A stretch of DNA of 64,000 bases. Origin: a phage. Where the stretch lies: sequence record PZ179883.1; one strand, written 5' to 3'. The notes under the pieces are model-generated. The model was not told the origin of the DNA, searched no databases, and saw only the letters and a program-made list of their open reading frames with translations. How positions within the stretch are numbered: position 1 is the stretch's first letter; each line of letters begins with the position of its first letter. Positions 1 to 64,000 of the stretch are shown here, in pieces. A program made the position numbers and the translations under genes.

Positions 1-1835
<1,835 letters not shown>

Positions 1836-1864
1836 ATATTAAAGCATATTAAAGAGGATTAAAA

Positions 1865-3844
1865 ATGACTTTATTATCTCCGGGCATTGAGCTCAAAGAA
1901 ACTACGGTTCAAAGCACCGTGGTTAATAACTCTACTGGTACAGCAGCTTTGGCCGGTAAATTCCAGTGGGGTCCTGCTTTTCAGATCAAACAGGTTACAA
2001 ATGAAGTAGATTTAGTTAATACTTTTGGTCAACCTACAGCTGAAACTGCTGATTATTTTATGTCTGCAATGAATTTCTTACAATATGGAAATGATTTGCG
2101 AGTTGTGCGTGCTGTCGATAGAGATACCGCTAAAAACTCATCTCCGATTGCTGGTAATATTGAATACACTATTTCTACCCCAGGTAGTAACTACGCGGTT
2201 GGAGATAAAATCACAGTTAAGTATGTTTCAGAAGACATTGAAACGGAAGGTAAAATTACCGAAGTAGATGCTGATGGAAAAATTAAGAAAATTAATATTC
2301 CTACCGCAAAAATTATCGCTAAAGCGAAAGAAGTCGGTGAATATCCAGCATTAGGTTCTAACTGGACCGCGGAAATTTCTTCGTCTTCATCTGGTTTAGC
2401 TGCAGTAATAACTCTTGGAAAAATTATTACTGATTCCGGTATTTTATTAGCTGAGATTGAAAATGCTGAAGCTGCTATGACAGCGGTTGACTTTCAGGCA
2501 AATCTCGAAAAATATGGAATTCCAGGAGTAGTAGCTCTTTATCCAGGCGAGTTGGGCGATAAAATCGAAATTGAAATCGTATCTAAAGCTGACTACGCAA
2601 AAGGTGCTTCTGCATTACTCCCAATTTATCCAGGTGGCGGAACACGCGCATCTACTGCTAAGGCAGTGTTTGGATATGGACCGCAAACTGATTCACAATA
2701 CGCTATTATAGTTCGCCGTAATGATGCTATTGTTCAAAGTATTGTTCTTTCAACAAAGCGTGGTGAAAAAGACATTTATGATAGTAACATCTATATTGAT
2801 GACTTTTTCGCAAAAGGCGGTTCAGAATATATTTTTGCAACTGCACAAAACTGGCCAGAAGGCTTCTCTGGAATTTTAACTCTGTCTGGTGGATTATCAT
2901 CAAATTCTGAGGTCACAGCAGGAGATTTGATGGAAGCTTGGGACTTCTTTGCTGACCGTGAATCTGTTGATGTTCAGTTGTTTATTGCTGGTTCTTGCGC
3001 CGGTGAATCTTTAGAAACAGCATCTACTGTCCAAAAACACGTCGTTTCAATTGGGGATGCACGCCAAGATTGCTTAGTATTGTGCTCACCACCGCGTGAA
3101 ACTGTAGTTGGAATTCCTGTAACTCGTGCTGTTGATAACTTAGTCAATTGGAGAACCGCAGCAGGTTCATACACTGATAATAACTTTAATATCAGTTCAA
3201 CCTATGCAGCAATTGATGGTAACTACAAATATCAGTATGACAAATATAATGATGTGAATCGTTGGGTTCCATTAGCAGCTGATATTGCTGGTTTATGTGC
3301 AAGAACTGATAACGTATCTCAGACTTGGATGTCACCAGCTGGTTATAATCGTGGCCAAATTTTGAACGTTATTAAACTGGCTATTGAAACTCGCCAGGCT
3401 CAGCGCGACCGTTTATACCAAGAAGCTATCAACCCGGTAACCGGTACAGGTGGTGATGGTTACGTATTGTATGGTGATAAAACAGCTACTTCTGTTCCTT
3501 CTCCATTTGATCGTATTAACGTTCGTCGTCTGTTTAATATGTTGAAAACGAATATCGGACGTAGTTCAAAATATCGTTTGTTCGAATTAAACAACGCGTT
3601 TACTCGTTCATCATTCCGCACAGAAACTGCCCAGTACTTACAGGGAATTAAAGCTCTCGGTGGAATTTATGAATATCGTGTAGTTTGCGATACAACAAAT
3701 AATACTCCGTCAGTAATTGATAGAAATGAGTTTGTTGCAACATTCTACATCCAACCGGCTCGTAGTATAAATTATATCCAACTTAATTTCGTCGCAACTG
3801 CTACTGGTGCAGATTTCGATGAGTTAACTGGTCTTGCAGGTTAA
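1865..3844 (+). CDS. 18: contractile tail sheath protein
   Basis: 659 aa, same length and sequence as recalled T4 gp18; AAGAGGA RBS. Confidence 0.97.
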   Translation: MTLLSPGIELKETTVQSTVVNNSTGTAALAGKFQWGPAFQIKQVTNEVDLVNTFGQPTAETADYFMSAMNFLQYGNDLRVVRAVDRDTAKNSSPIAGNIEYTISTPGSNYAVGDKITVKYVSEDIETEGKITEVDADGKIKKINIPTAKIIAKAKEVGEYPALGSNWTAEISSSSSGLAAVITLGKIITDSGILLAEIENAEAAMTAVDFQANLEKYGIPGVVALYPGELGDKIEIEIVSKADYAKGASALLPIYPGGGTRASTAKAVFGYGPQTDSQYAIIVRRNDAIVQSIVLSTKRGEKDIYDSNIYIDDFFAKGGSEYIFATAQNWPEGFSGILTLSGGLSSNSEVTAGDLMEAWDFFADRESVDVQLFIAGSCAGESLETASTVQKHVVSIGDARQDCLVLCSPPRETVVGIPVTRAVDNLVNWRTAAGSYTDNNFNISSTYAAIDGNYKYQYDKYNDVNRWVPLAADIAGLCARTDNVSQTWMSPAGYNRGQILNVIKLAIETRQAQRDRLYQEAINPVTGTGGDGYVLYGDKTATSVPSPFDRINVRRLFNMLKTNIGRSSKYRLFELNNAFTRSSFRTETAQYLQGIKALGGIYEYRVVCDTTNNTPSVIDRNEFVATFYIQPARSINYIQLNFVATATGADFDELTGLAG

Positions 3845-3852
3845 TTGATTGT

Positions 3853-3866
3853 GGGGCTTCGGCCCC
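3853..3866 (+). terminator. GGGGCUUCGGCCCC hairpin (UUCG tetraloop) just after gene 18
   Basis: Perfect 5-bp GC stem with UUCG loop; no strong U-run, so may be a stability or processing element rather than a terminator. Confidence 0.4.
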
Positions 3867-3883
3867 TATTCTCGAGGAAACAA

Positions 3884-4489
3884 GTGATTATTTCTAAGTT
3901 TGTTACAATAAAACCAAGAAATCATTCAAAAATGTGGTCGACAATTCTGGGATATAAAGTATCATATCATGATACAATATCTGTTCCAATAGAATTAATG
4001 CCAAAGAATAGTAATAAAATAGTTGACGCTAAATGTGATTTGTGTGGTATTAAATTTAGTAGAAGCATTCAGCTTTTAAATAGAACACCCACACATGCAT
4101 GTAGAAAATGTAGCATTAAACAAGTTGCTATTAAAAATTCGGAAGTTCAATCTGGAATAAGCAGACCATGGCAAAGAGGCGATAAACATCCTCGATGGAC
4201 TGGTAAAAGAAAAGAGTTTGCATTATATGCTAGTAGAGTTCATTCTATAACTAAGTCAGCTAAAATAAGAAAAATTTGGTCAAAATGGCCGAATGCTGAT
4301 AAAATAGGAGTGTGCGGTGTAGAAGGTGCTTATCAACTCGATCATAAAGTATCTATCAAATATGGATTTGATAATTTAATTCCGCCGGAAATTATAGCAA
4401 GCGTAAAAAATTTAGAAATAATCACTTGGGAATCTAACCGAGAAAAGTCAAAAAGAAATAGCGTAGATCTTTGGGATTTACTAGAATGA
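3884..4489 (+). CDS. putative HNH-family endonuclease (freestanding homing-endonuclease candidate)
   Basis: ORF between genes 18 and 19; start placed at GTG 3884 after GAGGAAA RBS (ORF track opens at TTG 3845; alternative ATG 3932); N-terminal CxxC...CxxC pair; C-terminal D-H...N...N-R-E-K-S-K HNH-like motif. Confidence 0.6.
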   Translation: MIISKFVTIKPRNHSKMWSTILGYKVSYHDTISVPIELMPKNSNKIVDAKCDLCGIKFSRSIQLLNRTPTHACRKCSIKQVAIKNSEVQSGISRPWQRGDKHPRWTGKRKEFALYASRVHSITKSAKIRKIWSKWPNADKIGVCGVEGAYQLDHKVSIKYGFDNLIPPEIIASVKNLEIITWESNREKSKRNSVDLWDLLE

Positions 4490-4496
4490 TTCTAAA

Positions 4497-4514
4497 GGCC
4501 TGTTTCGGCAGGCC
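4497..4514 (+). terminator. hairpin GGCCUG-loop-CAGGCC after the HNH ORF
   Basis: 6-bp inverted repeat seen in sequence; no U-run. Confidence 0.3.
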
Positions 4515-4515
4515 A

Positions 4516-4523
4516 TATAAATA
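4516..4523 (+). promoter_or_regulatory. late promoter motif TATAAATA (distal copy upstream of gene 19)
   Basis: Exact TATAAATA. Confidence 0.5.
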
Positions 4524-4574
4524 CACTATATCCTTAATTCTTTAATTCTATATGCCCTAGGTTAAACATAGGGA

Positions 4575-4582
4575 TATAAATA
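4575..4582 (+). promoter_or_regulatory. late promoter TATAAATA (proximal, gene 19)
   Basis: Exact TATAAATA 15 nt upstream of gene 19 ATG. Confidence 0.7.
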
Positions 4583-4596
4583 CTACAGAGGCTAAT

Positions 4597-5088
4597 ATGT
4601 TTGTAGATGATGTAACACGAGCGTTTGAATCAGGTGATTTTGCGCGACCTAACTTATTCCAAGTAGAAATTTCTTATCTTGGACAAAATTTTACGTTTCA
4701 ATGTAAAGCCACTGCTTTACCAGCTGGTATTGTAGAAAAAATTCCAGTCGGATTTATGAACCGTAAAATTAACGTAGCAGGCGATCGTACATTCGATGAC
4801 TGGACTGTTACAGTAATGAACGATGAAGCTCATGATGCTCGCCAGAAGTTCGTTGATTGGCAAAGCATTGCTGCGGGGCAAGGAAACGAAATTACTGGTG
4901 GAAAACCTGCAGAGTATAAAAAGAGCGCTATCGTTCGTCAATATGCTCGTGACGCTAAGACAGTAACAAAAGAAATTGAAATTAAAGGTCTGTGGCCTAC
5001 TAACGTGGGTGAACTTCAATTGGATTGGGATTCAAACAATGAAATCCAAACATTTGAAGTAACTCTTGCTCTCGATTATTGGGAATAA
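4597..5088 (+). CDS. 19: tail tube protein
   Basis: 163 aa, matches recalled T4 gp19. Confidence 0.97.
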   Translation: MFVDDVTRAFESGDFARPNLFQVEISYLGQNFTFQCKATALPAGIVEKIPVGFMNRKINVAGDRTFDDWTVTVMNDEAHDARQKFVDWQSIAAGQGNEITGGKPAEYKKSAIVRQYARDAKTVTKEIEIKGLWPTNVGELQLDWDSNNEIQTFEVTLALDYWE

Positions 5089-5093
5089 AATGA

Positions 5094-6745
<1,652 letters not shown>

Positions 6746-6746
<1 letters not shown>

Positions 6747-6985
6747 TGGAAGGTTTAATTGAAGCTATTAAATCAAACGACCTCGTAGCCGCTCGTAAAT
6801 TATTTGCTGAAGCCATGGCTGCAAGAACGACTGATTTAATTAAAGAAGAAAAAATCGCTATCGCTCGTAATTTCTTAATCGAAGGTGAAGAACCTGATGA
6901 CGAGGATGATGACGAAGACGAAGATAGTGATGATAAAGACGACAAAAAAGACAAAGACTCTGACGAAGACGAGGATGATGAATAA
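6746..6985 (+). CDS. 67: prohead core protein with acidic C-terminal tail
   Basis: 79 aa; TAATG overlap with gene 20 stop; D/E-rich tail. Confidence 0.93.
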
Positions 6986-7410
6986 TGCTTCTGATCCCTG
7001 AAACTCATGAATTAGTTCTCGAGAATGTCGAAGCACTTATTCCTGAAGCACAGGGTCGCTTTGACGAATTGTCTTCTGCTTTAAATAAAGACGATATAAA
7101 TACAATTGTCGAGAATATGCTTGATGATGAAACTGATTTAGCGGTTGCATTAGCTTCTATTAATGAAAATATGCCGTTAAATGAATTTATCGTTAAACAT
7201 GTTTCTGCCCGTGGTGAAATTACTCGCACTAAAGATCGCAAAACCCGCGAACGTAATGCATTTCAAACTACCGGGTTGTCTAAAGCAAAACGTAGACAAA
7301 TTGCTCGTAAAGCTACCAAAACGAAGATTGCCAATCCAGCAGGTCAATCTCGTGCTCAGCGTAAGCGTAAAAAAGCTCTTAAACGCCGTAAAGCATTAGG
7401 ATTAAGCTAA
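6985..7410 (+). CDS. 68: prohead core protein
   Basis: 141 aa; TAATG overlap with gene 67. Confidence 0.93.
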
Positions 7411-8048
7411 TGAATGAACCCCAATTACTAATTGAAACTTGGGGTCAACCTGGCGAAATTATTGATGGTGTGCCAATGCTTGAATCCCACGATGGAAAAG
7501 ACTTAGGTTTAAAACCTGGTTTATACATCGAAGGAATATTCATGCAAGCAGAAGTCGTCAATAGAAATAAACGTCTTTATCCAAAACGCATATTAGAAAA
7601 AGCGGTAAAAGACTATATTAATGAGCAAGTTTTAACTAAACAAGCTCTCGGAGAATTAAATCATCCTCCACGCGCTAATGTTGACCCGATGCAAGCCGCT
7701 ATCATTATAGAAGATATGTGGTGGAAAGGAAATGACGTATACGGACGAGCTCGTGTTATTGAAGGTGACCATGGTCCTGGAGATAAATTAGCAGCTAATA
7801 TTCGTGCCGGATGGATTCCAGGAGTTTCTTCTCGTGGATTAGGTTCATTGACTGACACAAATAAAGGTTATCGTATCGTAAACGAAGGATTCAAATTAAC
7901 TGTAGGTGTTGATGCAGTATGGGGTCCAAGTGCTCCAGATGCATGGGTAACTCCTAAGGAAATTACCGAATCACAGACGGCGGAAGCCGATACAAGTGCC
8001 GATGACGCCTATATGGCTCTCGCAGAGGCCATGAAAAAAGCGTTATAA
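7410..8048 (+). CDS. 21: prohead core scaffold protein / maturation protease
   Basis: 212 aa, matches recalled T4 gp21. Confidence 0.96.
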   Translation: MNEPQLLIETWGQPGEIIDGVPMLESHDGKDLGLKPGLYIEGIFMQAEVVNRNKRLYPKRILEKAVKDYINEQVLTKQALGELNHPPRANVDPMQAAIIIEDMWWKGNDVYGRARVIEGDHGPGDKLAANIRAGWIPGVSSRGLGSLTDTNKGYRIVNEGFKLTVGVDAVWGPSAPDAWVTPKEITESQTAEADTSADDAYMALAEAMKKAL

Positions 8049-8078
8049 ATATTATTATCTAAACAACAGGACTACAAA

Positions 8079-8888
8079 ATGCTTAAAGAACAACTGATTG
8101 CCGAAGCGCAGAAAATTGATGCTTCCGTTGCTCTTGATAGTATTTTCGAATCAGTTAATATTTCTCCGGAAGCAAAAGAAACTTTCGGCACTGTATTCGA
8201 AGCTACCGTCAAGCAGCACGCCGTTAAATTAGCTGAATCTCATATCGCTAAAATTGCTGAAAAAGCAGAAGAAGAAGTAGAAAAAAATAAAGAAGAAGCA
8301 GAAGAAAAAGCTGAGAAGAAAATCGCTGAGCAAGCTTCTAAATTCCTTGACCATCTTGCAAAAGAATGGCTCACTGAAAATAAATTAGCAGTAGATAAAG
8401 GTATCAAAGCCGAACTGTTTGAATCCATGCTTGGTGGATTGAAAGAGCTCTTCGTTGAACACAACGTTGTTGTTCCAGAAGAATCAGTTGATGTTGTAGC
8501 TGAAATGGAAGAAGAACTGCAAGAACATAAAGAAGAATCAGCTCGTCTGTTCGAAGAACTCAATAAGCGTGACGCATATATCAATTATGTGCAGCGTGAA
8601 GTGGCATTGAGCGAAAGTACTAAAGATCTGACTGAGTCTCAAAAAGAAAAAGTCTCTGCTCTGGTCGAAGGTATGGATTATTCAGATGCATTCTCAAGTA
8701 AATTGAGTGCAATCGTAGAAATGGTGAAGAAATCTAATAAAGATGAAAGCACTATTACTGAGAGTATAAATACTCCTGATACTGAAGCAGCCGGACTGAA
8801 TTTCGTCACTGAAGCTGTAGAAGATAAATCTGCACAAGGTGCAGAAGATATTGTAAGTGTATATGCGAAAGTCGCATCTCGTTTCTAA
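8079..8888 (+). CDS. 22: prohead core scaffolding protein
   Basis: 269 aa, E/K-rich coiled-coil, matches T4 gp22. Confidence 0.96.
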   Translation: MLKEQLIAEAQKIDASVALDSIFESVNISPEAKETFGTVFEATVKQHAVKLAESHIAKIAEKAEEEVEKNKEEAEEKAEKKIAEQASKFLDHLAKEWLTENKLAVDKGIKAELFESMLGGLKELFVEHNVVVPEESVDVVAEMEEELQEHKEESARLFEELNKRDAYINYVQREVALSESTKDLTESQKEKVSALVEGMDYSDAFSSKLSAIVEMVKKSNKDESTITESINTPDTEAAGLNFVTEAVEDKSAQGAEDIVSVYAKVASRF

Positions 8889-8906
8889 TTTTAAAGGTTA
8901 ACACAA

Positions 8907-10472
8907 ATGACTATCAAAACTAAAGCTGAACTTTTGAACAAATGGAAGCCATTACTGGAAGGTGAAGGTTTACCGGAAATTGCTAATAGCAAACAAGCGA
9001 TTATCGCTAAAATCTTTGAAAACCAGGAAAAAGATTTCCAAACAGCTCCGGAATATAAAGACGAAAAAATTGCTCAGGCATTCGGTTCTTTCTTAACAGA
9101 AGCTGAAATCGGTGGTGACCACGGTTACAATGCTACTAACATCGCTGCAGGTCAGACTTCTGGCGCAGTAACTCAGATTGGCCCAGCTGTTATGGGTATG
9201 GTACGTCGTGCTATTCCTAACCTGATTGCTTTCGATATTTGCGGTGTTCAGCCGATGAACAGCCCGACTGGTCAGGTATTCGCACTGCGCGCAGTATATG
9301 GTAAAGACCCAATCGCTGCCGGCGCTAAAGAAGCATTCCACCCAATGTATGGTCCAGATGCAATGTTCTCTGGTCAGGGTGCTGCTAAGAAATTCCCAGC
9401 TCTGGCTGCTAGCACACAAACCACAGTAGGTGATATCTATACTCACTTCTTCCAGGACACTGGTACTGTGTATCTGCAGGCTTCTGCTGTAGTAACAATC
9501 GATGCTGGTGCATCTGACGCAGCTAAATTAGATGCAGAAATTAAGAAACAAATGGAAGCTGGTGTACTGGTAGAAATCGCTGAAGGTATGGCTACTTCTA
9601 TCGCTGAACTTCAGGAAGGTTTCAACGGTTCTACCGATAACCCATGGAATGAAATGGGCTTCCGTATCGATAAACAAGTTATCGAAGCTAAATCTCGTCA
9701 GCTGAAAGCTGCTTACTCTATCGAATTAGCACAAGACCTCCGCGCTGTTCACGGTATGGATGCTGATGCTGAACTGTCTGGTATTCTGGCTACCGAAATC
9801 ATGCTGGAAATCAACCGTGAAGTTGTTGATTGGATTAACTACTCAGCTCAGGTTGGTAAATCTGGTATGACCCTGACTCCAGGTTCTAAAGCTGGTGTAT
9901 TTGACTTCCAGGATCCGATTGATATTCGTGGTGCTCGCTGGGCGGGTGAATCCTTTAAAGCTCTGTTGTTCCAGATTGACAAAGAAGCAGTTGAAATTGC
10001 TCGTCAGACCGGTCGTGGTGAAGGTAACTTCATTATCGCTTCCCGTAACGTAGTTAACGTTCTGGCTTCAGTTGATACTGGCATTTCTTATGCTGCACAG
10101 GGTCTGGCTACCGGCTTTAACACTGATACTACCAAGTCAGTATTTGCTGGTGTTCTGGGTGGTAAATACCGTGTATATATCGACCAGTATGCTAAACAGG
10201 ATTATTTCACTGTAGGTTATAAAGGTCCGAACGAAATGGATGCTGGTATTTACTATGCTCCATATGTAGCTCTGACTCCGCTGCGTGGTTCCGATCCGAA
10301 GAACTTCCAACCAGTAATGGGATTCAAAACTCGTTACGGTATCGGTATCAACCCATTTGCAGAATCCGCTGCTCAGGCTCCGGCTTCTCGCATCCAGAGC
10401 GGTATGCCTTCTATTCTGAATAGCCTTGGTAAAAACGCTTACTTTAGACGTGTATATGTTAAAGGTATCTAA
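8907..10472 (+). CDS. 23: major capsid protein
   Basis: 521 aa, matches T4 gp23. Confidence 0.98.
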   Translation: MTIKTKAELLNKWKPLLEGEGLPEIANSKQAIIAKIFENQEKDFQTAPEYKDEKIAQAFGSFLTEAEIGGDHGYNATNIAAGQTSGAVTQIGPAVMGMVRRAIPNLIAFDICGVQPMNSPTGQVFALRAVYGKDPIAAGAKEAFHPMYGPDAMFSGQGAAKKFPALAASTQTTVGDIYTHFFQDTGTVYLQASAVVTIDAGASDAAKLDAEIKKQMEAGVLVEIAEGMATSIAELQEGFNGSTDNPWNEMGFRIDKQVIEAKSRQLKAAYSIELAQDLRAVHGMDADAELSGILATEIMLEINREVVDWINYSAQVGKSGMTLTPGSKAGVFDFQDPIDIRGARWAGESFKALLFQIDKEAVEIARQTGRGEGNFIIASRNVVNVLASVDTGISYAAQGLATGFNTDTTKSVFAGVLGGKYRVYIDQYAKQDYFTVGYKGPNEMDAGIYYAPYVALTPLRGSDPKNFQPVMGFKTRYGIGINPFAESAAQAPASRIQSGMPSILNSLGKNAYFRRVYVKGI

Positions 10473-10488
10473 TCTTTGACGATAGAAA

Positions 10489-10512
10489 CGCAATTTTAGG
10501 GAACCTTCGGGT
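10489..10512 (+). terminator. rho-independent terminator after gene 23
   Basis: GGGAACC-UUCG-GGUUCCC hairpin followed by TTTTT. Confidence 0.85.
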
Positions 10513-10521
10513 TCCCTTTTT

Positions 10522-11184
10522 CTATTTTATACGATAGCAATCAGGCATATCATCCGCATTTATCCAATTGCGAATAGTTTTAGGACTAACTTTAAAATGC
10601 TCCGCTGCGTAATCAGGATTATCAAATTTGACACCCTTTATACATATTGGAATAAATTTTTTAATACCGCTAAGTTTTTCAGAAATAGCTTTACGATGTG
10701 AAATCGATATAGGTTTATTTTTTCGTGGATGAACATGTGTTTTATAATATTCATTGCGCCCTTTAACTCGCTTCGCGATAGTTTCATCAGATTGCTTAAC
10801 GCCTGTTTTTGCCTTTGATATTTTTCGTTTAGCTTCCACAGTCATTCCTTCTTTTGTTCGTATTGATAACATATTACGATATGAAGGATCTTGCAAATGA
10901 ACTATAACTGGATTTCCTCTACCACCAATAGCAGCATTATAAGTATCAGTTCTCATAACGAATTCCTCATTGACTAGTAAAGCTTCCATTTTATACATCT
11001 CCTCAGATGAGGAGAAAGAATAAAGAATTTCTTTTTTAAAGTTATGAATACCATATTTTTTGATGGATTTTTTGATGTTTACGCCAGAACCCATATAACC
11101 ATCGTTTTCGTCAAGAGTAGCATGAGCTCCGATGTAAATTTTTCCATTGATGATATTAGTAATTTGATATATTAAATATTTCAT
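10522..11184 (-). CDS. segD: GIY-YIG homing endonuclease (segD-like, between genes 23 and 24)
   Basis: YQITN...GKIYIGAH GIY-YIG motif near N-terminus; start chosen at MKYLIYQ after GGAG (ORF track begins 13 codons upstream at 11223). Confidence 0.8.
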   Translation of the reverse strand: MKYLIYQITNIINGKIYIGAHATLDENDGYMGSGVNIKKSIKKYGIHNFKKEILYSFSSSEEMYKMEALLVNEEFVMRTDTYNAAIGGRGNPVIVHLQDPSYRNMLSIRTKEGMTVEAKRKISKAKTGVKQSDETIAKRVKGRNEYYKTHVHPRKNKPISISHRKAISEKLSGIKKFIPICIKGVKFDNPDYAAEHFKVSPKTIRNWINADDMPDCYRIK

Positions 11185-11249
11185 TTTAAACACCACTCCA
11201 TTTGTATATGAATATAATATCATATTACTTTGGTCTTGTAAATAACTTT

Positions 11250-11257
11250 ATAAATAG
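11250..11257 (+). promoter_or_regulatory. late promoter TATAAATA upstream of gene 24
   Basis: Exact TATAAATA 26 nt upstream of ATG. Confidence 0.7.
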
Positions 11258-11283
11258 TATTATATTTCAACAAGGAAAATACA

Positions 11284-12567
11284 ATGGCTAAAATCAACGA
11301 ACTTCTGCGCGAATCAACCACAACGAATAGCAACTCAATCGGTCGCCCAAATCTCGTTGCTTTGACTCGCGCTACCACTAAATTAATATATTCTGACATT
11401 GTAGCAACGCAAAGAACTAATCAACCTGTTGCTGCTTTTTATGGTATCAAATACCTTAATCCAGATAACGAATTTACTTTTAAAACTGGTGCTACTTACG
11501 CTGGCGAAGCTGGATATGTAGACCGAGAACAAATCACAGAATTAACAGAAGAGTCTAAATTAACTCTCAATAAAGGCGATTTATTCAAATATAATAATAT
11601 CGTTTATAAAGTATTAGAAGATACACCATTTGCTACCATTGAAGAAAGCGATTTAGAATTAGCTCTTCAGATTGCAATTGTTCTTTTAAAGGTTCGTCTA
11701 TTTTCTGATGCAGCATCAACAAGCAAATTTGAAAGTTCTGATAGCGAAATTGCGGATGCTAGATTCCAGATTAATAAATGGCAAACCGCAGTTAAATCTC
11801 GTAAACTTAAAACTGGTATCACAGTTGAATTAGCACAAGATTTAGAAGCAAATGGATTCGATGCTCCTAATTTCTTGGAAGATTTGCTTGCAACTGAAAT
11901 GGCGGATGAAATCAATAAAGATATTCTACAGTCTTTGATTACAGTATCAAAACGCTATAAAGTTACAGGAATTACTGATACTGGATTCATTGATTTGAGT
12001 TATGCATCTGCACCTGAAGCTGGTCGTTCATTATACCGAATGGTATGTGAAATGGTTTCGCATATCCAAAAAGAATCAACTTATACAGCAACGTTCTGTG
12101 TTGCTTCAGCTCGTGCCGCTGCGATTCTTGCTGCATCAGGTTGGTTAAAACATAAACCAGAAGATGATAAATATCTTTCACAAAATGCCTACGGGTTCTT
12201 AGCTAATGGTTTACCGCTTTATTGCGATACTAACAGCCCATTAGATTATGTAATCGTCGGTGTGGTAGAAAATATTGGCGAAAAAGAAATTGTTGGATCA
12301 ATTTTCTATGCTCCATATACAGAAGGTCTTGACTTAGATGACCCTGAACATGTAGGTGCATTTAAAGTTGTAGTTGATCCAGAAAGTTTGCAGCCATCTA
12401 TCGGTTTATTAGTTAGATATGCTTTATCTGCAAATCCTTACACTGTAGCAAAAGATGAAAAAGAAGCAAGAATAATTGATGGTGGAGACATGGATAAAAT
12501 GGCGGGTCGTTCAGATTTGTCTGTTTTATTGGGTGTTAAGCTACCAAAAATTATCGTTGATGAATAA
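11284..12567 (+). CDS. 24: capsid vertex protein
   Basis: 427 aa, matches T4 gp24. Confidence 0.97.
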   Translation: MAKINELLRESTTTNSNSIGRPNLVALTRATTKLIYSDIVATQRTNQPVAAFYGIKYLNPDNEFTFKTGATYAGEAGYVDREQITELTEESKLTLNKGDLFKYNNIVYKVLEDTPFATIEESDLELALQIAIVLLKVRLFSDAASTSKFESSDSEIADARFQINKWQTAVKSRKLKTGITVELAQDLEANGFDAPNFLEDLLATEMADEINKDILQSLITVSKRYKVTGITDTGFIDLSYASAPEAGRSLYRMVCEMVSHIQKESTYTATFCVASARAAAILAASGWLKHKPEDDKYLSQNAYGFLANGLPLYCDTNSPLDYVIVGVVENIGEKEIVGSIFYAPYTEGLDLDDPEHVGAFKVVVDPESLQPSIGLLVRYALSANPYTVAKDEKEARIIDGGDMDKMAGRSDLSVLLGVKLPKIIVDE

Positions 12568-12570
12568 AAC

Positions 12571-12597
12571 AAAGGGACCAAAAGGTCCCTTTTTATT
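12571..12597. terminator. bidirectional terminator between convergent genes 24 and rnlB
   Basis: AAAGGGACC-AAAA-GGUCCCUUU palindrome flanked by T-runs on both strands. Confidence 0.8.
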
Positions 12598-13601
12598 TAA
12601 CTTACCAATTCAATCCAAGCCGGACGAAGTACATCTTGTACCATTTTAACTAATTCCTTTTTAACCAAAGAAGGATTATCCGCTTGAGTTAGAGTAATAC
12701 CTTCACGAGAAGTTTCTTCCAAAATATCTTGAACAGTTAGTCCCATCACCTTTCCAAAATCCTTCGGACCAATTTCGCCAATTTTAGAAATAACGTTATT
12801 TACCCGGTTCAGTGTAACGTAACAAGCTAAAATTCCCACCAATTTGTTATCAGCTTCTGACAGTTCAACTTTAGCTTTAATAGGCTTATCAGACTTTTTC
12901 TTTTCGCTAAATTTAGAGTTCTTGCATTTAATAGCTACACGATTGCCATTAGGCATCCAAGAAGGATAACAAGGTTTCAATACATAACCTTCAGCGGTAA
13001 ATACTTCGCCTTTTGCTTCGGCATTCCAAACACATTTATTTGCATCAACTAATCCAGCATGGTCTACTGTAAAATTATAATCTTGAACGACAGAATCTAA
13101 ATCATTTGGCAATTTAATAAGCTCTTCAAATTTACCACGACCTAAAAGTGGAGCCATTTTAAATTTAAATGTATTACAGAATGATTCCATCATATAATCA
13201 TCGACATAAGTCACATCACCGCTTTCGGTAGTAACAATAATGTCAAATACATAAAAATCTTTATCACCATAATCGACATTCTTCTGAATGCCAGGTCCAG
13301 CGAATTCGCCGAAGACTTGATAAGATACAACTGCCGAAGTTTCCATAATATCTTGTACTGCTTTAATGGAATCAGCATAATTCTTTAAAATAATTTCATA
13401 CCCAAAGAAATCTTCAGCAGGAAGAATAGGACCAGTACGTTTAGCACAAGTTGCTTTATCGCGTTCAATAATCAGTGAGAAATTTGTGCCATGAATCTTT
13501 TCACGAGCTACCCATTCGCCGCCAGTCAATCCTAAACTGTAAAGTTTTTCAATGAATTTAGAATTGTAATGATTTTCAAGACTGCTATACTTTTTAAACA
13601 T
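12597..13601 (-). CDS. rnlB: RNA ligase 2
   Basis: 334 aa; KIHGTN nucleotidyltransferase motif; matches T4 Rnl2. Confidence 0.96.
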
Positions 13602-13610
13602 AATTAATCC

Positions 13611-13889
13611 TCAAAATGTAATTTCTAACCAATCACCATCACGCTGATCACTATTGACTTTAAAGCTAAATCCTTCTTTTCTCAGCCAATCACCAATTTC
13701 TTCAGTAATCAATTTATCACGAGCAGTACAATAATAACTAAAATATGTTTTACCTTGTTCAGCTGCTTTATTAGCAAGTTCCGAAAAATCTTTAATAAAA
13801 CACTCTAGTTTAAACTGTTTACTTTTAAGTGCTTTTTCGCGTAATTGATTAGCAAAAGATTCATTTTCATAAAGATCATACTGTTCCAT
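13611..13889 (-). CDS. hypothetical protein (24.2 position)
   Basis: 92-aa ORF, position conserved with T4. Confidence 0.7.
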   Translation of the reverse strand: MEQYDLYENESFANQLREKALKSKQFKLECFIKDFSELANKAAEQGKTYFSYYCTARDKLITEEIGDWLRKEGFSFKVNSDQRDGDWLEITF

Positions 13890-14091
13890 TTTTCACCTTC
13901 TTATTAATATGTCTTTTTCTATAGACGACTTTTTCTCGAGTTTCAAATTTATTTTTAGCAGTCATAGCTCGAGCCCATAATACAGCCACTTCCTTTGCCT
14001 GTAAGTTCAATTCACGAGCAATTTCAATGAATGACTTTCCAGACTCATGGAGTGTAAACACCACAACCTCAGTTCTCATAATCAATCTCAT
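13876..14091 (-). CDS. hypothetical protein (24.3 position)
   Basis: 71-aa ORF overlapping the preceding ORF. Confidence 0.65.
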   Translation of the reverse strand: MRLIMRTEVVVFTLHESGKSFIEIARELNLQAKEVAVLWARAMTAKNKFETREKVVYRKRHINKKVKNGTV

Positions 14092-14144
14092 GTTATCGAG
14101 TTGATGCCATTATATACATCGTTTTCTGATTGTGTTTTGTGTGC

Positions 14145-14173
14145 TTTCAAAATGAAGAAAGGGGCCGAAGCCC
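14145..14173 (-). terminator. terminator after hoc (minus strand)
   Basis: GGGGCUUCGGCCCC hairpin followed by UUUCUUC on the minus strand. Confidence 0.6.
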
Positions 14174-14179
14174 CTGAGA

Positions 14180-15598
14180 TTATGGATAGGTATAGATGAT
14201 ACCAGTTTCTAAAGCAGTTTTATGAATGATGTATCCATTACGCGATTCTTGAACATCAACTTCTGGATAGTCTTTCATCATCTTCTGAAGAGTGTAACGA
14301 TGCAGGTAGTATTTACTGTCTGGATCTTCAGTTTTCCAATCTTTACCTTCTTCAGTCATTTTTTGGATTTCATCCATAACCCACCAACCGCACCAGATAT
14401 AAGCTGAGCTACGATGTGGAAGAGGATGAACATAAGGTAATTCACCTTCTGGTTCCGGAGCAACTTTATCAGTCACTTGAACTTGACCTGTGGCTTTAAC
14501 TGTTTTACTATCATAGTCAGTTGCTGTAACGACAGCAGTAACTTCAATAGTTTGACTTCCAATAGATGAGGTATCAACAGTATATACGTTAGTTGACCCT
14601 TCTACAGGAGAAGAATCTTTCTTCCATGAGTAAGTAATTTGTGCTGCTTCAGGTGCGCCAGTAACATTAGCAGTAAATGTAGCCGAAGCATCTTGCTGAA
14701 CATTAATAGAAGGAGGAGTCAATGTAACCTGTGGATTCATTGTCTTCTTATTAACCGTTAATGATACTTCATTAGAAGTAACTGTTTTTGCGTCGTAATC
14801 CGTTGCTGTTACTTGGGCTATACATTTAATTTTTTTAACTCCAGCCACAGTTGGAGTATAGTTAAATGTAGAGTTAGTTTCTCCACCGACTTGTGAATCA
14901 TCTACATACCACTGATACGTAGCAGACGCTCCATCAGGTTGAGAAGCTAATGCAGCAGTAAATTGAACCGGGTTTCCAATTACTCCAGCAGCAGGACTAG
15001 CAGGAGTTACTGCCAAGGTAGTTGTCTGCGTCTTTTTATTAACCGTTAATGATACTTCATTAGAAGTAACTTCCTTTGCATCATAATCTGTCGCGGTTAC
15101 TTGAGCTACACACTTAATTGTTTTAACTCCGCTTGTGGAAGGAGTGTAATTGAATGTAGCAGAAGTTGCTTCGCTCACAGGAGAACCGTCAACGTACCAT
15201 TGATACGTAGCAGATGCACCTGGTGGCTGTGAAGCTAAGGCAGCGGTAAATTCAATTGGAGTTCCAATCACTCCAGCATCAGGGCTACCAGGAGTTACAG
15301 CTAAGGTAGTTGTCTGTGTCTTATTTTGAACTGTGATAGTTGTACTAATTTCAGCTGTTTCAGCATCAGTATCTGGAACTGTGTTTGTTGCAACTACTTT
15401 AATAGTCTTTTGACCGGCAGGTCCTTTTAGTACATAACTAAAAGTTGCTTCAGCTCCATCTTGTGGAACATCATCTACAGTCCAAGCATAGGTAATAGTT
15501 CCACCTCCAGTTTCACCACTGGGTGTAGCAGTAAACTGCTGAGTCTGATCTATAACTCCAGTAGGTGTTTTAGGAGTTATATCAACTGTAAAAGCCAT
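14180..15598 (-). CDS. hoc: Hoc outer capsid decoration protein with an extra Ig-like domain
   Basis: 472 aa against 376 aa recalled for T4 Hoc; N- and C-termini match T4; internal 96-aa domain present twice in tandem. Confidence 0.93.
   Translation of the reverse strand: MAFTVDITPKTPTGVIDQTQQFTATPSGETGGGTITYAWTVDDVPQDGAEATFSYVLKGPAGQKTIKVVATNTVPDTDAETAEISTTITVQNKTQTTTLAVTPGSPDAGVIGTPIEFTAALASQPPGASATYQWYVDGSPVSEATSATFNYTPSTSGVKTIKCVAQVTATDYDAKEVTSNEVSLTVNKKTQTTTLAVTPASPAAGVIGNPVQFTAALASQPDGASATYQWYVDDSQVGGETNSTFNYTPTVAGVKKIKCIAQVTATDYDAKTVTSNEVSLTVNKKTMNPQVTLTPPSINVQQDASATFTANVTGAPEAAQITYSWKKDSSPVEGSTNVYTVDTSSIGSQTIEVTAVVTATDYDSKTVKATGQVQVTDKVAPEPEGELPYVHPLPHRSSAYIWCGWWVMDEIQKMTEEGKDWKTEDPDSKYYLHRYTLQKMMKDYPEVDVQESRNGYIIHKTALETGIIYTYP
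14747..15322 (-). repeat. tandem direct repeat, 2 x 288 bp, inside hoc
   Basis: Two consecutive highly similar 288-bp units encoding residues 93-188 and 189-284. Confidence 0.85.
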
Positions 15599-15607
15599 AA
15601 GTTATCC

Positions 15608-16288
15608 TTATTTTAATGTTACGAAAGAAGAATTGCGTGTTTCACGAATTAGAACTGATCCGTCACGATTAATGTAGTAAATTAAGCTAAATAAAGTTTG
15701 GTGTGCCGACGCGTGTTCAAAACTAGTTGGGTGAGATTTCCAATCCGGAGTTTCAGCGATCCATTGATAAATCCACCAAGGAACCGTGCAAAATCCTGGA
15801 TTTTTTCCAATCAGCTGAAGATTCGGACTAAAGTTTTCCGGAAGAGTAAATACAGACGGCTTTTCAGATTCAATAATCTCAGCTACAGCCTGTTCGAATT
15901 TTTCTTCAACAAAAGGAGTATCTTCAATCAAAACATTGGTATTTTCAGGAATTTTATCCGTTTCTACTACTTCAATTTTAATGTCAGATTTAACCGGAGA
16001 ATCAATCAGAAGTGCTGCTTCTGGATTGACTTCTTCATCGTCATATTTTAACCCCTCTGCAGCATCAGCAGCATTGATTAAGTCTTTAATAGATAACCCA
16101 TCAGTCTCTGGCATAGGTTCACTAGCGAGCTTCTGGAGGGCTTCTTCAATATCAATAACGATATTATCAAAAGATTTATTCTTTTTGACCTTTATACCAA
16201 ACTGTTCAGCATATTCAGCTAATTTAGCCTTAGCTTCTTTATTATCATCAAGAGCCTTCAGCTCTGCAATATAATCTTTATCTATCAT
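15608..16288 (-). CDS. inh: inhibitor of prohead protease
   Basis: 226 aa, matches T4 Inh. Confidence 0.93.
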   Translation of the reverse strand: MIDKDYIAELKALDDNKEAKAKLAEYAEQFGIKVKKNKSFDNIVIDIEEALQKLASEPMPETDGLSIKDLINAADAAEGLKYDDEEVNPEAALLIDSPVKSDIKIEVVETDKIPENTNVLIEDTPFVEEKFEQAVAEIIESEKPSVFTLPENFSPNLQLIGKNPGFCTVPWWIYQWIAETPDWKSHPTSFEHASAHQTLFSLIYYINRDGSVLIRETRNSSFVTLK

Positions 16289-16301
16289 AATATTTCCTCA
16301 G

Positions 16302-16309
16302 TATAAATA
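16302..16309 (+). promoter_or_regulatory. late promoter TATAAATA upstream of uvsW
   Basis: Exact TATAAATA 29 nt upstream of ATG. Confidence 0.65.
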
Positions 16310-16338
16310 TAGATATATTTATTACATGGTATTTAGAC

Positions 16339-17850
16339 ATGACTGACATTAAAGTACATTTTTATGATTTTAGTCACGTGAGAATTGATTGTGAAGAAAG
16401 TACATTTCATGAACTCCGTGATTTCTTTAGCTTTGAAGCTGACGGGTATCGTTTTAATCCTCGCTTCAGATATGGCAACTGGGATGGACGAATCCGTCTT
16501 TTAGATTATAATCGCCTTCTTCCATTCGGCTTAGTCGGGCAAATTAAAAAGTTCTGTGATAATTTTGGCTATAAAGCCTGGATTGACCCACAAATTAACG
16601 AAAAAGAAGAATTATCAAGAAAAGATTTTGATGAATGGCTTTCTAAATTAGAAATCTATTCAGGAAATAAAAGAATTGAACCACACTGGTATCAAAAAGA
16701 TGCAGTGTTCGAAGGATTAGTTAATCGTCGTAGAATTCTTAATCTTCCAACATCCGCAGGTAAATCTTTAATTCAAGCTTTGCTTGCACGTTATTATTTG
16801 GAAAATTATGAAGGTAAAATTCTTATCATTGTTCCAACAACTGCTCTGACAACTCAGATGGCTGATGACTTTGTTGACTATCGTTTATTCAGTCATGCAA
16901 TGATAAAGAAAATCGGTGGTGGAGCATCAAAAGATGATAAATATAAAAATGATGCACCGGTAATTGTTGGTACATGGCAAACTGTAGTAAAACAACCAAA
17001 AGAATGGTTCTCACAGTTTGGAATGATGATGAATGATGAATGCCATCTTGCCACAGGAAAAAGTATTTCATCTATCATATCAGGTTTAAATAACTGCATG
17101 TTCAAATTTGGTCTATCGGGTTCATTGCGTGATGGCAAAGCTAATATCATGCAGTATGTTGGAATGTTTGGTGAAATATTTAAGCCAGTAACGACTTCTA
17201 AATTAATGGAAGATGGACAAGTAACTGAGTTAAAAATTAATAGTATTTTTCTTCGCTATCCTGATGAGTTCACTACTAAATTAAAGGGAAAAACTTACCA
17301 AGAAGAAATAAAAATTATTACTGGGCTCAGTAAAAGAAATAAATGGATCGCTAAATTAGCTATTAAACTTGCACAAAAAGATGAAAACGCTTTTGTCATG
17401 TTTAAACATGTATCACATGGTAAAGCTATTTTCGATTTAATTAAAAATGAATACGATAAAGTTTATTACGTATCAGGGGAAGTTGATACCGAAACCCGCA
17501 ATATAATGAAAACCTTAGCTGAAAATGGTAAAGGAATAATTATAGTAGCTAGTTATGGTGTATTTTCTACTGGTATTTCAGTTAAAAATCTGCATCACGT
17601 TGTTTTAGCGCACGGTGTTAAATCAAAAATCATTGTATTACAAACAATCGGTCGTGTATTACGTAAGCATGGTTCTAAAACAATCGCAACGGTCTGGGAC
17701 CTCATAGATGACGCGGGCGTAGTTTCTAAATCAAAAACATCTTCTAAAAAATACTCGCATTTAAACTATCTTTTAAAACATGGACTTGATCGTATTCAGC
17801 GTTATGCTGATGAGAAGTTTAATTATGTGATGAAAGAGGTTAAACTTTGA
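16339..17850 (+). CDS. uvsW: UvsW DNA/RNA helicase
   Basis: 503 aa; helicase motifs (GKS Walker A, DECH); matches T4 UvsW. Confidence 0.96.
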   Translation: MTDIKVHFYDFSHVRIDCEESTFHELRDFFSFEADGYRFNPRFRYGNWDGRIRLLDYNRLLPFGLVGQIKKFCDNFGYKAWIDPQINEKEELSRKDFDEWLSKLEIYSGNKRIEPHWYQKDAVFEGLVNRRRILNLPTSAGKSLIQALLARYYLENYEGKILIIVPTTALTTQMADDFVDYRLFSHAMIKKIGGGASKDDKYKNDAPVIVGTWQTVVKQPKEWFSQFGMMMNDECHLATGKSISSIISGLNNCMFKFGLSGSLRDGKANIMQYVGMFGEIFKPVTTSKLMEDGQVTELKINSIFLRYPDEFTTKLKGKTYQEEIKIITGLSKRNKWIAKLAIKLAQKDENAFVMFKHVSHGKAIFDLIKNEYDKVYYVSGEVDTETRNIMKTLAENGKGIIIVASYGVFSTGISVKNLHHVVLAHGVKSKIIVLQTIGRVLRKHGSKTIATVWDLIDDAGVVSKSKTSSKKYSHLNYLLKHGLDRIQRYADEKFNYVMKEVKL

Positions 17851-18539
17851 ATTATAAATTAATATACGATAATTTAATTAATAGAGCCCAGAATCGGGCT
17901 CGCCTTAATGGATACACTGAAACTCATCATATAATTCCTAGATGTATGGGCGGTACAGATGATAAGTGTAATTTGGTAGAACTAACAGCTGAAGAGCATT
18001 TTATAGCTCATAAACTTTTAGCTAAAATTCATCCAAACCATTACGGTATAATTAAAGCCGTTATATGTATGGGGATGAATTCAAAGACTCATGAAAGACA
18101 CGTTAATAAATCTTACGCCTGGGAACGTCGTAAAATGGCAGAACTTCAATCAGGTGAAGGTAATCCATTTTACGGAAAACACCATACGGAAGAACATAAA
18201 CAATATATGTCAAAACTCATGAAAAATCGTCCAATTACGTGGGGAAGTAAAATTAGTAAAACTAAAAGAATGAACCCAACAAAATGGACTGAAGAAGCTA
18301 AAAGATTGCATTCTATCAATCAATCAGGTAAAAATAATGGCATGTATGGAAGGAAACATTCCGCTAAATCTATTCAGAAAATTAAAGATAACATGCCAGA
18401 TAATTCAGGAGCTAATAACCCAGCTGCTAAACCTATAGAAGTAAATGGTGTTAAGTATAAATGCATGAAAGATGCTTCTAAAGCTACTGGATTATCAATG
18501 TACAAACTAAGAATACTTAGAAAAACAGTTAATTTATAA
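17847..18539 (+). CDS. HNH homing endonuclease with NUMOD-like repeats and C-terminal helix-turn-helix
   Basis: TTG start overlapping the uvsW TGA (TTGA) with AAGAGG RBS 7 nt upstream; ETHHIIPR...GG...N...EEHFIAH HNH motif; three GxxNPxxGKxHxxxxK-type repeats; C-terminal HTH-like segment. Confidence 0.8.
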   Translation: MNYKLIYDNLINRAQNRARLNGYTETHHIIPRCMGGTDDKCNLVELTAEEHFIAHKLLAKIHPNHYGIIKAVICMGMNSKTHERHVNKSYAWERRKMAELQSGEGNPFYGKHHTEEHKQYMSKLMKNRPITWGSKISKTKRMNPTKWTEEAKRLHSINQSGKNNGMYGRKHSAKSIQKIKDNMPDNSGANNPAAKPIEVNGVKYKCMKDASKATGLSMYKLRILRKTVNL

Positions 18540-18540
18540 G

Positions 18541-18552
18541 GGCTTCGGCCCT
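18541..18552 (+). terminator. GGGCUUCGGCCC hairpin after the HNH gene
   Basis: UUCG-loop hairpin followed by TTT. Confidence 0.4.
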
Positions 18553-18564
18553 TTGGAGAAAAAG

Positions 18565-18795
18565 ATGTTACTAGAATTTAAACAATTTCTTTATGAAGCT
18601 TCTATTGATGAATTTATGGGTAAAATTGCCTCTTGTCAAACATTAGAAGGTCTAGAAGAACTTGAAGCTTATTATAAGAAAAGAGTTAAAGAAACTGAAT
18701 TAAAAGATACTGATGACATCTCTGTGAGAGATGCTTTGGCAGGAAAAAGAGCTGAATTAGAAGATTCAGACGATGAAGTAGAAGAAAGCTTTTAA
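18565..18795 (+). CDS. uvsW.1: UvsW.1 small acidic protein
   Basis: 76 aa from MLLEFKQF after GGAG RBS; matches T4 UvsW.1. Confidence 0.85.
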   Translation: MLLEFKQFLYEASIDEFMGKIASCQTLEGLEELEAYYKKRVKETELKDTDDISVRDALAGKRAELEDSDDEVEESF

Positions 18796-18850
18796 ATTAA
18801 AAAAGGCCCAACCAAAAAGGAAGGGCCAAAACTATAGACTAAAGGTCACA

Positions 18851-19018
18851 CTATAGCAAAAGTTGCGTTTCATTTAATTGTTCTTCCGAACTTTCTGAAA
18901 CTGGTAGTTCTTTAATGTAATTATAGCAAGGCCCAGGATGTACAGGACCTTTGTCTGTTTCAACAACCAATGCAGAATCGATTGGAGTTTTACAGACAAC
19001 ACAAATCTTATCTGACAT
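18851..19018 (-). CDS. uvsY.-2: UvsY.-2 small cysteine-containing protein
   Basis: 55-aa ORF translated by hand (MSDKICVVCKTPIDS...), GAGGAG RBS; below the ORF-track size cutoff. Confidence 0.75.
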   Translation of the reverse strand: MSDKICVVCKTPIDSALVVETDKGPVHPGPCYNYIKELPVSESSEEQLNETQLLL

Positions 19019-19043
19019 GATTGTCTCCTCTAAATTATATATC

Positions 19044-19051
19044 TATTTATA
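19044..19051 (-). promoter_or_regulatory. late promoter TATAAATA (minus strand) upstream of uvsY.-2
   Basis: Exact TATAAATA on the minus strand. Confidence 0.55.
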
Positions 19052-19271
19052 TAACTCTCATATGCATATCAATGCCCATATCTTTAGAATAAAAATATTC
19101 ATCAAGATATCCAGCAAATTTTCCTTTAATATAAAGTACATCTTCACCGCATGGGTGGTCGGCCAGGATACGAATATCCTGACGCTTGAGATTATACTTT
19201 TTCATTAAGAATTGAATTTCCGTTTCAAATTCTTCTTCATAATTAAAAGCATCATCAATGCTATATTTCAT
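19047..19271 (-). CDS. uvsY.-1: UvsY.-1
   Basis: 74 aa, position conserved. Confidence 0.8.
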   Translation of the reverse strand: MKYSIDDAFNYEEEFETEIQFLMKKYNLKRQDIRILADHPCGEDVLYIKGKFAGYLDEYFYSKDMGIDMHMRVI

Positions 19272-19684
19272 TATTTTCCAGCCTCAAATGCTCGCATGTC
19301 TTGAATATGCTTAATAGCAAATCCACGTGATTTAATAGCATCAAGAGCTCCGCTACAGAAATCCAATAAAATTCCCCAATATTGCAATGAAGTATCAACT
19401 TTTAAAACATCCTTATCAGCTGATAGAACTGTCTTCATTTCTGATTTCTCATAACGGTCCATACTAAATTCATCACCATCTCCTCGTCCCGAGTAGTAGT
19501 CTAATTTAGCTTTAAGAGCAACTTTTTTCTGTGCTTCAATTCTAAGCATTTCCTTTTTAATACTTGAATGCTTATTAAGCCATTTACTATATAACATCAC
19601 ATTATTAGCTGCTTCATACTGTAATTTAGTCGAATCTATAAACACATCTTTCTTCAATTCTTCTTGAAGATCTTCTAATTTCAT
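19271..19684 (-). CDS. uvsY: UvsY recombination mediator
   Basis: 137 aa, matches T4 UvsY. Confidence 0.96.
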   Translation of the reverse strand: MKLEDLQEELKKDVFIDSTKLQYEAANNVMLYSKWLNKHSSIKKEMLRIEAQKKVALKAKLDYYSGRGDGDEFSMDRYEKSEMKTVLSADKDVLKVDTSLQYWGILLDFCSGALDAIKSRGFAIKHIQDMRAFEAGK

Positions 19685-19724
19685 ATTGTTCTCTATTCAA
19701 TTGTTATTGGATGGACTTAGATTC

Positions 19725-19752
19725 ATTATACCACGTTTATACGTGAAGCATT
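19725..19752 (-). promoter_or_regulatory. MotA-dependent middle promoter of uvsY
   Basis: Minus strand AATGCTTCA (MotA box) then 13 nt then TATAAT. Confidence 0.7.
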
Positions 19753-20149
19753 ATACTCTGTTACTGGAAGCCAGTTGTAGTTTTATCTGCTCAATATCAT
19801 CAGGATTATCGATGACCGAAAAGCGTATTTCTACTATCAGAGTATAATCATCATAAACTGGTATTACATTAACTGCTAATTTATCAATACGTGGCTCGTA
19901 GTTTCTTACTGCGCTTTCAATGTTACGCTCAACGGTATCAGCAGTAAGAGGAGTCATATTCTCAAAAAGCTGGTCAGATAAATCACATCCAAATTCCGGG
20001 TCAAATGGTCTCGACCCTTTTCTGGTTGTAATAATTCCCAAAAGGCTATTTTTAATTGACCTTAATCCAAGGGATCTAGAAACATCTTTGTCCCAATCCA
20101 TTTTCATTTCTGGGTCAATGTCAGAATAAAGCTTATTAATATTTGCCAT
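19751..20149 (-). CDS. 25: baseplate wedge protein
   Basis: 132 aa, matches T4 gp25. Confidence 0.96.
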   Translation of the reverse strand: MANINKLYSDIDPEMKMDWDKDVSRSLGLRSIKNSLLGIITTRKGSRPFDPEFGCDLSDQLFENMTPLTADTVERNIESAVRNYEPRIDKLAVNVIPVYDDYTLIVEIRFSVIDNPDDIEQIKLQLASSNRV

Positions 20150-20775
20150 TACAATAGCTCAAAGAATTCTTTGAGTCCTCTTATTACATGAGCGTGAGTT
20201 TTTCCACACTCTGGACATTTAATTGGAACAGCCAAATAAACAGTAGGCTTTAAAAGCATATCTTTTATAGCTACAATATCTGACTCTGTGATGATAGAAT
20301 ATAAATCTTCCAACTCTTTTTCATTTAAGTCTTCAATTGGAATGCTTTCTCCGTTAGCATGAATCGTTTCTATGCATGATACTATCATGTGGGCTATATT
20401 TTTATCATCAAAAATTTTAGGGTAATGGAACTTAATTTTAATGTCACCCAGTGTATACCAGAGGTCTTCTGGTGCATCTATTTGTGTATGTAATAGATTT
20501 ATATGGGTTGGTATTTCAGTTCCACAGGTGCACTTCCAGGAGTTTTCGTGATTAACTTCTCCAAGAGAATGCGCCCATAAATGAATCAGCAGTAGTTCTG
20601 ATTCTTGGCGGTTTAAATCTTTTGCATTTGTACAGTCTTTGATTAGCTTTTTAACGATCTCTTCTACTGAACCGTTCTTTTTAGCAGTAATAAGTTCTAG
20701 ATATTCTTTAAGAGTAAATGCGCGACAGTTGATTATTTTAGAACCAACTCTCACATCAAATTTGTATTCATACAT
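20149..20775 (-). CDS. 26: baseplate hub subunit
   Basis: 208 aa, matches T4 gp26. Confidence 0.95.
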
Positions 20776-20797
20776 ATTTAGCTCCTTTATTTATCAT

Positions 20798-20809
20798 ATT
20801 TATAAATAG
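20798..20809. promoter_or_regulatory. overlapping divergent late promoters (TATTTATAAATA) for gene 26 (minus) and gene 51 (plus)
   Basis: TATAAATA present on both strands within one 12-nt near-palindrome. Confidence 0.6.
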
Positions 20810-20825
20810 AATAAAAGGAGCATCT

Positions 20826-21575
20826 ATGGCAAACATTATTCGTTGTAAATTACCAGATGGTGTTCATCGTTTTAAACCATTTACGGTAGAAGATTATCGA
20901 GATTTTTTGTTAGTTCGAAACGATATAGAACATCGGTCACCACAAGAACAAAAAGAAATAATTGCTGATTTAATTGCCGATTATTTTGGAGACTATCCGA
21001 AGACTTGGCAACCATTTATATTTTTGCAGGTATTTGTAGGGTCAATAGGTAAAACTAAAGTACCGGTCACATTTGTATGTCCAAAATGTAAAAAAGAAAA
21101 GACAGTTCCATTTGAAATATATCAAAAAGAATTAAAGGAACCTGTTTTTGATGTAGCTAATGTTAAAATTAAATTAAAGTTTCCTTCTGAGTTTTATGAA
21201 AATAAAGCAAAGATGATTACTGAAAATATTCATTCTGTTCAAGTAGATGAAACATGGTATGATTGGAAGGAAATTAGCGAATCAAGTCAAATAGAACTTG
21301 TTGATGCCATCGAGATAGAAACATTAGAAAAAATTCTCGATGCAATGAATCCTATTAATTTAACATTGCATATGTCGTGTTGTAATAAGTATGTAAAAAA
21401 ATACACTGATATAGTAGATGTATTTAAGCTATTAGTTAACCCAGATGAAATATTTACTTTTTATCAAATTAATCACACACTCGTAAAAAGTAATTATAGT
21501 TTAAATTCAATAATGAAAATGATTCCTGCCGAGCGCGGATTCGTATTAAAATTGATTGAGAAGGATAAACAATAA
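20826..21575 (+). CDS. 51: baseplate hub assembly catalyst
   Basis: 249 aa, matches T4 gp51. Confidence 0.95.
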
Positions 21576-22750
21576 TGAGTATGTTGCAACGCCCAGGATA
21601 TCCAAATCTCAGCGTTAAATTATTTGATAGCTACGACGCTTGGAGTAATAATAGATTTGTTGAATTAGCTGCTACTATTACCACATTAACTATGCGGGAT
21701 TCTCTTTATGGCCGAAATGAAGGAATGCTGCAGTTTTATGATTCTAAAAATATCCATACAAAAATGGATGGAAATGAAATAATTCAGATTTCTGTAGCTA
21801 ATGCAAACGATATTAATAATGTTAAAACACGAATTTATGGATGTAAGCATTTTTCCGTGTCAGTAGATTCAAAGGGTGATAACATCATTGCTATTGAATT
21901 GGGAACTATTCATTCTATAGAAAATCTTAAATTTGGCAGACCGTTTTTCCCTGATGCAGGTGAATCTATAAAGGAAATGCTTGGCGTCATTTATCAAGAT
22001 CGCACATTATTAACTCCAGCGATAAATGCTATAAATGCTTATGTTCCTGATATTCCGTGGACTAGTACATTTGAAAACTATTTGTCATATGTCAGAGAAG
22101 TTGCTCTAGCTGTAGGAAGTGACAAATTTGTGTTTGTGTGGCAAGACATCATGGGAGTTAACATGATGGACTATGATATGATGATAAATCAAGAACCATA
22201 TCCAATGATTGTCGGTGAGCCATCTTTAATAGGTCAATTCATCCAAGAATTAAAATATCCATTAGCATATGATTTCGTTTGGTTGACTAAATCGAATCCT
22301 CACAAACGTGACCCAATGAAAAATGCTACTATCTATGCACATTCATTTTTGGATTCTTCATTGCCAATGATTACTACAGGAAAGGGTGAAAACTCTATTG
22401 TAGTGTCAAGGTCAGGTGCTTATTCTGAAATGACTTATAGGAATGGATATGAAGAAGCTATTCGTCTTCAAACTATGGCACAATACGATGGCTATGCTAA
22501 ATGTTCTACTGTCGGTAATTTTAACTTGACTCCTGGCGTTAAAATTATTTTTAATGATAGTAAAAACCAATTTAAAACAGAATTTTACGTTGATGAAGTT
22601 ATCCATGAATTATCCAATAATAATTCAGTAACACATCTATATATGTTCACTAATGCAACGAAACTGGAAACAATAGACCCAGTTAAGGTTAAAAATGAAT
22701 TTAAATCTGATACTACCACTGAAGAAAGTAGTTCTTCCAATAAGCAATAA
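21575..22750 (+). CDS. 27: baseplate hub subunit
   Basis: 391 aa, matches T4 gp27. Confidence 0.96.
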
Positions 22751-23228
22751 AGAAGTTTCTATTCCTAAAATGGGTCTTAAACACTATAACATTTTAAAAG
22801 ATGTTAAAGGTCCTGATGAAAATTTAAAACTTCTTATTGATTCTATTTGTCCGAATTTATCACCGGCAGAAGTTGATTTCGTTTCTATTCATTTATTGGA
22901 ATTTAATGGAAAGATTAAATCTCGTAAAGAAATAGATGGTTATACTTATGACATTAATGATGTTTATGTATGCCAAAGATTGGAATTTCAATACCAAGGA
23001 AATACATTTTATTTTAGACCGCCTGGAAAATTTGAACAATTTTTAACTGTGAGCGATATGTTATCCAAATGCTTGCTTAAGGTCAATGATGAAGTTAAAG
23101 AAATTAATTTTCTTGAGATGCCAGCATTCGTTTTAAAATGGGCAAATGATATTTTTACAACTTTAGCAATTCCTGGCCCTAATGGTCCAATAACCGGAAT
23201 TGGCAATATTATTGGATTATTTGAATGA
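22695..23228 (+). CDS. 28: baseplate hub distal subunit
   Basis: 177 aa; overlaps gene 27 by 56 nt. Confidence 0.93.
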
Positions 23229-24997
23229 AAAAGCCACAAGAAATGCAAACGATGCGTAGAAAAGTTATTTCAGATAATAAACCAACACAGGAAGCGGCTA
23301 AATCCGCTTCTAACACTTTATCTGGACTTAACGATATATCTACGAAATTGGATGATGCTCAAGCTGCTTCTGAATTAATTGCTCAAACTGTCGAAGAAAA
23401 ATCGAATGAAATAATTGGAGCAATTGACAACGTAGAAAGCGCAGTGAGTGATACTACTGCCGGTTCTGAGTTAATTGCTGAAACTGTAGAAATTGGCAAC
23501 AATATTAATAAAGAAATCGGTGAATCACTCGGAAGTAAATTAGATAAATTAACGAGTTTACTAGAACAAAAAATTCAAACAGCTGGAATTCAACAGACAG
23601 GAACCAGCTTAGCTGTAGTCGAAAGTGCTATTCCCGTTAAAGTTGTTGAGGATGATACAGCTGAATTTGTTGGTCCATTATTACCAGCTCCTGAAGCAGT
23701 TAATAATGATCCTGACGCTGATTTTTTTCCTGCCCCTCAACCAGTTGAACCTAAGCGAGAGTCACCGGAAGAAAAACAGAAAAAAGAAGCATTTAATTTA
23801 AAATTATCTCAAGCTTTAGATAAATTAACAAAGACTGTTGATTTTGGATTTAAAAAATCCATTTCAATTACTGATAAAATATCAAGCATGCTATTTAAGT
23901 ATACTGTCAGTGCTGCTATTGAAGCTGCTAAAATGGTTGCATTAATAATGGCTGTTGTTATTGGAATAGACCTACTGATGGTTCATTTTAAATATTGGTC
24001 AGATAAATTTTCAAAAGCCTGGGATTTGTTTAGCACTGATTTTAAAACTTTTTCAAGCGAAACCGGAACTTGGGGTCCTTTATTACAGAGCATCTTTGAA
24101 TCTATTGATGAAATTAAAAAGTTCTGGGAAGCGGGAGATTGGGGCGGTTTGACGGTAGCTATTGTAGAAGGGCTTGGAAAGGTTCTTTATAATTTAGGAG
24201 AACTTATTCAGCTTGGAATGGCTAAATTATCAGCAGCAATTCTTCGAGTTATTCCTGGTATGAAAGATACTGCTGACGAAGTAGAAGGAAGAGCACTGGA
24301 AAATTTCCAAAATTCTACTGGAGCATCTCTCAATAAAGAAGACCAGGAAAAAGTTGCGAATTATCAAGATAAACGAATGAATGGAGACCTTGGTCCGATA
24401 GCAGAAGGACTAGACAAAATTGCTAATTGGAAAACTCGTGCATCTAACTGGATTCGTGGGGTTGATAATAAAGAAGCACTAACTACTGACGAAGAACGTG
24501 CAGCAGAAGAAGAAAAATTAAAGCAACTTTCACCTGAAGAAAGAAAAAATGCTTTAATGAAGGCTAATGAAGCCCGTGCCGCAATGATTCGCTTTGAAAA
24601 ATATGCTGATTCAGCTGATATGAGTAAAGACTCAACGGTTAAATCAGTTGAAGCTGCCTATGAAGACCTTAAAAAACGGATGGATGACCCGGATTTAAAT
24701 AATTCACCGGCAGTTAAAAAAGAACTTGCTGCTAGATTTTCTAAAATTGATGCTACATATCAAGAGCTCAAGAAAAATCAGCCTAATGCCAAACCTGAAA
24801 CTTCTGCTAAATCGCCAGAAGCAAAACAAGTCCAGGTAATAGAAAAGAACAAAGCACAGCAAGCTCCTGCTCAACAAGCATCTCCTTCGATCAATAATAC
24901 TAATAATGTTATTAAGAAAAATACTGTCGTTCATAATATGACACCCGTAACGAGCACGACTGCTCCCGGTGTATTTGATGCGACTGGAGTTAATTAA
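23225..24997 (+). CDS. 29: baseplate hub / tail length determinator
   Basis: 590 aa, matches T4 gp29. Confidence 0.96.
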   Translation: MKKPQEMQTMRRKVISDNKPTQEAAKSASNTLSGLNDISTKLDDAQAASELIAQTVEEKSNEIIGAIDNVESAVSDTTAGSELIAETVEIGNNINKEIGESLGSKLDKLTSLLEQKIQTAGIQQTGTSLAVVESAIPVKVVEDDTAEFVGPLLPAPEAVNNDPDADFFPAPQPVEPKRESPEEKQKKEAFNLKLSQALDKLTKTVDFGFKKSISITDKISSMLFKYTVSAAIEAAKMVALIMAVVIGIDLLMVHFKYWSDKFSKAWDLFSTDFKTFSSETGTWGPLLQSIFESIDEIKKFWEAGDWGGLTVAIVEGLGKVLYNLGELIQLGMAKLSAAILRVIPGMKDTADEVEGRALENFQNSTGASLNKEDQEKVANYQDKRMNGDLGPIAEGLDKIANWKTRASNWIRGVDNKEALTTDEERAAEEEKLKQLSPEERKNALMKANEARAAMIRFEKYADSADMSKDSTVKSVEAAYEDLKKRMDDPDLNNSPAVKKELAARFSKIDATYQELKKNQPNAKPETSAKSPEAKQVQVIEKNKAQQAPAQQASPSINNTNNVIKKNTVVHNMTPVTSTTAPGVFDATGVN

Positions 24998-25005
24998 GGA
25001 ATAAT

Positions 25006-26100
25006 ATGGCAATTGTTAAAGAAATAACTGCTGATTTAATTAAAAAGTCCGGTGAGAAAATTTCAGCCGGACAGAGTACTAAATCAGAAGTAGCAACTAA
25101 AACATACACTGCCCAGTTTCCAACTGGGCGTGCTAGTGGTAATGACACTACAGGAGACTTCCAGGTAACAGATCTATATAAGAATGGATTATTATTTACT
25201 GCATACAATATGTCATCTAGGGATTCTGGAAGTCTTAGATCGATGAGATCTAACTACTCTTCTTCATCTTCGAGTATTTTACGTACAGCCAGAAACACTA
25301 TCAGTAATACAGTATCAAAACTGTCAAATGGATTAATATCAGATAATAATTCAGGAACAATAAGTAAAGCTCCTGTCGCAAACATTCTTTTACCGAGATC
25401 TAAATCTGACGTTGATACGTCGTCACATAGATTTAATGATGTTCAAGAAAGTCTTATCAGCAGAGGCGGAGGTACTGCTACTGGTGTGCTAAGTAATATT
25501 GCTTCAACTGCAGTATTTGGGGCACTGGAAAGTATAACACAAGGTATAATGGCTGATAATAATGAACAGATTTATACGACAGCCAGAAGTATGTATGGTG
25601 GTGCTGAGAATAGAACTAAAGTGTTTACATGGGATTTGACTCCACGTTCAACAGAAGATTTAATGGCTATTATTAATATCTATCAATATTTTAACTATTT
25701 TTCTTATGGTGAAACTGGCAAATCTCAATATGCTGCTGAAATAAAGGGGTATTTAGATGATTGGTATCGTTCTACGTTAATTGAACCTTTATCTCCGGAA
25801 GACGCAGCTAAAAATAAAACACTATTTGAGAAAATGACATCGAGTTTAACTAACGTTCTAGTAGTTTCAAACCCGACAATTTGGATGGTGAAAAACTTTG
25901 GTGCAACATCTAAGTTTGATGGAAAAACGGAAATATTTGGCCCATGCCAAATACAAAGCATCAGATTTGATAAAACACCTAATGGTAACTTTAACGGATT
26001 AGCTATTGCTCCAAACCTCCCTAGTACATTTACTCTTGAGATTACTATGAGAGAAATTATCACGTTAAACCGTGCTTCTTTATATGCGGGGACTTTTTAA
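25006..26100 (+). CDS. 48: baseplate tail-tube cap
   Basis: 364 aa, matches T4 gp48. Confidence 0.95.
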   Translation: MAIVKEITADLIKKSGEKISAGQSTKSEVATKTYTAQFPTGRASGNDTTGDFQVTDLYKNGLLFTAYNMSSRDSGSLRSMRSNYSSSSSSILRTARNTISNTVSKLSNGLISDNNSGTISKAPVANILLPRSKSDVDTSSHRFNDVQESLISRGGGTATGVLSNIASTAVFGALESITQGIMADNNEQIYTTARSMYGGAENRTKVFTWDLTPRSTEDLMAIINIYQYFNYFSYGETGKSQYAAEIKGYLDDWYRSTLIEPLSPEDAAKNKTLFEKMTSSLTNVLVVSNPTIWMVKNFGATSKFDGKTEIFGPCQIQSIRFDKTPNGNFNGLAIAPNLPSTFTLEITMREIITLNRASLYAGTF

Positions 26101-27065
26101 TGTATTCTTTAGAGGAATTTAATAATCAAGCAATAAACGCAGATTTCCAACGTAATAATATGTTTAGCTGCGTTTTTGCGACAACTCCATCAACTAAAAG
26201 CTCTTCGTTGATAAGTTCAATTAGCAACTTTTCTTATAATAACTTGGGTCTAAATTCAGATTGGTTAGGATTGACTCAAGGCGATATTAATCAGGGAATT
26301 ACCACGCTAATTACTGCTGGCACACAAAAACTGATAAGAAAATCAGGGGTTAGTAAATATCTTATTGGTGCCATGAGTCAACGTACAGTTCAAAGTTTAT
26401 TAGGCTCATTTACAGTTGGTACATATTTAATTGACTTCTTTAACATGGCATATAACTCATCTGGATTGATGATATACTCTGTAAAAATGCCAGAGAATAG
26501 ATTATCCTATGAAACTGACTGGAACTATAATTCTCCTAATATTCGTATAACTGGGAGAGAATTAGACCCTTTGGTTATTTCATTCAGAATGGATTCAGAA
26601 GCTTGTAACTATCGTGCAATGCAAGACTGGGTTAACGCTGTTCAAGACCCAGTAACTGGATTGCGTGCTTTGCCGCAAGATGTCGAGGCAGATATTCAGG
26701 TTAATCTTCATGCTCGTAATGGATTACCTCATACTGCTGTGATGTTCACCGGATGCATTCCAGTGTCAGTGAGCGCTCCTGAGTTATCATATGATGGAGA
26801 TAATCAAATAACTACATTTGATGTTACTTTTGCGTATAGAGTCATGCAGGCTGGAGCAGTTGATAGACAAGCTGCGCTTGAATGGCTTGAATCTGCTGCT
26901 ATAAATGGCATTCAAAGCGTTCTCGGAAATAGTGGAGGTGTTACTGGACTATCTAATTCGCTTTCACGACTTAGTAGATTAGGAGGAACTGCTGGAAGCA
27001 TTTCAAACATTAATACTATGACGGGAATTGTCAACTCGCAAAGTAAAATATTAGGAGCAATATAA
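26100..27065 (+). CDS. 54: baseplate tail-tube initiator
   Basis: 321 aa, matches T4 gp54. Confidence 0.95.
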   Translation: MYSLEEFNNQAINADFQRNNMFSCVFATTPSTKSSSLISSISNFSYNNLGLNSDWLGLTQGDINQGITTLITAGTQKLIRKSGVSKYLIGAMSQRTVQSLLGSFTVGTYLIDFFNMAYNSSGLMIYSVKMPENRLSYETDWNYNSPNIRITGRELDPLVISFRMDSEACNYRAMQDWVNAVQDPVTGLRALPQDVEADIQVNLHARNGLPHTAVMFTGCIPVSVSAPELSYDGDNQITTFDVTFAYRVMQAGAVDRQAALEWLESAAINGIQSVLGNSGGVTGLSNSLSRLSRLGGTAGSISNINTMTGIVNSQSKILGAI

Positions 27066-27069
27066 CAAT

Positions 27070-27097
27070 GGGGACCTTTCGGTCCCCATGTTTTTAT
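27070..27097 (+). terminator. terminator after gene 54
   Basis: GGGGACC-UUUC-GGUCCCC hairpin followed by a T-rich run. Confidence 0.75.
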
Positions 27098-27384
27098 TTA
27101 CGGAATGAAATAAAAGCAGCAACTGAAGCAACTAAACTGTCTTCAATATAAACTTCAATTTTTACCGGAGCTTCTGACTCAAATTTACCTGTTACTACAC
27201 CTTGGAAAATGCTTTCAGTCTGTTCTGGCTTTGAAAAATTTTCAGAAGGAAAAATTCCGAACTTTTTATCTGTTCCAAAAATTTTAATAAATTCATCGTA
27301 AACTGCTTCATTAAAAGCGTTATCAGCAGGAATAACGCCTTCAACTACAAGTTCTTGACCTAAAAAGCGCAAAGAAGATTTCAT
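27094..27384 (-). CDS. hypothetical protein downstream of the alt pair
   Basis: 96-aa ORF; SD GAGGA 8 nt upstream of ATG. Confidence 0.7.
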   Translation of the reverse strand: MKSSLRFLGQELVVEGVIPADNAFNEAVYDEFIKIFGTDKKFGIFPSENFSKPEQTESIFQGVVTGKFESEAPVKIEVYIEDSLVASVAAFISFRK

Positions 27385-27392
27385 TTTATGTT

Positions 27393-27445
27393 CCTCATGT
27401 TATGTCAGTAAGATTATTATAACACAACACGAGGGACTTGTAAAC
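27393..27445 (-). promoter_or_regulatory. early (sigma70-type) promoter with dyad symmetry, repeat copy 1
   Basis: Minus strand GTTTAC-17/18 nt-TATAAT; inverted repeat CCTCGTGTT/AACATGAGG flanks -10; 50 of 53 nt identical to 43043-43095. Confidence 0.6.
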
Positions 27446-29502
27446 TACATTTTGAACTTTTTAGACATTCCGTTGATATTAACCAAAGAAGCCAAGATTT
27501 GAGAAACTTCGTTTTCCTCTTCTTTTGATTCTTCTACAAGGAATTGGTTAAATCCAGTCATTGGACGAACTTCACCAGTTTCCATTAGATGGTCGCCATC
27601 ATATACCGATTCTTCTAATTGTTCAGAAGGAGGAACGATTGTGCCTTCGATTAGATACTTGTTATAAGCAGTTTCTTTCATCATGTACGTACTCACTTTA
27701 TTAATCTTCAGTAAAATTCCACGTGGTAGAATAACTTCAGCTTCTGACGGAAATCCTGATAAATGACCCGGAACGATAACTTTGATTCGCTCAGCTCCTT
27801 TAATTACCATACCCACGCTAGTTTCAGCATCTTCATTCGCATAAGCAGAGTGACTACCCATATGCATTAAATCTTCAGCATCAACTGAACCTTCTCCTTC
27901 ACCAGAAAATACTGCACCAGAATCATCTAGAGCCATATAGTTTTTACCATACTCACCGAAGATATTTGGTTTAAGCGATGTGGATACGAAGTTCTTGAAA
28001 TAGAACATTTTATTTTCAATATTATGACGTAAAGTTTTAAAGGTAACTTCTTGTCCACGGTAAAGCGTAGTTCCTGGAGGAAGAACTGATCCTTTGGCAA
28101 AGGCAGAATCCATTGTCTCGATGTGTTTAATAGCTCGTTCCATGTATTCTTCACGAGTAGAATCTGGTTTACCTAAAAGGAACGAGTTCATTTCAACATA
28201 TGAATCTGCGCAATAATCTTCAATTACATCAGACTCAGCCCGAGTTAATCCTTTTGGGGGTACTTCAGTACTTGCATATTCATACGCTTGAGAAGCAGAC
28301 TCATTAATCAATTTATACACGCCATTCATGACAAATTGAACAATAGCTACCTTTTCATCTGGCGTGGCTTTAGAACCTTTAACTAAATCATTGATAATTT
28401 TCTTAATAACATCAAAGCTATTAGAAATATTAATGTCAGCAAGATCGCTTAAAATTTTATCAGTTTTATAATCAAAAAATTCTTTATTCTTTAAATATTC
28501 TTGAGAACCTTGATATGTTATATCGCTCTGTAACTTGATAGATGGATCACGTAAACGTGCATGAGCCAATGCAATATGATTTCGGAAGCTTTCTAGTTCA
28601 TAATCGCTAGATTTAAAACGAGAAGCGCTTCTCATACCACCGATAGCTCCTTTGCTGAAGTTTGAACCAACCTGAATAACGCCAGAGTTCATTGGTCCTT
28701 CTGCTTTATATACCGGAACTTTAGATTCAAACTCTTGATATTTCTTAGCAGCGAAGCTATCACCCTGAAGTGAAGCATCGACAGTAGAATATTGAGCTTG
28801 TGCTGCTAATCGACGACTAATTTTAGTTTTCTGAATAACAGCTTGGTCCGTGCGCTTATCATTTTCTAAAGCAATAGAAGCAGCAACAGCAACAGCTTTA
28901 GGAACAGCATTACCTGTTTTAACATCTACATAAACATCACCAACCTTTGATTCAACTTTTGTGAATAACTCAGTTGAAATAGGAGGTACACCTGGAATGT
29001 CTTCTAAATTGGCATTTTTACGATAAACCATAATATATGCGTACTTTTTATCATAATCCCAGATTTCCTTTAAAAGAACATATCGACCTGCTCCTTTAGT
29101 ACGTACTAAACGGTCAGCAATAACTTGCATTTGACGAGCAGCGCCATTTGTTTTACTCTTTAGTACGCGGAATAAGCATGCATCAATTTTATACTGTTTC
29201 ATTGTTTGAAGAGCAGTATCAAAAACAGCGTTAATGACGCCAATTGGATTTCCACCCAAGTTTCTAAGTTTAACCAGTGATAATTTCTCGTTGACACCTA
29301 TCATTACGATATGCATCATTTTATCGCCCGGCTTAACGTTTTTATTTGTATCACCTCCAGAGGTGTATGTACAAAATCTAAATCCAGGAAGCACGCTTTC
29401 TTCGCCGGCTTGAATAGCAAAAATTTGAGGTATTTTATGCTTAGGATTTAAGTTAACAACCGGCGCCGAAGCGCCGTCAAATAATTCTGTAATAAGTTCC
29501 AT
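27445..29502 (-). CDS. Alt-like ADP-ribosyltransferase (second tandem paralog)
   Basis: 685 aa; N-terminus MELITELFD shared with Alt; conserved TLYRGQ, FVSTSL and EAEVILPRG motifs; central region divergent. Confidence 0.85.
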   Translation of the reverse strand: MELITELFDGASAPVVNLNPKHKIPQIFAIQAGEESVLPGFRFCTYTSGGDTNKNVKPGDKMMHIVMIGVNEKLSLVKLRNLGGNPIGVINAVFDTALQTMKQYKIDACLFRVLKSKTNGAARQMQVIADRLVRTKGAGRYVLLKEIWDYDKKYAYIMVYRKNANLEDIPGVPPISTELFTKVESKVGDVYVDVKTGNAVPKAVAVAASIALENDKRTDQAVIQKTKISRRLAAQAQYSTVDASLQGDSFAAKKYQEFESKVPVYKAEGPMNSGVIQVGSNFSKGAIGGMRSASRFKSSDYELESFRNHIALAHARLRDPSIKLQSDITYQGSQEYLKNKEFFDYKTDKILSDLADINISNSFDVIKKIINDLVKGSKATPDEKVAIVQFVMNGVYKLINESASQAYEYASTEVPPKGLTRAESDVIEDYCADSYVEMNSFLLGKPDSTREEYMERAIKHIETMDSAFAKGSVLPPGTTLYRGQEVTFKTLRHNIENKMFYFKNFVSTSLKPNIFGEYGKNYMALDDSGAVFSGEGEGSVDAEDLMHMGSHSAYANEDAETSVGMVIKGAERIKVIVPGHLSGFPSEAEVILPRGILLKINKVSTYMMKETAYNKYLIEGTIVPPSEQLEESVYDGDHLMETGEVRPMTGFNQFLVEESKEEENEVSQILASLVNINGMSKKFKM

Positions 29503-29505
29503 GAT

Positions 29506-31554
29506 TTATCCTTGAACGAACTTGTAAGGCATGTTTGTAATATCTATGCAAGACGCAATAATTCCAAGAGATGATTCTACTTTCTGTTTAACATTTGATG
29601 AAACAAATGATGCAAAGTCAACTCTATCTTCTATATCACCTGTCATTGTAACTACTTCGCCGGTTTCCATTAAACGGTCACCGTCATAAATTACTGATTC
29701 GGTGAGTTCTTCGGTGGTCATAACTTCAGCTTGAATAAGCTTGTTGTTAGTTTTGACTGTTCCATCATTGTAAGATGCATCAGTTATTTTATTAACTTTG
29801 ACCATTAATCCACGTGGCAAAATGACTTCCATTTCATTTGAAGGCGCTAAACTTCCACCGGGTAAAACAACATTGACTTTATCAGCCCCAGTAATAACCC
29901 ATCCAATTCCGACTAAATTATCGCTAGAATTAACAAGCCCTTCATCATTTTTATCGATAGAAATGTTTAGACGCTTTTCATCTGGTAAAACACCAACAGC
30001 TGAATCAGTCATCCAAGTACCAAAAATGTTTGGATATAATGATGTTGATACAAAATTTCTAAAATAAAAAACTCGATTTTTTACCATTGCTTCGTATATT
30101 GAAGGTAACATTCGTTGTGAACGATACAAAGTAATACCTTTTGGTAATCGTTCACCATTTTTAAAGGCTGAATCTAAATTATCAATAGCTTTTTCTATGT
30201 CAGATGCTGTCAAAATACTTGTACGCTCATCTGGATTATATAATCCCAAAAGAGCATTATTTATGTCTACATATCCTGAACCTACGTATTCACGAATTCC
30301 GCGTTTTTGTGCTGGTGTGTATTTAGATGAATCTTTATTTTCGACTATAGGATGTAATGACCATCCAGCTGTAAGAGCATATCCACGTAATTCTCTTCGA
30401 ATAATCTTTGTTTTTATTGCATTCCAAGAATTTTGTACTAACTCATTTGCAGCATCTTGGTTTAAATGCGAATGTTTGTTAATATTTCTTTCAAACCAAG
30501 CACCTTTATATTTTTCTAAAGTATCATCGACGATAGAAGCAATAGTTTCTAAAGTTTTTATTGAAGTAATAGATTCTTTTCGTAATTTTTCTAAAGCTTT
30601 ATTTTTTATTTCTGCATTAATAATGGATTCTTTATCTTCAGGAATTATAGAAGCTTCTCTGAATGCCATCCCAGCTGTAACACTGCTAAGAGCATTCTCT
30701 AGTGCAAATCCTGAAGTAGAAATTACCGTTAATTCATTAGAATCAGAAATTAAAGGCGCGTCCGCTGGTTTATTTAATTCTGCCGCTGAAGCCTCAAATT
30801 TTTGAAACATCGGTGTTTCAAATCTAGAAGATTCCAATGACTGACTTTGTGCAATTGCTCTACGGGAAATTTTAACTTTAACGATTACAGCTTGGTCAGA
30901 ACGTTTATCATTTTCTTGTGCAATAGATGCTGCAATTGCCTCATTTTTGGTTACTTGAGCTCCGGTATCTTTATTGATATAAACATCACCGACCTTCGAT
31001 TCAACTTTAGTAAAGAGCTCGGTACTAATTTCCGGAACTCCTGGAATGTCTTCTAGTGATACATTTTTGCGATGTATAAGAATATATGCATACTTTTTAT
31101 CATAATCCCAGAGTTCCTTAAGAAGGACGTATCTGCCACCTGAACGACTACGGATAAGTCTATCAGCAATAAGTTGAATTTGTCGAGCTTGACCAGCAGT
31201 TTTAGACTTAAGAATACGAAGCATGCAGGCATCAATTTTATACTGACGCATCGTCTGCATTGCAACAGTAAAAACTGAATTGATATAATTAATTGGGCTT
31301 GGACCGAGACCTTTCAATTTAGCAATTGAACCTTTAGCAGTTAATGTAAAAGGAACAATGTGCATCATTTTATCGCCCATCTTTAGATCACGGTTAGTAT
31401 CACCTCCAGATGTATAGGTACATAAACGAAAGCCTGGTTGTTCAATTGCGTCATCAACATGAACTGAAAAAATTTGCGGTATTTTCTTCTTTGGATTTAA
31501 GTTTGTAATCGGAAGAGTAGTATCTTCGTCAAATAATTCTGTAATGAGTTCCAT
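29506..31554 (-). CDS. alt: Alt ADP-ribosyltransferase (capsid-packaged)
   Basis: 682 aa from MELITELFD; matches recalled T4 Alt; TLYRSQ, FVSTSL and EMEVILPRG motifs. Confidence 0.93.
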   Translation of the reverse strand: MELITELFDEDTTLPITNLNPKKKIPQIFSVHVDDAIEQPGFRLCTYTSGGDTNRDLKMGDKMMHIVPFTLTAKGSIAKLKGLGPSPINYINSVFTVAMQTMRQYKIDACMLRILKSKTAGQARQIQLIADRLIRSRSGGRYVLLKELWDYDKKYAYILIHRKNVSLEDIPGVPEISTELFTKVESKVGDVYINKDTGAQVTKNEAIAASIAQENDKRSDQAVIVKVKISRRAIAQSQSLESSRFETPMFQKFEASAAELNKPADAPLISDSNELTVISTSGFALENALSSVTAGMAFREASIIPEDKESIINAEIKNKALEKLRKESITSIKTLETIASIVDDTLEKYKGAWFERNINKHSHLNQDAANELVQNSWNAIKTKIIRRELRGYALTAGWSLHPIVENKDSSKYTPAQKRGIREYVGSGYVDINNALLGLYNPDERTSILTASDIEKAIDNLDSAFKNGERLPKGITLYRSQRMLPSIYEAMVKNRVFYFRNFVSTSLYPNIFGTWMTDSAVGVLPDEKRLNISIDKNDEGLVNSSDNLVGIGWVITGADKVNVVLPGGSLAPSNEMEVILPRGLMVKVNKITDASYNDGTVKTNNKLIQAEVMTTEELTESVIYDGDRLMETGEVVTMTGDIEDRVDFASFVSSNVKQKVESSLGIIASCIDITNMPYKFVQG

Positions 31555-31577
31555 CATATCCTCTCTAGTGTTTATTC

Positions 31578-31585
31578 TATTTATA
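31578..31585 (-). promoter_or_regulatory. late promoter TATAAATA (minus strand) upstream of alt
   Basis: Exact TATAAATA on minus strand about 20 nt upstream of alt ATG. Confidence 0.65.
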
Positions 31586-31590
31586 AAATT

Positions 31591-31607
31591 AAAGGCCCGA
31601 AGGCCTT
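31591..31607 (-). terminator. hairpin AAAGGCC-UUCG-GGCCUUU downstream of gene 30 operon
   Basis: UUCG-loop hairpin on the minus strand followed by AAUUUUAU. Confidence 0.5.
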
Positions 31608-31795
31608 TAATAATCTAATGGTAAGAGAGTACGATATATTTCAAACTTTGGCCCTTTTTCATAGGCATCAAATGTTTCTGTAAATTTATTATAAGCATAT
31701 GCATCTACAAATTCGAGAATGACTTGTGATACAGAAGTAGAAACATCTCCACCTTCTTTTTGAGCTATAACAATTGTTTCTAAGTAAGCTTTCAT
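31607..31795 (-). CDS. hypothetical protein between gene 30 and alt
   Basis: 62-aa ORF overlapping gene 30 stop by 4 nt. Confidence 0.6.
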   Translation of the reverse strand: MKAYLETIVIAQKEGGDVSTSVSQVILEFVDAYAYNKFTETFDAYEKGPKFEIYRTLLPLDY

Positions 31796-33252
31796 AGACC
31801 AGTTACCTCATGAAAATCACCAAATACATCCTCGAATGTATTAGCTTTAGTTTTATCTTCACGTAAACGAATCGCAATCGGAAGAAATAATTTAACGTAA
31901 TCAGTGCGGCCATCAGATTTTAACCAACCGTTGCATTCGCACTCTAGAATTTTTCCAATATAATAATTTTGGTTTTCCATAATGCGAGTACGGTCAAGTT
32001 CATGTGATTTTACACCAGCTTTATCTTTTAAACCTGAACCAGCATTTACCTTAATTTTTCCACACTCTGATTCAAGAATAAATCCACCTGCTTTAGTAGG
32101 GTCTTTACGGTGAGGATAAATTCCTACAATTTTTAAATCAACATCAATTACTTCTTTAAATTTATAGAGATTTTTTGAACGAGCATTTTCCCACAATCCA
32201 TCGGTATTTTTGAGAATAATACCTTCAAGACCTCGGTCAATATATTTTTTATAAATTACCTTAGCTTCATCTAGGTTATTTACTACCTGGTTTTCAATTA
32301 AAATTACTTTATCATATCCTGATGTCATTTGTTCTAGTTTAGAAAAACGTACATCATATTTTAAACGAAACGCCGGAAGACCGTATATTTCTACCAACGG
32401 GACATAATCCCAGACCTGAAACTTCATACATTTGGCTTCTTTTTCTGAAATAGTTCCCTTTAAAGATTTATTGGCGATTCCATTAGAAGCAGTACGAGAT
32501 TCAGCTACTTCAGCAAACTCTTTAACTTTACTATTTTCAGGAGAGTCAAAAAGAAAATCTAGGCCTTCTGGCTCCTTTTCAACTTGCTCATGGTATACCA
32601 ATTCGCCATCAATTAACACACCTTCTGGATGAATCTGACGGACTTCAGCAGTCATTTTGATTAACTCTTCCTTAAGAAGATCTAATCCTAGATATTCATT
32701 GCCAGCTCGTGATAAAAGACGAACATCATCTAATTCATCACCTCGGACTTCAGCAAAACACCGAGCTCCATCTGCTTTTAACTGCGCAAAAGCTGGAAAC
32801 TTGATATTCTTACTAATGCCTTTTTCATCATAAGAACTTGCCAGCATTTGAGGTTGTTCAGGAATTAAACCTGGCCAAACTTTGTTTGCAATAGATACTG
32901 AAGCACCACATTCAAGGTCTCGCATCATAACTCGACGCAAAACTTCAACATCATCCTTTTTACCATCGGTGATATACCCGATTAATTCCTCAATTGCTGC
33001 ATTTCCAGTCAATTTCCGAGTAGCTAACGTGAATTCAATGAAGTCAAGCATATCGGTAATAGTCAACATTCCAAAACTCTGGGTAGCAATACCAGGTTTA
33101 GGCCATTTCTTGATATAATACTGTAACCCACGAGAATAAGTCAGACGATATACTCGTTTAAGCAATTCATTATCTTTATTCTTTTCAAGAATTGCTTGCT
33201 TCTGCTTAGTTGATCCAATAGATGCTATTTCATTCAGAATTTTAAGAATCAT
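31792..33252 (-). CDS. 30: ATP-dependent DNA ligase
   Basis: 486 aa; KADGAR adenylation motif; matches T4 ligase. Confidence 0.97.
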   Translation of the reverse strand: MILKILNEIASIGSTKQKQAILEKNKDNELLKRVYRLTYSRGLQYYIKKWPKPGIATQSFGMLTITDMLDFIEFTLATRKLTGNAAIEELIGYITDGKKDDVEVLRRVMMRDLECGASVSIANKVWPGLIPEQPQMLASSYDEKGISKNIKFPAFAQLKADGARCFAEVRGDELDDVRLLSRAGNEYLGLDLLKEELIKMTAEVRQIHPEGVLIDGELVYHEQVEKEPEGLDFLFDSPENSKVKEFAEVAESRTASNGIANKSLKGTISEKEAKCMKFQVWDYVPLVEIYGLPAFRLKYDVRFSKLEQMTSGYDKVILIENQVVNNLDEAKVIYKKYIDRGLEGIILKNTDGLWENARSKNLYKFKEVIDVDLKIVGIYPHRKDPTKAGGFILESECGKIKVNAGSGLKDKAGVKSHELDRTRIMENQNYYIGKILECECNGWLKSDGRTDYVKLFLPIAIRLREDKTKANTFEDVFGDFHEVTGL

Positions 33253-33518
33253 TGCTCATCCTTCAAGGTTTGGTTTACAGCTCTATTATAAATCAATTCA
33301 TCATTAAGCTCAGGCAAAGACCTATGATATGTAGTTCTAACTTTATTTCCTTGCATCCAATGCTTGACATAAATGAAACCTTGTTCTACACATTTTTTAA
33401 AAATTCGTTCGTCTTTTTGAGCACGGAATTCTGGATTGCATCTAAAAAATTGATTTACGTGACCGTAATCACGTGTAGTATTACCTTCATTTTCATAAAT
33501 AGTATGAACAACAAACAT
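33249..33518 (-). CDS. hypothetical protein (30.1 position)
   Basis: 89-aa ORF overlapping neighbours. Confidence 0.7.
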   Translation of the reverse strand: MFVVHTIYENEGNTTRDYGHVNQFFRCNPEFRAQKDERIFKKCVEQGFIYVKHWMQGNKVRTTYHRSLPELNDELIYNRAVNQTLKDEQ

Positions 33519-34357
33519 TAGAATGCTCCTTGGAAAATATTATCACCGCTAGTAGGTCTATTATACAAATACTCTATGCCACCAGGTTTAATGTAGTTCC
33601 ATGTCTGAAACGGATGTGTCTGATATGGATGATATAGATGATTATAAGGATTAAATCCAGGCGTTCTCCAGGTAGTGTTCCAAGGAAAAGAATCGTTTTT
33701 AACCATCTTCTCAATTAAATCTTTTATAGCTTTTTCACTATCAAAACTTTCTTTATTTTCCTTTGGTGAAAAAAGCTTATTTTCTACATCATTCCATGTA
33801 TAAACTCGCTGCGCAGTTTTTGGAATATTGTCACGCTCTCCTCGAGCCATCCAATAAACTGGAACATTTAATATTTCACTCGCATGATCGCAGTGATGGG
33901 CGAGATCGTCAATATAACAAATTACGTTATATTTCTCTTTTGCCTTTTTGAACAGCTCTTCTTTTGAAGAATCATGACCACACATCATTACTTCTGAGAA
34001 GGCACCAGGAAAAAGAGCATTCAAATTAAATTGACGATTCAACAGAGCGTCAATAGAATCACCCAATGCGGTAACAGCTACAAAATTATAATCTTCTTTT
34101 AATTTGTTAATTACACACAGGGCATCTTTATATGGAGACAAGTAACGAATAAAATCCGAACGATTGTATTTTTCAATTAACTTGACGCCAAGTTCTTCGT
34201 CACAATTAAAGAGTTTACCTGGAGAAATAAATTTCTCATCTTGGATCATTTTTAAAATATGTTCTAATGGAAGATTATATTTTTGAGCAAAATAAGGAAG
34301 GCCTGATTGCCAGCTTAAACAAACTCCATCAATATCAGTTAAAATAGTTGGCTTCAT
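33518..34357 (-). CDS. HAD-superfamily-like hydrolase (30.2 position)
   Basis: N-terminal LTDIDGV (DxDG motif I) and a later DD motif; 279 aa. Confidence 0.7.
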   Translation of the reverse strand: MKPTILTDIDGVCLSWQSGLPYFAQKYNLPLEHILKMIQDEKFISPGKLFNCDEELGVKLIEKYNRSDFIRYLSPYKDALCVINKLKEDYNFVAVTALGDSIDALLNRQFNLNALFPGAFSEVMMCGHDSSKEELFKKAKEKYNVICYIDDLAHHCDHASEILNVPVYWMARGERDNIPKTAQRVYTWNDVENKLFSPKENKESFDSEKAIKDLIEKMVKNDSFPWNTTWRTPGFNPYNHLYHPYQTHPFQTWNYIKPGGIEYLYNRPTSGDNIFQGAF

Positions 34358-34818
34358 AGAGAGTCTCTTAATAGGTTTAACACATCAATAAATTCAGCTT
34401 CGGTTAGTATTGTATCATCTTTTGTTAGACCACTAGCCATGCTGTGCTTCAAAACTTTTTCTTTCGAGGCTTGTAATGCATCACGAAAGCCCCTGTTTTG
34501 GATCGCTGCTTCAAAATATGCATTTGTGTATAATTCTTTCCACGCTGGAGAGTATCTTGAAAATGGAACTCCAAGCCAGAACAACGTGCCACGGTCCTGA
34601 GCTCTAGCATAAGATCTTCCAGCTTGTCGGGCGGCAAGCCCGGATAACCCAAATATACGTCTTTGCTGTTCAACATTTTTCACCTTACATCCTTGGAGGA
34701 ATCCTTCGAGACCTCCAAATTGAATACCGTCCATAACAAAAGGCCATTGAGCGAAATTACTTAATGCACATGATGGCCATCTAAAATTGCTTCTTATCTC
34801 TAGCTCAGACATTTTCAA
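34354..34818 (-). CDS. NADAR/YbiA-like (DUF1768-type) protein (30.3 position)
   Basis: LSNF...DG...E...Q...K pattern typical of YbiA/NADAR fold; 154 aa. Confidence 0.65.
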   Translation of the reverse strand: MKMSELEIRSNFRWPSCALSNFAQWPFVMDGIQFGGLEGFLQGCKVKNVEQQRRIFGLSGLAARQAGRSYARAQDRGTLFWLGVPFSRYSPAWKELYTNAYFEAAIQNRGFRDALQASKEKVLKHSMASGLTKDDTILTEAEFIDVLNLLRDSL

Positions 34819-35011
34819 TACTTATAATTTCAACATCAGCCCAATGACCATAGCAAGGAAGACGAAATTCAACTGGCCAGTTAGGGTCCTTTTCTAATAT
34901 AATAGACTCAACTTGTGGTTCTTCATGTTCATCAGTATATGGATTTTTATCTGTTACTTTATATGTGACCTTAATGTACTGAATTCCAAAAATCTTATTA
35001 ATTATATTCAT
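34805..35011 (-). CDS. hypothetical protein (30.x)
   Basis: 68-aa ORF in operon context. Confidence 0.55.
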   Translation of the reverse strand: MNIINKIFGIQYIKVTYKVTDKNPYTDEHEEPQVESIILEKDPNWPVEFRLPCYGHWADVEIISIENV

Positions 35012-35205
35012 ACTAATTCCTTTAATCCGTAAATAGGAGATAATTCATCACCCATACGAAGGTCTTCATTTCCATCTAACCAGGAAACAATATAAGCCTC
35101 TTTTATTTGAATACCACTCCATTTAAATGGAGGTAGAACCTTAGAAATTAATCCAGGTATACCAACTCCCTTTAATTCAACAGTTTGACCTAAAAAGAAT
35201 TTCAT
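35008..35205 (-). CDS. hypothetical protein (30.x)
   Basis: 65-aa ORF, ATGA overlaps on both sides. Confidence 0.55.
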   Translation of the reverse strand: MKFFLGQTVELKGVGIPGLISKVLPPFKWSGIQIKEAYIVSWLDGNEDLRMGDELSPIYGLKELV

Positions 35206-35492
35206 TAGAACCTCATCTGAAAGCCGTGCGATTTAACATTACCGCCGCCAATATCAGAAATATTAATTTCACGCGCAATTGAAGGGTCAATGTCAATTTC
35301 ACGATTAAGTTTAGTGATAGCTAAAGTATCACGCCCATTTACAGTACGGAACTCTAAAGGGCAGACTACATTAACATAGTTTTTAATCGATTCACTAGTA
35401 GGCTGCAAATGAGCAGGAAGGTCTTTAGGCGCCTTAGAGAAAACCACTTCACAGAAATTTTTGCGGGTATCAAAATAAGTAGTCATAAACAT
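35205..35492 (-). CDS. hypothetical protein (30.x)
   Basis: 95-aa ORF. Confidence 0.6.
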   Translation of the reverse strand: MFMTTYFDTRKNFCEVVFSKAPKDLPAHLQPTSESIKNYVNVVCPLEFRTVNGRDTLAITKLNREIDIDPSIAREINISDIGGGNVKSHGFQMRF

Positions 35493-35518
35493 AGTATTTT
35501 CCTCAGTAAGGGGCCGAA

Positions 35519-35532
35519 GCCCCTCATTTTAT
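35519..35532 (-). terminator. GGGGCUUCGGCCCC hairpin immediately after the upstream ORF stop
   Basis: UUCG-loop hairpin, no U-run; stability or processing element likely. Confidence 0.4.
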
Positions 35533-35533
35533 T

Positions 35534-35899
35534 TTAAATATCAAATTCGTTAAGAACTACATCAAAGATTGCTTCAAGATGCTCAGGTTTAGCTCTGTTA
35601 CTCAGAATATGACGAATCCAAGTTTTAACCAGAAGCTTGCGATTAACACCATTCCAGCAAGGATGAGTCCCTAAATCGCGTTGACGAAAATCATCATCTA
35701 AAGCGATTTTGAAGTTGGAACCTTCCATTGTGATTGAAACCGTGATGCCATTTTCAAATCGTATATAAACGTAGTTAGGAGTCATATACTGTTCAATTTC
35801 GCATACTGATCCATTTTGATGTTTCCAAAGGCAGATAGTATCAATAGAACCTGCAATACCGTTAGAAACATATTTACGTTCAAAGTTGATGTAGTTCAT
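35534..35899 (-). CDS. hypothetical protein (30.x)
   Basis: 121-aa ORF with GGAG RBS. Confidence 0.65.
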   Translation of the reverse strand: MNYINFERKYVSNGIAGSIDTICLWKHQNGSVCEIEQYMTPNYVYIRFENGITVSITMEGSNFKIALDDDFRQRDLGTHPCWNGVNRKLLVKTWIRHILSNRAKPEHLEAIFDVVLNEFDI

Positions 35900-35925
35900 T
35901 TTTATTCTCCGAGATGTTTAATTGC

Positions 35926-35965
35926 GGTACAGGTATATAATATCATATCCTGTACCAAAGTAAAC
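35926..35965 (-). promoter_or_regulatory. early promoter with dyad symmetry (family B, copy 1)
   Basis: Minus strand GTTTAC-17 nt-TATTAT; 8-bp inverted repeat GGTACAGG/CCTGTACC encloses -10. Confidence 0.55.
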
Positions 35966-35967
35966 AA

Positions 35968-36300
35968 TTATTTTACTACTTTCCAGTGCTGCATGTCAAG
36001 TTTGCCAACTTTTTTCATCTTCTCAATTAAGCGTTCTGCACGTTGGCGAGCTGTAACATAATACCATTCACCTAATTCATTTTGTTCAATTTTTCCAACG
36101 ATTACTGTATTCAATTCATAAATCCAACCAGTAAAGAAATTATGAACTTGAATTGTAAAGGTGAAATCTGTTCCCATACCTTCTGTTGTTTCTACTTCAA
36201 TAATATCACCTTCAACTGCCATTAAGAACCACATAGTTTCATCATATTTACCATTGAAACATTTAGTTTTAATTGTAGCGTTCAGATTAATCGTTTTCAT
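35968..36300 (-). CDS. hypothetical protein (30.x)
   Basis: 110-aa ORF. Confidence 0.65.
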   Translation of the reverse strand: MKTINLNATIKTKCFNGKYDETMWFLMAVEGDIIEVETTEGMGTDFTFTIQVHNFFTGWIYELNTVIVGKIEQNELGEWYYVTARQRAERLIEKMKKVGKLDMQHWKVVK

Positions 36301-36373
36301 TTTATTCTCCTTTGTTTGTGTAAGATAATACTATCACAAAGGAACCACACTGTAAACAACTTTGTGCAATCTT

Positions 36374-36405
36374 TGGAAAATAAAAAAGGACTCCCGAAGG
36401 AGTCC
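36374..36405 (-). terminator. rho-independent terminator (minus strand)
   Basis: AGGACUCC-UUCG-GGAGUCCU hairpin followed by UUUUUUAUUUU. Confidence 0.8.
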
Positions 36406-36410
36406 TCAAC

Positions 36411-36629
36411 TTATGCTTTCTGCTTACCAAAACGAGAAGCATCATCTCGAAGAACCGCACGTGCTCGGCGCATGATCTTCTCAACAGTTTGATTGATACG
36501 AGAGTTCGACCCACGCTTGTAGCCAGCGCGTTTAGAATCACCAACTTTCTTTTCAACTGCTTTCTTTGCTTTAGCTTGTTTTGCCATTATAAATTCTCTT
36601 TTAAATGAAAATGCAGGACTTATTGGCAT
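36411..36629 (-). CDS. small basic protein (30.9 position); start uncertain
   Basis: 72-aa ORF, Lys/Arg-rich; alternative start MAKQAK at 36587. Confidence 0.55.
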   Translation of the reverse strand: MPISPAFSFKREFIMAKQAKAKKAVEKKVGDSKRAGYKRGSNSRINQTVEKIMRRARAVLRDDASRFGKQKA

Positions 36630-36707
36630 TGCCTGCGCAAGCCCTCAAGGGGAACATAGGTTTTTGAATATTTAACGACCAGGATAACCATAAACCCGTC
36701 ATCATAC

Positions 36708-36956
36708 TTACTTCAGTGTTACCACAAAGTGACGAACTGCTTTTCGTGCGGCAGAAGCCAAAGGCTTAGCATATTTAAGTTCATCTTTTTCCTGAAGCTC
36801 AGCAGCTAATGCAGTTTGAGCAGGATTCAGATGTTTGAAATAACGCAGGATTTCAAGAGCTTCGGCTTCAACATCAATAGATGCGCCATAGTTTTCGTGA
36901 CCATTATTCCATGCGTTTCGTTGCAGTTCAAGAGCGTGTTGTAATTGTTTAATCAT
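36708..36956 (-). CDS. rIII: rIII lysis-inhibition accessory protein
   Basis: 82 aa, matches T4 rIII. Confidence 0.93.
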   Translation of the reverse strand: MIKQLQHALELQRNAWNNGHENYGASIDVEAEALEILRYFKHLNPAQTALAAELQEKDELKYAKPLASAARKAVRHFVVTLK

Positions 36957-37103
36957 TTAAAAATTCTCGTTAGAGATTAAAACTCGGTAGTCACGTTCTT
37001 CTGAATTTCATCTTCTTTCGACAGATCTCTCAGTTGTAGACTACCACGTAGAATTGTTCGGTTAACTTATTATTCCGACACCCAATTCATATTATTATTT
37101 ATA

Positions 37104-37439
37104 TCACTTATAAAGACACGGAATAGCTTTATAGTGACAGGTAACGAATTTTTGTTTAATTTCTTTTGGCTGCTTAAGTCCCAGAGCTACAAAAGGATGC
37201 GGAACGTTTCGAATTTGACCAACTGGAAGAGAAGTCAAATCACCAACTTCGCAGAAACCTTCAGGAACATCAGGACCAACGGAGTGAACTACACACAGTT
37301 CAGGAACTTCACCTTGAACACGTTTACCGATAATAAGTCCTGATTCTGTAACTTCTTCATCACCGGCTTGCGCAGGTTCAGAAACTAAAATAACGTATTC
37401 ACCGACAGCACGAATTGGTAGCTGTTGTACTTCAGACAT
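37104..37439 (-). CDS. 31: gp31 co-chaperonin (GroES analogue)
   Basis: 111 aa, matches T4 gp31. Confidence 0.96.
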
Positions 37440-37454
37440 CGTTTTTCCTTTTTG

Positions 37455-37487
37455 TTAACAGATGAATTAATAATAACAAATAATTCT
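37455..37487 (-). promoter_or_regulatory. MotA-dependent middle promoter of gene 31
   Basis: Minus strand AAATGCTTTA MotA box then about 12 nt then TATTAT. Confidence 0.6.
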
Positions 37488-37495
37488 TAAAGCAT

Positions 37496-37804
37496 TTATT
37501 TACCAATAAATTGAAGCAAATGCTCAACTTTCATACCATTAACGGAAATCAATTTGTCAATAGAAAAACCTCGCCATGCACCAAGCTCAACATCAAATAC
37601 TGGAATCATATCAGTAGATTCTTTCCGAGTAGATTCAGTCAATTTACCGGTTTGCATGGTTGGCATAAAATCGGCATCACGAGTACCTTTCATAGTACGA
37701 ATAGTACCATCAGACTTTTCAAAAACTATGTTTGAAACCCCCATGGACAATTTAGTTTTCAAAATTTCACGAATTGCTACTTTTTGTTCAGTTGTCAGTT
37801 TCAT
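37496..37804 (-). CDS. hypothetical protein (31.1 position)
   Basis: 102-aa ORF. Confidence 0.7.
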   Translation of the reverse strand: MKLTTEQKVAIREILKTKLSMGVSNIVFEKSDGTIRTMKGTRDADFMPTMQTGKLTESTRKESTDMIPVFDVELGAWRGFSIDKLISVNGMKVEHLLQFIGK

Positions 37805-38041
37805 TTATTTACCTATTACAGTTTTAATATGGGTTGTTCCACGTTCTTTAAGAGTGGAAAGCAATTTTTGGCATTTTTCTAAATCAGATTTCCAACTATA
37901 CGGCCTATCAATACTAGTCCAATCAGTTTTATAATACTGTTTCCATTTAGAGAAAAAATACTTCTTATACTCTACAGCAAATGAAATGTTCTCATTAGAA
38001 TAAGAACTAATTGCTGTGAGCTGTACCAAACGAAATTTCAT
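37805..38041 (-). CDS. hypothetical protein (31.2 position)
   Basis: 78-aa ORF. Confidence 0.65.
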   Translation of the reverse strand: MKFRLVQLTAISSYSNENISFAVEYKKYFFSKWKQYYKTDWTSIDRPYSWKSDLEKCQKLLSTLKERGTTHIKTVIGK

Positions 38042-38622
38042 TATTCACCACAGAATTCGTTGATATTTTCCCAGTTTAACTTATTTAAGTTTTTCTTAGG
38101 AACATTAAACACTTCAATACCTGCATTTCGCAGAATATCATCCCAGCCAGGTTTATTTTTATCGTATGTTTCGCAATAAACCAGCTTTTTAATACCAGAT
38201 TGAGCTATCGCTTTTGCACAATCTGGGCAAGGAGAAAGTGTTACATACATAGTAGCACCTTCAATTGAAGAACCGTTTCGTGCAGCAAACAAAATCGCAT
38301 TTAGTTCAGCATGAATTTCATTTTTAGACGACCATTCAGAGTGCGCGCTACGGTGTTCTTTCGCCAAGACAAAACGATCAGTTGAACCAAATGATACACA
38401 TTCAGGCTTATGACCTTGAATGATAGTATGTTTAGGCTTATTCAACAACCAGCCTTGTTCAGCAGCATAATCGCAGCAATTCACACCACCAGCAGGTGAA
38501 CCATTATATCCGGTAGAAATAATGCGTCCGTTCTTTTCAATTACTGCTCCTACCTTCCAGGAGCAACATTTTGATTCTTGTGATACTAAATATGCAATTT
38601 GAAGTACTGTACTCGCTTTCAT
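38041..38622 (-). CDS. cd: dCMP deaminase
   Basis: 193 aa; HAE...PCxxC zinc-deaminase motifs; matches T4 Cd. Confidence 0.96.
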   Translation of the reverse strand: MKASTVLQIAYLVSQESKCCSWKVGAVIEKNGRIISTGYNGSPAGGVNCCDYAAEQGWLLNKPKHTIIQGHKPECVSFGSTDRFVLAKEHRSAHSEWSSKNEIHAELNAILFAARNGSSIEGATMYVTLSPCPDCAKAIAQSGIKKLVYCETYDKNKPGWDDILRNAGIEVFNVPKKNLNKLNWENINEFCGE

Positions 38623-38957
38623 TTCATAATCACCAGATAAGCAGATTTAGCAGTTTCAACACGATAAATTTCGTGACGAAGTTTAGTTATACTTTTAATA
38701 ACAGAACTAATTATATTCTGCCCATCTTTAAAGCGGTTTTTCTTATCAATAAAAATTACGCCAACCATCTTTTTGTGAAGCTCAACTGGATACTTCGTCA
38801 CAATAATAGCATCATACACAGAAGGATGAATACTATTCACTAGAGTGTCATTCATTAAAGTTATTCTAATGAACTGTGCTGTTTCAGAATCAAGCGCTCT
38901 ATGATCGCCAGTATCATTTTCAAGACAATTATCAATTATATCAGTTAAATTCATCAT
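38619..38957 (-). CDS. hypothetical protein (cd.x)
   Basis: 112-aa ORF. Confidence 0.65.
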   Translation of the reverse strand: MMNLTDIIDNCLENDTGDHRALDSETAQFIRITLMNDTLVNSIHPSVYDAIIVTKYPVELHKKMVGVIFIDKKNRFKDGQNIISSVIKSITKLRHEIYRVETAKSAYLVIMK

Positions 38958-39190
38958 AGTACGCCATACACCCTTTGTGCTTCAACTAATCCATCAAAAT
39001 CCAGTTTAAGATGTGTTATTTGGTCACCATCACCTGGATTCACAATTACTAATACTGAACGAGGAGTTTCGGTAATAACACGAACCGACGTTTCAGGAAA
39101 TCGTTCAGAAACCTTATTTACCAATTCTTGAGCAAATAGTTTAACTTTTTCTTGGAATTCTTTAACAGTAATTGGTTTTTCGCTTAGCAT
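38954..39190 (-). CDS. hypothetical protein (cd.x)
   Basis: 78-aa ORF. Confidence 0.6.
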   Translation of the reverse strand: MLSEKPITVKEFQEKVKLFAQELVNKVSERFPETSVRVITETPRSVLVIVNPGDGDQITHLKLDFDGLVEAQRVYGVL

Positions 39191-39711
39191 GTTGATCCTA
39201 GCTCCTTACTTTCAACGTTTTTAACTAATTTGACAGAAACTAATTCAGCATCTTGGGTAATCATTACCGGGCCTTCTTCATACTCTTCAAGATATTCTAG
39301 AGCTTTCTTTTTAGCTTCTTCCTTCGTATCAGTTTGAGCATAGATATAAAACATACAACCAGTAATACCTACTACTTTCCACTTAATTTCTTTATCAGTT
39401 TTAATTTCAAATTTACTGATAGAGTCATCTTTTTGAACTTCTTCGAAAAAATAATATTCTGACATATAAGTAATTGAAAATAGCGGGCTATCTTTATAAG
39501 ATTCGCCCATTACATCAACAGCTTTATACCAGCAATCGTCAATTTCGCGTTTAATGCTAATAACATTTTTCGCAGGATCTATTTTTACTTTAAATGAATT
39601 TTCCCCAATAAACTGAGCAATTCGTTTATTAGCCCCGCAAGTTTCATTAAAAATATCTTTATATCCAGCTTTAAAGCGATAAACCTTATCTTCTTCAAAC
39701 CATTCGCTCAT
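39184..39711 (-). CDS. hypothetical protein (cd.x)
   Basis: 175-aa ORF with GAGG RBS. Confidence 0.7.
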   Translation of the reverse strand: MSEWFEEDKVYRFKAGYKDIFNETCGANKRIAQFIGENSFKVKIDPAKNVISIKREIDDCWYKAVDVMGESYKDSPLFSITYMSEYYFFEEVQKDDSISKFEIKTDKEIKWKVVGITGCMFYIYAQTDTKEEAKKKALEYLEEYEEGPVMITQDAELVSVKLVKNVESKELGSTC

Positions 39712-39735
39712 TTCAATTTCCTCATTTGTTTTGGT

Positions 39736-39774
39736 AGAGCTATAATATCACAACTCTACCGTAAAGTAAACTAT
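39736..39774 (-). promoter_or_regulatory. early promoter with dyad symmetry (family B, copy 2)
   Basis: Minus strand GTTTAC-18 nt-TATTAT; inverted repeat GGTAGAG/CTCTACC encloses -10; loop shares TGATATTATA with copy 1. Confidence 0.55.
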
Positions 39775-40049
39775 TAAATTGCTTTGAATTCTGATGTCTG
39801 TGATTCAAAACGAATATCGCCTTTGATGACTAGCTCAGCATCAAGACCGAATACGACAATGATATGCGCGGAACCTGGATACAGCGTAATGGCGATAGAA
39901 TCAACCTGGTCTGGAAGCAAAGTGTTCAATACATGAGTCACTTGAGCATGAATTCGAAGCTCAGCTGCATTATCAAGCTTTTCAAACATGTTATTAGCGA
40001 TAATTTGACTAAACACTACTTCTACGATTTTAGAATAAGTCGGAAACAT
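39774..40049 (-). CDS. hypothetical protein (cd.x)
   Basis: 91-aa ORF. Confidence 0.6.
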   Translation of the reverse strand: MFPTYSKIVEVVFSQIIANNMFEKLDNAAELRIHAQVTHVLNTLLPDQVDSIAITLYPGSAHIIVVFGLDAELVIKGDIRFESQTSEFKAI

Positions 40050-40051
40050 AT

Positions 40052-40252
40052 TTACCTCACATAATTTTCTTCAAGCCAATCAATAACATCCAACGCATTA
40101 TCAAAAGTTGAACCATCTACTTTGTCTTCTGTTTCATAATCAAGAACATCTAAACCCACTCTTCCATCAACAATAGGCCATAAACAAAATAGATATTTCT
40201 TTTCTTTTTCAATTTTATCACAAAGTCGATAAATCTTTTCTATGTTATTCAT
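40052..40252 (-). CDS. hypothetical protein (cd.x)
   Basis: 66-aa ORF. Confidence 0.55.
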   Translation of the reverse strand: MNNIEKIYRLCDKIEKEKKYLFCLWPIVDGRVGLDVLDYETEDKVDGSTFDNALDVIDWLEENYVR

Positions 40253-40441
40253 AAGTTTTCCATGGTAAAGGCAGTTTAGTTTTCTTTACTGTTAGTTCAA
40301 CATCAGGATTCTTTTCTCTTAATTTAAGACATTCCTCCCAAGCCCTAATTTCACTAGTGAATACACAAAATTGCCCATTACTAGTACCAACTAAACCGCT
40401 ATTTACAATAACAATAGCCCAAGTTTCATGATGCAAAGCCA

Positions 40442-40442
<1 letters not shown>
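40245..40442 (-). CDS. hypothetical protein upstream of pseT
   Basis: 65-aa ORF overlapping neighbours. Confidence 0.55.
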
Positions 40443-41663
<1,221 letters not shown>

Positions 41664-41667
<4 letters not shown>

Positions 41668-41894
41668 TTATTTTTCTCAACCAATGATTGAATATAATCA
41701 TGCAGATCTTTAGATGCTTTACCCCATTTATTTTGGTATTCATTTTTAAGATTAGCCCGAGATTGAGCTAATAAAACATCATTAGTTGGAGGTAAAGATT
41801 CTAATCGTTGAATCTGACGTCCATAAATCATTGCAGCCATCTCTGATTCATAAATCAATCCTTTGAGATGTTCAAATTGATGCCATGAAATCAT
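41664..41894 (-). CDS. hypothetical protein (pseT.x)
   Basis: 76-aa ORF. Confidence 0.6.
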
Positions 41895-42190
41895 TTACAT
41901 TTATCCTCTTTTAGCTCTTGACGATAATAACATATCATAGTTTTTTGGTCATGTACATATCGTTTTACATCATTAAGCCAAATACGAAATTCCTGGGAAT
42001 CTTCAAATGGCATACCGACCCAAGCTTTACCATCAATAACTTTAACTTGCCAAGATAGTTTAGCTTCATCATATGACTTTATTTGCACAGGCCAATTAGG
42101 ATGAACTGTTTCTTTCTTTACTTCTAGAGGCTTTGTCGAACAACCAACTAGAAGACCAATAGATAATATTACTGCTGATAGTTTAATCAT
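41891..42190 (-). CDS. outer-membrane lipoprotein, o-spanin candidate (Rz1 equivalent)
   Basis: Signal peptide with lipobox LLVGC; 99 aa; directly downstream of and overlapping the i-spanin candidate. Confidence 0.7.
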   Translation of the reverse strand: MIKLSAVILSIGLLVGCSTKPLEVKKETVHPNWPVQIKSYDEAKLSWQVKVIDGKAWVGMPFEDSQEFRIWLNDVKRYVHDQKTMICYYRQELKEDKCK

Positions 42191-42540
42191 TTAGAAAGGT
42201 CCTGGATGTCTTCTGCGAACTTGTTGAAGGAGTTATTGATTTGTTTTTCAACCAATCCTGGCTTATGAGCCACCACATCCGCCTTCTTTGCATCTTTGCG
42301 CAGTTTTTCATTTTCACGCTCAATAGCAGCAATTGCCTCACGATTTTTATTATTCATCGCATCAATATAATTATACTGAATTCGCAAATTATCTAATGCT
42401 AAAGCGTTTTCATTGGCCGTTTTTGTAATTTCAGTAACCGATGTTTCTAATCTTTCTACCTTATTTTTTAAAATAATAGATGTTCCGCCAAATGCTATTA
42501 CAAGTAATAGCAATCCAGCTGTAAAATTACTTACATGCAT
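42187..42540 (-). CDS. i-spanin candidate (Rz equivalent): N-terminal TM helix plus coiled-coil
   Basis: Hydrophobic segment AGLLLLVIAFGG near N-terminus then charged helical region; 117 aa. Confidence 0.7.
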   Translation of the reverse strand: MHVSNFTAGLLLLVIAFGGTSIILKNKVERLETSVTEITKTANENALALDNLRIQYNYIDAMNNKNREAIAAIERENEKLRKDAKKADVVAHKPGLVEKQINNSFNKFAEDIQDLSK

Positions 42541-43034
42541 AAAGTTTTAATAACCTCTACAATATCGTCTTGAGAAAGACCGTTAATTAAAATATGATGT
42601 TCAGCTGGAGATTTAGAAATTTTAAAGCATGCCTCAACATCTTCTGCCATATCCGATGCGCTACGATTTGGATTGCTAATTCCAAGACGATGTTTTCCCG
42701 TCAAAGGATTAACGATGATGTAGCATTTACAGCTATTAATGTGAACATTAGGTTGAGTCTGATTAATGAATACTTCGCAATCATATTTCGCAAGCTGATT
42801 TTCTAAAAAGACTTTCATCTCCTCAACCGCATCAGGAAGCATATCACGGGCTTGCTCAAGACGACGATTTCGATATTCTTTAATGGTCGTTTTCCGCTTG
42901 ACTTGCTTAGCTAAATCTTTCTTAAGATCGGTGATATATCCAACTCGACGATTTCCTTTAAATACAGAAATCCCATCTGTAGTATCACCATATGCTTCAA
43001 CGACCATTTCAGTAGTAATAAGCTGTAAATCCAT
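42531..43034 (-). CDS. alc: Alc, inhibitor of host transcription elongation
   Basis: 167 aa from MDLQLITTE; matches T4 Alc. Confidence 0.93.
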   Translation of the reverse strand: MDLQLITTEMVVEAYGDTTDGISVFKGNRRVGYITDLKKDLAKQVKRKTTIKEYRNRRLEQARDMLPDAVEEMKVFLENQLAKYDCEVFINQTQPNVHINSCKCYIIVNPLTGKHRLGISNPNRSASDMAEDVEACFKISKSPAEHHILINGLSQDDIVEVIKTLCM

Positions 43035-43042
43035 CATAAAGC

Positions 43043-43095
43043 CCTCATGTTATGTCAGTAAGTCTACTATAACACAACACGAGGGACTTGTAAAC
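43043..43095 (-). promoter_or_regulatory. early promoter with dyad symmetry, repeat copy 2
   Basis: Minus strand GTTTAC-17/18 nt-TATAGT; same inverted repeat as copy 1; 3' arm contains the alc SD. Confidence 0.6.
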
Positions 43096-43097
43096 AG

Positions 43098-44685
<1,588 letters not shown>

Positions 44686-44693
44686 AATAAAAT

Positions 44694-44707
44694 GGGCCTT
44701 GCGGCCC
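44694..44707 (-). terminator. GGGCC-GCAA-GGCCC hairpin between nrdB and denA
   Basis: GNRA-loop hairpin on minus strand followed by AUUUUAUU. Confidence 0.5.
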
Positions 44708-44712
44708 ACTCC

Positions 44713-45882
44713 TTAAAAGTATTTTTTAAAACTCATCATAACTTTATCATCAACATCATTATCAATCTGTGCAACAAGATAAGATGACAGTTCTACTTCT
44801 TGTGGCGCTGATTGAACATTATCAGAATTAAGATATTCACGAATCCAAGGATATGGATGTTTAACCGGAGCATCGGTAATTGGGCATGGAAGACCGCACT
44901 GTTTCATACGAGATACAGTTAAGTAATCAATAAAGCTCCACATGCTATTTGTATTTAATCCAGGAACATCACCATCTTTAAATAAATGAACCGCCCAGTC
45001 TTTTTCTTGGCGGTTAACTTCCATGAAAATATCAACTGCTTCTTGTTCACACTCTTGAGCAATTTTAACCCATTCATCACCATCAGTGCCAAGTTGAAGT
45101 TGACGAATAATATATTGGGTGCCTTTAAGGTGAAGTTGCTCATCACGAGCAATGAACTTCATAATCTTGGCATTACCTTCCATGATTTCCATGTTCTTAT
45201 GGAAGTTAAAGGTACATGCGAAAGATACATAAAAACGAATAGCTTCCAATGCGTTGATTACGTGCAGGCAGAGGTAAAGAGATTTCATTAGTGCTCGTTT
45301 AGTACATTCAACAACTTTGCCTAACTCTTCTTTACGAAATCCTTCTGATAAAATTCCTTCATAATCTTCAACCGCATTCTGATATTCACGAGTCTTAACT
45401 AGAACGTCATCATAATAACGACCAATAGATTCAGCACGTTTCATGATAGCTTTATCTAATACAATCTCATCAAATACCTTTGATGGATCAGTATAAAGAT
45501 TTCGCATAATATGAGTATATGAACGGCTGTGAATAGTTTCACTAAAAGTCCATGTAGCAACCCATGTATCAAGACTTGGGTCTGAAATTAACGACATAAG
45601 TACAGCAGACGGTGCACGACCCTGAATGCTATCCAAAAGTGATTGATACTTCAGGTTATTAGTAAAAATATCTTGCTGATACTGAGGAAGCTTGTTAAAT
45701 TGTGCAGCATCCATCATCAAGTTTACTTCTTCAGGACGCCAGAAAAATGACAACTGCTTTTCGGTTAAATCTTCAAAAACTTTATGACGTTGAATATCGT
45801 AACGCGCAATACCAAGACCTGAACCGAAGAACATAGGTTCTTTTAAAACATCAACTGGATTTGTATTAAAAACTGTGCTCAT
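44713..45882 (-). CDS. nrdB: ribonucleotide reductase small subunit (uninterrupted, no intron)
   Basis: Continuous 389-aa ORF matching T4 NrdB. Confidence 0.96.
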   Translation of the reverse strand: MSTVFNTNPVDVLKEPMFFGSGLGIARYDIQRHKVFEDLTEKQLSFFWRPEEVNLMMDAAQFNKLPQYQQDIFTNNLKYQSLLDSIQGRAPSAVLMSLISDPSLDTWVATWTFSETIHSRSYTHIMRNLYTDPSKVFDEIVLDKAIMKRAESIGRYYDDVLVKTREYQNAVEDYEGILSEGFRKEELGKVVECTKRALMKSLYLCLHVINALEAIRFYVSFACTFNFHKNMEIMEGNAKIMKFIARDEQLHLKGTQYIIRQLQLGTDGDEWVKIAQECEQEAVDIFMEVNRQEKDWAVHLFKDGDVPGLNTNSMWSFIDYLTVSRMKQCGLPCPITDAPVKHPYPWIREYLNSDNVQSAPQEVELSSYLVAQIDNDVDDKVMMSFKKYF

Positions 45883-45933
45883 AAATTTTCCGCTTAGTTA
45901 ATAGATAGTGACTCGTCCATGAGTCAAATTATA

Positions 45934-48198
45934 TCATAATTTACAGGATGAACAATCTTCAGCTTTTGGAGTTTCTATTTCATAATCATCAGTACCAGAA
46001 CCATCACGGGTATTATGATAATAGAAATTTTTTCCGCCAAAATACCAAAAATACAAAAGGTCATCAATCATTATTGACATTGGAACCTTTCCTTTTGGAA
46101 AAATCTGCGGGTCATAATATGTATTCGCTGAAGCTGATTGACATACCCATTTCAGCATAATAGCTACTTGCGTAAGATAAGGTTTATTACCTTTCTTAGC
46201 TAATTTCCATGTATAATCATAGAGGTCTATGTTATGTTCAATATTGGGCACGACTTGATTAAAGGAACCCTCTTTTGATTCTTTAACCGAGACTGGTCCA
46301 CGTGGAGGCTCGATACCGTTTGTACTGTTAGAAACTTGGGAAGATGACTCACATGGCATAAGTGCTGATAATGTGCTATTACGGATGCCAAAGAGCTTAA
46401 GGTCTTCCCGCAGCGCCGACCAGTCACAAACGTATTTTGGAGCTGCGATTTGGTCAATCTTTTTATTGTACCAGTCGATAGGTAATTCGCCTCGAGACCA
46501 ACGAGTGTCTGAATAATATTCGCAAGGTCCTTTTTCTTTGGCGAGCTTAATGGATGCTTTAATGAGTCCATACTGTAATCTCTCAAATAGTTCATGTGTT
46601 AAATCGTTAGCATCTTCATAAGAAGCAAAGTTACTTGCCAGCCAAGCTGCATAGTTGGTAACACCTACACCAAGATTTCGACGCTTTTTAGCTTTTTCTG
46701 CTTCAGGAACTGGATATCCTTGGTAATCCAAAAGATTATCAAGAGCGCGAACTTGAACTTCTGCTAATTCATTAATTTTATCTTGGTCTTGCCAATCGAA
46801 GTTATCCAACACAAATGCAGATAACGTGCACAATCCAATTTCAGCATCAGGACTATTCACATCATTTGTTGGAATAGCAATTTCACAGCACAAGTTACTC
46901 TGACGAATAGGTGCCTTTTCACGAATAAATGGAGTATAGTTATTCGTATTATCAATGAACTGCACATAAATCCTTGCTGTTCCTGAACGTTCAGTCATGA
47001 GCAATTCAAATAGTTCACGGGCTTTAATACGCTTTTTACGAATATTAGGGTCTTTTTCTGCTGCTTCGTATAATTCACGGAAACGGTCTTGGTCTTTAAA
47101 ATAAGAATAATAAAGTTCGCCACCCATTTCATGCGGACTAAACAAAGTAATGTAATCGTTCTTTCCGAATCGTTCCATCATTAGGTCATTCAGCTGAACA
47201 CCATAATCCATATGACGGATACGGTTTTCTTCTACACCTTTGTTATTTTTCAAAACGAGAAGATTTTCAACTTCCAAATGCCAAATAGGATAATAAGCAG
47301 TAGCAGCGCCGCCACGAATTCCGCCCTGTGAACATGATTTAACAGCAGTCTGAAAATGTTTCCAAAAAGGAATAACACCAGTATGACGCACTTCACCTGT
47401 GCCAATCTTAGAACCTTCGGCACGAATCATACCAACGTTAATGCCGATTCCAGCTCGTTTAGAAATATACTCAACAATTGAAGCAGAAGCCTTATTGATA
47501 GACTTCAGCGAATCACCTGCCTCAATAACAACGCATGAACTAAATTGCCGAGTTGGAGTACGACATCCAGCCATAATAGGAGTTGGCAGTGAAATCTGTC
47601 GAGTAGATACTGCTTCATAAAAACGAATAACATGTTTTAATCTGTCAACAGGTTCATCTTGATGCAATGCCATTCCAATAGTCATAAATGCAAACTGTGG
47701 AGTTTCATAAATTTGACCAGTGGTTTTATCTTTAACGAGATATTTTTCTTTTAATTGCATCGCCCCGGAATAAGTAAATTCCATATCCCGCTCGTGCTTA
47801 ATTTTTGATTCTAAAAATGTAATTTCTTCTGCAGAATATTTTGACAACAATTCAGGGTCGTATTTACCTTCATTTACACAGTAAGAAATATGGTCAATAA
47901 ATGAACGGGGCTCATACTGTCCGTACACATGTTTACGAAGAGCAAACATTAAACAACGTGCAGCTACATATTGGTAATCAGGCTCTTCAACTGAAATAGA
48001 ATTCGCAGCAGCCTTAATTACAATGGTTTGAATGTCATCAGTGGTCATTCCATCACGGAGATATGATTTAATATTTTCATATAATTCATAAGGATCTACA
48101 GATGTTCCTTCAGCTGCCCAAGATAAAACTTTAATAATTTTTTGTGGATCAAAGCTCTGAGAAACACCACTACTTTTGATAACATTAATTAATTGCAT
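45934..48198 (-). CDS. nrdA: ribonucleotide reductase large subunit
   Basis: 754 aa, matches T4 NrdA. Confidence 0.97.
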   Translation of the reverse strand: MQLINVIKSSGVSQSFDPQKIIKVLSWAAEGTSVDPYELYENIKSYLRDGMTTDDIQTIVIKAAANSISVEEPDYQYVAARCLMFALRKHVYGQYEPRSFIDHISYCVNEGKYDPELLSKYSAEEITFLESKIKHERDMEFTYSGAMQLKEKYLVKDKTTGQIYETPQFAFMTIGMALHQDEPVDRLKHVIRFYEAVSTRQISLPTPIMAGCRTPTRQFSSCVVIEAGDSLKSINKASASIVEYISKRAGIGINVGMIRAEGSKIGTGEVRHTGVIPFWKHFQTAVKSCSQGGIRGGAATAYYPIWHLEVENLLVLKNNKGVEENRIRHMDYGVQLNDLMMERFGKNDYITLFSPHEMGGELYYSYFKDQDRFRELYEAAEKDPNIRKKRIKARELFELLMTERSGTARIYVQFIDNTNNYTPFIREKAPIRQSNLCCEIAIPTNDVNSPDAEIGLCTLSAFVLDNFDWQDQDKINELAEVQVRALDNLLDYQGYPVPEAEKAKKRRNLGVGVTNYAAWLASNFASYEDANDLTHELFERLQYGLIKASIKLAKEKGPCEYYSDTRWSRGELPIDWYNKKIDQIAAPKYVCDWSALREDLKLFGIRNSTLSALMPCESSSQVSNSTNGIEPPRGPVSVKESKEGSFNQVVPNIEHNIDLYDYTWKLAKKGNKPYLTQVAIMLKWVCQSASANTYYDPQIFPKGKVPMSIMIDDLLYFWYFGGKNFYYHNTRDGSGTDDYEIETPKAEDCSSCKL

Positions 48199-48515
48199 AA
48201 GTCCTCAACTTGAAAATCGTCTTTAAACAATCGGTTAACTATATGAGCTATTATATCACCATGACACGGCTTTGGTTTACATGTGCATCCTAGCCTCATT
48301 CCACGTAAAGGCTCTAAATGTGCTTTAGTTATTTCTCCGGATTTAATTCGACGTATAAAATCTTTTTTGAATAATTCAATGGCAGCCTCCCGGCTGCCAG
48401 CATCTTTACCGACGTAATTTCCCCAAAATGTACCACGGTGAATATTAACATCAAAGTCGGATTTATATTTATTCACTACTTGGCATAGACGGCCCGCGCG
48501 GTGATAATTCGTCAT
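48189..48515 (-). CDS. hypothetical protein (nrdA.1 position)
   Basis: 108-aa ORF with several Cys/His. Confidence 0.7.
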
Positions 48516-48732
48516 ATTGTTTTTCCGTTAAAACAGTAATATCATAGTAACAATCTGAAGAAGTTTTAACTGTAGAAATTTTATTATCAAAATACTCACG
48601 AGTCATTTTATGAGTATAATATTTTTTGCCATAAATGATAATAGGCTGATTTGGTCCTGGAACTTCTAACTCACTTGGGTTAGGAAGTGTAAAAAGAACT
48701 GCACCAGAAGTATCTTTAAATCGTAAAATCAT
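48469..48732 (-). CDS. hypothetical protein (nrdA.2 position)
   Basis: 87-aa ORF. Confidence 0.65.
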
Positions 48733-48755
48733 ATATCCTCACAGTTAATAATTAA

Positions 48756-49067
48756 TTACACCGCCATTTTTCCTTTAATAGGAGGGTGTGATTCGTAACC
48801 TTTAAGAACGAAATCTTTAGGCCTGAGTTTAAGAACATATTCCAATTGTTCTTTAGTAGAAAGATAGCGGAATTTATAAGGCAATCCGCCTATTACCAGT
48901 TCACAAAGCTCTTTAGGTTCACGACGCAAAATTTCTTTACATTGTTCTACGTGATTCATATAGATATGAGTATTACCGCCAGAAAATATCAAATCTCCTG
49001 GAATAAGATTACACATCTTAGCTACAATATGAACTAATGCAGCATATGATGCAATATTAAATGGAAG
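48756..49067 (-). CDS. td: thymidylate synthase, exon 2
   Basis: Encodes LPFNIASYAALVH... to C-terminus (103 aa); joins exon 1 to give 286 aa. Confidence 0.93.
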   Translation of the reverse strand, partial: LPFNIASYAALVHIVAKMCNLIPGDLIFSGGNTHIYMNHVEQCKEILRREPKELCELVIGGLPYKFRYLSTKEQLEYVLKLRPKDFVLKGYESHPPIKGKMAV

Positions 49068-50083
49068 CATTATGTTCAGATAAGGTCGTTAATCTTACCC
49101 CGGAATTATATCCAGCTGCATGTCACCATACAGATCAGACTATATCTCCATCTTGATGAAGCAAGATGTCTATCGTTTCGAGTCACTTGACCCTACTCCC
49201 CAAAGGGATAGTCGTTAGGCATTTATGTAGAACCAATTCCATTTATCAGATTTTACACGATAAGTAACTAATCCAGACGAAATTTTAAAATGTCTAGCTG
49301 CATCTGCTGCACAATCAAAAATAACCCCATCACATGAAATCTTTTTAATATTACTAGGCTTTTTACCTTTCATCTTTTCTGATATTTTAGATTTAGTTAT
49401 GTCTGAATGCTTATGATTAAAGAATGAATTATTTTCACCTGAACGATTTCTGCATTTACTACAAGTATAAGCAGAAGTTTGTATGCGAACACCGCACTTA
49501 CAAAACTTATGGGTTTCTGGATTCCAACGCCCGTTTTTACTTCCGGGTTTACTGTAAAGAGCTTTCCGACCATCAGGTCCAAGTTTAAGCATCTTAGCTT
49601 TAACAGTTTCAGAACGTTTCTTAATAATTTCTTCTTTTAATGGATGCGTAGAACATGTATCACCAAACGTTGCATCAGCAATATTGTATCCATTAATTTT
49701 AGAATTAAGCTCTTTAATCCAAAAATTTTCTCGTTCAATAATCAAATCTTTCTCATATGGAATTTCTTCCAAAATAGAACATTCAAACACATTACCATGT
49801 TTGTTAAAAGACCTCTGAAGCTTTATAGAAGAATGGCATCCTTTTTCTAAATCTTTAAAATGCCTCTTCCATCTCTTTTCAAAATCTTTAGCACTTCCTA
49901 CATATACTTTATTGTTTAAAGTATTTTTAATCTGATAAATTCCGCTTTTCATAAATACCTCTTTAAATATAGAAGTATTTATTAAAGGGCAGTCCTACAA
50001 TTTAGCACGGGATTGTCTACTAGAGAGGTCCCCCGTTTAGATAGATTACAAGTATAAGTCACCTTATACTCAGGCCTCAATTA
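49068..50083 (-). mobile_element. group I self-splicing intron of td (1016 nt)
   Basis: 5' end UAAUUGAGGCCUGAGUAUAAGGUGACUUAUACUUG... and 3' end ...CUGAACAUAAUG match the recalled T4 td intron; exon 1 ends in U, intron ends in G. Confidence 0.92.
49215..49952 (-). CDS. I-TevI GIY-YIG homing endonuclease (intron-encoded)
   Basis: 245 aa; GIYQIKN...VYVGSA motif; matches I-TevI. Confidence 0.95.
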   Translation of the reverse strand: MKSGIYQIKNTLNNKVYVGSAKDFEKRWKRHFKDLEKGCHSSIKLQRSFNKHGNVFECSILEEIPYEKDLIIERENFWIKELNSKINGYNIADATFGDTCSTHPLKEEIIKKRSETVKAKMLKLGPDGRKALYSKPGSKNGRWNPETHKFCKCGVRIQTSAYTCSKCRNRSGENNSFFNHKHSDITKSKISEKMKGKKPSNIKKISCDGVIFDCAADAARHFKISSGLVTYRVKSDKWNWFYINA

Positions 50084-51219
<1,136 letters not shown>

Positions 51220-51519
51220 TCAAACAGACTTTTTCACAATTTTCCAATCAGCTTTAAACTGTTCAACGTCAGAATGATAAATCCAGAATCCTGCGCTTTC
51301 TCCATCCTCATAAAGAGGGCATCCATCGCATTCATCTTCCCATCCCATATCACGTAAAAGATGTTCGGCTTTTTCAACGAGATCAGAATCTTTACCGATG
51401 ATATTAAAATACCATTTACCTTTAACTTCTGAATCTTTGATGCTCTGACGTTGTAATCTCATTTTATTCTCCTTAGTTGATAAGGCTATAGTATCACTAC
51501 CATAGCCCGTTGTAAACAA
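51220..51519 (-). CDS. hypothetical protein (frd.x)
   Basis: 99-aa ORF. Confidence 0.65.
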   Translation of the reverse strand: MFTTGYGSDTIALSTKENKMRLQRQSIKDSEVKGKWYFNIIGKDSDLVEKAEHLLRDMGWEDECDGCPLYEDGESAGFWIYHSDVEQFKADWKIVKKSV

Positions 51520-51822
51520 TTATTTTTGAATTTTATCGAGCCACTTACCAAGCTTAATCATTTCTTTAGTAGCCTTTTCCATACTTCTGAACTTAACCAA
51601 TAGAGGATAGGTATCGACACCCATAACTAAACTGGTTACAAGACTGTGTTCACCCACAAGCCATAACGAATACGTTTGAATATCGAGTCCGTAATTTCTG
51701 TCTTTATGGACCCGTACACCCATCACTTCAAATTTCTCACTAGCTTTTTCTACCGCATCCAGGAAATCATCTTTAGTCATATTAGGCCTTAAAAGTTTTT
51801 CGCAAAAGTTCAATGATTTCAT
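51520..51822 (-). CDS. hypothetical protein (frd.x)
   Basis: 100-aa ORF. Confidence 0.65.
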   Translation of the reverse strand: MKSLNFCEKLLRPNMTKDDFLDAVEKASEKFEVMGVRVHKDRNYGLDIQTYSLWLVGEHSLVTSLVMGVDTYPLLVKFRSMEKATKEMIKLGKWLDKIQK

Positions 51823-52183
51823 CTACATTGTTTTCGTCTACAATGCAGTGAATTTTTGTTACGCCAGAAACCTTGTCTTCGACTTCATCTTCTTCAGAAG
51901 TCGGTTCTTTATACTCGCGGAAACAATAAAACTCTTCTTCACTAAGTTCAAAATAATCATCACCTATGCCATCATCATTATAGATTTCGCCATTAGCGCA
52001 AATGATTTCGGTTACATAATCAAAGCCATCTAAACTTGATATTGATTTAACTTCAAACCAACCGCCATTTTCTTGAATGATGCTGACCATATTAGCATTT
52101 GATGAACTAATATCAATGAAAGATTTAATACGGTGTGGATTTAACTCATATTTTTGCCGATTTCCATTTTTGATTTTCCTCAT
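51782..52183 (-). CDS. hypothetical protein (frd.x)
   Basis: 133-aa ORF. Confidence 0.65.
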   Translation of the reverse strand: MRKIKNGNRQKYELNPHRIKSFIDISSSNANMVSIIQENGGWFEVKSISSLDGFDYVTEIICANGEIYNDDGIGDDYFELSEEEFYCFREYKEPTSEEDEVEDKVSGVTKIHCIVDENNVDEIIELLRKTFKA

Positions 52184-52213
52184 TTTGATAGGGGCTTGAC
52201 AGCCCCTTGATAA

Positions 52214-52462
52214 TTATTGTTCGATCAGTCCCATGTAAAATTCTGCGTCTTCAGCATCCATACCATCACAATATTCATTAGCCATAAAGCGGGTGAGGTC
52301 TTCAAGAGGACCTTCAATAACGATTTGAATGCTCCAAAACTTAGAATCTTGTACGCTTGTGATACTAAGTTCAGGATAACGATTACGAATAATTTCTTCA
52401 ATATATTCAAAATCAACGATGTCAATATCAACTTTAGCCATATTATTTTCCTCTTTAATCAT
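52214..52462 (-). CDS. hypothetical acidic protein upstream of frd cluster
   Basis: 82-aa ORF. Confidence 0.55.
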
Positions 52463-52532
52463 CAGCAGTATTGCCGATAGTTGTATAGTACCATAGAAGA
52501 ACAGAGATGTAAACAGTTTTGTGAAAAATTTT

Positions 52533-52563
52533 TGAAATAAAAAAGGGGACCTCTAGGGTCCCC
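52533..52563 (-). terminator. rho-independent terminator downstream of gene 32
   Basis: GGGGACC-CUAGAG-GUCCCC hairpin on minus strand followed by UUUUUAUUU. Confidence 0.85.
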
Positions 52564-52585
52564 AATTAATTAGTAATATAATCTA

Positions 52586-53494
52586 TTAAAGGTCATTCAA
52601 AAGGTCATCCAGGTCCGTGTCATCAGCACTAGATGAACTGCCAGAGCTTGAGCTCATAAAATCATCTTCAGTTTTTGTTTTGAAGTCATCAACATTGAAT
52701 GCATCCAAATCATCAGCAACTTTATCGGCTTTCTTAGCGGCAGTTGCTGCGGCACCGCCCATAGCAGCAGTTCCCATAACTTGACTGAACTTAGTGCTCA
52801 GTTCTTCAAACGATTTGAATTTATCTTTAGAAGTCATTTCAGAAAGGTCAACCATTTGTTCGAACAGTTCTTTCTGGAAAGATTCATCATCAATGTTTGG
52901 AATCGCAGATTGATTCAGGAATTTAGATTCGTCGTAGTTACTAAAACCAGAAACTTGTTTAACTTTCAGTACAAAGTTAGCACCTTCCCACGGACAAGTT
53001 ACATCAACCGGAGTTTCACCCATTTCAACATCAACTGCAATCATTGCATTGATTTTATCCCAAATTTTCTTACCGAAACGGTATTTAAATACTTTACCTT
53101 CATTTTCTGGAGCAGCTGGGTCTTTTACTACAAGAATGTTAGCCCAGTAAGAAGTTTTACGTTTAACAAGACCATACTCTTTATTGTCAGTGTTATACAA
53201 ATCATTTTTACTGATGTACTGACATACTGGACAAGAATCGTAATCACCGTAGGTAGATGAGCATGTTTCGATATACCATTTACCATTTTTCTTGAAACCG
53301 TGATTTACAAGAAGTGCGAATGGTGCTTGTTCATCATTTTTAGACGGAAGAAAACGAATTACTGCTTGGCCGTTACCCGCATTGTCGAGTTTCAGTTTCC
53401 ACTCGCCTTTATCTTCAGAAGAAAAACCACCTTTATTTCCAGCCAGTTTAGCCATTTGTGCAGCGAGTTCAGCAGTAGATTTACGTTTAAACAT
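52586..53494 (-). CDS. 32: single-stranded DNA-binding protein
   Basis: 302 aa; Zn-binding H/C residues; acidic Ser-rich C-terminus; matches T4 gp32. Confidence 0.97.
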
Positions 53495-53560
53495 TTTTAT
53501 TTTCCTTTTTAATTTAATTAACAGTTGGTGCTATGACGATGTATGACCTCATAGCTGGTC
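53495..53560 (-). promoter_or_regulatory. gene 32 mRNA leader / autogenous translational operator
   Basis: AU-rich leader UUAAUUAAAUUAAAAAGGAAAAUAAAAAUG with repeated UUAAA elements, as known for the T4 gene 32 operator. Confidence 0.6.
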
Positions 53561-53578
53561 AGTGAGATAATTATAATC

Positions 53579-53586
53579 TATTTATA
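53579..53586 (-). promoter_or_regulatory. late promoter TATAAATA (minus strand) upstream of gene 32
   Basis: Exact TATAAATA on minus strand. Confidence 0.6.
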
Positions 53587-53594
53587 ATAAGCAA

Positions 53595-54248
53595 TTAATA
53601 CTTACAAGATTTCACAGTTTCAATGAAAACACTTTTGGCTTTCTGTGAATCAATATTTAAAATTTTTCTATAAGCCTTTAACTTTATAGAATAATTATTC
53701 CAGACTAAATTATCAGTCTGTTCATCATGTTTATCAATTATATTTAAAAACGAATCAAGCAAGATAAACGTCTCAAACGAAATTATATTCGATTGAAGTA
53801 GTTTAAAAATATAACTTGATTGAACTTTTGGATTATATTCAAAAATTTCTTTAAAAGCAGAAACTTCAACTTTTTTACTAAAATAATAAATGTTGCGAAT
53901 ATCTTCTTCAAACTTAAATTTAATTTGCTTTAAGCGTCCGATATATTCACGATAAAACACAAGTGCATCAGCGTCAGAGATGTCACCAATCCAAGCATCC
54001 TGGTTAGCAACAAGATTGCTTATAAAGATTAAAGCAAGTTCCTTTAATTTATATTTTTCTGATAACTTCTGGAAAAAATACTTATCCCTTCGCTTTTGAT
54101 AAGCGGCATCAGACACCCGCATGCACCAATTATACTTAATTACATCATACTTTCCATTCATATGTTGTTTTATCATTAAGTATAATTTATAAACTGATTT
54201 ACCATCAATGTATCTTTCACCACCAGCAGGCATGCGGAGTTTAATCAT
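53595..54248 (-). CDS. 59: helicase loader
   Basis: 217 aa, matches T4 gp59. Confidence 0.96.
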   Translation of the reverse strand: MIKLRMPAGGERYIDGKSVYKLYLMIKQHMNGKYDVIKYNWCMRVSDAAYQKRRDKYFFQKLSEKYKLKELALIFISNLVANQDAWIGDISDADALVFYREYIGRLKQIKFKFEEDIRNIYYFSKKVEVSAFKEIFEYNPKVQSSYIFKLLQSNIISFETFILLDSFLNIIDKHDEQTDNLVWNNYSIKLKAYRKILNIDSQKAKSVFIETVKSCKY

Positions 54249-54592
54249 AGTAGAAAATCTAATGTATTAGTTTTTTCACAACGAACAACAGAAGGACGTA
54301 AAAGATTTTCGTCAATGGCTTCTGACTGAATTTTTTCAATTATACCCGAAGGAATAAATTTAGCAAATTGAGTTTCAGGAATAGAGTTTTCTTCTAAGAA
54401 TGCTGTTGTAGCTTCAAGATAACTCATTCCAAACTCTTCTACCATTTTTTCAATAATAAATCCATTTTCTTGACGATCAAGAAGCTTTGCTATTTCATCC
54501 TTTTCTTTCTTGATTGAAAGTTCTTTTTCTGAAAGACCGGTCTCATCGACCGGACGAATATCATTTAGAGAAAACTGTGTCATAAAGTTCAA
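54245..54592 (-). CDS. 33: late transcription co-activator
   Basis: 115 aa, matches T4 gp33. Confidence 0.93.
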   Translation of the reverse strand: MNFMTQFSLNDIRPVDETGLSEKELSIKKEKDEIAKLLDRQENGFIIEKMVEEFGMSYLEATTAFLEENSIPETQFAKFIPSGIIEKIQSEAIDENLLRPSVVRCEKTNTLDFLL

Positions 54593-54830
54593 CTACCTCT
54601 TCAGTTTCAGCTTCAAACACATCACGGTTATCTTTATGATACAAAGCTAAAAGACGATTAAACATCTTACCATCAACGCCAAGTTCATCTTTGGCGCGAA
54701 TTCGAATATCTTTAATCAATTCATTATAACCAGAAATTTTCAGTTTATGGTCAGATGCTTCTTTGATAAATTTAGCTAAGTCTTCGCCGTGGATAGCTTC
54801 ATCAAATTCAACCATTTCTTTTTTAGCCAT
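54561..54830 (-). CDS. dsbA: double-stranded DNA-binding protein
   Basis: 89 aa, matches T4 DsbA. Confidence 0.9.
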   Translation of the reverse strand: MAKKEMVEFDEAIHGEDLAKFIKEASDHKLKISGYNELIKDIRIRAKDELGVDGKMFNRLLALYHKDNRDVFEAETEEVVELYDTVFSK

Positions 54831-54838
54831 TATTCACC

Positions 54839-55756
54839 TCAAAATTCATTAATGCTATTAGTTAATTTAGAAAGACCCGCTTTTACAAAATATGAATAAA
54901 TTTTGCCACGCGGTGGTAATTTATATGAATTATAGTAATTCACAATGTTTGAAGCAATATTATCAGGAATATAATCAAAATCAATTAGAACTAAATTTTC
55001 TTTATATCGATTATATTCAGATTCAGTGAGAAGCACCTTAGCTTGCTCACGGTCATTAGCAATAGCTTCAACAACAGATGTTTTCATTGAAGGAGTTCGT
55101 TCACCTTCAACTCTGGTAAACCAAAAGTCAGATCGTACTTTAACTGAAGCAACGTTATCCTTTTTATCACCTTTAAGGATTTTAGTCATACAGTCAATTT
55201 CAGCAGAACCGCTTTTAATTTTAACCCATTTCTTATGCATCGGTGACCATTGCTTAACATTTGGATATTTGTGAAGCTGTGTAAAGTCACCATCCGATGA
55301 AATGATTAAAATCTTATGTCCTTCTAAAGAGAACTTTTTAACAAGAACAGCAATGTGGTCATCTGCTTCATACTTATCAATATCCATAACAATGTATGGC
55401 ATATAAGCTTTCAATTCATCTATAACTTTATGGCTGGATTCAAAATAACCTTCCCAGTCCCAAGTAGATTCTTCTCGTGCTTTTCCGCGGTTTTTCTTAT
55501 AATAATAAGCAAAATCACGACGCCAGTATCCGGATTTTGCGTTATCGATACACAGTACAATTTTAGTGTATCCAAGAGTTTTTGCTTTTTTGACATTAAA
55601 CTTAATTGAGTTCAATATCAAATGACGAACCATTGATAAGTTAATTTTTTCTTTATCTGGAAAGTTTACTAGAGCAGTTGAAAGCGCAATTTGACTAAAG
55701 TCAATCAAGCAAATTCCTTCTTTGTAATCTTCATCCAGCATCATTTCTAAATCCAT
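54839..55756 (-). CDS. rnh: RNase H (5'-3' exonuclease / flap endonuclease)
   Basis: 305 aa from MDLEMMLDE; matches T4 RNase H. Confidence 0.95.
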   Translation of the reverse strand: MDLEMMLDEDYKEGICLIDFSQIALSTALVNFPDKEKINLSMVRHLILNSIKFNVKKAKTLGYTKIVLCIDNAKSGYWRRDFAYYYKKNRGKAREESTWDWEGYFESSHKVIDELKAYMPYIVMDIDKYEADDHIAVLVKKFSLEGHKILIISSDGDFTQLHKYPNVKQWSPMHKKWVKIKSGSAEIDCMTKILKGDKKDNVASVKVRSDFWFTRVEGERTPSMKTSVVEAIANDREQAKVLLTESEYNRYKENLVLIDFDYIPDNIASNIVNYYNSYKLPPRGKIYSYFVKAGLSKLTNSINEF

Positions 55757-55784
55757 ATGAACCTCGTTCAATTAGTGAGATTTC

Positions 55785-55819
55785 TATTATATACTATCTA
55801 AATCTTAAAGTAAACAGGT
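55785..55819 (-). promoter_or_regulatory. early promoter upstream of rnh
   Basis: Minus strand GTTTAC-16/18 nt-TATATAAT. Confidence 0.5.
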
Positions 55820-55822
55820 ATA

Positions 55823-55830
55823 AATACTTA
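55823..55830 (+). promoter_or_regulatory. late promoter TATAAATA upstream of gene 34
   Basis: Exact TATAAATA 30 nt upstream of ATG. Confidence 0.7.
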
Positions 55831-55860
55831 TTATTGAAAACACAATAGGAGCCCGGGAGA

Positions 55861-58800
55861 ATGGCCGAGATTAAAAGAAAGTTCAGAGCAGAAGATGGTC
55901 TGGACGCAGGTGGCGATAAAATAATCAACGTAGCTTTAGCTGATCGTACCGTAGGAACTGACGGTGTTAACGTTGATTACTTAATTCAAGAAAACACAGT
56001 TCAGCAATATGATCCAACTCGTGGATATTTAAAAGATTTTGTAATCATTTATAATAATCGTTTTTGGGCAGCAACGGATAATATTCCAAAACCTGCTGGA
56101 AATTTTAATAGAATTCGTTGGAAAGCATTACGTACTGATGCCGTATATACAACTGTATCATCTGGACCATATCAATTAAAATCCGGAGAAGCAATTTCAG
56201 TAGATACATCAGTTGGCAATGACATTGAGTTTACTTTACCACCTTCTCCGCTTGATGGAGAAACCGTAATAATTCAAGATATCGGTGGAAAACCTGGCAT
56301 AAATCAGGTTAAAATAAATTCTTCAAATCAGAGTATTGTCAATTTTAGAGGTGAACAGGTACGTTCAGTTTTAATGACTCATCCAAAGTCACAGATGGTA
56401 TTCATTTTTAATAATCGTTTGTGGCAAATGTATATTGCTGATTATAGCAGAGAAGCTGCGATTGTTACTCCATCGACTGCATATCAAGCACAATCTAATG
56501 ATTTTATCGTGCGTAGATTTACTTCCGCTGCGCCGATTAATATTAAACTTCCGAGATTTGCTAATCATGGCGATATTATTAATTTCGTTGATTTAGATAA
56601 ATTAAATCCACTTTATCATACAATTGTCACGACATATGATGAAACAACTTCAGTACAAGAAGTTGGAACTCATTCTATTGAAGGCCGTACATCGATTGAC
56701 GGTTTCTTGATGTTTGACGATAATGAGAAATTGTGGAGATTGTTTGACGGGGATAGTAAAGCACGTTTACGCATTATAACAACTAATTCAAATATTCGTC
56801 CAAATGAAGAAGTCATGGTATTTGGCGCGAATAATGGAACAACCCAAACAATTGAACTTCAGCTTCCGACTGATATTTCTGTTGGTGATACTGTTAAAAT
56901 TTCCATGAATTACATGAGAAAAGGACAAACAGTTAAAATCAAAGCTGCTGGTGAAGATAAAATTGCTTCTTCAGTTCAATTGCTGCAATTCCCAAAACGC
57001 TCAGAATATCCACCTGAAGCTGAATGGGTGACTGTCCAAGAATTAGTTTTCAATGGTGAAACTAATTATGTTCCGGTTTTACAACTTGCTTATATAGAAG
57101 ATTCTGACGGAAAATACTGGGTTGTACAACAAAACGTTCCAACGGTTGAAAGAGTCGATTCTTTAAATAATTCTACTAGAGCAAGATTAGGCGTAATAGC
57201 TTTAGCTACACAAGCTCAAGCTAACGTCGATTTAGAAAATTCTCCGCAAAAAGAATTAGCAATTACACCAGAAACATTAGCTAACCGTACTGCTACAGAA
57301 ACTCGTAGAGGTATCGCAAGAATAGCAACTACTGCTCAAGTGAATCAGAACACCACATTCTCTTTTGCTGATGACCTTATCATCACTCCTAAAAAGCTGA
57401 ATGAAAGAACTGCTACAGAAACTCGTAGAGGTGTAGCTGAAATTGCTACGCAGCAGGAAACTAATACAGGTACTGATGATACTACAATCATCACTCCTAA
57501 AAAGCTTCAAGCTCGTCAAGGTTCTGAATCATTATCTGGTATTGTAACCTTTGTATCTACTGCAGGAGCTACTCCAGCTTCTAGTCGTGAATTAAATGGT
57601 ACAAATGTTTATAATAAAAACACTAATAATTTAGTTGTTTCGCCTAAAGCTTTGGATCAGTATAAAGCTACTCCAACGCAACAAGGTGCAGTAATTTTAG
57701 CAGTTGAAAGTGAAGTAATTGCTGGACAAAGCCAAGAAGGATGGGCAAATGCGGTTGTAACGCCAGAAACGTTACATAAAAAGACATCAACTGATGGAAG
57801 AATTGGTTTAATTGAAATTGCTACGCAAAGCGAAGTTAATACAGGAACTGATTATACTCGTGCAGTCACTCCTAAAACTTTAAATGGCCGTAAAGCAACT
57901 GAAAGTTTAACTGGTATAGCTGAAATTGCTACGCAAGTTGAATTCGACGCAGGCGTCGACGATACTCGTATCTCTACACCATTAAAAATTAAAACCAGAT
58001 TTAATAGTACTGATCGTACTTCTGTTGTTGCTCTATCTGGATTAGTTGAATCAGGAACTCTCTGGGACCATTATACCCTTAATATTCTTGAAGCAAATGA
58101 GACACAGCGTGGTACACTTCGTGTAGCTACACAAGTTGAAGCTGCTGCAGGAACATTGGATAATGTTCTAATAACTCCTAAAAAGCTTTTAGGTACTAAA
58201 TCTACTGAAGCGCAGGAAGGTGTTATTAAAGTTGCAACTCGGTCTGAAACTGTAGCTGGAACGTCAGCAAATACTGCTGTATCTCCAAAAAATTTAAAAT
58301 GGATTGTGCAGAGTGAACCTACTTGGGCAGCTACTACTGCGATAAGAGGTTTTGTTAAAACCTCATCTGGTTCAATTACGTTCGTTGGTAATGATACAGC
58401 GGGTTCTACGCAGGACTTAGAACTATATGAGAAAAATAACTATGCAGTATCACCATATGAATTAAACCGCGTATTAGCAAATTATTTGCCGTTAAAAGCA
58501 AAAGCTGTAGATAGTAATTTATTAGATGGTTTAGATTCACTCCAGTTCATTCGTAGGGATATTGCGCAGACGGTTAATGGTTCACTAACCTTAACACAGC
58601 AAACAAATCTGAGTGCCCCTCTTGTATCATCTAGTACTGCTACATTTGGTGGATCAGTTTCAGCAAATAGTACATTAACTATTTCTAATACTGGAACGGC
58701 AACTCGTCTGATTTTTGAGAAAGGACCTCAAACTGGAACAAACCCGGCTCAAACGATGACAGTCAGAGTGTGGGGAAATCAATTTAGTGGGGAGTCAGAC

Positions 58801-59730
58801 ACAACACGTTCTACTGTATTTGAAGTTAGTGATGAAACTTCTAGTCATTTTTATTCTCAGCGTAATAAAGCTGGTAATATAACATTTAATATCAACGGTA
58901 CAGTAACACCGATAAATGTGAATGCTTCAGGAACATTGAATGCGAATGGCGTTGCAACATTTGGTAATTCAGTCACTGCAACTGGTGAAATTATTTCTCG
59001 AAGCGCAAATGCTTTCCGTGCTATTAATGGAAATTACGGTTTCATTATTCGTAATGACGGGTCAGTAACGAATTTTATGCTTACTGCATCAGGCAATCAA
59101 ACTGGTGGATTTAATGGATTGCGTCCATTGTCCATTAATAATCAATCTGGGCAGGTCACAATTGGTGAAAGCTTGATCATTGCTAAAGGTGCTACTATAA
59201 ATTCAGGTGGTTTAACTGTTAACTCGAGAATTCGTTCTCAAGGTGTTAAAACATCTGATTTATATACCCGCGCTCCGACATCTGATACCGTAGGATTCTG
59301 GTCAATCGATATTAATGATTCAGCCACTTATAACCAGTTCCCGGGTTATTTTAAAATGGTTGAAAAAACTAATGAAGTTACTGGACTTCCATACTTAGAA
59401 CGTGGCGAAGAAGTTAAATCTCCTGGTACATTGACTCAGTTTGGTAACACACTTGATTCACTTTACCAAGATTGGATTACTTATCCAACGACTCCAGAAG
59501 CACGTACCACTCGCTGGACACGTACATGGCAAAAAACTAAAAACTCTTGGTCAAGTTTTGTTCAGGTATTTGACGGAGGTAACCCTCCTCAACCTTCAGA
59601 TATAGGAGCGATCCCATCTGATAATGGAATAATAGGTAATCTTACTATTCGTGATTTCTTACGAATTGGTAATGTTCGCATTATTCCTGACCCAGTGAAT
59701 AAAACTGTTAAATTTGAATGGGTTGAATAA
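55861..59730 (+). CDS. 34: long tail fibre proximal subunit
   Basis: 1289 aa, matches T4 gp34. Confidence 0.97.
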   Translation: MAEIKRKFRAEDGLDAGGDKIINVALADRTVGTDGVNVDYLIQENTVQQYDPTRGYLKDFVIIYNNRFWAATDNIPKPAGNFNRIRWKALRTDAVYTTVSSGPYQLKSGEAISVDTSVGNDIEFTLPPSPLDGETVIIQDIGGKPGINQVKINSSNQSIVNFRGEQVRSVLMTHPKSQMVFIFNNRLWQMYIADYSREAAIVTPSTAYQAQSNDFIVRRFTSAAPINIKLPRFANHGDIINFVDLDKLNPLYHTIVTTYDETTSVQEVGTHSIEGRTSIDGFLMFDDNEKLWRLFDGDSKARLRIITTNSNIRPNEEVMVFGANNGTTQTIELQLPTDISVGDTVKISMNYMRKGQTVKIKAAGEDKIASSVQLLQFPKRSEYPPEAEWVTVQELVFNGETNYVPVLQLAYIEDSDGKYWVVQQNVPTVERVDSLNNSTRARLGVIALATQAQANVDLENSPQKELAITPETLANRTATETRRGIARIATTAQVNQNTTFSFADDLIITPKKLNERTATETRRGVAEIATQQETNTGTDDTTIITPKKLQARQGSESLSGIVTFVSTAGATPASSRELNGTNVYNKNTNNLVVSPKALDQYKATPTQQGAVILAVESEVIAGQSQEGWANAVVTPETLHKKTSTDGRIGLIEIATQSEVNTGTDYTRAVTPKTLNGRKATESLTGIAEIATQVEFDAGVDDTRISTPLKIKTRFNSTDRTSVVALSGLVESGTLWDHYTLNILEANETQRGTLRVATQVEAAAGTLDNVLITPKKLLGTKSTEAQEGVIKVATRSETVAGTSANTAVSPKNLKWIVQSEPTWAATTAIRGFVKTSSGSITFVGNDTAGSTQDLELYEKNNYAVSPYELNRVLANYLPLKAKAVDSNLLDGLDSLQFIRRDIAQTVNGSLTLTQQTNLSAPLVSSSTATFGGSVSANSTLTISNTGTATRLIFEKGPQTGTNPAQTMTVRVWGNQFSGESDTTRSTVFEVSDETSSHFYSQRNKAGNITFNINGTVTPINVNASGTLNANGVATFGNSVTATGEIISRSANAFRAINGNYGFIIRNDGSVTNFMLTASGNQTGGFNGLRPLSINNQSGQVTIGESLIIAKGATINSGGLTVNSRIRSQGVKTSDLYTRAPTSDTVGFWSIDINDSATYNQFPGYFKMVEKTNEVTGLPYLERGEEVKSPGTLTQFGNTLDSLYQDWITYPTTPEARTTRWTRTWQKTKNSWSSFVQVFDGGNPPQPSDIGAIPSDNGIIGNLTIRDFLRIGNVRIIPDPVNKTVKFEWVE

Positions 59731-59738
59731 GAGGTATT

Positions 59739-60854
59739 ATGGAAAAATTTATGGCAGAGTTTGGACAAGGATATGTCCAAACGCCATTTTTATCGGAAAG
59801 CAATTCAGTAAGATATAAAATAAGCATAGCGGGCTCTTGCCCGCTTTCTACTGCAGGGCCATATGTTAAATTTCAGGATAATCCCGTTGGAAATCAAACA
59901 TTTAGTGCAGGTCTTCATTTAAGAGTTTTTGACCCTTCTACGGGAGCATTAGTTGATAGTAAGTCATATGCTTTTTCTGCTTCAAACAATACAACATCTG
60001 CCGCTTTTGTCAGTTTTATGAATTCTTTGTCAAACAATAGACTTGTTGCTATATTAACTAGCGGAAAGGTTAATTTTCCTCCTGAAGTGGTATCTTGGTT
60101 AAGGGGAGCAGGAACTTCAGTTTTTCCATCAGATTCAGTATTGTCAAGATTTGACGTATCATATGCTGCTTTTTATACTTCTTCTAAAAGAGCTATTGCA
60201 TTAGAGCATGTTAAACTAAGTAATAGAAAAAGCACAGATGATTATCAAACTATTTTAGATGTTGTATTTGATAGTTTAGAAGACGTCGGAGCTACGGGAT
60301 TTCCTAAAAGAACATATGAAAGTGTCGAGCAATTTATGTCAGCGGTTGGTGGAACTAATAACGAAATTGCGCGATTGCCAACTTCAGCTGCTATAAGTAA
60401 ACTTTCTGACTATAATTTAATTCCTGGTGATGTTCTTTATCTTAAAGCACAGTTATATGCTGATGCTGATTTACTTGATCTTGGAACTACAAACATATCC
60501 ATTCGTTTTTATGATGCATCAAATGGATATATTTCCTCTACCCAAGCTGAGTTTACTGGGCAAGCTGGGTCTTGGGAATTAAAGGAAGATTATGTAGTTG
60601 TTCCTGAAAATGCAGTCGGATTTACTATATATGCGCAGAGAACTGCTCAAGCTGGTCAAGGCGGAATGAGGAATTTAAGCTTTTCTGAAGTATCAAGAAA
60701 TGGCGGCATTTCAAAACCTGCCGAATTTGGCGTCAATGGTATTCGTGTTAATTATGTCTGTGAATCGGCTTCACCTCCAGATATAATGGTACTTCCTACA
60801 CAAGCCTCTTCTAAAACTGGCAAAGTGTTTGGGCAAGAATTTAGAGAAGTTTAA
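59739..60854 (+). CDS. 35: long tail fibre hinge connector
   Basis: 371 aa, matches T4 gp35. Confidence 0.95.
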   Translation: MEKFMAEFGQGYVQTPFLSESNSVRYKISIAGSCPLSTAGPYVKFQDNPVGNQTFSAGLHLRVFDPSTGALVDSKSYAFSASNNTTSAAFVSFMNSLSNNRLVAILTSGKVNFPPEVVSWLRGAGTSVFPSDSVLSRFDVSYAAFYTSSKRAIALEHVKLSNRKSTDDYQTILDVVFDSLEDVGATGFPKRTYESVEQFMSAVGGTNNEIARLPTSAAISKLSDYNLIPGDVLYLKAQLYADADLLDLGTTNISIRFYDASNGYISSTQAEFTGQAGSWELKEDYVVVPENAVGFTIYAQRTAQAGQGGMRNLSFSEVSRNGGISKPAEFGVNGIRVNYVCESASPPDIMVLPTQASSKTGKVFGQEFREV

Positions 60855-60860
60855 ACTGAG

Positions 60861-60883
60861 GGAGCCTTCGGGTTCCCTTTTTC
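60861..60883 (+). terminator. rho-independent terminator after gene 35
   Basis: GGGAGCC-UUCG-GGUUCCC hairpin followed by TTTTT. Confidence 0.8.
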
Positions 60884-60885
60884 TT

Positions 60886-60893
60886 TATAAATA
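60886..60893 (+). promoter_or_regulatory. late promoter TATAAATA upstream of gene 36
   Basis: Exact TATAAATA 23 nt upstream of ATG. Confidence 0.7.
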
Positions 60894-60916
60894 ATATTAA
60901 AATAAAGGGGCATATA

Positions 60917-61567
60917 ATGGCTGATTTAAAAGTAGGTTCAACTGTGGGTGGATCTGTCATTTGGCATCAAGGAAATTTTCCATTGAATTCAGCCGGTGAC
61001 GATGTACTCTACAAATCATTTAAAATATATTCAGAATATAATAAACCGCAGGCAGCTGATAACGATTTCGTTTCTAAAGCTAATGGTGGTACTTACACCG
61101 GTCCAATTACTATTAATTACGGGGTAAATAGTTATCTTCAATTAAGTAATAATGAAACCCCTATCCGAATTCGTTCTGGTGGCGGCACCGGTAATACTCT
61201 TGTAATTGGTGGATCTTCTGGTGGTATTAGTTTTAGACCTGCAGGTAGTGAAATCACTACTGGACAAATTACTATTACGCCAGAAGGTTTGACAACATTC
61301 ACCAAAGCTGTAAAGGCTCCATCTGTAACTGTTACATCTAATCCTTCCGCAGCATCAGATGCTACTCGTAAAGATTATGTTGATGGAGCAATAAATACTG
61401 TTACAGCAAATGCAAACTCTAGAGTGTTACGATCTGGTGACACCATGACAGGAAATTTAACTGCGCCAAACCTTTTTTCACAGAATCCTGCATCTCAACC
61501 TTCACACGTTCCACGATTTGACCAAATCGTAATTAAGGATTCTGTTCAAGATTTCGGCTATTATTAA
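60917..61567 (+). CDS. 36: long tail fibre distal connector
   Basis: 216 aa, matches T4 gp36. Confidence 0.95.
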
Positions 61568-61575
61568 GAGGACTT

Positions 61576-64000
61576 ATGGCTACTTTAAAACAAATACAAT
61601 TTAAAAGAAGCAAAACCGCAGGTCAACTTCCTGCTGCTTCAGTATTAGCCGAAGGTGAATTGGCTATTAATTTAAAAGATAAAACAATTTTCACAAAAGA
61701 TGACTCAGGCAATGTTATAGAATTAGGTTTAAAATATGGAGGAACAATTGATGGTTCTTTAACTGTTAATGGAAATATAATTGGAAATTTAACAGGTAAC
61801 GCTGCAACTGCAACGAAATTAAAAACAGCACGAAAAATTAATGGTATATCATTTGATGGGTCAAAAGATATCACGCTAACTCCATCTGACATAAATGTCA
61901 ATAGCACAACGTTTATAAAAAATAACGGCGAATTACCGGTTGATGCTAATTTAGATGAGTATGGGCCCATTGAAGAATATCTTGGTGTTTGGTCGAAATC
62001 TACTTCAACAAATGCGCAACCGGCAAATAAATTCCCAGAAGAAAATGCCGTAGGTGTACTAGAAGTATTTGTGGCCGGTCAATTTGCTGGTACTCAGAGA
62101 TATACTGTAAGATCTGGTAACGTATATGTTCGATCTTTGTCTGCTAAATGGAACGGTGTTAACGGTCCGTGGGGAGTTTGGCGTAATGTTCAAGCGTCAA
62201 CTCGTCCACTTTCACAAACGATTGACCTTGATAGCTTGGGAGAATTAGAACATTGTGGCTTATGGCGAAACAGTTCAAGCGCAATCGCATCATTTGATCG
62301 CCATTATCCAGAAGAAGGATCAGCCGCACAAGGATTTTTAGAAATATTTGAAGGTGGTTTATACGCGAGAACTCAGCGTTATACAACTAGATCTGGTGTT
62401 GTTTATACTCGCTGTCTTGCTGCTGCATGGGATGCTTCTGCGCCTAAATGGGGACCGTGGCAACAAGTCGGTAATGTCACACCGGCGACTTTCTATGACG
62501 GAGACCTGAATGATTTTAAAGCTCCTGGGTTATATAACATTTTAGGCACTGACGCAGTTACTAACCGTCCAGTTGCAGAAGGCGTTCCGGTTGAGATGAC
62601 CGGATTGCTTGAGGTTAAACAGCGTGCTTCCGGTGGCGCTATTTTCCAACGTTTCACTACCGCAGGAACGGGTGCAACTACGCGATCTCGCGTGTTTGAA
62701 CGTGCAATGACAAATAATATCTGGGGAAATTGGTACGAAGTATATACGTCCTATTCTATGCCAATTACTTTGGGTATGGGTGGTATTAAAACTCAATTAG
62801 CGGAGCTAGATTGGCAAACATTTGATTTTGTTCCTGGTAGTATGTTTAGCGTTCCTTTGAACAAAATAAAGAACATGCCAGCTAATATGGATTGGGGTAC
62901 GATTGACGGAAACTTAATTATGTTTTCTGTTGGTCCTAGCGAGCACACCAGCACAGGACGTACTGTTCAGGTTTGGCGTGGTACTGTATCCCAGACAAAC
63001 TACCGTTATTTTGTCGTTCGTGTATTCGGTAATTCAGGAAATAGAACTTGCACAGTTCGACGCGTTGTTCTTGAAGATGGTCGCCACAAATGGACAGCGC
63101 AACAAGATTTTAATGGTGCAGTTAACTTCGGTGCTCCTACCAATTTTAACTCTACTGTTAACCTTAATAACACTACCACATTTAAAACAGAAGTTAAATT
63201 CCGCTCATCTAATGCATTCCGTATGTATGGCGGAAAATTTGGTACAATTTTCCGTAATGATGGAGAGAGTCTTTATATTCTTTCTACCGACGAAGATGAC
63301 CAAGATGGAAACTTTAATACAAATAGACCTTTCCGTTATGAATTAAGAACTGGCGATGTTACTTTAGGTGGTGCTAGTGGTGCTAACGTTTTAAAATTAG
63401 AACGTAGTTCGCTTGCTGCCACCTTTGGTGGTGATGTTAACTTAAATAAAGGTACACTGACGTTTGAAGCTGGTCGCTTAAACTCCCGCGATTATTTTAA
63501 ATTTAACCATTGGGGTGATAGTAATAATGCTCGTGATAACATCATCCAGTTAGAAGATAGTCAAGGCGCCCATTTTTCCACTGAACGTACTTTAGCGACA
63601 GGTGCAATTAAAACTCGTTTCTTTGGCGAAACATTCACTGATGGTACATTATACCTAAATCAGATGAATAATAGCTCTGAACGATTCTCTATTAATAATT
63701 GGGGAAATTCAGAAGTTGGTCGCGCGGCAGTGATGGAAGTCAGTGATTCCAAAGGTTATCACTTCTATACGGAACGCAGGACAGATAACAGTTTGAATTT
63801 TGATGTTGCTGGCAATTTTACTGCGCATGGACCTTCCGGAATAACCATCAAAAACTCAACTGGTGCACGACATATCTGGTTTAGAGATGATAGCGATGCA
63901 GAAAAGGCTGCTATCTGGGCTACAGATGAGGGTATTTTACATATTCGCAATAATCATGGGGGTTCATTTAGTCATCACTTCCAGGGTGCAATGATTCTAG
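61576..64000 (+). CDS. 37: long tail fibre distal subunit, 5' part only (runs off window end)
   Basis: ATG 61576 after AAGAGGA RBS; open frame to the window end (808 codons); N-terminus [33 protein letters not shown] matches T4 gp37. Confidence 0.93.

Follow-up and report, generated by a model that had tools for sequence, protein, structure and literature searches.

What does a perfect inverted repeat do when it is built around the −10 element of a promoter? The question is raised by two short intergenic regions, here called site 1 and site 2, in a 64,000-nucleotide stretch of phage DNA (sequence record PZ179883.1), the whole of which is referred to as the window. A first-pass annotation had read the two regions as a second family of promoter hairpins, and had offered as candidate roles an RNA element in read-through transcripts and a DNA operator for a dimeric regulator overlapping the −10. 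The analysis presented here suggests that the stem probably does its work as RNA, in read-through transcripts, and not through classical termination or operator binding. The finding of a promoter inside a hairpin is real but already known, since the sites are T4's own promoters and the promoter/stem-loop architecture has been published. Its value as a discovery is therefore small, and what the analysis sharpens is the question of stem function in T-even phages.

Two T4 early promoters in the window

The window belongs to a Tequatrovirus and shares about 97% identity with T4-type phages across the cd–pseT–31–rIII region. Every base of both sites is identical in T4, where site 1 lies between genes 30.8 and 30.7 and site 2 between cd.3 and cd.2. 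The T4 GenBank record AF158101 names site 2 "early promoter Pe133295", and T4 coordinate 133295, the curated start, is the A within the 3′ arm CTCTACC, 7 nt past the −10 element; the record of phage fPS-90 also carries an early promoter annotated as predicted at this site. With regard to site 1, the early transcript of gene 30.7 has been characterised by primer extension and used as a RegB substrate, and RegB cleaves it at the GGAG within its Shine-Dalgarno sequence (PMC9409239, citing Truncaite et al. 2006). It is near certain that sites 1 and 2 are the T4 early promoters of genes 30.7 and cd.2, and that they belong to the PeSL class discussed below.

On the minus strand, site 1 (35965-35926) reads GTTTAC-TTT-GGTACAGG-ATATGATATTATATA-CCTGTACC, a letter-for-letter match to the earlier description, and site 2 (39771-39733) reads GTTTAC-TTTAC-GGTAGAG-TTGTGATATTATAG-CTCTACC. 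For site 2 the sequence given previously was correct, and its coordinates (39736-39774, minus strand) were too high by 3 nt on the ruler. The elements ascribed to the two sites, namely a GTTTAC −35, a TATTAT −10 inside a loop and a perfect flanking repeat, are seen at both of them (Table 1). The −35 and −10 are separated by 17 nt at site 1 and by 18 nt at site 2, each with an extended −10 (TGn), and the perfect inverted repeats on both sides of the −10 comprise 8 bp and 7 bp, respectively. The arms have 6 of 7 positions in common, differing in one pair (C-G at one site, G-C at the other), and site 1 has one additional G-C pair. By analogy with site 2 and Pe133295, transcription from site 1 is predicted to start at about 35930, inside the 3′ arm and 7 nt past the −10.

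Table 1. Positions of promoter, hairpin and neighbouring elements in the window.
Feature	Position	Strand	Sequence or remark
Site 1, −35 hexamer	35960..35965	−	GTTTAC; T4 early promoter of gene 30.7; identical in T4
Site 1, hairpin 5′ arm	35949..35956	−	GGTACAGG; within promoter spacer
Site 1, extended −10	35937..35945	−	TGA-TATTAT; in hairpin loop
Site 1, hairpin 3′ arm	35926..35933	−	CCTGTACC
Shine-Dalgarno of gene 30.7	35907..35910	−	GGAG; RegB endoribonuclease site known in T4
Canonical intrinsic terminator, between 30.9 and 30.8	36386..36407	−	GAGGACTCC-TTCG-GGAGTCC, then TTTTTTATTTT
Site 2, −35 hexamer	39766..39771	−	GTTTAC; T4 early promoter Pe133295, cd.3/cd.2 intergenic
Site 2, hairpin 5′ arm	39754..39760	−	GGTAGAG
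Site 2, extended −10	39742..39750	−	TGA-TATTAT; in loop
Site 2, hairpin 3′ arm	39733..39739	−	CTCTACC; start is the A at 39735
Shine-Dalgarno of downstream 175-aa ORF (39184-39711)	39720..39723	−	GAGG

The placement of the hairpins right after the stop of the upstream gene was also borne out. Upstream of site 1, the frame encoding gp30.8 (35968-36300; Pfam PF06019) stops at 35968, upstream of site 2 an open reading frame stops at 39774, and in each case the −35 hexamer begins 3 nt past the stop codon, preceded by an AT-rich sequence (aaataatt at site 1, aatttaata at site 2). Downstream, site 1 leads into GGAG-N7-ATG of gp30.7 (121 aa), with the GGAG 15 nt past the stem, and site 2 into GAGG-N8-ATG of a 175-aa ORF. 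The flanking Pfam matches are Phage_30_8 and Phage_T4_Gp30_7 for site 1, and DUF7355 (cd.3) and DUF7320 (cd.2) for site 2. The 175-aa ORF (39184-39711, minus strand), for which no Pfam match was found, overlaps the start of cd.2.

As sense-strand RNA, site 1 folds at −19.5 kcal/mol (z −5.4) and site 2 at −16.3 kcal/mol (z −4.1), and none of 200 shuffles was as stable in either case. The loop of site 1 is mostly paired too, leaving a loop of 4 nt; at site 2 the inner pairing involves three G·U pairs, is possible on the sense strand only and also leaves 4 nt. A search of Rfam over the sites gave no match at the gathering score and only sub-threshold chance hits (mir-126, E = 0.67, at site 1).

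An inverted copy of the site 2 loop exists in the 1985 T4 pseT clone X03007 (X03007.1, about 93-106), where the 14-nt loop is flipped between intact arms. The inversion (window 39740-39753) reverses the −10, and the T4 genome record flags a correction. It may represent a sequencing error, or else an inversion selected in the plasmid owing to the toxicity of a strong promoter. With asymmetric flanks used as the query, because arm, flipped loop and arm together equal the reverse complement of the native hairpin, the site 2 flip was absent from complete phage genomes and seen in this old clone record only, and no flip of the site 1 loop was found.

A published class of promoter stem-loops

Both sites share with the T4 early promoter (Pe) class the GTTTAC −35, the extended −10 TGn and the AT-rich upstream region; the promoter itself is identical, and the usual definition of that class does not include the hairpin. 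Promoter-early stem-loops (PeSLs), on the other hand, were defined in phages RB49 and phi1 and have a stem that lies mostly between −35 and −10 or overlaps the −10 (Arbiol et al. 2010, PMC2839356). The same article reports that neighbouring PeSL cassettes recombined into mini-circles, and that one RB49 stem-loop (PeSL211/210), the only one with a published assay for terminator activity, cut lacZ expression like rrnB T1 (Arbiol et al. 2010, PMC2839356). A later study extended PeSLs to T4/PST with the consensus TTTACW-N17-TAYWAT and variable stems, and linked them to indels (Comeau et al. 2014, PMC4122927).

Sites 1 and 2 have the sequence features of this class. Both are intergenic and lie just past the upstream stop after an AT-rich lead-in; both consist of GTTTAC-N17/18-TATTAT with TGn (sigma-70-like, 17±1 spacing) and a stable stem-loop overlapping the −10, with arms of 8 bp and 7 bp; both run into the Shine-Dalgarno sequence and ATG of a small gene downstream; and both coincide with indels or mosaic boundaries in a hyperplastic region. 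In the published cassettes, the −10 is one of the two places where the stem-loop most often lies, and there too a strong sigma-70-like early promoter is followed by the Shine-Dalgarno and ATG of a small gene without assigned function. The RB49 and phi1 stems, however, are typically a G-run paired with a C-run, whereas those of sites 1 and 2 are of mixed sequence.

Bracketing stems at other early promoters

The two sites had been taken for a family of their own, a view that does not hold, as they are members of the published PeSL class and similar hairpins occur at 9 of 23 T4 early promoters. This count comes from a scan of T4 for GTTTAC-N16-18-TATAAT-like sites, which yielded 23 sites on the early-gene strand, 9 of them with a perfect stem of 7 bp or more around the −10. 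The expectation from 500 shuffles in which both hexamers were kept is 0.92 ± 0.90 such stems, with a maximum of 5, and bracketing stems of at least 7 bp are found at 5.8% of random T4 positions. The T4 repeats measure 14, 14, 10, 8, 7, 7, 7, 7 and 7 bp, the rest being shorter, and the arm sequences bear no relation to one another (ipII, TCCTAGAATTGTGA; mobD.2, AGTTGACAAGATTA; upstream of dmd, GACAAGACTA; motB, GGGACCA; e.8/e.7, ATAGGCT; regB, TCCTCTT). A stem-agnostic scan of viral contigs, with GTTTACTTT and TGNTATTATA fixed and both arms free, retrieved 94 distinct promoters, 25 of which (27%) have bracketing stems of at least 7 bp with many different arms.

The T4 hairpins are asymmetric between strands. 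The sense strand is the more stable one in 9 of 10 strong hairpins, by 1.5-8.5 kcal/mol and also in z-score, and the bias towards the sense strand extends to all 23 promoters taken together (Wilcoxon p 0.0013). Of the promoter-like sites in T4, 10 of the 17 located behind a co-directional gene have a strong hairpin, as against none of the 6 that are intragenic or divergent. This contrast counts in favour of a role in read-through RNA, but it is confounded by coding constraint and by the possibility that some of these pattern-defined sites are not promoters.

Within the window, a fixed-spacing pattern search for more copies returned site 1 and one chance-level match only. Two near-identical early promoters of the form GTTTACAAGTCCCTCGTGTTGTGTTATA(G/A)T lie at 43046-43095 and 27396-27445 on the minus strand (T4 136336 and 123093); they have a strong hairpin of about −17.5 kcal/mol whose 3′ arm reaches the CATGAG just before the start codon, and this pair is probably what had been called the first family.

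Probable selection on the stem

The difference of one base pair between sites 1 and 2 had been put forward as evidence that pairing is preserved by selection rather than by recent copying. The swap itself is there, although a single swap is insufficient as proof of selection. Orthologues were therefore fetched through the flanking proteins and not through the stem, and pairs were read by hand, as the gaps that MAFFT placed in variants of sites 1 and 2 were out of structural register. The arms of site 1, GGTACAGG and CCTGTACC, are invariant in Mosigvirus and Dhakavirus, whereas the loop and both flanks diverge, and the stem is longer there (11-12 bp, TTGGTACAGGT/ACCTGTACCAA). The sole arm changes in stem-bearing alleles of the two sites are a C to T in the 3′ arm of site 1 (sequences L004 and L140) and an A to G in the 5′ arm of site 2 (GGTGGAG, in L021 and L046), each of which gives a G·U pair on the sense strand.

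Covariation was pooled over the ten strong T4 hairpin promoters, with every locus fetched, and the tabulation in relatives that had been proposed as a check did reveal further compensatory changes. In the motB promoter, GGGACCA/TGGTCCC of T4 corresponds to GGGAGCA/TGCTCCC in the RB69-like sequences L040 and L075, the orthologues of T4 7215, a double change from C-G to G-C. The alt.-2 promoter presents a compensatory double change from T-A to C-G, and in L127 a compensatory A-T to G-C is accompanied by an inward shift of the stem. Additionally, several predicted G·U pairs are Watson-Crick pairs in relatives, the loop variant of fPS-90 among them. One-sided changes in perfect arms gave G·U in 5 cases and A·C in none, counts that are small and not phylogenetically independent.

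The enrichment across the class, the additional compensatory changes and the wobble compatibility confined to the sense strand uphold the claim that pairing is held by selection and not by copying, and by these comparisons the stems seem to be selected for their structure. The invariance of the site 1 arms amid diverged flanks would also fit a sequence-specific constraint, and G·T pairing on the sense strand could favour single-stranded sense DNA and not RNA alone.

Turnover and mosaic boundaries

In RB69-like phages, the orthologous promoter downstream of cd.3 has a different hairpin, CACCA-cgga-TGGTG, located between −35 and −10, which corresponds to another published PeSL subclass. A second kind of turnover is seen in TuIa and AV114 (TuIa, AJ621579, 20-150; AV114, 560-675), which are missing gene 30.8 and instead carry a canonical terminator, GGGAGAC-TTCG-GTCTCCC-TTTT, about 45 nt upstream of the 30.7 promoter. 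The −35 and −10 of that promoter, annotated in the TuIa record, are intact, its 5′ arm reads CCTGTAGG and there is no stem. The loss of the stem fits with a hairpin that matters only where read-through RNA exists, and represents a single evolutionary event. The idea that the TuIa/AV114 promoter is a chimera of the T4-type 30.8 and 30.7 promoters found no support in the alignment.

Both promoters also lie at breaks in relatedness. Across site 1, identity is 89-93% for gp30.7 in every lineage but only 37-39% for gp30.8 in some (L006 and L011 to L014); the jump in divergence falls at the promoter when 35968-36300 and 35534-35899 (minus strand) are compared in the same phages, and DNA homology to many phages begins exactly at the −35. 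After the leader of site 2, the window has the 175-aa ORF, which is lacking in T4, where cd.2 follows on the same leader; RB69-like phages encode a homologue of 180-184 aa, and the indel junction lies at the ATG.

Read-through RNA as the probable site of action

Each site can be described as a strong sigma-70-type T4 early promoter built as a PeSL cassette, in the order of upstream stop, AT-rich stretch, GTTTAC −35, stem-loop with extended −10, Shine-Dalgarno sequence and ATG of a small gene. As the start lies inside the 3′ arm, the promoter's own transcript cannot form the hairpin; both arms would be present only in read-through RNA from the upstream gene, so that the hairpin most likely acts there, insulating neighbouring cistrons. 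We assign a probability of about 0.6 to this reading, in which an RNA hairpin fused to the promoter acts in read-through sense transcripts and the conserved cassette, at the DNA level, also marks mosaic and recombination boundaries between gene modules. The compensatory changes and the sense-strand bias make the RNA role the better of the two that had been suggested. A change in the 5′ arm such as GGTACAGG to CCATGAGG would break the site 1 stem while sparing the −35, TGn and −10.

As to the activity of such a hairpin, attenuation and stabilisation are both candidate roles. The stem might pause or partly terminate incoming polymerase. Like intrinsic terminators, the hairpins are stable stem-loops of nascent RNA at a gene boundary, but they differ in lacking the U-tract, which is missing at both sites and at all 10 strong T4 promoter hairpins. 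The 15 nt past the stem are GCAAUUAAACAUCUC at site 1 and AAAACAAAUGAGGAA at site 2, with no U-run, unlike the tail of the nearby canonical terminator (UUUUAUUUU), and neither site was retrieved in a terminator scan, which agrees with the earlier statement that these are not classical terminators. The lack of a U-tract at any of the ten strong hairpins makes efficient intrinsic termination doubtful and, together with the compensatory evolution and the better pairing of the sense strand, makes a role at the RNA level probable. 

Alternatively, or in addition, the hairpin could stabilise the upstream message by obstructing 3′ exonucleases. Intercistronic 3′ stabiliser hairpins are known in bacterial polycistronic mRNAs, and the promoter hairpins resemble them in being stable stem-loops between cistrons that lack a U-tract and in plausibly blocking 3′ exonucleases after a downstream endonucleolytic cut, such as that of RegB at the GGAG of 30.7; the T4 hairpins differ in being fused to a promoter. 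At site 1, the 3′ end to be protected could come from this RegB cut in the downstream leader.

The reading that survives best beside the RNA hairpin, though unlikely, is that the repeat serves as a recombination linker in DNA, supplying either a short stretch of homology or a target in the form of a cruciform or hairpin when small genes are shuffled as modules, with the RNA hairpin functionless. In favour of such a linker are the position of both sites at mosaic boundaries, the homology to many phages from the −35 onward and the published mini-circles formed between PeSL cassettes, and the flip in X03007 implies that DNA rearrangement or misreading can occur through the repeat. Homology-driven recombination, however, needs shared sequence, yet the arms vary between promoters; the predominance of G·U on the sense strand and the compensatory changes point to selection acting on pairing within a single strand; and the indel junction at site 2 is at the ATG, outside the hairpin.

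An operator over the −10, bound by a dimeric or structure-specific regulator, for instance in the shut-off of T4 early promoters, is very unlikely. In its favour, the −10 lies at the centre of the dyad symmetry, the arms of site 1 are invariant across genera and shared with site 2 at 6 of 7 positions, and reviews describe the mechanism of early promoter shut-off in T4 as not understood. Nevertheless, no common arm sequence exists among the T4 early promoters or the 94 related ones, only some 40% of early promoters possess a repeat around the −10, the RB69-like orthologue of site 2 has moved to a different hairpin between −35 and −10, the TuIa/AV114 allele has dispensed with the repeat, and strand asymmetry is unexpected under recognition of duplex DNA. 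These differing arms, the turnover, the loss and the asymmetry make a sequence-specific operator unlikely, and the proposal of a DNA operator for a dimeric regulator is therefore not sustained. Slightly less credence still is given to the notion that the repeats at some 40% of T4 early promoters constitute a structure-dependent silencing switch that would aid rapid early shut-off, with extrusion of a hairpin or cruciform, a structure-specific factor or a loop inversion as in the 1985 clone as conceivable mechanisms.

A further reading, rated lower again, is translational discrimination between transcript isoforms, in which read-through RNA would hide the ribosome binding site, as at T4 genes e and soc, whose late promoters are embedded in hairpins that sequester the ribosome binding site (PMC3014915). 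The geometry of a promoter inside a hairpin is the same as at gene e, in that RNA initiated upstream folds while promoter-proximal RNA lacks the 5′ arm, and the 3′ arm does lie over the Shine-Dalgarno sequence at the regB (T4 62797) and 30.8 promoters. At sites 1 and 2, in contrast, the Shine-Dalgarno sequence is outside the stem, the 3′ arms ending 15 nt (site 1) and 9 nt (site 2) before it, and folding predictions leave it accessible in either isoform. Its unpaired probability in read-through RNA is 0.5-0.65 for site 1, which does not fall below the value for the promoter's own transcript, and 0.56-0.83 for site 2, and overall the predicted accessibility in read-through RNA is similar to or above that in the promoter's own transcript. 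Masking of the gene e type was accordingly rejected for these two sites.

Least credible of all, and rejected here, is functionless chance complementarity in AT-rich promoter DNA, which could draw on the near-palindromic loops that follow from the TGnTATTATA consensus and on a third window site (55815) whose 6-bp repeat is not significant, but which is at odds with z-scores of −5.4 and −4.1, an approximately ten-fold enrichment over shuffles, arms conserved amid diverged flanks and the compensatory changes. That third site is the rnh promoter (55765-55815, minus strand), which has a divergent upstream neighbour and an AT-rich repeat, AGATTT/AAATCT, around its −10; it folds no better than shuffles (z +0.4).

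Masking of the gene e type may nonetheless occur at other promoters, such as those of regB and 30.8. In the 30.8 promoter region (window 36300-36360, minus strand), a repeat TCCTTTG...CAAAGGA places its 3′ arm over the Shine-Dalgarno sequence AAGGAG and could mask translation in read-through RNA. In the regB promoter (T4 62745-62797; 12745-12797 of the retrieved sequence L023), the 3′ arm AAGAGGAG is itself the regB Shine-Dalgarno sequence and a RegB target, so that read-through and promoter-proximal regB transcripts should differ in the accessibility of the ribosome binding site.

Follow-up and report, generated by a model that had tools for sequence, protein, structure and literature searches.

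A 53-nt cassette between rnlA and alc in a Tequatrovirus genome joins a T4-type early promoter to a stable RNA hairpin, and the 3′ arm of this hairpin holds the Shine-Dalgarno (SD) sequence of alc. From the modelled folds, we propose that the cassette may be a promoter-gated translation element, in which an early promoter is nested in an SD-hiding hairpin, a reading that we think has about an even chance of being right. The transcription start site, the translational block and the biological purpose are what we infer from thermodynamics, comparative data and the published timing of T4 gene expression.

A repeated cassette between rnlA and alc

The window is the whole stretch of phage DNA analysed here (64,000 nt, PZ179883.1). 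It belongs to Tequatrovirus, and at the cassette locus its identity is 100% with Shigella phage SF2-1 and ~95% with T4. On the minus strand, positions 43095-43043 read GTTTACAAGTCCCTCGTGTTGTGTTATAGTAGACTTACTGACATAACATGAGG, a 53-nt cassette (copy 2) that runs from the -35 element to the alc SD. An earlier note on this DNA had named 27393-27445 as its partner with 50 of 53 nt identical, and the alignment of copy 2 with 27445-27393 is indeed a gapless 50/53 match. The likeness ends abruptly at both edges, and the three mismatches between copies 1 and 2 all fall within the -10/loop portion. Taken separately, both cassette halves have exactly two occurrences in the 64-kb window, against 0.00-0.01 expected from shuffles. 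When the nine T4-type early-promoter regions of the window are set in register, the other 35 pairs share only 15-35 of 53 positions (mean 24.6), so a match of 50/53 is far beyond ordinary promoter similarity.

The gene coordinates and the comparison with T4 place copy 2 between the rnlA stop and alc, in agreement with the note (Table 1). The rnlA stop, TAG, occupies 43100-43098, and GTTTAC begins 2 bases further on. The alc SD also sits inside the 3′ arm at the distance of 4 to 5 nt before the AUG that had been claimed, with GAGG(G) at 43046-43042 standing 5 (4) nt ahead of the first ATG at 43037; the T4 annotation starts the gene at the following ATG (43034). Copy 1 borders a paralogue of alt that is prone to indels (complete here, reduced to alt.-1/alt.-2 in T4), and copy 2 is flanked by the conserved genes rnlA and alc.

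Two features of the surroundings may be recorded here. On the minus strand, the window carries tandem full-length Alt-like ADP-ribosyltransferase genes of 685 and 683 aa (27445-29502 and 29506-31557); T4 has only remnants of the second Alt-like gene (alt.-1/alt.-2), but its final codons are kept directly before the cassette. A 72-aa ORF on the plus strand (42883-43101) runs antisense over the cassette and the alc start, and nothing suggests that it is a gene.

Table 1. Coordinates of the cassette copies, their parts and the neighbouring genes in the window
Feature	Position	Strand	Remarks
Cassette copy 2	43043..43095	-	between rnlA stop and alc start
-35 element GTTTACA (sigma-70 hexamer TTTACA, 43094-43089)	43089..43095	-	2 nt past rnlA stop
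Extended -10, TGT (43074-43072) and TATAGT (43071-43066)	43066..43074	-	17-nt spacer
Predicted transcription start, A of conserved CTTAC	43059	-	7 nt past -10; placed by spacing
5′ arm of core stem, CCCUCGUGUUGUGUU	43071..43085	-	equals the -35/-10 spacer; opens with anti-SD CCCUC (43085-43081)
Upper 4-bp helix AGUA/UACU with loop GACU	43057..43068	-	separated from the core by a 2-nt bulge (43070-43069)
3′ arm of core stem, GACAUAACAUGAGGG	43042..43056	-	holds alc SD GAGG (43046-43043)
alc CDS	42531..43037	-	protein 100% identical to T4 Alc
rnlA (RNA ligase 1 / gp63)	43098..44222	-	upstream of alc
Cassette copy 1	27393..27445	-	overlaps stop of 685-aa Alt-like paralogue; precedes alt.-3 homologue
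alt.-3 homologue, 96 aa	27094-27384	-	downstream of copy 1

An early promoter nested in a hairpin

By its sequence signature, the cassette is a T4-type sigma-70 early promoter, with GTTTACA, a 17-nt spacer and TGT-TATAGT giving 10/12 matches and the TG present. A CTTAC/CTAC motif recurs after the -10 element in relatives, and both GTTTACA and the promoter signature are invariant across 35 aligned relatives. In Yersinia phage fPS-90, the annotation marks the orthologous site as a predicted early promoter. Together with the TTTACA hexamer, the 17-nt spacing and the TG-extended TATAGT, this annotation bears out the early-promoter nature that had been assigned to copy 2. The 5′ arm ends 12 nt before the predicted +1 at 43059, which falls within the 3′ strand of the upper helix, so that the promoter's own RNA would lack this arm.

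The dyad symmetry of copy 2 proved bigger than the note had described, which gave the stem as 9 bp; this was an underestimate, as RNA folding finds 15+4 bp. The core stem pairs 43085-43071 with 43056-43042 over 15 bp, three of them G.U pairs, and 3 further bp form at the foot. As RNA, copy 2 folds at -26.5 kcal/mol (z -5.1), a stability matched by 0 of 200 shuffles, and copy 1 forms the same hairpin at -21.4 kcal/mol (z -4.6). By comparison, the RNA that begins at the predicted alc start folds at -1.8 kcal/mol (z -0.6) and is without significant structure. In the predicted fold of the read-through RNA, all four SD bases of alc are paired. The predicted cost of opening the region from SD to AUG is 12.6 kcal/mol in alc read-through RNA versus 3.1 kcal/mol in the promoter's own RNA, and for alt.-3 the corresponding values are 12.2 and 2.3 kcal/mol. 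Opening the whole 30S footprint of alc (-18..+13) is predicted to cost 22.3 kcal/mol in read-through RNA versus 5.5 kcal/mol in the promoter's own.

The fold also differs between strands in Tequatrovirus, at -26.5 kcal/mol for the sense and -17.5 kcal/mol for the antisense RNA, and at -12.6 versus -8.3 kcal/mol as DNA. Outside Tequatrovirus, the stems are Watson-Crick and antisense folding is equally stable. Because the stems of other genera are built in this way, we dropped the G.U strand asymmetry as a general argument for selection on the sense RNA.

Conservation of the hairpin across Straboviridae

Spacers between rnlA and alc came from two sources, annotated records of phages in 13 genera and 49 loci in IMG/VR, which together yielded 40 distinct sequences keeping GTTTAC. 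In almost all Tevenvirinae, GTTTACA directly adjoins the rnlA stop or shares bases with it. Folding reached z ≤ -3 in 36 of the 40 distinct alc-upstream sequences (median -4.5), and in 35 of the 40 a helix of at least 7 bp joins the spacer to sequence 3′ of the -10 element. The SD itself is paired with the spacer in 28 sequences, or in 30 with two GGGG-type SDs added. The arms vary by genus, as in TCTCCGTTTAGTT/AACTAAACGGAGA, TCTCCATTTGGTT/AACCAAATGGAGA, TCCTCATCAG/CTGATGAGGA and ACCTCTCATTTT/AAAATGAGAGGT. The hairpin is absent upstream of alc in Mosigvirus, and the 3′ arm stops short of the SD in 5-7 of the 35 hairpin-bearing relatives, including Tegunavirus, the sequence L042 and Acinetobacter phages.

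RNAalifold found no consensus structure in a plain MAFFT alignment of all 35 Tevenvirinae sequences, because the arms occupy different registers between genera. Pairs were counted in a subset of 15 sequences with a common register, and the remaining sequences were judged by their individual z-scores. Within this subset, standard pairs fill 88.7% of cells versus 34-56% with slid partners. Two-sided changes occur at four pairs, one pair appears as GC, UA, CG, AU and UG, and switches of the SD between GGAG and GAGG are matched by changes in the spacer. The covariation score of the subset was reached by 0 of 500 shuffles.

Gaprivervirus has a canonical terminator after rnlA and a separate SD-burying hairpin. 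In the Gaprivervirus phages VR25 and P479 (L007, L016), the loop of the post-rnlA terminator contains a -35-like TGTACA, and a 77-aa ORF annotated as an Alc fragment lies between the terminator and the full alc. The SD-burying hairpin of these two phages, GGTTCCATCA/TGATGAGGACC, stands ahead of the Alc-fragment ORF.

Two copies per genome and exchange between loci

A 60-nt query found 999 places in 500 Tequatrovirus records, with two copies in 499 records and three in none. Where both copies of a genome were read, the paralogous copies differ by 0-3 nt, and these differences either lie in the loop/-10 region or turn a U.G pair into U-A. The partial records PQ799574.1 and PQ561419.1 carry one cassette copy each. 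The 53-nt cassette alone also matches 31825-31877 of MG010123.1 (Staphylococcus phage SAJK-IND), near the end of a 32-kb record, and this match probably reflects a contaminated assembly or a chimera, not biology.

Dhakavirus, Mosigvirus, Marfavirus, Karamvirus and Gaprivervirus likewise have a GTTTACA promoter in the spacer between alt and alt.-3, placed at the alt stop. In those five genera, the alt.-3 promoter carries a small hairpin within the spacer (CAC..AAGGA..GTG) and has no SD pairing. Since the alt.-3 spacers of other genera lack this pairing, the Tequatrovirus alt.-3 copy is most simply read, from the sequences, as an alc-type cassette copied to a second locus. The alc promoter of Mosigvirus (L041/L009) has a small spacer hairpin of the type seen at alt.-3 (L073-L077), and in one Dhakavirus alt.-3 leader (L073) the 30 nt of the 3′ half, ACCTTACACAAACATGAGGAGAACATTATG, are identical to those in the alc leader of the contig L043. 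Such likenesses suggest that half-cassettes have been repeatedly exchanged between the alc and alt.-3 loci.

Other promoters and terminators in the window

The minus strand has nine early promoters of the T4 type, and six of them sit within significant hairpins (z -2.8 to -5.2). Pairing of the spacer is with the SD at three promoters of the window (alc, alt.-3 and 36356) and with the -10/+1 region at three (51516, 39770 and 35964), and the latter group indicates that the hairpin also, or mainly, has a purpose independent of the SD. At the minus-strand early promoter at 52513, the hairpin is weaker. This promoter and the four at 51516, 39770, 35964 and 36356 are of the form GTTTAC-N17-TGnTAnnAT.

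A terminator scan of 42500-44400 returned 0 sites, and thus none between rnlA and the cassette. Read-through RNA from rnlA would accordingly carry the complete hairpin, as the earlier note had expected. Upstream of the tandem alt genes, a late promoter TATAAATA lies at 31585-31578 on the minus strand, so that late RNA can reach copy 1; near copy 1 and copy 2 themselves, the minus strand has no TATAAATA late promoter.

Two further elements were seen upstream of these genes. A MotA-dependent-like middle promoter for rnlA, TGCTTCC-N13-TACTAT, occupies 44245-44273 on the minus strand in the gap after denA, with a spacer that can fold into the small hairpin CCACA-TGGAG-TGTGG; a 2010 table of identified T4 middle promoters has no entry at this position. 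A canonical terminator, AAAGGCC-UUCG-GGCCUUU with a U-rich tail, abuts the late promoter TATAAATA upstream of alt (31578-31608, minus strand), and this compact terminator-promoter junction is of a different kind from the cassette.

Discussion

Our folding and comparative results can be joined in a model of promoter-gated translation. RNA begun near 43059 would have the 3′ arm only, which would leave the alc ribosome-binding site open and allow Alc to be made. Read-through RNA from rnlA or from further upstream would have both arms, and the resulting hairpin of about -26 kcal/mol would bury the SD and keep alc silent. In this arrangement, the spacer supplies the 5′ arm, and the -10 element and the predicted start site sit in the bulge and the upper helix. 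Alc, and the alt.-3 product at copy 1, would then be produced only while the early promoter fires, regardless of middle or late transcription through the gene. T4 early promoters are shut off within minutes after infection, by a mechanism that is incompletely understood, and a gene translatable only from its own early promoter would stop being expressed at the same time.

The published T4 timing fits promoter-gated translation, as omics data class alc and alt.-3 as early RNA and early protein, rnlA as early RNA and late protein, and alt as late. Read-through into both cassettes is plausible, given the lack of a terminator between rnlA and alc, the MotA-box-like promoter before rnlA and the late promoter before alt. 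The rnlA stop precedes the stem foot by 8 nt, and a ribosome terminating at this codon might loosen the lowest pairs. Translational coupling of alc to rnlA is unlikely, as a stopped ribosome with the usual footprint should reach only to ~43089, the foot of the extended stem, and not to the anti-SD at 43085-43081. RegB cleavage does not account for the Tequatrovirus cassette, its SD being GAGG and not GGAG.

The hairpin could instead act on the upstream RNA, either by attenuating or terminating read-through from rnlA or alt or by shielding a 3′ end against exonucleases, and the overlap with the SD would then be a by-product of packing promoter and stem-loop together in a 60-nt intergenic space. 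We consider this account less likely than promoter-gated translation but a serious rival, and the two are compatible. It draws on the promoter-early stem-loop (PeSL) cassettes described for T4-like phages (Arbiol et al. 2010, PMC2839356; Comeau et al. 2014, PMC4122927). Arbiol et al. (2010) showed that one such stem-loop lowers the expression of a reporter as a strong terminator does. Hairpins clear of the SD, at the alc locus and at three such promoters elsewhere in the window, point the same way, and a stabilised 3′ end would be useful to rnlA and alt, whose proteins accumulate late. However, no U-tract follows the stem, the next bases being CUUUAUGAUGG here and A-rich in Karamvirus and others, and the scan of 42500-44400 was empty, whereas the phage's own terminators are canonical GC-rich hairpins with a U-tract. 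An action on upstream RNA as the sole role is also at odds with Gaprivervirus, which has its SD-burying hairpin besides a true terminator, and with the placement of the 3′ arm exactly on the SD in 28-30 of the 35 alc hairpins.

Two further accounts seem improbable to us. A near-perfect duplex of ~19-22 bp could be a site for RNase III or another double-strand-specific nuclease, at which the rnlA-alc read-through RNA would be split. The Tequatrovirus stem of 15+4 bp, plus 3 at the foot, is within the range of substrate lengths of RNase III, but the stems of most other genera are only 10-13 bp, which is short for this enzyme, and a review of post-transcriptional control in T4 does not mention RNase III. 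Slightly more doubtful still is a dyad without RNA function, whether as a cruciform, as the site of a dimeric protein (for example in early-promoter shut-off, where the gap in understanding leaves room for one) or as a recombination cassette homogenised by recent gene conversion. PeSLs are documented recombination sites (PMC2839356, PMC4122927), the copies differ by just 0-3 nt per genome, and in other genera halves of the cassette seem to have moved between the two loci, alc and alt.-3. Yet the arms diverge by genus while compensatory changes keep the pairing, which excludes a sequence-specific protein site and chance, and the variation among copies is confined to the loop or improves a pair. 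For Tequatrovirus, the three G.U pairs become A/C mismatches on the other strand, and the sense fold is the stronger as both RNA and DNA; this strand asymmetry is evidence against a cruciform there.

Promoter-gated translation might extend beyond these two loci as a general design of Straboviridae early genes, one that ends Alc-like synthesis at early shut-off and whose copies stay alike by recurrent ectopic exchange. We hold this wider claim only tentatively. If it is right, a post-transcriptional layer is added to the abrupt end of early protein synthesis. For the cassette itself, promoter-gated translation would mean that one 60-nt element both starts the message of a gene and silences that gene on all other messages, so that protein synthesis is confined to early times with no repressor protein involved. 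PeSL stem-loops would gain a second function beside attenuation and recombination, and synthetic operons could use the element as an insulator of simple, portable design. For annotators, the alc and alt.-3 promoters of Tequatrovirus genomes should show up as a 53-nt repeat.

Comparison with known systems

The cassette is conserved, and it varies regulatory designs that are already known from T4. An Rfam search gave no family match, with two hits at chance level only (E 0.29 and 0.64) and far under the gathering scores. A hairpin at alc is not mentioned in two T4 reviews or in the two PeSL papers (PMC2839356, PMC4122927), though older T4 literature may describe it, and alc is not named in the review that covers the SD-sequestering hairpins of T4 (PMC3014915). 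The cassette resembles an intrinsic terminator in being a stable hairpin right after a stop codon. It differs in having no U-tract, a long loop region and the tail CUUUAUGA, and the canonical terminators of the window look quite different. On the lack of a U-tract and the 0 sites in the terminator scan, we rejected an intrinsic terminator.

By its structure, the cassette is a PeSL. Published PeSL stem-loops, which contain G-T pairs, can sit in the gap from the -35 to the -10 box or extend into these boxes, and an early promoter and a stable stem-loop share one intergenic cassette that reaches from the upstream stop to the downstream SD/ATG. PeSLs are repeated within a genome and their copies are exchange sites, much as the present cassette occurs twice per genome with signs of exchange between loci, and the PST/T4 promoter consensus TTTACW-N17-TAYWAT fits the cassette. 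In contrast, the stem of the cassette runs from the spacer through the -10 element and the start site to the SD, an arrangement absent from the five published subclasses, and the legend of the PST/T4 figure puts the stem-loops just upstream of the promoter. The published role of PeSLs is that of a terminator or attenuator and recombination site, not translational occlusion. PeSLs are found by preference in hyperplastic regions, beside ORFans and indels; here, copy 1 has the indel-prone alt paralogue as its neighbour and copy 2 two conserved genes. The two cassette copies are moreover fixed, being present in 499 of 500 matched Tequatrovirus records.

A close functional parallel would be the T4 genes e, soc, 49 and I-TevI, for which it is experimentally established that longer read-through RNAs fold the SD and/or the AUG into a helix (PMC3014915). 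In these genes, a promoter in the DNA for the 5′ strand of the helix gives translated RNAs without that strand (PMC3014915). The alc and alt.-3 cassettes share this geometry in their predicted folds and with the start site placed by spacing, so that, except for the late promoter, they would belong with the same design. The difference lies in the promoter, which is sigma-70 early in the cassette and gp55 late (TATAAATA) in e, soc, 49 and I-TevI. With an early internal promoter, the predicted logic is reversed, and translation would occur early only, with silence on middle and late read-through RNA. If true, promoter-gated translation at alc and alt.-3 would show that the mechanism of e, soc, 49 and I-TevI is used with early promoters as well as with late ones.
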